Below the pieces are notes generated by a model, which was given only the letters and a program-made list of their open reading frames with translations, had not been told where the DNA came from and searched no databases. A DNA stretch of 54,927 nucleotides, the filler included, from Sluysia triapertura (taxonomy: Eukaryota), in NCBI GenBank assembly GCA_046118255.1. It is 4 parts of 4 records of this genome, joined end to end, with 100 filler letters (N's around TTAATTAATTAA, not from the genome) between each part and the next. Parts side by side here need not be neighbours in the genome. Positions count along the whole stretch, not along the records: positions 17,018 to 30,208 come from JBJNIA010053774.1; 3 more parts are not named here. One strand, given 5' to 3'. A program made the translations under genes and the position numbers. Positions 1-54,927 of the stretch are shown in pieces. Each line of letters starts with the position of its first letter. Within the stretch, counting starts at the first letter, position 1.

Positions 1-75
1 TTAATCAGTTGCGGAACCCCTGTCAACGTTCCAGGGAACCCTAGGGTTCCGCGGAACCCAGGTTGAAGACCCCTG
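1..75. mobile_element. Right end of a hAT-like non-autonomous element (MITE), cut by the window edge
   Basis: GC-rich island with repeated GGAACCC/GGGTTCC subterminal motifs, ending GTTGAAGACCCCTG (reverse complement CAGGGGTCTTCAAC), a typical hAT/Charlie-type TIR. The left TIR and TSD are not visible. Confidence 0.6.
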
Positions 76-329
76 AAATATGTAATAACATTTAATAATT
101 AAGTGTAAAGACGGGAAATAATTTTTATTATAATTTTGTAAATTACTATTATTAATAATTATTATAACTATTTCATGTAAATTATACGATAATTTTGGAC
201 TAGTGAATATCATATAATTTTGTGAATAATTATACATTGTAACTATTTTAAACAAATCATACGACGATAATGTTAATATAATTTTGTGATTATTATAATC
301 GAATCTGACTGGAAATAATTATTATATAA

Positions 330-593
330 TAACAGCTATATAGCAAAAATATGTATAAGTACAACAAGGCTATTAATCGTTTTGAGGTTTTCTGGAAATA
401 TTGAAATCTATTTGTAAACGGCAAAATTCTGAAATTACTCACAATAACGATAATGATTGTTTTAAGAAGACACCGGGACATTTTTACATCGACAAGGATT
501 CTGAAGATATTGAAATCTAAGTGTATACACCAGGTAAGAATTATTTCCAATCTCACATAAATGAAAATTAATTTTATTATTATTATTATTATT
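330..593 (+). mobile_element. Possible decayed LINE 3' end with (ATT)n tail
   Basis: A broken frame includes EDTGTFLH, which resembles the ED(T)xHFL part of the LINE C-terminal CCHC region. An (ATT)n tract follows at about 572-593. Confidence 0.3.
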
Positions 594-1789
594 TAAAATT
601 TTAACTAAAATAAAAATAAATTTATGTAACGTTGTTAAATATATCAATTTCATTTAAATTTTGTTTAATAATTAATCATCGTAGCTTTTTAGTAAAGTGG
701 GTTGATAATATAGTGCATAAGTACTATATTAAGTACTTTGATAAAAGAGTATAATTATTGTAAAATTCAATAAAGATTAGATAAATATCATAGAACTAAG
801 TTAAAACTAAGAACGTTTTGAAGATTCTTATAAAGTATATTGAAAAGTTCAAAGTTGGAATAGAATTTTTATAAAGTAAGTTGAACAAATTTAGTTTTGT
901 AAAATATAATTAAGTTTTTTTGTCGAATAATAAAACACATACAAGAATTTGAATAAATACACTTCAACGAATTACAACTTTTGTTGAGAATTTCTATCTC
1001 GAATAACTGAGACGAGTATTCGAGTTCACATTTCCAGATCAGTCAAACATAATAGACAAAGTATAGATATTACTTGAAGAGTTAATTGATAGAGGAAAGT
1101 TACATTAATAAAAGATTGTACCTCCAGTTAAAATTTAAGTAGTAATATAAAGTGAAAATGTTATTAAAGAAATTTAGATTAAGATCAGAGATTAATGAAA
1201 TGTGACATCTGTACGCATCATTTTGTTGTTAAATTCATCCATTAACAAACACAGACATAAGCACAAATACAATTCACTCTAAACGCATTCATTAACATCT
1301 CATCCATCTCATAACATCATCATATCTCGCCCAACTTATAAATTCCTTTAACTAAATCATTAGCATGCAGAAAGTTTAATTAATTATAGCTTTTGCTGCC
1401 GATTTCGCTTTCTTCCTTCTGCTTTGCAGCACCTATCAAATTTTAATTTTTTTATGTGTATCCCTCTACTTTAAAGGATGTATATTAGAAAAGTTTATGC
1501 AATGTATGTTTTTTTCCAAAATTAAGCTTCCATTTTTTTGAAAATTCATTATTTTTGTTTAAATTTTCAAATGTTTCAAAAGTAATAAGAATATTAATTT
1601 TTATGTACGCGAATTTCGAAATCGGTGAAATAATTTCATTTGGGATTTTACGAATTTGATATCCGAAATTTTTTGGTTCGAAATTTGTAAGAACGTTACG
1701 TTTTTTGTAAAAAAAACCTTTTCTTTAGAACTATGCAAAATTTTGAACCAAATGTTGTTATAAAACCAACTCATTTGATGATAATGATG

Positions 1790-2425
1790 CACTACAACTT
1801 AGCAAGATTTCACCTTTCATCGATCCTACAGTATCAACTTTTCAAAGTATGGATAAATTAATGCAACTTGATTTTTAGTTCGATCGCAACTTTACAAATT
1901 ACTACCGAAAATTGTTACGGAAGTCGATTTATCCAAATACGTGCTATCAAAGCTTATCTCTGTTCTTTATTTCAAATAGTCCTTATAAGCTCACAAGACT
2001 TGAACTTCATGATGAGTTAGAATTGAAAAGTTACATTCTTCCTATGATGAATCAAGCTCTTGAAGTCGACAACAGTCAAATTCAGGAACTGTGCTTAAAG
2101 ATTTTGCCAATTGTAGCTCAGTTAACGGCATTCAGTGATATAAAAATTTCCACATTTTAATATGCTCTGCTTAAATTATCAATCTACTAAGATGAAAATG
2201 TCTTATTTATTGTGTGTACTTAAACTGTCAGAATATACAATTAAGTGTTTCGTATTTGAAGAAGTACTAGAAGAATTACGTGAACCTAACTGTTTTGATG
2301 CCTATTCTTGTTATACATCAAGTGGCATTTCCTCGCAAGAAATTGGTCGCAACGGCAGAAATAATGGTAACTAATCTTCCACCTTTCCTGTTGCCATTCG
2401 CGACCGACAATAATTTAAATTCAAG
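1790..2425 (+). pseudogene. SCYL2: SCYL2 (CVAK104)-like pseudogene fragment, HEAT-repeat region, intronless
   Basis: Stitched frames give DPTVSTFQSMDKLMQLD...LYKLLPKLL...ELKSYILPMMNQALEVDNSQIQELCLKILPIVAQL...YLLCVLKLSEYTIKCFVFEEVL...VLMPILVIHQVAFPRKKL...LPPFLLPFATDNNLN. This is collinear with SCYL2 (IKNSVLPMVYRALEAPSIQIQELCLNIIP...LGKILEYLDKWFVLDDIL...VLMGILGIY...HKKLGI...LIPLSIENNLN, from memory). It has frameshifts, stops and an internal deletion. Confidence 0.8.
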
Positions 2426-3619
2426 CCTACATGCAATGTCCATGGAATACCGCTCGAAATTCGTAAATTATTTCGGAAATGGCCATGACGCAGCACAAAT
2501 TTATCAAGAGAAACTTCACCTTATTGTACAACTTCTTAAAAGAAAACTTCTTGTAAGTAGTCTATTAAAATTTGATCTCGTTTTTATTGTTTTAAAACAT
2601 TTTTATCGTTCGATAATATTTAAGTATTCAATATATACGCTCTTCGATTATTTCTTTTCTAGATTTTATAACTGTAATGTATTTTTTGACATTTACTTCA
2701 TTAACAATTTTTAAAGAGATTTTTGCTTTATTGATTTAATACAGGACCTTAAGTCCTACTTTCTTTGTAATTTGAATTTAAATTTAATTTAAAATTGCCC
2801 TAAATTTTTCGATATTTACTACTACTAGGCCCAACAACCATTATAATTAAGAGTTCATACAAGCACACACTAATTTTACAAAAGAATCACATATTAAAAT
2901 AAATCTTTGCAATAATAACAACAGTCATAATAAAATTAGGTCAAAATAATCGTATTAACATTACGTTGCTGAAGTTTAAAACGGTTAAAGAATTTAATAT
3001 TTGGTCCATATTATGTATTCAATTTTCACATAAGTTTTATTAGTGCCATACAGTTACTTATTCCATCTCACAATGGTGATTTAAAAGTACAACGAAGATT
3101 TCCGCAAAAAAGTATTAATTTAGTTAATGTCGCTGATTATAACTCGAACTCGTTTAAATTTGAATTATTAAGAGTATGGTGAAATCCTGTTTCGATTTTG
3201 AAAATAATTATAATGACATTTAAATAATATACTAACAAATTTATTTCACTTAATCTTTTAAATGAATCATTTTGAATGATTTTAATAATTATGAAATTTT
3301 ACATAAAATTACTTACATTTGTAAATTGGGCTTTATTAATGATAACAATATAGATCATTATTATTGTCATTATTTTTTATTTCTTTTATAATTTATCTGG
3401 AAATTCTATTATATCTGAAACTTTGATCTAGTATAAATAGACAAGGCCTATTTACAAATTGTCATCACGCTGGCAAGATGTCATAATTATATTCTACAAT
3501 AAATATTATTAACGACATAAAAATTTATTATTTTGTTTTATTCTAAACATTGTAATGAATGACCATCACTTCAGTACTCCAGCAGCCATGGAAAATTATT
3601 TTATGCTACAAAGTAGAAA

Positions 3620-4070
3620 GTAGTACTTCCAAATACGATCGTAAGATAAACGATGATGAGGATTATATTCTAGTTAAAATATGTAGAATCAAATCATTTT
3701 CACCATAAACAACTGCTTACAAATTTCCAATCAAATCATAGGAAAGGTATTCATAACACAAATAAGAATCCTATAATGACATATCTGCCAAAAGAAGATT
3801 CGATGAGATCAAAGTGTTATTTTATCTCAAGAATAGCACAAGTTTATGAAAGTTTGGAATTGCTAATGTTCCATTGAATAACGTATTGGTGCTGAAATCA
3901 ATTAGACTTAACATTAAGTTCCTGACAAAACGAATACTAAAGCAAACAAGTAAATGAACCCATTTATTAAGTACATAAGAAGCTTTTTAGACCTTTAGAT
4001 TTATACAAAACTGAACGTTTATTTCAATGATATTGTACCTTGTATTAAAATTCAACAGAAACCGTTATTA
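3620..4070 (+). mobile_element. Possible highly decayed Tc1-like transposase fragment
   Basis: PKYDRKINDDEDYILVKICRIKSF resembles the Tc1 GRPRK..T..EDR.I.R linker. There are many stops and no TIRs were found. Confidence 0.25.
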
Positions 4071-4177
4071 ACATTATTCTTCTAAGAACATAATTACCAA
4101 TATTAGAATTAAATACTAATTTAAATTTATTTTATTAGTAATATGTGCAAAAGTAATTTGTAGTAATTAATATTAAC

Positions 4178-4282
4178 CTGTTTTCTTAGAATTCGCACAG
4201 ATGTTGTCGTATATACATCAGACCACTTTGTTTTCATAGATACAGAAAATTCAGTACCAGTTAGATCAATTTTGAAATGACC
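4178..4282 (-). CDS. Exon (105 nt, phase 0 to 0) of an ADAMTS9/20/GON-1-like gene, GON domain
   Basis: tag|GGT...CAG|gttaat encodes GHFKIDLTGTEFSVSMKTKWSDVYTTTSVRILRKQ, matching GON-domain G.F.I(N/D)L.GT.....W. It is in phase with the exon at 5707-5798. Confidence 0.85.
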
Positions 4283-4331
4283 CTAACATAAACAACACTT
4301 CAGTTTTATTTAATTGTTAGTAAAATTAACA

Positions 4332-4410
<79 letters not shown>
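4332..4410. repeat. (AAT)n microsatellite, tail of the adjacent LINE fragment
   Basis: Perfect AAT run directly abutting the 3' end of the LINE fragment at 4411-4755. Confidence 0.95.
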
Positions 4411-4755
4411 TGTTGCTCTAATATCTACTGCAAGCTAAGTAATCATTACAATATTTCTAACATAGAAAAAACTTTGTATTTTTCTTAAATATTTCATAAT
4501 CGTCCAATAAAGTAACATTTTTATAGGATTATTGTACATTTTTGAAACATAAACACTAAGTAACCTATCATCTAGCTTATTATCACGGTTGATTCGTAAA
4601 AAATTATTATACTTTAATAACATATTCATTTTAGTTTCCGAAGTTTTTGTTATTTCCAATAAATATTCACTTATAAATTATTGTCCCGATTTTAAATTTT
4701 ACTCTTGCTTTTATTTGGTAATCAATGTACTTCTTTAAGATAATATAAACGCGCT
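4411..4755 (-). mobile_element. CR1/L2-type LINE 3' fragment (5'-truncated, decayed)
   Basis: Clearly homologous to 34491-34920 and 25700-26264. It encodes a decayed YLKEVH.LP.KAR.K.K...IIYK...DDR...VYVSKMYN C-terminal LINE motif followed by an (ATT)n tail. Confidence 0.7.
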
Positions 4756-5706
4756 TCAATATTATGTAAACTTAATAACTAAAAACAGAATGAATTTATA
4801 TATTTTGAAATTTTAATATTGTATTAATATTGATAACAATTATCTGAAAATTGATACTAATAAAAACTTTTGTTTTATTTTAATATATTAATATATTTTA
4901 ATATATGAGGGGTTTAGTCTGTTTATTCTGTTTTTATTGCTGACTTTTTATTGCATGAACATTACCTAGTAAAATTAAATTAATAATATTATTGGTTTGG
5001 GTTTTAATTCGTGGCTTTTAGCTGACTGTAAGCGTTAATAAAAGCTATTCTAACGTGCGGGGGCTGTAAAATCCGTTATTTGAAAGAGTACATAATGTAC
5101 GCTATTTTAATTCTGGAATTAAACTTGTACTAGGTTGCCATCACAACCATTTAAAAGTTAATTTTCGAAAAAAGAAAATAAGCTTTGAAAAAAAAGAAAA
5201 ATTCTAGAATTATACTTCCTTCTGATTGGCTGCATCTGAATCACAAAGAACATATTATAAATTGTAGCGACATTTTTTGTTTTGAAAAATTACAAAATGT
5301 TACATTTTATGAGTTCGTTTTATGGAAATTTTACTGTACAAATTTTACTAGAAGGTTAAAATGAAACATTTTGCGCAAAAACTCCAATTGAAATTTTAAA
5401 TTTTGTAAGCGAAAATTTCATTTTACACCAAAGGTAGTTTCAAATTACAGAAGGATAATGTGTTTCGTTCGAAATGCAAGAAGAATTTTATATTGTTCTA
5501 AAACAAAATAATTTTTACTTTTTGCTTATGAGAGGTTTGCCTCTTAATTATATGCACGTACTTAAAAGTTTAATTTTAATTGATGTAGGTTTTCATTTAT
5601 TTTTGTTATTATAATTATTTTCATTATAAATTTTATTTTAATTTAATTATTTCAATTATTAACAAAAGTAAGTAGATAATCTTATTAAAATATTTATTAA
5701 ACTAAC

Positions 5707-5798
5707 TTGAGGACATGCTTTAAATTGAGAACAGTCTTTAGCGGTACCGTATGGAATAGTAGAAATACCACGAGTTGTAGAAAATCTCGCGTCTTGAA
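5707..5798 (-). CDS. Exon (92 nt, phase 1 to 0) of an ADAMTS9/20/GON-1-like gene, GON domain
   Basis: ttttag|TT CAA...CCT CAA|gttagt encodes QDARFSTTRGISTIPYGTAKDCSQFKACPQ, matching GON-domain D..F..T..G..VP(F/Y)(A/G)TA.DC.....CPQ|G. Confidence 0.85.
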
Positions 5799-7109
5799 CT
5801 AAAAATATATTATTATTATTATTATTATCATTATAAGAAATCATGAATAATTTTATTTTTACAATTTATTGTATTGATTGTTTATGGTGTTATTTAAACG
5901 TGATAATCAAACAAATAATTATTAATATTGAATATTGATATAAATTCATGAATAATTTATTAATATGTAATACTGAATTTAATTAAATTAAGTTATATAA
6001 ATCGCTAAGTAGTTTAATGATTCTTTTGTTTTTTATTAGCCAATCAAAAATTTTTCAAAATTTTATTTTTGGAAATATATAAAATAGGAATATTTATTTT
6101 GCATGCTATATAAACTTTTTATTAAAGATATAATATATGTTTTCAAGCGACAATTTTGAATAATGAAACATCTATTTAAAAGCAAATTATATCAAATGAT
6201 TTGTCATATTTGAAAATAGAGATACTTTTTTAGAAGATAAAATGTGATATTTTCCGAAATCGCAATTTATCTTCAGTAAGTATTCTTACAAATGTACCGT
6301 GGTATATGTGGAGATAACTGCTGCAATCCACACAAAGTACCGGAGAATAACTTATTCGTCATATTTGACAACTCTGATAAGATAAAATTGTCAGAATAAA
6401 ATTTATTATTATTTGATTTTTTTGTTATTAGTGCAATAATTTCTAAATTCTAAATTATATTTTTAGAGATTTTAAATATGTTAACACATAAAGATGCGGC
6501 CAAGTATTTTTGCATTCTGTAATATGATACCGTTTACTAAGCGAAGGTATGTTAGATAACAAGTTAAACTTGTAAAATTCGTACAATATTGTTCGGTGTT
6601 TACGCGCAGCGGCAAAAGAAATATGCGGAAGTTTAAGTGTTAATATGAAACCATATGATAATATTTCCTAGCACTTGGGACATCGCGAAAATTACATGTC
6701 ACCAGAAATAAATTTTCAATAAAAATTTTCATTCAATGGTACAATCTTCGAAATATACAAACAACAAATTTTTAAAAAATGGAACTTTATGGATTAGATA
6801 TATAATTATTACTAAATATTTTAATTGTTTTGCTATTACCTTATTTTCTTGCCTATAGCCCGTGGGATATACATTGACAAAAGTGTATTTTTGTGGTTAT
6901 ACATCAATAGTTTAGAAATTTATTTTAAAAAAGTTGATTTTTATAATGCGGGCTATATATTAAGTGCGGATTATACACAAGAAAATACGGTAATATTAAA
7001 AATATTCATTTAATACTTGAATTTTAATACATTATTGTTACAGGGATTTGCAATCCTACATTGACATATAACTAAAAATTATACAATATAGGTACATTAA
7101 TTTTCTCGA

Positions 7110-7480
7110 CGGTATTTCGAGATAGAGCCTTTTTCTTGTAATATTCATTTTAGATAATCGCCTTGAAACTGCACACTTTGAAATTGTAGTGTGCTGAATA
7201 CTTTGAAGCTTGAAACAAATTTCCTCTTCAGATATAGCTTACAATACTAAAAAGTAATTGTTTAGTTTATGTTAATTGTTCATTTCTTGACCTATATATT
7301 CTTTTAATTTCTATCCTATTAGTTATAAAAAAGGTCACCAGTTTCATATTGCTTAATGATTTTTGCAATAGTTTGATCATAAACCTTGAGAGATGAAGAT
7401 ATTTCTTGACCTTTTGTCATAAACATGGAAATGTTATCATAAGTTTCTTTTGTGATAACCTTCAAAACCTTTCTTGCCAT
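7110..7480 (-). mobile_element. Decayed IS630/Tc1-superfamily transposase N-terminal (HTH) fragment
   Basis: The ATG at 7480 opens MARKVLKVITKETYDNISMFMTKGQEISSSLKVYDQTIAKIIKQYETG, which is HTH-like (TI.KIIKQY.ETG). KMNITRKRL occurs downstream near 7125-7153. Stops and frameshifts are present. Confidence 0.5.
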
Positions 7481-7781
7481 ATGGATTCTAAAAAATCTCC
7501 TATTTAGTTAATATAGGACTTCACAAATGCTAATATGTTTTCTAAATGATTACGTAAATATTGATAAATCAATTTTAATAGTTAACACACTTTTTATAAT
7601 ATACAGTAGTAGATAAATTACTAAACAACTTACTATCAATACTCAAATCAGTCATGTTGACGCGAATGCGACGATAATATGTGGCACTGTACAGATTTTC
7701 ATTTACTCTGCAATCATTACAGTCGCTGTTTGATTCGTAGCTTGTGTCCGAAAAAATACATTGGGATATATTTGAGTTTCT

Positions 7782-7782
<1 letters not shown>

Positions 7783-7831
<49 letters not shown>
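7783..7831. repeat. (TAA)n microsatellite
   Basis: Perfect trinucleotide run. Confidence 0.95.
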
Positions 7832-7832
<1 letters not shown>

Positions 7833-9689
7833 TATAATCATAAAATAATTGTATCACTTAAAATATATTACAATAAACTAATATTAAAAAAGAAACCAAG
7901 AAATTAAGAAAGATAAAAATGGAATTTAGAGATCATGAAACGGAATTAGCAGATGAAAAAGTTACAGATTAAGCACAAATGTAGGCTAAGACTTAAATAT
8001 ATGAAAAAAGATAATATATTATATATATATTAGGGAAAAATGAAATAATACATAAAAGAAAATACTTATGCTAAATCATTTTACAGTTTTAATATGTAAT
8101 AGAAATTAATTAAACTAAACTGAGAATGTTACTAAAATAAATCGACATTAAACATTCTCATTTATTCAATTTAAATCGTCTGCAACAAATTTCAACTTTT
8201 TATTATACGCATTTTAACATTATGCTATATTCCTATTGTATATCCAAAATTATTACTAATGTAAAATTATAGTTCCTAGCTTATATGCCTAGCCTATAGT
8301 TCCTACAATCTGCTTATACTTCTTTAAGGTCATCATAAAATTGTTAAAGAATGCCGGTTTTATTTTGTTTCAAATTAAAAATTAATTAAATTTTGCTACT
8401 ACTATTTACAATAAATAATATTAATTAAATTACTAAGTAATTAATCTAATAATAATATAACAATCATAAAAGTAGTAATAATAGCAATAATTTTAATAAT
8501 ACAATATCACTGTCCTAATCATTTTATCATATCATCATCATCATTATCATTATAGTTATGCGAGAAAAAAGTGTGATAGAATAAATAAAATGAAGTTAAA
8601 GTCGTGAGTCCACCAACGTACTAGACTTACCAGCGAGGCCAGTCGTTGGATTTTTATAAGATAAATGTAAAGTAAAAGTTTAGGATTTTGGTTATGTCTC
8701 CTGTCTGAAGGTAGATATATAATTTTAATTCGAGTTATTAAATTAATTTGAATTTATTGATGTATTTTACGAATGATTCCCTTATATGGAATCAATAAAT
8801 AGAAGTTTACCTTCTAGAATTAAATTCTAGATTTTTTGAAAACGATAAATAATGGAATTTTAGCTGATTTTAAAACTATTTAAGTTAAAAAACAATAATA
8901 ATACAAAAATCTCTTTATTTTCTACAGATATGTAAATCTTATACACAGGTAATCAATAATAATAAAAATAAAAATTTACTTTAATTAACTATTATTAGTT
9001 AATTACTTTTAATTTAAATTTATTGAGGATTTTTCTATAGATCTTTATAAGATCCAAATTCTAACAAAAGATATATTAAGTTATATTTTGCGTGTGATAT
9101 AAATTTATATCAAAAAACATATAAACAATTAAACTAACATCACTACTAAAATTATTTTGTGTAACGATCCTTATAATTTGAATTGATCGGATACTTCGGT
9201 TTTGAATGGAATCCTTACTTGTTTACGCAAAAATAATTCTTGTTATAAATTTTCAAAATTTTTGTTGTTGTTGTGTTGTGAGATTAACGTAAAACAAATC
9301 AAAACATTAAAATATTAAAACATTTATTAAAATTTAATAATTTTAGAATCAATAATTTTAATTTTAGAATAAATTACATATTATTAAAATTCAATAAAAT
9401 AATTACAGAATACCTTTATCATGCCCATTATTATAAAATTTCCAAAAATTGAATAAGTTGAATAAAGTTTTCTAAATATTAAAATTATTAATAAAATTAT
9501 CACAAGCTTTTAATAAAATTTAGAATCAATATTCAGTTATTTAAAAATAATCGAAAAGTTATAAACAAATCAAATTTAATCACAAAGCCCACGAACAGCC
9601 AAATTAAATAATCAATGTTTTACAAAACAAAACCATCCTGAACCATAAACGATAGACAAAAGTGCTTTTGAAAAGTAATTCTTGTGCAC

Positions 9690-10000
9690 GAATATAATGA
9701 AACATTCAACATCTCGTTCATCTCAAATTACACATGAATCTTCTTAATTCTGAAGTACGAATTGGAGAAAATTCTTCCAGTTTACTTATGAAATGATAAG
9801 CAGTAGCACAAATAATTCGATAAATTTTCTGTGCAGCAATCAAGCAATAGCGATCGATAACCTTGACTGTCAAAGCAATCACTTCTGGTTTAGAACCACT
9901 AAGCCAAACAATTAACCGAGATTACATTGTAATACTTTCAGAAGCACTTTGTGATTTTGGTAACCCAAATCCTCAGTATTATCTTCGACTATGCATAAAA
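9690..10000 (-). pseudogene. Divergent cyclin-like (cyclin N-box) pseudogene
   Basis: One frame reads GLPKSQSASESITM*SRLIVWLSGSKPEVIALTVKVIDRYCLIAAQKIYRIICATAYHFISKLEEFSPIRTSELRRF. This matches the cyclin box IT..MR.ILVDWL...ETL.LAV..IDR(F/Y)L...LQLVG.TA..IASKYEE..P. There is an in-frame TAA at 9922-9924, helix 1-2 is shortened, and frameshifts flank both sides. Confidence 0.7.
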
Positions 10001-12584
10001 ATAATCACACATACAGAGAAAAAGTAAACAACTTTACCAATATAATGATGCACAAGTAGCAGAAATAATTACAATAATAATCGTAATAAAGTAGGAGAAA
10101 CAATACATAGAGAGAGGAAGAACAAATGAAACATTTTAAGAACGATAATAGTTAATATAACAATCACAAAATTATTATAATAATAATAGTTATTTATTAT
10201 GTGCATATTTTGTATGTGTTGAGTAATTTGTTTAAGAAGTGTTGATTTGTGATGAAATGCGTTTATGATAATAATAATAACAATAATTTTTCATTACTTT
10301 TGGTTTCCTAAAACAATGAAAACTCAGTTTGTTTCTATTGATGATAGATGTACAACATATTTTTTTGTAAAATTTTAGATTTCGTAAGATCTTAAGGTAA
10401 ATTTGGTGGTACATTTACAAAATAATCAAATTTTCTTTTAATAATCCATTGTTAACGCATTCTATAACTTTATTTACCAATTGGTCATTTTATTCTGCAT
10501 ATATTGAATGACTTAATGTCAAAGAATCAATTAGAGGAAATCGAAAACTATACTTTTGTATTATACTGTTTCGTGAAATATAATCAGTGATTTTGGTTGG
10601 TTTTTGGCCATTTAAATTAACCTTTATATTCTTTTAATAATATTATATCATAATTTTTAGTTTCCAAAAAATCGATAAGATTTACATCTTATTCTTCAAT
10701 GATACAGTCTTCCGCATGAATCTAGAGAGAATGTTCTCTAGTAGTTGTAGTAGTTGTGGTTGTAGTGACTCTAGGATTATTCGGCAGTATAAGTGAAGAA
10801 AGGATCGATTTTGACCAGTGATTGTTAAATTAAAATCATTGAGTCCGATTTGTACAGGATGAACTTGTTGTTGTGGTGAAGGCATCAGAAACCATAAAAT
10901 TGATTGGCAAGATAAAAATATCACATTGTGATGATACTGGTGCTGCAACATTATCATTGACAGGATGAATAGAATGATTACGACTAGTTTACATATTGGA
11001 TAATTGCAAGGGTCCAATTATGATACTGATGAGAAAACTGATTGATTTGTAGATTTTGATGATGGTTAATGAATGAATGGAGATTTAAACGCTAAGTCTA
11101 TGTTGCATATTATTTAAAACTAAAATTAACATAATATATAAGTATATAAACTGATGCGATGACAAATACGTAACAATAGAAGTAATTGTAACACTCAGAA
11201 ATAGGAAAAATAGAAGAATGGTAAGACGAAAATAATACGAAAACGATAATATTTTAAATTATGATAGCGATATTAAATTTTAGATGGTAGTTATGTATTG
11301 TCTAAATTATTATTGCTGTAGTGAAATTTTATTGAATTTTCAGTGTTGAATTATTAGTGTTTTTGATTTTTGGATGTTAATTAATATTTTAACATTTAAC
11401 TATCATGAATCTGATGTAAATTATTTATCTGTAACTTCTAGAGTACATACGTTTTTCACCGACATAGTTCCTTTGAAGAAACCCAATTAGATGAAATGTC
11501 ATTAAAACAAGGTTATACAGTCTACTGCTGTATCAAGAAGCTGATATTAAAGACATTACAAATTCTTATAAACAAAATTTTAATTAGTATTATTCTTTCT
11601 TATTCAAGTTTTCGTAATAAGTCTTAAGTTTCTTTTTATTATTATTTTAGGGTTACATGATTATGATAAATTTTGTTTCAGCTACAAACTTGCTAATGCA
11701 AATAAAATTTTCTTCGTAAAATAATTAGCGGCTTTAACCTTAAACAATTAGTTAAATATAATGATTTAGTCAATAAAGTTTCTTATTTTGGCGAACGAAT
11801 ACCTATAACTCCAAAAACGTCTAACATCTGAAACCGTTTTTAATTCCTAATACAATAATTCTACCATTTTTGATTAAGTACGTATCATATTTAGAATCGT
11901 TCTTTCATAAGAATTCATTCTGTATGTTGGTATGGTTTGTCCGATTAAGATCGTCGACATTATTTTAGCAATAGATAAAAGACTCCATGAAAAATCTTTT
12001 AAAAATGATTTATTAATGAATTGACAAACTTATAATAACATATTAGTACACTTTTTATAAAGAATATGATAATATAAATAATAATGATTTTAATTAGATT
12101 AATGTATAATCTGTAATGTATATGTTATTAAAAGTTTTCTCACCTCTTAAAAAGGGGGAGAAAAATAATAAAAAAATAAATTGAGTATAGCATTTACAAT
12201 CAATTAAAAGTGATTTTAAAAACTTAAAGAATTCAAACTAACGGTTAACTAAATGAAATTTGTTAGAGAAATTACAGTCCGTAGATAGATTGAGTTGCCG
12301 AGACGTCGGATATGCACTTTGGATATTGAATCTTGCAAAATGCGTTTGGTAAAGTTGTGAATCTTTTTATAACAATTCTTGTTGTTGAATGTTTGTAAAG
12401 AACTTGTAATTGCACTGTAAATGTTGTGAATATTTCATATTTACATATATTTTTAATTTGTCGTTGACCGAGTAAAATTTATTAAAATAAATGAATTTTG
12501 GAAATCATAATTTAATTTATTAAAGAATTTTGGAAATAATATTGAAAATAATTTTAATAATAATTGATAATAATTATAAAAACA

Positions 12585-12587
<3 letters not shown>

Positions 12588-12647
<60 letters not shown>

Positions 12648-12660
12648 CAATAATAATACT
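12588..12660. repeat. (AAT)n microsatellite
   Basis: Long AAT run, which is the source of the spurious poly-L and poly-I ORFs. Confidence 0.95.
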
Positions 12661-12899
12661 AAATAAGTTTATATTAACTATTTTTATTATTAAACACAAT
12701 TATTGTTTTTATTAAACACTTATTAAACACATTACATTTTTAGAAACTATTGATCAAAACTAAATTTAGATTTAGACACATTTATAAAATATCGATTTGA
12801 AACCAAATTAGACTTTGACATTATAATAGTATCAAGGATATGACAGTCAATATGAAGAAATCAGGAGTGACGCAACAAACACTAAAAATGCTTAAATAA

Positions 12900-13165
12900 T
12901 TCAAAAATAAATTGGGCAGAATGTCTTCCACGAATCTAACTCAAAATCGCTAAAAATCAAATAATTAATTCAAAATATTAAAAAAAATTAATTGGGCAGG
13001 ATGTCTCACACAAAGTTGACTTCAACTTGCCAAAAATTAAAATGATTAATTCAAAATATTTTAAAAATAAATTGGGCAAGATGTCTTCCACATAGTTACC
13101 TTTGAAATCCCTAAAAAATCAAATTTAATATTTTTAAAAAAATTATGTAGGGTGTCTCTCACAGC
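12900..13165. repeat. Minisatellite, about 4 units of about 80 bp
   Basis: The core AATTGGGCA(G/A)(A/G)ATGTCT(TC/CA)CAC recurs at about 12911, 12990 and 13070, with a degenerate copy at about 13141. Confidence 0.85.
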
Positions 13166-13447
13166 ACTACAAAATTTAAGAATATTCTCCCAAAAATCAA
13201 ATAGAATGATAATAATAATCAAAACAATAATCAAAAAAATATTATTAAAATAATAAAATACATTATTTGACCCTTACGAAAAGCATGGATCTTCTTAATG
13301 AGCCCTATTTTCTTGTTGTGTGATTGTGTAATTGTGTTGTAAAATTTTTAAAATTTCCATGTTATACTTTTTCATTATCCAATCAATCCCAAGTCTCACA
13401 ATCAAACACTGTCTCACACAAATCATCAAAACTTCTTTGAGAATTAA

Positions 13448-13757
13448 CCGTTTGAGTACGGGAGAATTTCTTATGCATATGCTAAAAGTCTGGAATGAAA
13501 TGCGTAATATTTTTTTTGGGGAAGAACAATGAAAATGGTTATAATTAACACTACTTGTTATGTAACAAGTAATTTAGATTAAAAAAATTATTTTTTATTT
13601 TCACTTATTACAAAAATGTTTTGCTGCACAAATTCCATGAACTCCTTTTTATACCAACAGCAGCATTATCAATACAAAACAAGGAAAACGCTATCGCGCT
13701 GCGCAGTATTTTGACATACGACAAGTGAAGCGCGATAGCTTCGCCGGACTTAAACGG
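13448..13757. mobile_element. piggyBac-type MITE
   Basis: TTAA|CCGTTTGAGTAC ... GGACTTAAACGG|TTAA: 12-bp TIR with 10/12 match and TTAA on both sides. An internal inverted repeat GCTATCGCGCT...AGCGCGATAGC lies at about 13690-13740. Confidence 0.75.
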
Positions 13758-14410
13758 TTAAACCGACAATAATAACTTTGACAGTTACGTGGTACGATCT
13801 GTCTGTGGTGGCCCAGCATACACCTACCTATATATCACATCAATCATAATATTCATCTACACAAACTTCATGGCAAAAATTACATTATAACAAGTCTCAT
13901 GTGTATCATTTACAACATTACAATTGTATATTTTTGAAAGTCGTATAATTTAAATGTGCGATGCTGAAGAAATTTTTAATAGTTAAGAAATGGTTTTATT
14001 AATTAGAGTAAGTTATTCAATATAAATGGATTGTTAGCAATAGCTCTAGCGTCAATCATAAAAACAATAACCCATATATGTGGAATTACCGAGAATCCTC
14101 TAACAATCGGTAAGCTGTTTGATATGCACGAAAAGTGCAGTTTCCAGAAGGTTAATGCCAATAATCCAAAAGAAGAATTATCATATTTGTAATAGATTTT
14201 TTATATTTAATGTCTCGATCTTTCTTATATTTGTGAAATATTAACAAATTAAAGATATTTATACTTATAAACCTTTTTATATTGAATATTATCATCTAAA
14301 TGAGTCTGTGAATTCCACTTGTGTCGTAAAGAGAAACGCTACATATAAGTTCGTTTTTGTCCACATTGATAAAGTAACTTACCAATATAAATCAGGAGAG
14401 TTAATTCTAC

Positions 14411-14968
14411 ATGACAAGGAAGATGGATAATTCGACTTTGATATTTACCTATCGAGTAAAAAATTTACAGAGTAATCGAGACGAAATTTTGCATTGTCCT
14501 TTCTCGAGTTGGAAATTGAATATCAACAATAATTTTGAAATAACTATTTCTAATATAAAATTGAAATTAACCCTGCACCTCATACCAAGTAATAATGTTC
14601 CTGCTCTAAAGAGGGTTTCAGATTACGTAGTTTGTGGAGTTTATCGATTGCATAACATTGTTTACTTAAGTCTCGTAACTAATTTTCTAACCAACACCCA
14701 AGTCAAACAGGAACATTACTTGCTTGGTATCGGAGGTGAGTTTGTAGACTTACGAGTCCATGGTGTTATTTTTTATTCAATTTTTAATTTGAATTTTAAT
14801 CTAATTTTGAAATTAACATGCGATTTAAATTCTGATATGTTTGTTTTGCTTGTTGATGTTGAATGCACGATGCATCGTTGTTACAATAATCATACTTGGA
14901 TGATGTATTTCCACAACCCGGTCATCGAACTAAACTTCTTATTCTCATGTTTTGCCCTGAAGACGTAA
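14411..14968 (+). CDS. Orphan intronless ORF (185 aa), probably part of a longer disrupted reading frame at about 14300-15311
   Basis: Long open frame with non-repetitive composition in very AT-rich DNA. It is continued by overlapping ORFs 14896-15135 and 15114-15311, which suggests frameshifts. No family recognised. Confidence 0.4.
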   Translation: MTRKMDNSTLIFTYRVKNLQSNRDEILHCPFSSWKLNINNNFEITISNIKLKLTLHLIPSNNVPALKRVSDYVVCGVYRLHNIVYLSLVTNFLTNTQVKQEHYLLGIGGEFVDLRVHGVIFYSIFNLNFNLILKLTCDLNSDMFVLLVDVECTMHRCYNNHTWMMYFHNPVIELNFLFSCFALKT

Positions 14969-16699
14969 ATTTTTATTACGAATTTAACAATTCAGATGAT
15001 TTCAAATTGAAAAGGTTGGGCATAATTAATAGTTGCAACACAAACGTACGTATTCGTCGAGGCCGGTATAAAGTTTTAAATAATTTTAAAATTAATTACA
15101 GTTACATTATTGTTTGTCTTCTATATATTTTTTGATCCTGTCTAAACCTGATAACATAACTTATATTGTTCAAAACTTTGGAAAGAGTGCATGCTGTGGA
15201 CTGATATTCGATAAACCCATGATTTATAACGAATGTCAGTCTTATATCATTATGGTTGTTAATTTTTTTAGTGTCAACAATTTTTGTCAATTTCATTTTA
15301 TTTGTATATAATAAAAATTTTTTATGTTACTTTTATTCAAAAGCTTTTCTTCATAAAGGAACTTTTGAGTGGCTTAAGCACCGATATTGTCATAACTGTA
15401 GACTTTACGTAATAAAACTCCTAGTAATAATATGAGTAACAAAAGTGATAGCAATAATTTTAATTCCTTAAATGAAAAAAATCTACAATACTGTCAAACT
15501 TTATTAGGTACAAAACATAGAAACTTGATTTATTATCAACCATCTATTTTTACTTAAATTACTTCTCATATTAAAATAACAATCAACAATATTGATAACA
15601 TACATAAAAATAATGAATTTAATTTCACTTTTTAAAATTTAATTGAATTTTCGATCTTTCATACCCAATTTTCTAATGACATATGTTTTAAGGTTCTTAT
15701 ACTCAAACGAACCATTCCACAACTATTTCGAACTCATAACAATCATCCCATATTCCATTCATTACATTTGCATCACTCTAAGTATTAAAAATTCAACTAA
15801 AATTTTTAATTAATTAAAATTAATTAAAATTTGACTTTTATCGATATTAAAGCTTTCCTTGCGTGAACTCGATCCTCCATATTTTCATCGAAAGGTCTTT
15901 TCAAAACAAATACATACACAACTTCAAATTTAACATAGCATTCTCATTCAAAAGTTATTCACAAAACGTACTTTTTCTTAATTAAGTTAATTAATATTTT
16001 AATTAATTAATCTATTTTTAGACTTAATCTTATTCTATGTTTAAAGGTTTTATTAAGGTCCTAAAGTTATAAGGTACTCAAGAGGAGCTAGATGTTTTCA
16101 CCTTCACCTCCCTTCACCTACTTCTTTATGTTAATTATTTCATAGTAGATTTATCTTTAATAACAATGATTTTATTTCTCAGATGTTTTAAAGATTTTGA
16201 ACACTTTTTAAGATTACTAAATGATCTCAAATGATTATCGATGTTCCAAGAATACTTAAATGTTACTAAGGTCTTAAACGATCTAAATGTTCACTAGTTC
16301 AAAAGTATTTTAATGCTTTGAAAGGTTTTCAAAGTCAATCTCAAGCTTCCATAAAGTCTCAAACAATTTTATAGGTCTTTGTAATTCCAGGTATACTTTA
16401 ACTCTTAACATTATTATATATGTTTTCACTTGCATGATTCTTATTCCAACAATTTTCATCATGTTCAATCCATCACTTTGCATCAATTTTCCTTCATTTT
16501 ATAATTATATATTTCTCACTCATTTCCTGATCTCAGTTTGTTAATCCCAACAATTATAACAATGTCACTGTGCATAGATAAATATTTAAGTTCCTCAGGA
16601 TATTGTAATATTTTTGTATTATTTCTTAAGCATCAATTCTTTTAAGGCTGTATTAATTACCAATTAAATAGTAGAAGAAATCAAAGCACAAAATCAAAA

Positions 16700-16917
16700 T
16701 AAAATAAATCGAATTAATTTATTAATAAATGTGCATCAAATTTAGAAAACTAAAGACGACGCAAACAAAATTACAGTGACAGTAGCTCATTCAATTAATA
16801 CCAATATCAAGTCTAATAAATCGTTAAATTGAAAAATAATCATGGAAGAAAATATTAATTGTATTGTTAAAAAGTGTAAATATCAATTAAATAAAATATC
16901 ACATATTCGAAAATTTA
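16700..16917 (+). mobile_element. CR1/L2-type LINE RT C-terminal fragment, cut by the linker
   Basis: MEENINCIVKKCKYQLNKISHIRKF, with DNA nearly identical to 54860-54927 and 25760-25830. Confidence 0.65.
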
Positions 16918-17017
16918 NNNNNNNNNNNNNNNNNNNNNNNNNNNNNNNNNNNNNNNNNNNNTTAATTAATTAANNNNNNNNNNNNNNNNNNNNNNNNNNN
17001 NNNNNNNNNNNNNNNNN
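16918..17017. other. Artificial assembly linker (44N-TTAATTAATTAA-44N)
   Basis: Exact 100-bp structure repeated three times in the window. TTAATTAATTAA has stops in all six frames. Confidence 0.95.
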
Positions 17018-17736
17018 TATACTATATATGTATATTATATAGTATATAATGAAACACCTACGAACAACTATTATTCCAAAATGAGACATGCTTTATATTA
17101 TAAAGCATTGATTTCCCAATTAGAAATTTATTGTAAATATTTCAGAATTTTATTTCAAAAAAAACTCAAGAAGGATAATGAAAATTCATGATTTTAAGAC
17201 AAAATCAGGTGCACCTAATTCAAAAACCGGTGCAGAAAATTTATCTGGTACAATGAAATTTTATATGATTAATTTATAATCGACTTCTATATTTTATAAA
17301 CGATTTTAATTTACCAGATTATATTAAAAAATCTTTAGTAAAAATTTAATTTAATTTTAATAATTATAATATAATATAATACAATAATATATTAATCTAT
17401 ATTGCGTTCATATGAACTGTATTGAAATAATATTACATTATTATATGGATTTTTAGTTAAAAGTCTAATGTTATTAAATGTAGCAAATACATTTACTAAC
17501 AAATTTCGAATCAATTTAATGGTTTAATACAAATTTAGCTTAAATCTTTGGGATTGTGGTTGTATTTAATATTGTTTTTATTAGTATTTTGACTTTTAGA
17601 ATTAATGTTTGAATTTTGACTCGTTATTATTAATATTTGAGTTTCAAAACTGTTACAATTTAGATTAACAATCAATTTATGATTAAATTCAATTATGAAT
17701 ATTCCCAACATTTTTGTACAAAAACTTGTAGCGAAA

Positions 17737-18390
17737 TCAACTAAGACAAAATTTTTTATTTAGAATTAGTAGACACCAATAATTAAATTTAATTTTTTTT
17801 GTTCTGAATGTGCCATGAAATAGAGTCGATGCTAAAAACAAATTATAGTTATGATTCAAATTAATTAAATAATAGTAAATTGTTACTGTAATCTCGTGTC
17901 CTTTAAGGTTATTAACATAGATACGACTAAATTTGACATAAAATGTATTACTTCTGATGTTAGATTCGTAACCATTATGAAACCCAATTTTGTGAGTATT
18001 ATCTTTAATATCATTTATATTGATAGAAGAAATGTTGATGATGAATTTACGTTTGAAGCTGCAACTTCCGCATTTCGTGACGATATAATAATCAAACGTA
18101 GTACTAAATTCATAATTTTGAGCATTGGTGCAGTTGTATTTGTAATTTTGTGCATACTTACCCGGCGATAATTTTTCAATTCTAAGATTATGCGCTACTT
18201 GTTTAGTTTTTACCATTTGATCATCGGTTTGCGTTAGATTATCATATAATTTCAGGACTTCTATACGCCGAGGATGGAAAACATCAACAAAAGAATGATC
18301 ATTTGTCGTAAGAGTATTTTGGTTATAACTATCTTTATAATCTTTGATTATACAATTACTAAAAACATGAATGTTGGAGAAATATTCCAT
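17737..18390 (-). CDS. Orphan intronless ORF (217 aa)
   Basis: ATG-initiated, uninterrupted 654-nt frame with complex composition, starting 21 nt after the stop of the upstream ORF. No family recognised. Confidence 0.5.
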   Translation of the reverse strand: MEYFSNIHVFSNCIIKDYKDSYNQNTLTTNDHSFVDVFHPRRIEVLKLYDNLTQTDDQMVKTKQVAHNLRIEKLSPGKYAQNYKYNCTNAQNYEFSTTFDYYIVTKCGSCSFKRKFIINISSININDIKDNTHKIGFHNGYESNIRSNTFYVKFSRIYVNNLKGHEITVTIYYYLINLNHNYNLFLASTLFHGTFRTKKIKFNYWCLLILNKKFCLS

Positions 18391-18411
18391 AACTCTACAC
18401 TGCTTCCAAAA

Positions 18412-18762
18412 TCAATTTTGTAACAGCTGTACTATTTCCTTGTAACTTCGTAAATCTCTTGTAGTTTCTAGCGATTTCAATGGTCGAGCTTCAATTTGAG
18501 CAATGTGCCTCTGCAAGGAAATGGGTCGATAAGCCTCGTCTTCAATTGTAATAAGTATGTTGTCATTTTCGATCTTAAGCCAAATTTTATCAACACTCGG
18601 TGGCAACGGATCAAAAACTAAGTTGACTTCTTGATGTAATAAAAGTCGAAACAAGAGGAATAATTGGCAAACTTCGTTTTTGTTTAGGTATACCATAATA
18701 GAATCGACATTTAAATCTATCAACGCTTCCTTGATCATCGTTACTTCTCTGGCTGAATCCAT
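18412..18762 (-). CDS. Orphan intronless ORF (about 116 aa from the first ATG, MDSAREV...)
   Basis: Open frame with globular-looking sequence. The ORF track starts it at TTG 18783, but the first ATG is at 18762. It is tandem with 17737-18390. Confidence 0.45.
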   Translation of the reverse strand: MDSAREVTMIKEALIDLNVDSIMVYLNKNEVCQLFLLFRLLLHQEVNLVFDPLPPSVDKIWLKIENDNILITIEDEAYRPISLQRHIAQIEARPLKSLETTRDLRSYKEIVQLLQN

Positions 18763-18899
18763 ACATCTAATTTTTTCATTCAAATCTGTTGTTCTCTATT
18801 AAAATCGTTTGGTAACTGTTTTTAAGTTTTTTCTCAAGTATTGTTATTGCATAATTATGATAGTGCACTTATTTTATTTTTATACACAAACTTTTGCAT

Positions 18900-19100
18900 C
18901 ACGATTGGTTGTCCAACCAAAATCGTTTGAAAATGAATAAAATAACTGATTTGGTTGGGCAGACAGTAAGGTTTGTTCGTCAAATATTGAAAGTCAATGA
19001 TCGCTGTCAACTGTGGTGAGAACCATCATCAACAACGACATGAATTTATATTTGTGCAACAAAATGTCGCCGTTGATGATGGCAGTAATCAAGTTGATTA
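18900..19100. promoter_or_regulatory. CCAAT-box-like plus 19-bp-stem hairpin module, copy 1 (function unknown)
   Basis: GATTGGTTGTCCAACCA...TGATTTGGTTGG followed by arms CCATCATCAACAACGACAT (19023-19041) and ATGTCGCCGTTGATGATGG (19064-19082). Homologous to 32120-32320. Confidence 0.45.
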
Positions 19101-19199
19101 AGAACTGCTTTATTGGAATTTTATTTTAATTAATTTGTGTTAAAAATAATGATAATAATAATAATCTCAGAGTGTTATTATTATTATTAATGAAGAAAT

Positions 19200-19690
19200 T
19201 TACATAAAGTCTTTATTTCTTTAAAAATAAATTAACAAGATCTTTTCTGTCTTAATTCTTTTCTTGTTCTGACATATGCCAATAAGATGAAATAAAATTG
19301 CTGATATTGTATGACAGAGCAACAATAACAGGATATACTATGCTTGAGTTATCGTTGCTGCTTCGTTTTATAACATTGAATTCTTTAAAGATGTATTAGA
19401 TTTGTTTTGAATTTTTGAAAAGTTTTATCATGTTGAAATAGATTAAAATGTATTTGAGACTAAATTGTTGGGTGAGAATTGTTTTGAAAAAAATGATAGA
19501 TATGTTTGACCTTTGAAGGCTTAATAATTGATATAAGTCTTGAGTGAATTAGAGTGTGTTAGAATATGTTCTTCAATGTTAAATGAAGTTTTTATGTGTG
19601 AAAACAAGTTTTATGTATTGAAATATAATGGATAAAGGTTTATTGAGAAGATTGTGATTTAAAAAAATGCTTAGCAACTCTTTGCGTAGC
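19200..19690 (-). mobile_element. Possible decayed LINE 3' end (CCHC-like region)
   Basis: LCHTISAILFHLIGICQNK near 19265-19325 resembles the LINE C-terminal CxxC-x7/8-H-x4-C. AAT/ATT tracts lie next to it at about 19145-19190. Confidence 0.3.
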
Positions 19691-20369
19691 TACGGTGCTG
19701 TTGCACAATGTTAATGACGATTATGTGTAGATGAATAGTAAGTTTGAAATGTTGTAATTGATTTAAGGTGTGAATTAGGTATCTTATACTTTTCAAATAG
19801 GTTTACTAGTGTTGTGGAATGGTATTAAATGTATTTGTGATTTATATGTTGTAAGTTTATGATTGTGATTTGATTTGAGCGAATGAACTATTAAATGAAT
19901 GTTATCGATTGTGAGATATTAATTGCCAAAATGTAGTGTAAAATGAAGGGTTTGAAAGTATTAGATGGATTATTTCGAATGAACTTGTTGTTGGATTATT
20001 GTGAATGTCGAGTTATGTTTTTTTGTGTGAATTAGTTAATGTAAATTGATAGTGTTAAATATGATTGTGATTTGGATGTTGTGGAATTTTAATAAATTTT
20101 TAGTGGTTATGAGGGTTGGCCACTACAGAAGGAAAATAATTTATTAGATTCTTCAAATTATCCGAAAAATTATGTTTCTTAGAGCAGTCAATAGGAAACC
20201 AAAATCCAATTGTCAAAAGATAAAAATAATCGACAAATGAAAAGATAGACTTTAATGTTTCAATCTAAATTATATTGACGAAAAATCCAAACAGGCCTTA
20301 CAAAAAATGTATCAAAAATAAATCATTTCAAATGATCTATTTCAAAAAGGGATTTTCTGTGAGATTTAA

Positions 20370-20579
20370 TCCTTCCGGGACGGGCTTTCTAAAGAGAAAT
20401 TTTTCAATAAAGTATTTAATTTAAGTGTGATACTTTTTAAAACAAGGATTTATGCACAATCCAACATTTACTCACTACGGAAATTTTGTATCTTTTCTTC
20501 TGAATGAAATGTATATATAAAGTGTTTTTTATTTAGAATTATAAGACAAAAAATGAAACTGTGTCACCATCCCAAAATG
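20370..20579. mobile_element. piggyBac-type MITE, copy A
   Basis: TTAA|TCCTTCCGGGACG ... CATCCCAAAATGG|TTAA. The interior is the reverse-complement homologue of 22161-22450. Confidence 0.55.
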
Positions 20580-21624
20580 GTTAATTACTCGAGTATGCAA
20601 TACTGTGAAAAATGACAAATTAAGAAAAAGGTTTAACGAAAATAAACGGCACTATTTGAATAAGTACAAGTCGGCAACCTACAGTTTGTTGAATAACAAG
20701 TACCACTGTATCAACACTGTTTCTAAAACCTTTTCCAAATAATTTTTTTGTAAGAATTACATGAGGAGAACCATCGGCATATGTTCCAAAGACACTAGAA
20801 TGACAACCTTTATATTTCGAAAAATTTGCCAAAAGTGAATACTAAAAACACAAACAAATATTAACTAGTAAGTCAGATATAAGTGAATAAGTATGATAGT
20901 TTGTAAGGAAAACTGACGATGTAGCCATTGTATAAGATCCATTTCATGAAAATTATTAGAGAAATAAATTGTTTAAAGAGCGGCATTAATTATAGAAAGG
21001 ATCTTATGTGATGAAAAGTAGACATTTATTAGCTACAAATTTAAGCAAGAGAAAAATAAATAGAAAACATCAGAATTATGCACATTTTTTGAGTAATTCT
21101 TTGGATAATAAATAATAAACTATCAAAAATCCATAGTAAATTTCTTTTTATTCTTTTTATAATAAATAAATATTCTATAAAAGTTTGATTTTGACTCAAA
21201 CTCAGTAAATTTAACACATATCTATCTGTTATGCCAGATTTTCTTAGCTTCATAAACGAAAATCAGTAAACAAAAATAGTTAACGTAAAATATTTAAGAA
21301 ATTTGGTAAAGATCAGATTAGTAAATACTTAAAACCGTTAGTCTTTATTACCTATAAGTCTTTGCTACATATATTCGCGACAACAGATCTTTTATTTCTT
21401 TCATATGAAGTATCGTTTCACAACGAATATAAAAGTATGTCTTTATAACAAATATACCATTACAACTACAAGCCTATTTCAAATGTATTTTTCAAAAGTA
21501 TTCTAGTTTATTAACATTTTATTTGAATATGAATTATTTTTCAATTTAATTATTATACAATGAACTAAATCTAATCGTCATTAATTCTATAAAATATTTG
21601 TTGTCTTTTATTTTATTGAGTGCA

Positions 21625-21760
21625 NNNNNNNNNNNNNNNNNNNNNNNNNNNNNNNNNNNNNNNNNNNNNNNNNNNNNNNNNNNNNNNNNNNNNNNNNNNN
21701 NNNNNNNNNNNNNNNNNNNNNNNNNNNNNNNNNNNNNNNNNNNNNNNNNNNNNNNNNNNN
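21625..21760. other. Sequence gap (136 N)
   Basis: Plain N run without the TTAATTAATTAA linker. Confidence 0.95.
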
Positions 21761-22160
21761 ACTAGGACGTAAAATTGTTATTTTAACCGTATTAATTTAT
21801 TGATTAATTAAAACAAGCATTATTTGATATTTATTTTACATAAATATTTGTATTTACATTGATATTTATTAATAACACTTTAAATAATTATTACATTTCA
21901 TGTTATCTATTGCTTTAATTATGTAATATTATAATTAAAGATTTGATTATGTGATAACAATTTGCAAGTTCGTTATTTTAAGTAATCTATTTGAAATTTT
22001 ACGATGTGAAAAAATTATGCTACTTTTAATTATTTAAATATAATAATTTACTTCTTCATTTTATTAAATTTGAATTAATAAATTAATTAATTTTATTTAC
22101 TTTCAAGCCATTTTCTTCATTTATGTTAATTTTCTCCGTATGGCACATTCGACTAATTAA

Positions 22161-22450
22161 TCCTTCCGGGACGTGTGACACATACGTGAATATTAGTAAT
22201 TATCTTTAAAAAATGAGTTATTTTATCAATAAAATTTCATTTTTCGTCTCACATTTCTAAATAAAATGTATTTTTTGAATACACATTGCATGCAGAAGAA
22301 AATACACAAAATTTCAATGTAATTAATGCTAAGTTGGATTGTTGATAGATCCTTGTTATAAAGAGTATCACCCTCTTAAACACTTTTAATAACTTAAATT
22401 AAATATTTTATTGAAAGATTTATCTTAAAAAAGCCCATCTGGAAATGGAA
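22161..22450. mobile_element. piggyBac-type MITE, copy B (inverted relative to copy A)
   Basis: TTAA|TCCTTCCGGGACGTG..., with a degenerate right end AAAAGCCCATCTGGAAATGG. Shares internal blocks with 20370-20579. Confidence 0.5.
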
Positions 22451-22814
22451 AATTCCTCTTTGAAATAATTTATTTATGACGTTTAACCATTTATGGTCCA
22501 CTGGACATATTTCATTGGTATTGTAGTGCCACAGCTGTACATCACATTTTTTACCCAATCATAAACACAAACACAAGAACAAACATAACTCACTTATATA
22601 CATTTCATCCACCTCATAACTTCACCACATTTCATTCAATCTATAAAATTTAGATAACATAATCACCAATATATAAAATCACCATAATCTACAAATTATA
22701 TTAACCTATTATAAATTTAGCGTAGGTATTTTTGTCGATATCGACTTCTTCGTCCACTTTAGCAGCACGCCAAAAATTTTAATAGTGTCTATGATCTATT
22801 ATGTGGATATATTA

Positions 22815-24017
22815 CAGTAAACTCCCAGTTATCCGGGATAATGATGGGGAGGGCCGGTACGGATAATTCTCAAAATAATAATATATAATAACTAAAAATA
22901 TACTAGTATAATACAAAAACAATGAAAATACATTCAATGCTTTATTCAAAAATCGGTAATTTTGGTGTGTTTAAGCGAATTTATCAATGACTTTTTAATA
23001 TCATCTGGAATTTTTCTTAAAGATATTACATCGTTATAGTCGAAGCTCCACTGATCGACATATTCTAATAAAGTATCAACAGAAGTCAATTCCGCGTCGT
23101 GACTACTACGATTGGTAATATTTTCTACCTCACTTTCAGTCTCACTTTTATTTTCATTTGGATTTGAAATTAGATTTGAAATAATATCAGTGTCACTCTG
23201 TATCTGGAATCCTGAATCAGATGAATCAAATTCCATCCATTTCTTAATATTTGGTCATCAACATTTTAAATTTAAATTTTTCTTTAGTTCACATAATTCT
23301 GAAGTGTTACATATCTCAGGTTCGATAGAGTCCGAAGCATTACTTTGTACATATGATCGAACTGGTTTTGTTATAAGATTTAGCAGCTTCATATATTGCA
23401 TCCAACACTGTCATTTTTTCCATAAATTCATTAAATCGTCATTTTAAGGACATCATTGTGATAATGTAGTTTCATTAAAGAGATAACTCCTTGATCCATA
23501 AGTTGAATTAAAGATATTACATTAGGTGGTAAAAATTTTGCAGCTATAAAGCCGTCGTCTGTTTTCAGTATGCCTTCATTTGGATGACAAGGATCATTAT
23601 CTAATAACAGTTGCAATCCTTTTGAGGTACCCTCTCTGGAACTCCCCTTTTTGTACATACATCATGAACACTCAAAGACTGGTTTGAGAATTTATTTATG
23701 TAGGTGTACAATGCTTTGTCCTATTCTTAATTTATTTGATATTGGTTGACATATTCATTGGGTAAAAATTTTACAAAAAAATATTTCAATAAATTCTTCG
23801 AAGACGTCAGTGTTGGTGGGGCAAACACATTTACTTTTAATAAACTCGAATTTCTGGGACCCATTTATTTTTAAATGAATGTTCAAAGATCCTTCTGTCC
23901 ATCCATGTTCTTTTTTGATTGTAGTAGTCAACAGGAAGATTCTTTATTTCTGTTCCTTTTTGAATTTTCTAAATATTATCCACGGATAATTGCCCATGGA
24001 TAATCGGGAGTTTACAG
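22815..24017 (-). mobile_element. pogo/Tigger-family DNA transposon, internally deleted, transposase pseudogene
   Basis: TA|CAGTAAACTCCCAGTTATCC ... GGATAATCGGGAGTTTACAG|TA: 20-bp TIR with 3 mismatches and TA TSD. DDE_1 motifs LPVDYYNQKRTWMDRRIF (about 23885-23945) and [11 protein letters not shown]...[18 protein letters not shown] (23431-23658), plus an acidic C-terminal region (22946-23236). Confidence 0.9.
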
Positions 24018-24287
24018 TAGTACTATTCTTTCACGAATCAGTAATGATCATATATAGTCTTGTAACATCTTTCTTTGTACCTTTATATCCAAATGAAAGT
24101 GTTCATCTTACTCTTCAAGAAAAAGTTCCAAATATTAATATTTTTTCTATAATTAATTTTCCGCTGAAAAAAGCAAAAAAATATACTCAAAATTTAATGT
24201 GTTTTAATATAGAAATAACTATTTCTTGAAAATATTTTTAGTTCTTAATTTCAAAATTATGACAATCATAAATAGTATAAAACTAAC

Positions 24288-24640
24288 TTCTCGTGGTGCT
24301 TGAACTGATAGGTATTGACTATAAATCTTTTGTGCTTCTTTGTGTAATTTTTTCTGACCAGATAATGCTTTATAGTTTTCACATGCTGCCCAAAATTCTA
24401 AATTTTCATCACTATATTCTGTTTTTAAAAATGCATTAAAAAGTGCCAATCCGTAACGATCTGCAAGTAAATTTTCTAAATTAGCTTCCCATCGACGAAT
24501 TGTTTCTGCGCTTGGTTGATGAGAACTATTTCCGGAATGAGGGCGAGTCGAAGTAGAATTACCAGAATTTGTAGAAGAATTACCGGGCAAGATACTGACG
24601 CTGGACAAATATGGAAGAAGACTGTGTTTTTTACCAATTT
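24288..24640 (-). CDS. Exon (phase 1 to 0) of a regulator of G-protein signalling (RGS, R4-like) gene
   Basis: ttcag|AA ATT GGT...CGA GAA|gttagt encodes ...PSAETIRRWEANLENLLADRYGLALFNAFLKTEYSDENLEFWAACENYK...AQKIYSQYLSVQAPRE, which is RGS box helices 1-5. The intron falls at APRE|V. The final RGS exon was not found. Confidence 0.93.
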
Positions 24641-25372
24641 CTGAATTAAATAATTTATATCAAGCAATAAATGTTACAGATTTTAATGTATTGTTTTCAT
24701 ACTATTTTAGTCTTCAAATTAGTAACAAAAACAAAATTTTGACATAGATTTAAAGTTAATTTAATATTATTATGGAAATAATCGAAATATTAATCGAAAT
24801 AAGTATTTGAGTATTTAGAATAATAAAAATCACTACAATTTTACAAGAAATTCTGCTACACTTAACCATTCCTTTTTCATAATCATAGATTTTGTCAGCG
24901 CTAAATTTTGCCTTAAAATTATTTAAAAATCACTTTCAAGTAGTATTAATGTTTTTTCTAGCACATATATTTGCTATAGAATAAATATTCAAAATCGTCA
25001 AATCAGATTCAAGTAAATAGATGCATCTATTACATTACATACACATTTGTCTGATTTTGTTCTTACCTTACTTTAGAAAGGTGATTTTGAGTTCAATGAG
25101 GAGTGTAGAGATCAAGTGTAGGATTTTCTTGAATTTTTAATATTTGTATTTAAAAAGTAAATATTGATATAATTTAAACATAAACAAATTGAAAATATTT
25201 AATTAATCAAATCAAATATTAACTCTTTTTTTTAGAAATAATATAATGAATTCTGATAATAAAAAACAAGAATCTTTAATAAATTTAACAAATATAGCGT
25301 GACAAAACTATATAAATACATTCTTATTATGACTGTCTAGAAAGAAAATAACTTTTAGTTTTATTTATAAAA

Positions 25373-25377
25373 TAATG

Positions 25378-25437
<60 letters not shown>
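25373..25437. repeat. (AAT)n microsatellite
   Basis: Trinucleotide run in the RGS intron. Confidence 0.95.
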
Positions 25438-25439
<2 letters not shown>

Positions 25440-25699
25440 CATAAATTTGAAATTTGTTTGTTGAAATAAAGGTATAAATATGTATTTATCAAGACCTAAA
25501 ATATAATGCAGATTTAACAAAACTGTTTAATAATTATGTATGACAATTATTATACGTGTTTTATTTTTTGAATAAAAACCACTTATTCAATTCAAAGAGT
25601 AGAAGAATTAGCAACTGAATTATTAAAATAGTTTGAAAATAAATGAAACAAAGTCAGAATTTATATTATTCAAATATAAAAATAGCCATAATGCTAAAA

Positions 25700-26264
25700 C
25701 AAACGAAACCAAATTAAGTGTTAGTGAATAAGATTCTGGAAGAAAATGAAAAATCAAAAAATGAACATGGAAGAAAATATTAATTGTATTGTTAAAAGGC
25801 TTAAATAACAAATGTTCGAAAATTTATTAATAAAGAAATAGCTAAACTGATTGTTTATTCATTGATAACTAAAAACACAGATTTTAACAATGGTACAATG
25901 TGTTCCATTCTATATAGAAAAATGCAACCAGCAAGAATAATATAGAATTATATTGTTACCAATGAAAACAAGAATAGAATTCAAAAGCATGACAATAATG
26001 GAAGTTCTGAATATTTCTTGGAAATAATAAAAATTTCGGTATCCAAATTGAATAATAATCTGTAGAGTGATAATTATGTGCTAAATGATAGGTTATATAT
26101 AGTTTATGTTTCAAAAAAATACAAGCAGCTACCAGAGAATGTTAAATTACTGAACGATTATGGAATATTTAAGAAAAATGAAAAGTTTTTTCTATTTCAG
26201 AAATATTTCAGTACTTATTTTATAATAGATATTAGCGTTATATAAATTAATTTATTATTATTAT
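25700..26264 (+). mobile_element. CR1/L2-type LINE 3' fragment with short (ATT)n tail
   Basis: KMNMEENINCIVK..., LPMKTRIEFKSMTI..., LPENVKLLNDYGIFKK..K.FLFQKY. Homologous to the other copies in the window. Confidence 0.7.
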
Positions 26265-26529
26265 TAAGACATATGCTCCATTAAGGCTAAATTTTGTTTA
26301 ATATAGCTGGTAATATAAATATTGTCTAAATAGATCAATGCATAGTAGGCAAAATTAAGATAATAAGGTGGTATTATTTTCATCATTGTATAAAAATGTA
26401 ATAGAACCAAATGACGATTCGTTGGTAGCTGCATAATAAGTAAATTAAGATGTTTTGATGTAGTGTGATTTGCCAAGGATATCAAAATATCAAGTAATCT
26501 TTTTAATTGTTTTGAATTTTTTAATTGAT

Positions 26530-27267
26530 ATTTAATACCGTCTTGGAGTATCTCCTAAGGTCTGTTAATTATTTTTAATTATTAATAATTTTTTTATTTA
26601 ATCAAGAATTAAGTTTTCAATTATTATAGCAACATGAAATTATAAAACTTAATAAAGTGAATATTGTCGAACATAAAAGTAAATAAAAAAGGATTAGTTA
26701 ATACTAAAATGTTATAAATTTCAACAACATCATAAAATTCCTTTTCTTGTGCTACTGTCAGTTCGCCAAATCAATAAAAGAGTATTGTAGCTTGTATTAG
26801 GAGATAAATATATGTTTCTTCAAAGTCGTACTTAACATTTATTTGTTTCTTGTTTGGAATAAGTAATAAATTTCACAATAAACCAAAAATAATTCAGAAG
26901 ATATTTTTTGAATTGGTCTTTTGGATCAGTTTCAAAATCCAATTTAGATTGAATAAATTTCAGAATTCCTTGTTTTACTGCTTTAATAATATCATCTTCA
27001 TGAGTAATCATTTTACTTTCATTTTATTATATTTGTATATTAATAATTTCACCAATTCACTAGGAATATAATAGAGTAAGCCACCGTCGTCATAATTTTG
27101 TGGTAACTATTACTCACAATTTTCAAAGTCAACAAACCACTGATAGCCATACTTAACAATTAAGTTTTCAGCTACATTATCTCTCCAGTTATTTGAATTT
27201 GCTGAAGCTGATTTTAGTTCATTACGAACACATTTGATAACTGTGCTTCGTGTTGGACGAGTCATGT
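26530..27267 (-). pseudogene. Disrupted orphan reading frame
   Basis: ATG 27267 gives MTRPTRSTVIKCVRNELKSASANSNNWRDNVAENLIVKYGYQWFVDFEKL*, then coding-like sequence with stops and frameshifts. A CCAAT box (GATTGGCT) lies about 85 bp upstream. Family not recognised. Confidence 0.3.
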
Positions 27268-28245
27268 CAGAATGAGTAATGTTGATTTTCTTTGATTACC
27301 GAAAAATGAGAAGGAACAAAATGATTAGTATCGAAATTGACTGATGTTGATTGGCTAAGATTTTTATTATGACTAATAAAAGTACGTTGTTTCATGGTTA
27401 TATTTCTTGATTTAAATTTTGTTACCACATTGTTTTATGATGTTTTTGGTCGATACTGATATTTGTCCGCGTTGTTTGAATTTCCATATACAATTGTAAA
27501 TGATTTCAATAAATATTTATCATAAAAAAGTGTAAATACATTTATTAATTCCATGACAAAAAGGTGTTTAGAAGTATTGAAAAACTCAGGAACATCAATA
27601 AAATACTAATTTTGTACAATACATTTTATAGTCTCTTAAATAAAAAGCTTTTGTAATGTGTTCGATACTTTTGAAACGAAATTTATTTAACTAAATTCAA
27701 TATAGTAATTAAAAGTGTACTAAAATGGGAAACTATAAATAAGTAATAGTTTATTCGTGTTTTTTTATTAAATAGTATTGTTAATTTGTTATAATATAAA
27801 TTGTGTTTCCATGTGCAATAAAATTAAGTGATGTCCTCTACCAAAAGATTACTTCTTAAACAATGCACTTATTATATTACATGCTTGAGGTAGCATTTTT
27901 ATTGTAAACAAAATTCTTTAACAATACATAATCATGAATTACGTACAAATTTATAATTAATTTAAAATTCACCTCACACCATATTGTATAGTTGTAATAT
28001 TAAAAAAGAACTAATATTTCGTTTTTGAATATCTACTCAACACTTTTAGATCAATAAGTATTATATTAATGTAAAATGAAATATTTGAATTTCATTATTT
28101 AATTAAAAAAAGGTAAACAGTTATTAATTAACTTATTTGTAAAACATTGTTTTACTATAATGTACACCAATAGAATTTTTAAATCAATATCAAGCATCCC
28201 AGCGATAACATAGTATTACTTTGTCTGTTGTAAATGAAATCTTTA

Positions 28246-28306
<61 letters not shown>

Positions 28307-28330
28307 TAATAACAATATAATAATAATATA
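28246..28330. repeat. (AAT)n microsatellite
   Basis: Trinucleotide run with a degenerate right end. Confidence 0.95.
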
Positions 28331-29658
28331 ATAGAAATAATATATTTATTAATAAATTATAAGCTCATTGTTCTGCATATTTAGATAAATACGGTTTAGA
28401 TAAATACGGATTTAATAACACTGAGAATGAAAAATAATTTAGTGCGGCTAATTAAAGAAAAGTTGATGATGCTATAGAATATTGTTGAAATTCCCATTTT
28501 AAATAAATAAAAAATAATAATGGAAAAATTATAGAAAATTATTTTACAACGTAAAACGTTAAACTTCTTCAAATAATGAGATAGAAATTAGAAATTAGAA
28601 ATTAAACATGAAAACAGAAGATGAGAATTCATTACATTTCAGTTGCAATCAAAAACATTTACGGATTATACGCCAACACATGAAACAACAATTATTCATT
28701 AAAGGATAAATATCAACAGAAATAGACAAATAACAAGGTGGATATAATTGAATAGTATTATAATGTTACTACTACTACTACTACTCCTACTTCTACTATT
28801 TCTACTACTATTATATCATAGAAATAAATTGTATGTTGTACGATGAAAACTTGATAATTATTGGCTTTAAGTTGTTTATAACTAAGAAATGCAATATAAG
28901 GAAATATAATATACTATATTAATTATATTAATTCCTCTAATTCCTATAATATTAAGAATTCCTATAACAATTTAAAGAATTTTATAGTGAATAAAGAATG
29001 ATTATTAATACTGAAATTAAATAAGTGAATATAATTAAATATTGAAATAATTTGAAAATTATTTTTATCAACAATCAAACACATTTAATGTTTTTTTAGA
29101 CATTCTTACAATATTCATTTGCATTTTATTACATCAAAATTTATAAAATAAAATATGTAATATTTTTTATTCTATAAATTTTGATGTAACAAAATGCAAC
29201 TGAATATTAATATAAACATTACCAAAGTTACTGAAATATAACTTTTTTTCATGACTCTTCAACTTCATCAACCTATTGAAATTTTTCAGAAATCTTTATA
29301 TCAAATTAAAGATAATAAGAAAAGCTTTCATTTGATATCGAAATATGTTGCATTAATTAGAACGATAAACTTTTTGCTCGAAAGAAAAGGCCACAAAATT
29401 GGTATTCTCAATAAAAGAAATTTTGAGAGGAAGACCACCTTCTGAAAATAATTTTAGGTCGAGTGGTAGACATTTTCCATCATTCATTCTTGTACCTGGC
29501 CTTACTAAAACCCCTCAAAATGTTGGAATTGTAATAGATACATGTGTAATGATTGCCTGACTTTTCATCATTTGAAAAAAATACTTATAATAAAATGAAT
29601 AAAAATTGCATTTCTGACACTTTTTGATATCCTGCAAAAAATTGATTTTAGAAATGGC

Positions 29659-29710
<52 letters not shown>
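29659..29710. repeat. (AAT)n microsatellite
   Basis: Trinucleotide run. Confidence 0.95.
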
Positions 29711-29743
29711 TTGAAAATTGATTATCAACATTATATAACTAAC

Positions 29744-30042
29744 GAAAACTTGGAGTTTGATGACAAGATGTGAGAGTTCTACATTCGGATGTTGTCGAAA
29801 GTGACATAGGTGGTATATTTAGTAACGGATTTAAAGTTAGTGAAGTTTTATGTGTTGCTGCAACTGTTACAGGCAAATTTAAATTATTGTTGTCACCAGG
29901 ATTGCATAAATTAGATGCTAAAGTACCTTGACTACCGCCAAATTTGATATCTGACGACAAAGCAAGTTGACCAATGTTTGGTGGTGGTGCTTCTACCGTG
30001 GATTTACGATGAAAGAAATGGAATACTTCTTTCACATCAAAT
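29744..30042 (-). CDS. Upstream exon (phase 2 to 1) of the RGS gene
   Basis: aattag|A TTT GAT...AGT TTT C|gttagt encodes FDVKEVFHFFHRKSTVEAPPP...HQTPSF. The phase-1 donor joins the phase-1 acceptor at 24640 (C+AA = Gln). FDVKEVFHFFHRKS resembles the R4-RGS N-terminal amphipathic helix (KDMKHRLGFLLQKS). Confidence 0.75.
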
Positions 30043-30137
30043 CTAATTAAAAAGTAATATTTATTCTGTTTAAGATTACAATATTTATTATATTTGTAAG
30101 CAGAGTAAAACAAAAAATGACAAAAAGTTTAAATTAA

Positions 30138-30208
30138 CCCTTTCAGCCCCGGGACCGCCATATGGCGTCAATGGCGATTTTTTCTCTTACACAACTGCTA
30201 TGCAAGAT
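30138..30208. mobile_element. piggyBac-type element end, cut by the linker
   Basis: TTAA|CCCTTTCAGCCCCGGGACCGCCATATGGCG: CCCTTT TIR start after TTAA, with the subterminal palindrome CGCCATATGGCG. Confidence 0.55.
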
Positions 30209-30308
30209 NNNNNNNNNNNNNNNNNNNNNNNNNNNNNNNNNNNNNNNNNNNNTTAATTAATTAANNNNNNNNNNNNNNNNNNNNNNNNNNNNNNNNNNNN
30301 NNNNNNNN
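30209..30308. other. Artificial assembly linker
   Basis: 44N-TTAATTAATTAA-44N. Confidence 0.95.
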
Positions 30309-30443
30309 TAATAATAATTATAATTGTTGTTGTGGTTTAATATAATTTAAATTCTTTTGATTAAAATATAAGTTAAAATAAGTTATTTATGGTTTGATTA
30401 ATGAAGACGTTACTAAGTTTTATTAGAATTCTATTTTTTAAAA

Positions 30444-31950
30444 TTAAAAATTGAAACGATCTCTAACTTCTTGTTTAATAAAAAATAAACAAAATTCACA
30501 TAAAAATTTATTTATTATAATTTTAATTTTTATGTATAGGCTCCTGCGTGTGATCCTGGCGCATTTCCACGTTTCACTATCTGAATAACAATAAAAAATT
30601 ATAATATTATCAATGTAAATACAAAAATTGTTTAGTTCTTGATTGTCCATAATTAAAGTATTGGTTGCCGAATTCATTGTCGATGAACAGAGACTCCTGA
30701 GTAGTTATGCTATTCTAGAAGAATGATAATCATAGTTTGTATCGCTTTCCTTGATAGACCCCAATTTGTAAACTGTATGAGCATAATAGCAGCCAAATGC
30801 ACTCTTTACTCTTTGTCATTACCGAATGGGCAAAAAGCATTCTTGTTGAATTGATTTGAATAGGATCTGCTTAAATGACTTGCATACTTTATTGGTTGTT
30901 TCTTAACATATTCTTTAAATTTTAAAATATCATAGTGCTGTGAAGTCATTTGCCGAGCATTTGCGCAGCTTGCTCATGCTTGTTGTATGATAATATCGTT
31001 CCTTTCAATGGTAATGCTAGGTAAAACTAGGAATTGTATATTTTGAGCGAAATCATCATCATTGTTAACTTCATAGTCATCATCAAAATCATCATCACCA
31101 TCGTTAATTATGATAGGTTCGATATATTTTAACGCATTCATTGCAATATTCGCTTGTGGTTTCTCTAAACATCGATCATCATTGATAAACAAATGTGACT
31201 CCACTAAATTTTCGTTTCCGTAAATTTCGATCATATTGTGTTGTGTATCAACATAATTTCGTGATAAAATTTTTAATTTTAAACTGATAACTTATTAAAT
31301 TGTAGTCTGTCTCATTTCTAGAAATTACGTCAGATTGTCGTTTACAATGTATAAAATTATTTATACGCATAGTATTGACATGGTGGTCATTTTTTATTGC
31401 TTTTACGAGGAACCAATATTTCACCTTTTTATTAATATGTTCTCTCCTGCAATCAATCCATTGACTAAGAGGCATATATTCTAGAAGATTATCAAATTTG
31501 CGTTAGAATGTTTCGATGTAATTTATTTCTTAAACAAAGAGCCAAATTAAATAAACATATTGCTAATGTTATTTCCAGGTAGAATTATGATAGAATTATG
31601 GTAACATTGGATCTTCATGAATAGCATTAAATTTTTCATTAATAGTATTATTTTCATTATCGTTTTCTAGTCGCTCATTTGGACAAAACATTATCAATTT
31701 AATTTTTCACTCGTACATTTTTCCAGTTATATCCATTAACATATAAACAGTTTCTTCGAAAACCTTAATACATACTAAAAGCATATGTTGTTTAATTTGT
31801 ACATCAATATTATTAATAGGAGTATAATGAAATAACTTCTTTAATCGTTGAAATTCTTCTATTGCTTTTAAATCATCTTGAGGTGTATATTTAGTTAATC
31901 CTCTCTTATAGATTACTATTTTCATATTAACCAAAGACATTTGTATCCAT
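30444..31950 (-). pseudogene. Long disrupted intronless orphan reading frame
   Basis: A chain of same-strand ORFs (31707-31940, 31248-31475, 30974-31234, 30444-30677) separated by stops and frameshifts, with ATG GAT ACA at 31950. It includes an acidic tract and a weak makorin-like C-terminal resemblance. Confidence 0.45.
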
Positions 31951-32119
31951 TAAGTTTTTGGTATTAAAATCAAAATGGTTTTTCGTAAGTTGAATTATTC
32001 TAATTTTCTGGTTATTAAATTAATTTGTGAGCACCACCAATAAAACTTTGTGTGTTTGTGTTTGGGTTGGCTGCACCAAAATTTTTATCTCTTTAATAAA
32101 ATTAAGTGGCAAAAAATGA

Positions 32120-32320
32120 ACTTGATTGGCTGTTCAACCAGAGGTATTGAAATGATAAAAACAGTAATGCTAGCTCTGATTGGATGGCCAATGGAAACAC
32201 GTAAAAGACAATAGAAATCATAGACGATTAAATTATATATGATGACAACCACCATCATCAACAGTGACGTTAAACTATAAATGTAAATCAAAATGTCACT
32301 GGTGATGATGACTACTCAGT
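32120..32320. promoter_or_regulatory. CCAAT-box-like plus 19-bp-stem hairpin module, copy 2 (function unknown)
   Basis: GATTGGCTGTTCAACCA...TGATTGGATGGCCAAT, then arms CATCATCAACAGTGACGTT (32253-32271) and AATGTCACTGGTGATGATG (32292-32310). Homologous to 18900-19100. Confidence 0.45.
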
Positions 32321-32429
32321 TAATTGTTTATGCGATTAATAAAATGGAAATAATAATAAATAATAATGAAAAATAAAATGATGATAGTAATAATAACAAC
32401 AAGAATGTTATTATTATTACTATTATTAA

Positions 32430-32644
32430 CACTAGATTTACCAGGAATTTTCCATACCTATTTATACCTATTTTTTAATATTATTTAATTAATAAAAAAA
32501 TAAAAACACTTGCGAAATTAGTGCATTTAGTTTTGTGTGGTAAAAGTCAAATAATGGTTTTTAAAATAAATATACAAATTTATATAGAAATTTAAGTAAT
32601 TTTTAATCAAACCAGTCATTTTGACTGGTTTGGTAAATCTAGTG
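32430..32644. mobile_element. piggyBac-type MITE
   Basis: TTAA|CACTAGATTTACCA ... TGGTAAATCTAGTG|TTAA: perfect 14-bp TIR and TTAA TSD, with the subterminal palindrome ACCAGTCATTTTGACTGGT. Confidence 0.88.
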
Positions 32645-33358
32645 TTAAGGATTTAATCATTAATTAATTAATTAATTTTCTGGTATTTTAAATGTACTAA
32701 TAATAAAATGTACTAATAATAAAACAATCATTTAACGTAAATATATTTTGATTTTAATATCACATTTGATACTTTGATACTCGTACAACAAATTGTTATA
32801 TTCTCATATTCATTGTTTAAAAATACTAATTTATTAGTTTAGATTTTTGTTTTATTTTTAAGTGGATAAAGATAATAATAAAGTCATCTACGAAAAGAAA
32901 TTAGCCTCACAAATCAATTGATAAAAACAATGGACCTTATTCAATTTCCGATTAAGTTATAAGTCTCTTTCTATAGTCAAACATATCACTTCACAATTTA
33001 TTTCTATTCGAATTTCTGAATACAGTAACTAATTACCATATAGACAGAGTAAAAATTAATCCAATTTACAAATAAAATCAAATTTTAATTTGTGCTTCAT
33101 TAAATACAAATATAAATTGATTTTAAGTACAATAAATAAACTTATTAAAATATATTCACAAATGTTCGTCAATAATAGCATAAAACTAACCAAAGTTGTA
33201 TAATAGAATTGCAATCAACAGACACAACATGAAATTCTAGAAAAGCTACAATATATATTTCTACAAATTTTTCTGTTATTTTCATTATTTCAGAGTATTG
33301 TTAAGGTGTAATGTGTACGTTAAAAAGTAAAATAAAATTAATATTTAATATTAAATTG

Positions 33359-33359
33359 A

Positions 33360-33420
<61 letters not shown>
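33359..33420. repeat. (AAT)n microsatellite
   Basis: Trinucleotide run. Confidence 0.95.
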
Positions 33421-33421
<1 letters not shown>

Positions 33422-33515
33422 ATTAAAATGATAATAATTGTAAAAGACTTAGAAGCCTTGATTTCAGTTTACAATAATATCAATTAATAAGGTCATAAAA
33501 ATAAGTACTTTAAAG

Positions 33516-33749
33516 CACGGTCTCTCAACCGTTGGGTCGCGAACTCGTGACTTAGTATAAATAATATAATATATTATAATATAAATATAAACTACATACA
33601 AAAATATTAATTTATACAATCAAAACGCTAATTAGCGCTAATAGTGTTGTCGTTTTATTTCTTAGCATTCCTTTATGTAATAAAAAATTGGGTTGCGGAG
33701 TAAAACACTGCCCTTGATAGAAAAAACTCTGATAGATTGAGAAACTCTG
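33516..33749. mobile_element. hAT-family MITE
   Basis: Exact 8-bp TSD CTTTAAAG at 33508-33515 and 33750-33757, imperfect TIR CACGGTCTCTCAACC / GATTGAGAAACTCTG, and subterminal TGGGTCGCG / TGGGTTGCG. Confidence 0.85.
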
Positions 33750-34251
33750 CTTTAAAGTACGTACAAGCTACATAATCAAGCAGCAGTAATTTTGTACATC
33801 ATATACAGATATTAATGTAGTTTTATTTTATTATTCCATTCTTACTACCGCAATATACTAAAATATAGCGTCACTCATTTTAAATAAGTCAAACTACAGA
33901 GAAATATATTAAATTAGATAAATAACTAAAATTAGTAATATTCATTCAAATATTTGAATAGTCTTTTTAAATAGATTCATAAAATATGTTTATTTTCCAA
34001 GTCTCATTGTAAATACTTCGAAAATAAGTATCATTGTTATACTTAAAGCTTTAAACATTAAACGATAGCATGAAGTAACCTCCGAAATTCTTTATAAGAC
34101 CAATACGTTGCAAAACCGTGTGTACAAGCCATTCTATAAGCTTGAGATTATAGATAAACTCATGAAATAATTTCTATTTATGGTAGTGGAGTTATCTGAT
34201 GTATCGTAAGGTAACGTAAAAGGTTTAATATAACAGTTAATATAAACTAAC

Positions 34252-34347
34252 CTCCTGCGATTGCTGTAGCAGAAAGAACTGTTGAACAGCTGCCGAGTTT
34301 GTTTTTCGAAGTCACATGTATTGTATATTGTGTGTTTGGTAATAAAT
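34252..34347 (-). CDS. Exon (96 nt, phase 1 to 1), FN3 C-terminal half, nephrin/Sidestep-like IgSF gene
   Basis: tttag|AT TTA...GGA G|gttagt encodes (D)LLPNTQYTIHVTSKNKLGSCSTVLSATAIAG, matching FN3 L.P.T.Y.I.V...N..G. Confidence 0.85.
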
Positions 34348-34427
34348 CTAAATAATCGATTTAATTATTTTTTAATGTTATTTACATCGAATCTAACAAT
34401 TTTAATGATTTCGAATTTTATCTTTGA

Positions 34428-34474
<47 letters not shown>

Positions 34475-34920
34475 TAATAATAATAATAATATAATTTATA
34501 TTGCGCTCATATCTACTACAAAATAAGTACTCAAAAACGTTTAAATTAATCATTCACTATAATATTTCTGAAACAGAAAGAACTTTGCTATTTTCTTAAA
34601 TATTTCATAATCTTCCAATATTTTGACATTCTCTGGTGGCTAGTCGTACATTTTGAAACATAAACAGTATAGAACTTATCACCTAACTTACTATAACTGT
34701 AGATTCTGTATAGATTATTATGTCTCAATGAAATATTCATCTTGGTTTGAATATTTCTAAGAAATATTCAGGACTTCCGTAATGTAAGAATTTGTAAATT
34801 ATTGTCATGATTTTGAATTCTATTCTTGCTTTTATTGACAACCAATGTAATTCCTTAAGACAATGTGTTATGCTTATACAAAATTCATAAAAGCTTAAAT
34901 ATAAAGATGAAGAACAACAT
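34428..34920 (-). mobile_element. CR1/L2-type LINE 3' fragment with (ATT)n tail (34428-34490)
   Basis: ITHCLKELHWLSIKARIEFKIMTIIYKFLHYGSPEYFLEIFKP...PENVKILEDYEIFKKIAKFFLFQKYY*, the classic L..LHWLP...RI.FK......YK.L....P.Y LINE C-terminus. Confidence 0.8.
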
Positions 34921-35243
34921 TTCCAACACTTATTATAGTTTATTTTTTAGTTGCATTCGTGATTTTGGTTACTTTCAATTTTACATTTTATCTTTTACCA
35001 TTACATTTTACCTCTGAATTTATATTCGCATGAAATTATCAACTACTTTCTAATGACCAATTTATAGAATATGACCTATAAAAGTTTCTGATTGATACTT
35101 ATTAAACAGCTTCCAAAAATCGTTAAATTTTCAATGATTGTGTCACGTCATAATAAATTTGAAATAGGTTGTTTAATGTATACCTTGTTTTACTAAACTT
35201 AACTTTAACTTGTGAGTGAATTATAATAAAGCATATGGAAAAC

Positions 35244-35441
35244 CTCGTAATATTATTTGTGATTTATTTGTTTTTACTAATTGTGTGCTGTCACTAGTAA
35301 TTTGATTTAAATTTTTCGGTGTATATGTTAAATGATATTGTTGTTTATGATATCCTCCGTGATAACCAGGTATCCATGACAATTTGACTGAGTTCCACGA
35401 TATAGCTTCGACTAAAAGATCGTGTGGTGGATCAGGAATCG
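35244..35441 (-). CDS. Exon (198 nt, phase 1 to 1), FN3 N-terminal half, nephrin/Sidestep-like IgSF gene
   Basis: tttag|CG ATT...CGA G|gttttc encodes (S)IPDPPHDLLVEAISWNSVKLSWIPGYHGGYHKQQYHLTYTP...KSQIILR. The PDPP..L.V......SV.L.W.PG(F/Y).GG..Q signature is typical of nephrin/Sns/SYG-2-type FN3. It is missed by the ORF track. Confidence 0.88.
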
Positions 35442-35479
35442 CTAAATGTAAGAAATGTATGTAAAAACATATTTCAGTA

Positions 35480-35598
35480 TTAAGAAATTGTAAGAATGAA
35501 ATTAAGAATGAAATTGTAAATAAAATTAAGAAATTGTAAGAATGAAATTAAGAATGAAATTGTAAATAAAATTAAGAAATTGTAAGAATGAAAATTGA
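35480..35598. repeat. Tandem duplication, about 46-bp unit x 2.5
   Basis: TTAAGAAATTGTAAGAATGAAATTAAGAATGAAATTGTAAATAAAA repeated exactly. Confidence 0.85.
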
Positions 35599-49689: not shown

Positions 49690-49868
49690 TAAATAATAAT
49701 TGTCATCATTTTAAAATATACATTTTTCTGAATTTAAATAAGTTTTTCCGTTGATAATTTTTAAATAAACAATAATTTGTCATCATTTTAAAATATACAG
49801 TTTTCTGAATTTAAATAAGTTTTTCCGTTGATAATTTTTAAATAAACAATAAGTTTCCGTTGATAATA
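49690..49868. repeat. Tandem duplication, about 77-bp unit x 2
   Basis: TTGTCATCATTTTAAAATATACA..TTTTCTGAATTTAAATAAGTTTTTCCGTTGATAATTTTTAAATAAACAATAA occurs twice. Confidence 0.85.
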
Positions 49869-52800
49869 ATGTATTTGTACTTTTAATATAATAAGGATTT
49901 GTAATTTTAATTAAATATTTTCAATAATTATTATAATAAAACTTTTAGATTAAAATAAAAATATTTACATATTTATTTATTTTTTTTTTACAAATGTATT
50001 TACATATTATTTTTCTTTATATTTACATTATTATTTTTCTATATACATAATCTTATTTTTCTTCGGATATATTATTTACAAGATCAACTTGAAGGATGGA
50101 ACATCTATTTGCATAGAATTTTCATTTTTTAGCAATTATCAAATACTTTATAAACAAAATATGGCTATTTCGACGCATTAATGGCAAACACTGCGATTTA
50201 AACTTTTATTTCTTTAATAATTGCTAAATTATTTTGATTAATTTGTTCTATCGTGGTTAGTAAAATCTTAAAATTTTATTGAGTTTATTGATTTGTTTGT
50301 ATTTTGGCACTATCTTTTAAATGGCACTTGTGATATTTGTGGTTCAAATGTTATATTTTAAAATATATTTAGTTTTATAAAGATACCGATTTATCTTCAC
50401 TCTAATAAAGTTAAATATTGGGATTTATTTAATTTTGTTAGAAAATAATTATTATAAATTTATTATAAGTCTGATCTATCTAAATATTTCTGATTTTCTC
50501 TAAAAGATTTTGTACATCAGAAATTTTGAAAACACTTAAAATATTTAAAATAAATAAAACACTTCAAATTTAAATTTAATGTTTACTAGATAAAGGACTT
50601 ATACTCTATCCAGTCATGTCAAAAATATATTTTCAAGTTTTAAATTTGAAGTATATTATTATTATTTAAAATTATTAGTACATATAGCTATTATGAATGT
50701 TTTATTTAACAAATTATACCTGATAAATTGACATGTCGCTTGATATAGTGCACCAATAAAAATATCCAATGTATAATAATAAAATAATCCATTTAATCAA
50801 TTTATTTGAATAAACATTAAATCCATTATATTGATTGCATTAATAGTATTTATTACTACATATCGTAATTATATTAAAATGACTAAGACTAAATAAATCA
50901 CAATTAGATTTTAAAATAAAGTTGGCATCAAATTTTTAAAATTACACTAAAAATCAAATTAAATAAATATTGATGATGATACCAAAGAATGAAAATATTA
51001 AATTTGAAAGCATTTTTCGTCTTTAATAATGATATCTGAATCTTATTGGAAATAGTTTTAATCTTTCTTTGTCTACATGTGCTTGATCTATTTCATTTAT
51101 TTATATATTATTGATCCATATGGATATGACTCATTACAAATTTGTGGAGCCACAGAAGAATTTTATTGATTTTGTAAATTTGATAACTGACTTTATTTCT
51201 ATGTTTAGATTCGTAAAACTATTCATTGTTACATAAGAATGTACGGTGACTTTTATAAATATTTAAACAAACTTTAAAACTGGATTCGTTGAAAGTTGAA
51301 AGTGGATTAGTCACATATATTTCATGTCAAAATCGACGCGTAGTGTTAAAAAATGCAAACATGGCTAAAAATTATTAACTATGTGGTTGTAACAATATAA
51401 CAGAATAAAAGTTTATTTATCAAACTTTTGCTGAAAAAAATAATATGTCGCTTTGGTAAAGCTTCATGAAGTTTTAAAGGATGAAATGTACAGAACAATC
51501 TCAATATTTCTTTGAATTTTTATTTAATATCAGTTGAATGGTATCTGTCATATATTATCCTTCGTTATGTTTTAGAAAAGACCTGCAGACATTGTTAGTT
51601 TAATCTGATTTTAAGAATTAATGTATATATCATGTATCTACACTCTTTTAGTGTCATTAGCGTTGTTTAATATGTTATCTTAATTTAGGAATCGGGTACG
51701 CATTGTTCTAAACGTATAATTCTGCTACAGTTTATAATGTGCCTTTATTACGCCCATAAAATTATGTTTTGAAAAGGTAGAAAATAGAAATGTGTGACAA
51801 TGGTGGCCTAAGTCAACATAATCACACTGAATGGTAAAATAATAATGAAATAAACATAACTAGTAATAATAATAAGTTAATAATACATGAAGGCTACCTG
51901 AAGTTGTAAATGAGTAAATGTGCACGAATTTGAACACTTAAGTAGTTATTCGATCTTAAATTAATTATTATTTAATTAAATTAATTGAAAAATCAGAGTT
52001 TTCGAAAATAATACTTAATTAAAATAATTATTTTAAATAAAGGTGCGATGTGACTGAGTCTGATCAAGGATTAAATTGTAGTAGGATGAGGTTCAACTTT
52101 AAATAAATAAATAAATAAAAATTAGATAATTAAATAAAATTTATACAGAAAGAATGCAACACAGATATATGAAATGAATTTTTGCAGTAAAATTTTGATA
52201 AATATTATAGTTCAGAAATAAAACCTTTATATATTTATATTAATTAATAATAAGAAATAAATATTTTAGTAAAAAGTACATATTGTTAAAGTCCATAGTA
52301 CAAATCATAAATACTTATAAATGCTATAATTAATACTATTATTTGAAGTGAAAAATAAATAATTTTTTTATTGTTGCACATAGCCTATAATTTTAATTTT
52401 TATTATTATTATTTTTGTAATTTTATTAATGAAAATTACAAAACAATGTAAGCATTTTTAAAATTTTTACTTTAGCAATTAAAATGTGTGTTGAATTAAT
52501 AAAAAAACGGTATAAATTTAGTAAAGTACCATCATTTTAACAATTATCATAAAGCTTGTTCATTAAACTCTTATTTCACCTTTATGAACTATTAAATACC
52601 AACAAAACAAGCCCGGAAATCTAAAACACAATCTACATTATCCTGAGACAACATGAATTTTCTTTGTTTCATTTTTCTTAAACCTTTCGTTACGGCTATA
52701 TTTCGCAAAATTGTACTCGCAAAAAATAATTTATATGTACCCATAATATTTCTGGGTTTTTTCTTAATTCAAAGGCCTGACTTACAGCAAAAATAAATTA

Positions 52801-54269
52801 TTATTCTGAGTACGTTTACAGTATATGACTTATTAATGGCGTACCTGTAAAATTACGTGAAAACAATTATTAAGATTAATCGTACAAAATTCTCTGTGCT
52901 TTAACTTCAATAATAATGGGTAAAATTGTTGTTTATGTCAACCAACAATAAATAACTTAAAAACTAATTAAGACAAAGGCTGGTGTATGGGATATTTGAA
53001 TTAATATAAAAATCAAACGAATATTTTTATAAAAATGTGTCTTTCCTTATCTCTTTATATTTTAATTTAATGACCGTTAGGACTTTTAGTTTTCCTCCTA
53101 AATTCAATGAAACACTATTGGAATTAATGTTTTGTCGTAGTGTAAGGTAACTATAAAATGGTAACATTAATATTATGAAATCATTTTAAAACAAGAATCA
53201 ATAACAATAATATAAAAGCAAACTTTAAGAACATAAAACTTGATCAAAATTATCTTAAAAACATGATTTAGAATATTACAATACATAAGATAAATTATAT
53301 TAAATTGAGATTAAATAGAATAAGTATATAATCAAAAATTAACAACATTATTCTGGATCAAAATTAACTTAAATTACGATTCAGATAAAATTATATGACT
53401 AGAAATAATTTATTATATAATGATAATTAATTATACTGTGAATGGATTATCGAATAGCTATTCTTACTGATGATTTTATACATAATTTAATTAATAATTT
53501 TGTGCTATAATTTTTATACGATAATTTCGTGATTAAATAGAAAATAATTTTATGACTGGAAATAATTAATAACTATTATAATTTTGCGAATAATTATTCT
53601 ATAATGGCAAGTGTATAAATACCGAAAATGATTTCAACTAGTAATAACGAAATATCTTTTAAAATATTCTAAAATATCTTTGATTTTCAATGACGTTGAT
53701 AATTTTGAAGAAGATATTATTAACTTACAACTACAACGCTGATAATTTTGAGAAAATACTGGAACATCTTTATAGTATTGATAATTCGGTGGACATTGAG
53801 ATTTTGTTATATTGTGGTAAGAATTATTTCTCGTTTAAAATAAAATTAATTTTATATTTTCTAAATATTAATTAAAATAAAATAAAAAATTTTATAGTAT
53901 TAATTCTATCAATTTTATTCATATAGTTTATTTTTATATTCTTTATTACCAGAGATTAAGAATACATACAACCACACTCAAATTGTTTTGAAGTATTATC
54001 AAATTTTATATATAATCAACAAATATATGGAGTAAAGACAAATAACAACAACGTACATCATATTGATAACTGAAAGCTTTTACATTAAAGCAATTTCTTA
54101 TATTTATATTTGGATAATTCATGATTTAATAATTTAATAAACATTTAAAAATTTTAAATTAAATGTAAATCAAGTTTCAATATTCATTCAAAATAGCATT
54201 GTCAAAATACAATTACTTTTCTGTTTTTTATTAATAAAATGCATTTATCATCATCAAATAAAATAATAA

Positions 54270-54522
54270 ATATGATTGCATTTGGTGAAATACACGATTT
54301 ATCATTCCAAGTTCCATCTGGATGAAATCGTCCATGTACGCAATCTTCATTTCCCAATTATTCGGTTCTACACAGAACCATTTTATAATTTTAGTATATT
54401 ATATATACTTACGTATATACAATATCAGTACCATCTACATACTTCCAATGACCTTCACTCACAATATCATTTGCATTTATCCATTAAGAACCATAATGTA
54501 AAGTAAATTGATATAGTTCATT
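54270..54522 (-). pseudogene. C-type lectin domain pseudogene (two decayed exons)
   Basis: Exon 54413-54522 (ttag|...|gtaagt) encodes NELYQFTLHYGS*WINANDIVSEGHWKYVDGTDIVY. The next part reads KWFCVEPNNW(frameshift)NEDCVHGRFHPDGTWNDKSCISPNAIIF. WIG-like, EG.W...DG, EPN, EDC and WND.SC motifs are all present, with a premature TAA, a 1-nt frameshift and no intact acceptor. Confidence 0.85.
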
Positions 54523-54659
54523 CTAAATATTGTGTATTTTGCATAATATTTTTAAAAATTGTTTAACATTTTCGTAATTAAATTAATTTTCTCTATCTTA
54601 TTTACTAATAATTTATTAGTATTAATTTGTTGTAAGTTGAACTGAAAATAATTTCATTT

Positions 54660-54927
54660 TTATGATAGTAGTATCTGAATTGATAAAATGGTTTGGAAAT
54701 AAATACTTGAAAATCAATGAAGAAAAGTCAGAATTTTTAATCTTCAGTAATAAAAATAGTGACAATGCCAAAATAAATGAAGCAAAGCAACAAAATAAGG
54801 TAGCAAGACACTAGATGCGAAGCAAATAGTACGAAATATAGGTTGTTATGTGGATTCAAAAATGAACATGGAAGAAAATATTAATTGTATTGTTAAAAAG
54901 TGTAAATATCAATTAAGTAAAATATCA
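54660..54927 (+). mobile_element. CR1/L2-type LINE RT fragment, cut by the window edge
   Basis: ELIKWFGNKYLKINEEKSEFLIF...VRNIGCYVDSKMNMEENINCIVKKCKYQLSKI matches W...N.LK.N..K(T/S)E.L.F ... V(R/K)NLG...D..L. Confidence 0.8.

Follow-up and report, generated by a model that had tools for sequence, protein, structure and literature searches.

Two diverged copies of a module that combines CCAAT boxes with inverted repeats stand ahead of two unrelated reading frames in the genome of Sluysia triapertura. This raises the question of whether the module is the head of a gene-carrying mobile element, a promoter copied together with its gene, or a structure that acts as RNA. The window (the whole stretch of DNA analysed, 54,927 nucleotides) consists of several contigs joined by N spacers and comes from an AT-rich animal genome with 25% G+C. 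Host exons encoding RGS, immunoglobulin and fibronectin-3 domains are present. There is also a decayed DDE_1 transposase fragment of the pogo/Tigger type on the minus strand (22949-23661, E 2e-9).

Anatomy of the module

A window-wide search for the pattern that the copies had been said to share, GATTGGYTGTYCAACCA, found it at 18903 and 32124, and at no further site in the window with up to two mismatches allowed; as the pattern was derived from the copies themselves, its shuffle figure is post hoc. Three unbiased tests agree with this result. When the window was compared with itself by blastn, 19022-19189 paired with 32251-32422 at 70% identity (E 6.4e-8). Comparison of the module copies by nhmmer gave E-values of 2e-6 and 2.5e-8, and their local alignment scored 53, whereas 952 window pieces used as a null averaged 19.6 and never exceeded 38. 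A profile built from both modules detected no third copy in the window. As originally described, the copies lie on different assembly segments: an N-TTAATTAATTAA-N spacer (30209-30308) separates their contigs. The copies are homologous beyond chance, and the homologous block is larger than first described. Each is a block of about 300 bases with three inverted repeats, named IR-C, IR-B and IR-A, in equal order and spacing:

18904-18967, no strand: IR-C of copy 1, units of about 18 bp (18904-18921 and 18950-18967), 14 of 18 pairs Watson-Crick
19023-19082, no strand: IR-B of copy 1, arms of 19 bp and a loop of 22 nt, the hairpin of the original prediction
19149-19193, no strand: IR-A of copy 1, an (AAT)n/(ATT)n turn-round hairpin
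32125-32192, no strand: IR-C of copy 2, an inverted pair with three CCAAT/ATTGG boxes, 14 of 18 pairs Watson-Crick
32253-32310, no strand: IR-B of copy 2, arms of 19 bp and a loop of 20 nt
32381-32426, no strand: IR-A of copy 2, an AAT/ATT hairpin in which a G:C pair replaces an A:T pair of copy 1
18879-18884, minus strand: putative TATA-like box, copy 1 only, 20 bp downstream of the CCAAT box

Counted from the first ATTGG, IR-C lies at 0, IR-B at 119-178 and IR-A at about 265 bp in copy 1; the corresponding offsets in copy 2 are 0, 127-186 and about 278 bp, so that they differ by at most 13 bp. The arms of the inverted repeats are 79% identical between the copies. The IR-B arms have the predicted length and position (19023-19041/19064-19082 and 32253-32271/32292-32310), and their loops have indeed diverged: like the two spacers and the leader ahead of the ATG, the IR-B loop is no more similar between the copies than random window DNA, and 38-92% of null pieces reach the scores of these segments. 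Hairpins that contain G and C, with arms of at least 16 bases and at most two mismatches, occur three times in the 55-kb window, namely as both IR-B repeats and once within a MITE-like insertion. IR-A has arms of 13-21 bp and a loop of 4-11 nt and lies at the edge of the shared block; its outer edge is the limit of similarity between the copies. A fourth, weaker inverted repeat with 13 of 16 pairs and a TGACA core resembling that of IR-B was seen at 19261-19325, and copy 2 has no counterpart of it.

In each copy a canonical CCAAT box points toward the reading frame from 142 and 182 bp upstream of the ATG; in copy 1 the box lies on the minus strand in the ORF-proximal unit of IR-C. A second CCAAT box had also been described. 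There is a box-like sequence at that place, but it is the opposite arm of the inverted repeat and reads CCAAAT in copy 1. The CCAAT and TATA-like boxes of copy 1 are followed by AATAAA; at the corresponding place copy 2 has neither a TATA match nor an AATAAA. The IR-B hairpin, expected 260-300 bp upstream of an ATG GAT, was measured at 261 bp in copy 1 and 303 bp in copy 2. In the available text of PMC11802806, the typical position of CCAAT is -60 to -100 relative to the start site. Since CCAAT normally lies 60-100 bp before the start site, the hairpins would fall outside the mRNA, and the ORF-proximal CCAAT box (with the TATA-like box in copy 1) would start a transcript tens of bases before the ATG.

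Two unrelated cargoes and a family of cassettes

The segments downstream of the two modules, which we call cassettes, contain the following features:

17737-18762, minus strand: ORF1, 341 codons, intronless, one in-frame TGA (codon 117)
17480-17736, minus strand: 3' tail of cassette 1, where depth drops toward single-copy at about 17480-17600
30710-31943, minus strand: ORF2, a fragmented frame (pieces of 78, 84 and 105 aa, among others) containing stops and frame changes

The ATG GAT at 18762 (minus strand) had been predicted to open an intronless ORF. It does open a frame of 341 codons, a length not expected by chance (p ~8e-13), but the TGA at codon 117 interrupts it. The equivalent prediction failed for cassette 2: the ATG GAT at 31950 yields only 7 codons (MDTNVFG-stop), and a longer frame of 78 aa begins at 31943 before stops and frame changes set in. 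ORF2 is a decayed pseudogene, older than ORF1 and unrelated to it; the lack of similarity between the two frames, already noted in the original prediction, was borne out by a best tblastx E-value of 0.63.

ORF1 had no homologue in a set of 5.8 billion sequences, among 1.84 billion representatives, in Pfam or among PDB sequences, and nothing was found for it in PHROGs (best E 0.039), viral contigs or metagenome contigs. For the ORF2 frames, Pfam, PHROGs and other sequence searches returned no significant homologue; one piece matched Pox_A32 weakly (E 0.012, below the curated cut-off). Three resemblances seen by eye, an F-box-like start of ORF1, a kinase-like N-terminus of ORF2 and a frameshifted Makorin-type CCCH remnant at its end (30760-30900, minus strand), found no support from any tool. 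Fold searches with single-sequence models of poor quality (pLDDT 35 and 51) gave no match at E<=0.001. No host parent gene was found for either cargo, so any "capture" would be hypothetical. In a codon-position test trained on three host exons, which proved weak, all six cassette pieces exceeded the null mean in frame and two of the six exceeded the 95th percentile; one antisense frame scored alike. A third intronless orphan frame (185 aa and further pieces), MATH-BTB-like by eye, lies at 14405-15330 on the plus strand, with no Pfam match and no module copy upstream.

These searches bear on the earlier suggestion of an endogenous virus, here put as segments of an endogenised multipartite DNA virus that share a common region. 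Multipartite ssDNA viruses carry one frame per unit behind a common stem-loop and promoter. The layout of the cassettes is similar, and the weak Pox_A32 match points the same way. However, the module pattern had no match in metagenome and viral contigs, ORF1 matched nothing viral in the sets named above, the low-confidence model found no viral fold, no Rep or capsid match was obtained, and the loops lack the nonanucleotide of CRESS-type origins. We therefore regard this suggestion as unsupported and extremely improbable.

One public run (X1), possibly the window's own sample, contains the stretch; no RNA run is among the holders listed, which carries no information on expression. We placed 1,859 X1 contigs on 17400-20400, and 1,476 of them were less than 95% alike to the window (96 at 99% or more, 287 at 95-99%, 703 at 90-95% and 773 below 90%). 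The number of distinct contigs per site was 14 at 18059, 24 at 19020 and 64 at 19984. With so many distinct contigs per site, cassette 1 must be a family of diverged copies. Summed depth, which is not equivalent to copy number, was 28 at 17400-17500, averaged 601 over 17602-18813, came to about 1,100 across the module, rose to 3,700-27,800 in 19319-20126 and fell to 18 beyond. A window-identical contig extends into the right flank at a depth of 18.4. Cassette 1 thus has single-copy DNA on either side within 2.7 kb. The family probably comprises tens of copies of the frame and of the module, and far more of the upstream repeat.

The depth of the module is no more than about two times the ORF1 value and reaches the level of ORF1's highest bin, so these depths do not show the module travelling apart from ORF1. 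Because the depth data do not show free exchange, the case for exchange of cargo rests on copy 2.

Do the family members encode a protein? Each of the six contigs that cross the internal stop of ORF1 has another codon there than the window, which makes the stop appear private to the window copy. Five listed in-frame contig pieces had 95 differences and no gaps, against 44 differences and 4 gaps in two upstream pieces; this contrast (Fisher p 0.012) is weak, as it comes from 8 of 1,869 pieces, which overlap. The sole in-frame indel listed, among 12 of 32 indel rows, comprises 9 bases. Among the joints listed for ORF1, two, each on a single contig, jump 107 and 78 bases, so some copies are rearranged. 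Among 40 of 299 rows of differences, 16 fall in ORF1; leaving out the stop, the other 15 are 4 synonymous and 11 non-synonymous, and 3.7 synonymous differences are expected under neutrality. From the private stop, the gap-free pieces and these neutral counts we conclude that the frame seems open across the family and that the window copy has drifted neutrally.

The sequence could instead be the promoter of a fast-evolving, lineage-specific gene family, its inverted repeats being paired sites for NF-Y and a dimeric factor; it would have spread by ordinary duplication and would not move by itself. In such a promoter, motifs and spacing would be kept while spacers turn over, as they do here, and a canonical CCAAT box faces both frames. 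The seemingly open frame of the ORF1 family and the fact that element ends were not found fit this explanation as well, and new coding sequence, for instance retrocopies, could land behind a duplicated block. On the other hand, the single-copy flanks within 2.7 kb argue against a long duplication here, the window copy of ORF1 has drifted neutrally and cassette 2 is a pseudogene. Arms of 19 bp and an AAT/ATT turn-round also exceed the usual length of factor sites. We regard the gene-family promoter as unlikely, though it is the main alternative.

RNA fold or DNA signal

The original prediction offered a pre-miRNA-sized RNA hairpin as an alternative, and cited a compensatory change in the stem (C:G versus T:A) and two mismatches that become G-U pairs on the minus strand. 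The compensatory change is present, but a single change is weak evidence, and the overall count is small: among 54 homologous pairs, 3 changed on both sides with pairing kept, one per repeat and all by transitions. Chance would produce 0.7-2.2 such pairs (P 0.04-0.38 for the 3 found), and covariation between the copies is not clearly above chance. The two minus-strand G-U pairs exist in copy 1, but copy 2 does not share the pattern; the mismatches of its IR-B are one plus-strand G-U and one A-G.

Wobble pairs in the module copies total 10 for the plus strand and 5 for the minus strand. IR-B leans to the minus strand in copy 1 and to the plus strand in copy 2, and IR-C leans to the plus strand in both. 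The tally shows no preference for the minus strand and thereby leaves the RNA hairpin without support. Folding z-scores (plus/minus) were -4.9/-6.4 for copy 1 and -3.1/-2.4 for copy 2, and Rfam had no match at either module locus down to E 5. In an arm of IR-C, both listed contig differences from the window restore pairing; as these improve the pairing, the arms in the family are likely more perfect than those of the window copy.

A structured RNA could still take the form of a pre-miRNA-like hairpin or of a row of folds in a transcript leading away from the gene. The negative z-scores, the one compensatory change per repeat and the 10:5 excess of plus-strand wobbles favour it. They are countered by the empty Rfam search, by copy 1 folding better on the minus strand and copy 2 on the plus strand, by an unconserved loop, and by wobbles on both strands and covariation within chance, as random decay would leave them. 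An RNA function thus appears very improbable. The simplest reading is that the inverted repeats matter as DNA and then decayed at random. They might act through folding of a single-stranded intermediate or by offering paired sites to proteins. An AT-rich, near-perfect hairpin of 100 bp elsewhere in the window (29110-29209), with an Rfam MIR8675 match far below the gathering score, is likely a foldback or MITE relic.

Flanks, ends and known mobile elements

Two repeats adjoin the module copies on the side away from the reading frames:

19218-20127, minus strand: C-rich, G-poor repeat (0.9-kb arm) of far higher copy number, with a sharp TGTAGTGG start at 20127
32430-32644, no strand: MITE-like insertion of 215 bp with perfect 14-bp TIRs starting CACTAG and TTAA on both sides

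The 0.9-kb arm has 20-24% C and 1-9% G on its minus strand and is absent beside copy 2. X1 contigs break at the AAT hairpin, between arm and module, and the arm is either the long arm of the cassette 1 element or an independent neighbour. Decayed Penelope-like coding, suspected by eye for 19300-20100, was not supported, as Pfam and PDB searches were empty. The MITE-like element occurs once in the window, contains an internal hairpin (32608-32632) and adjoins the outer edge of IR-A in copy 2; its TTAA flanks correspond to a piggyBac-type target. The module is not itself the TIR of a short MITE, the reading that had been named as fatal to the original prediction: its arms lie internally, and the MITE next to copy 2 is an element of its own.

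Several other repeats were noticed in the window. A dispersed repeat of about 350-430 bp and about 70% identity occurs at 4338-4744, 25941-26266 and 34428-34864 and adjoins (AAT)n runs in two of the three cases. Self-comparison also revealed three small repeat families (20379-20558/22235-22439; 16826-16901/25633-25811/54707-54927; 46387-46523/47365-47479/53163-53376).

In cassette 1, the far end and the module end have no 12-mer with at least 3 G/C in common at up to one mismatch; this test would miss a repeat of the AAT type. Nor did the last 40 bp of the arm (20089-20128) match anything at the far end. TGTAG occurs at 17479 and, inverted, at 20127, and no target duplication was found at these candidate ends. 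The 3' tails of the two cassettes are unrelated; both contain CTAA/CTAG words, and neither has a GC-rich hairpin with arms of at least 16 bases. Near the approximate far ends, the longest inverted repeats listed (5 of 7 and 4 of 4) are all AT-rich. The cassette 1 tail has no poly(A), and cassette 2 enters an ATT stretch at its contig end. By nhmmer, neither arm nor module recurs downstream of the two cargoes, no inverted copy of arm or module exists in the window, and no Rep/helicase or transposase in the window could be attributed to a cassette.

The sharp TGT start at 20127 on the cargo strand, followed in copy 1 by CCAAT, the TATA-like box and AATAAA, would suit the promoter end (U3-like) of a long LTR that includes the 0.9-kb arm, its cargo acquired by template switching during reverse transcription. 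Both cargoes are intronless. LTR-mediated retrocopies are documented in animals, and the available text on them describes intronless cargo behind a repeat-borne promoter, as here (PMC5131818). In planarians, giant Gypsy elements with accessory ORFs are reported in the available part of PMC6431247. Yet the cassettes have no flanking 3' LTR, that is, no second arm or module downstream of either cargo, and no gag/pol or other retroelement coding trace, and copy 2 lacks the arm, the TATA match and the AATAAA. This makes an LTR distinctly improbable.

The two TGTAG words could alternatively mark a cut-and-paste element of the foldback or Pack-TIR type, with the module as the inner part of a long TIR whose other arm was lost. 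PMC8277862 describes multicopy Pack-TIRs in animals, whose ends are quickly lost; in Ssk-FB4 a DNA element has amplified its cargo into several dispersed copies, which cassette 1 resembles. However, the match is just 5 bp, its flanks lack a target duplication, the window contains no inverted arm or module, and for the cassette neither terminal inverted repeats nor a parent gene were found. This reading is accordingly very unlikely.

Whatever the mechanism, we consider it probable that these are dispersed, mobile-type cassettes. The original claim of a mobile-element end supplying a promoter is supported by the many copies of cassette 1, its single-copy flanks, the CCAAT boxes facing the frames and the unrelated cargoes; mobility itself goes beyond these data. 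More specifically, we tentatively propose, with somewhat more doubt than confidence, that the module is the head of a non-autonomous, gene-carrying DNA element with a CCAAT-driven passenger, its most likely mover being a rolling-circle (Helentron/HINE-like) enzyme. We favour this mechanism for two reasons: the traits of Helentrons/HINEs include short inverted repeats grouped at an end, a microsatellite, gene capture and insertion without target duplication, and Helitrons are known to spread promoters. An enzyme provided in trans would use the three-repeat head as a signal, through recognition or folding, and the head's NF-Y-type promoter would drive whichever frame comes next. Cargo might be swapped through template switching or read-through past an end, and copies would decay after insertion.

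DINE-1/HINE elements combine a microsatellite with a short inverted repeat near the 5' terminus and lack a clear target duplication, and Helentrons capture gene fragments (PMC4067079). The cassettes resemble DINE-1/HINE in the short inverted repeat at what would be one end, the microsatellite, the lack of a detected target duplication and the absence of an enzyme of their own. The microsatellite, (AAT)n/(ATT)n in both copies, is weak evidence, being common in the genome. In contrast to DINE-1/HINE, the cassettes have three hairpins at one end, paired CCAAT boxes and a whole cargo frame of about 340 codons, and no subterminal repeat pair or 3' stem-loop was found at the far end. HINEs carry 12-15-bp subterminal inverted repeats at both ends, of which cassette 1 has none with at least 3 G/C. 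Their short inverted repeat lies 3-22 bp from the 5' subterminal repeat; here IR-A lies at the edge of the shared block. HINEs also insert at TT and have an autonomous Rep/helicase partner with the same ends. The cassettes would work most like a HINE or a promoter-carrying Helitron, but since neither the diagnostic ends nor a partner could be detected, we assigned them to neither group.

Canonical Helitrons begin with 5' TC and end with 3' CTRR, with a palindrome of 16-20 nt about 11 bp upstream. Bat Helitrons multiplied promoters that they had captured and linked them to retrocopies, and the account of HelibatN3 and HelibatN211/N424 describes a repeat-amplified promoter joined to different intronless sequences (PMC4224331), which our cassettes resemble. 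Unlike in the bat elements, TC...CTRR ends with a subterminal palindrome are not demonstrated here, and ORF1 has no homologue.

The cassette, then, is multicopy, apparently undescribed and made of known kinds of parts. Searches of the open literature, which leave out most subscription papers, listed no account of a cassette like this in flatworms or other invertebrates. The window adds a read-based case of an orphan cargo in many copies with an apparently open frame, a three-repeat anatomy and a count of pairs that gives no support to one-strand RNA. The furthest-reaching interpretation is doubtful: these might be undescribed mobile expression cassettes, with a three-hairpin head acting both as handle for a mobilising enzyme and as NF-Y promoter, and with swappable whole frames, some of them orphan genes in tens of copies, that serve this genome as a standing factory of new genes. 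Should the module prove to be no more than a promoter that was copied, or the end of an ancient transposon, it would be a modest, lineage-specific curiosity. If the head does move with exchangeable frames, it would offer new coding sequence a ready promoter and multiplication, and thereby a direct route to orphan genes.
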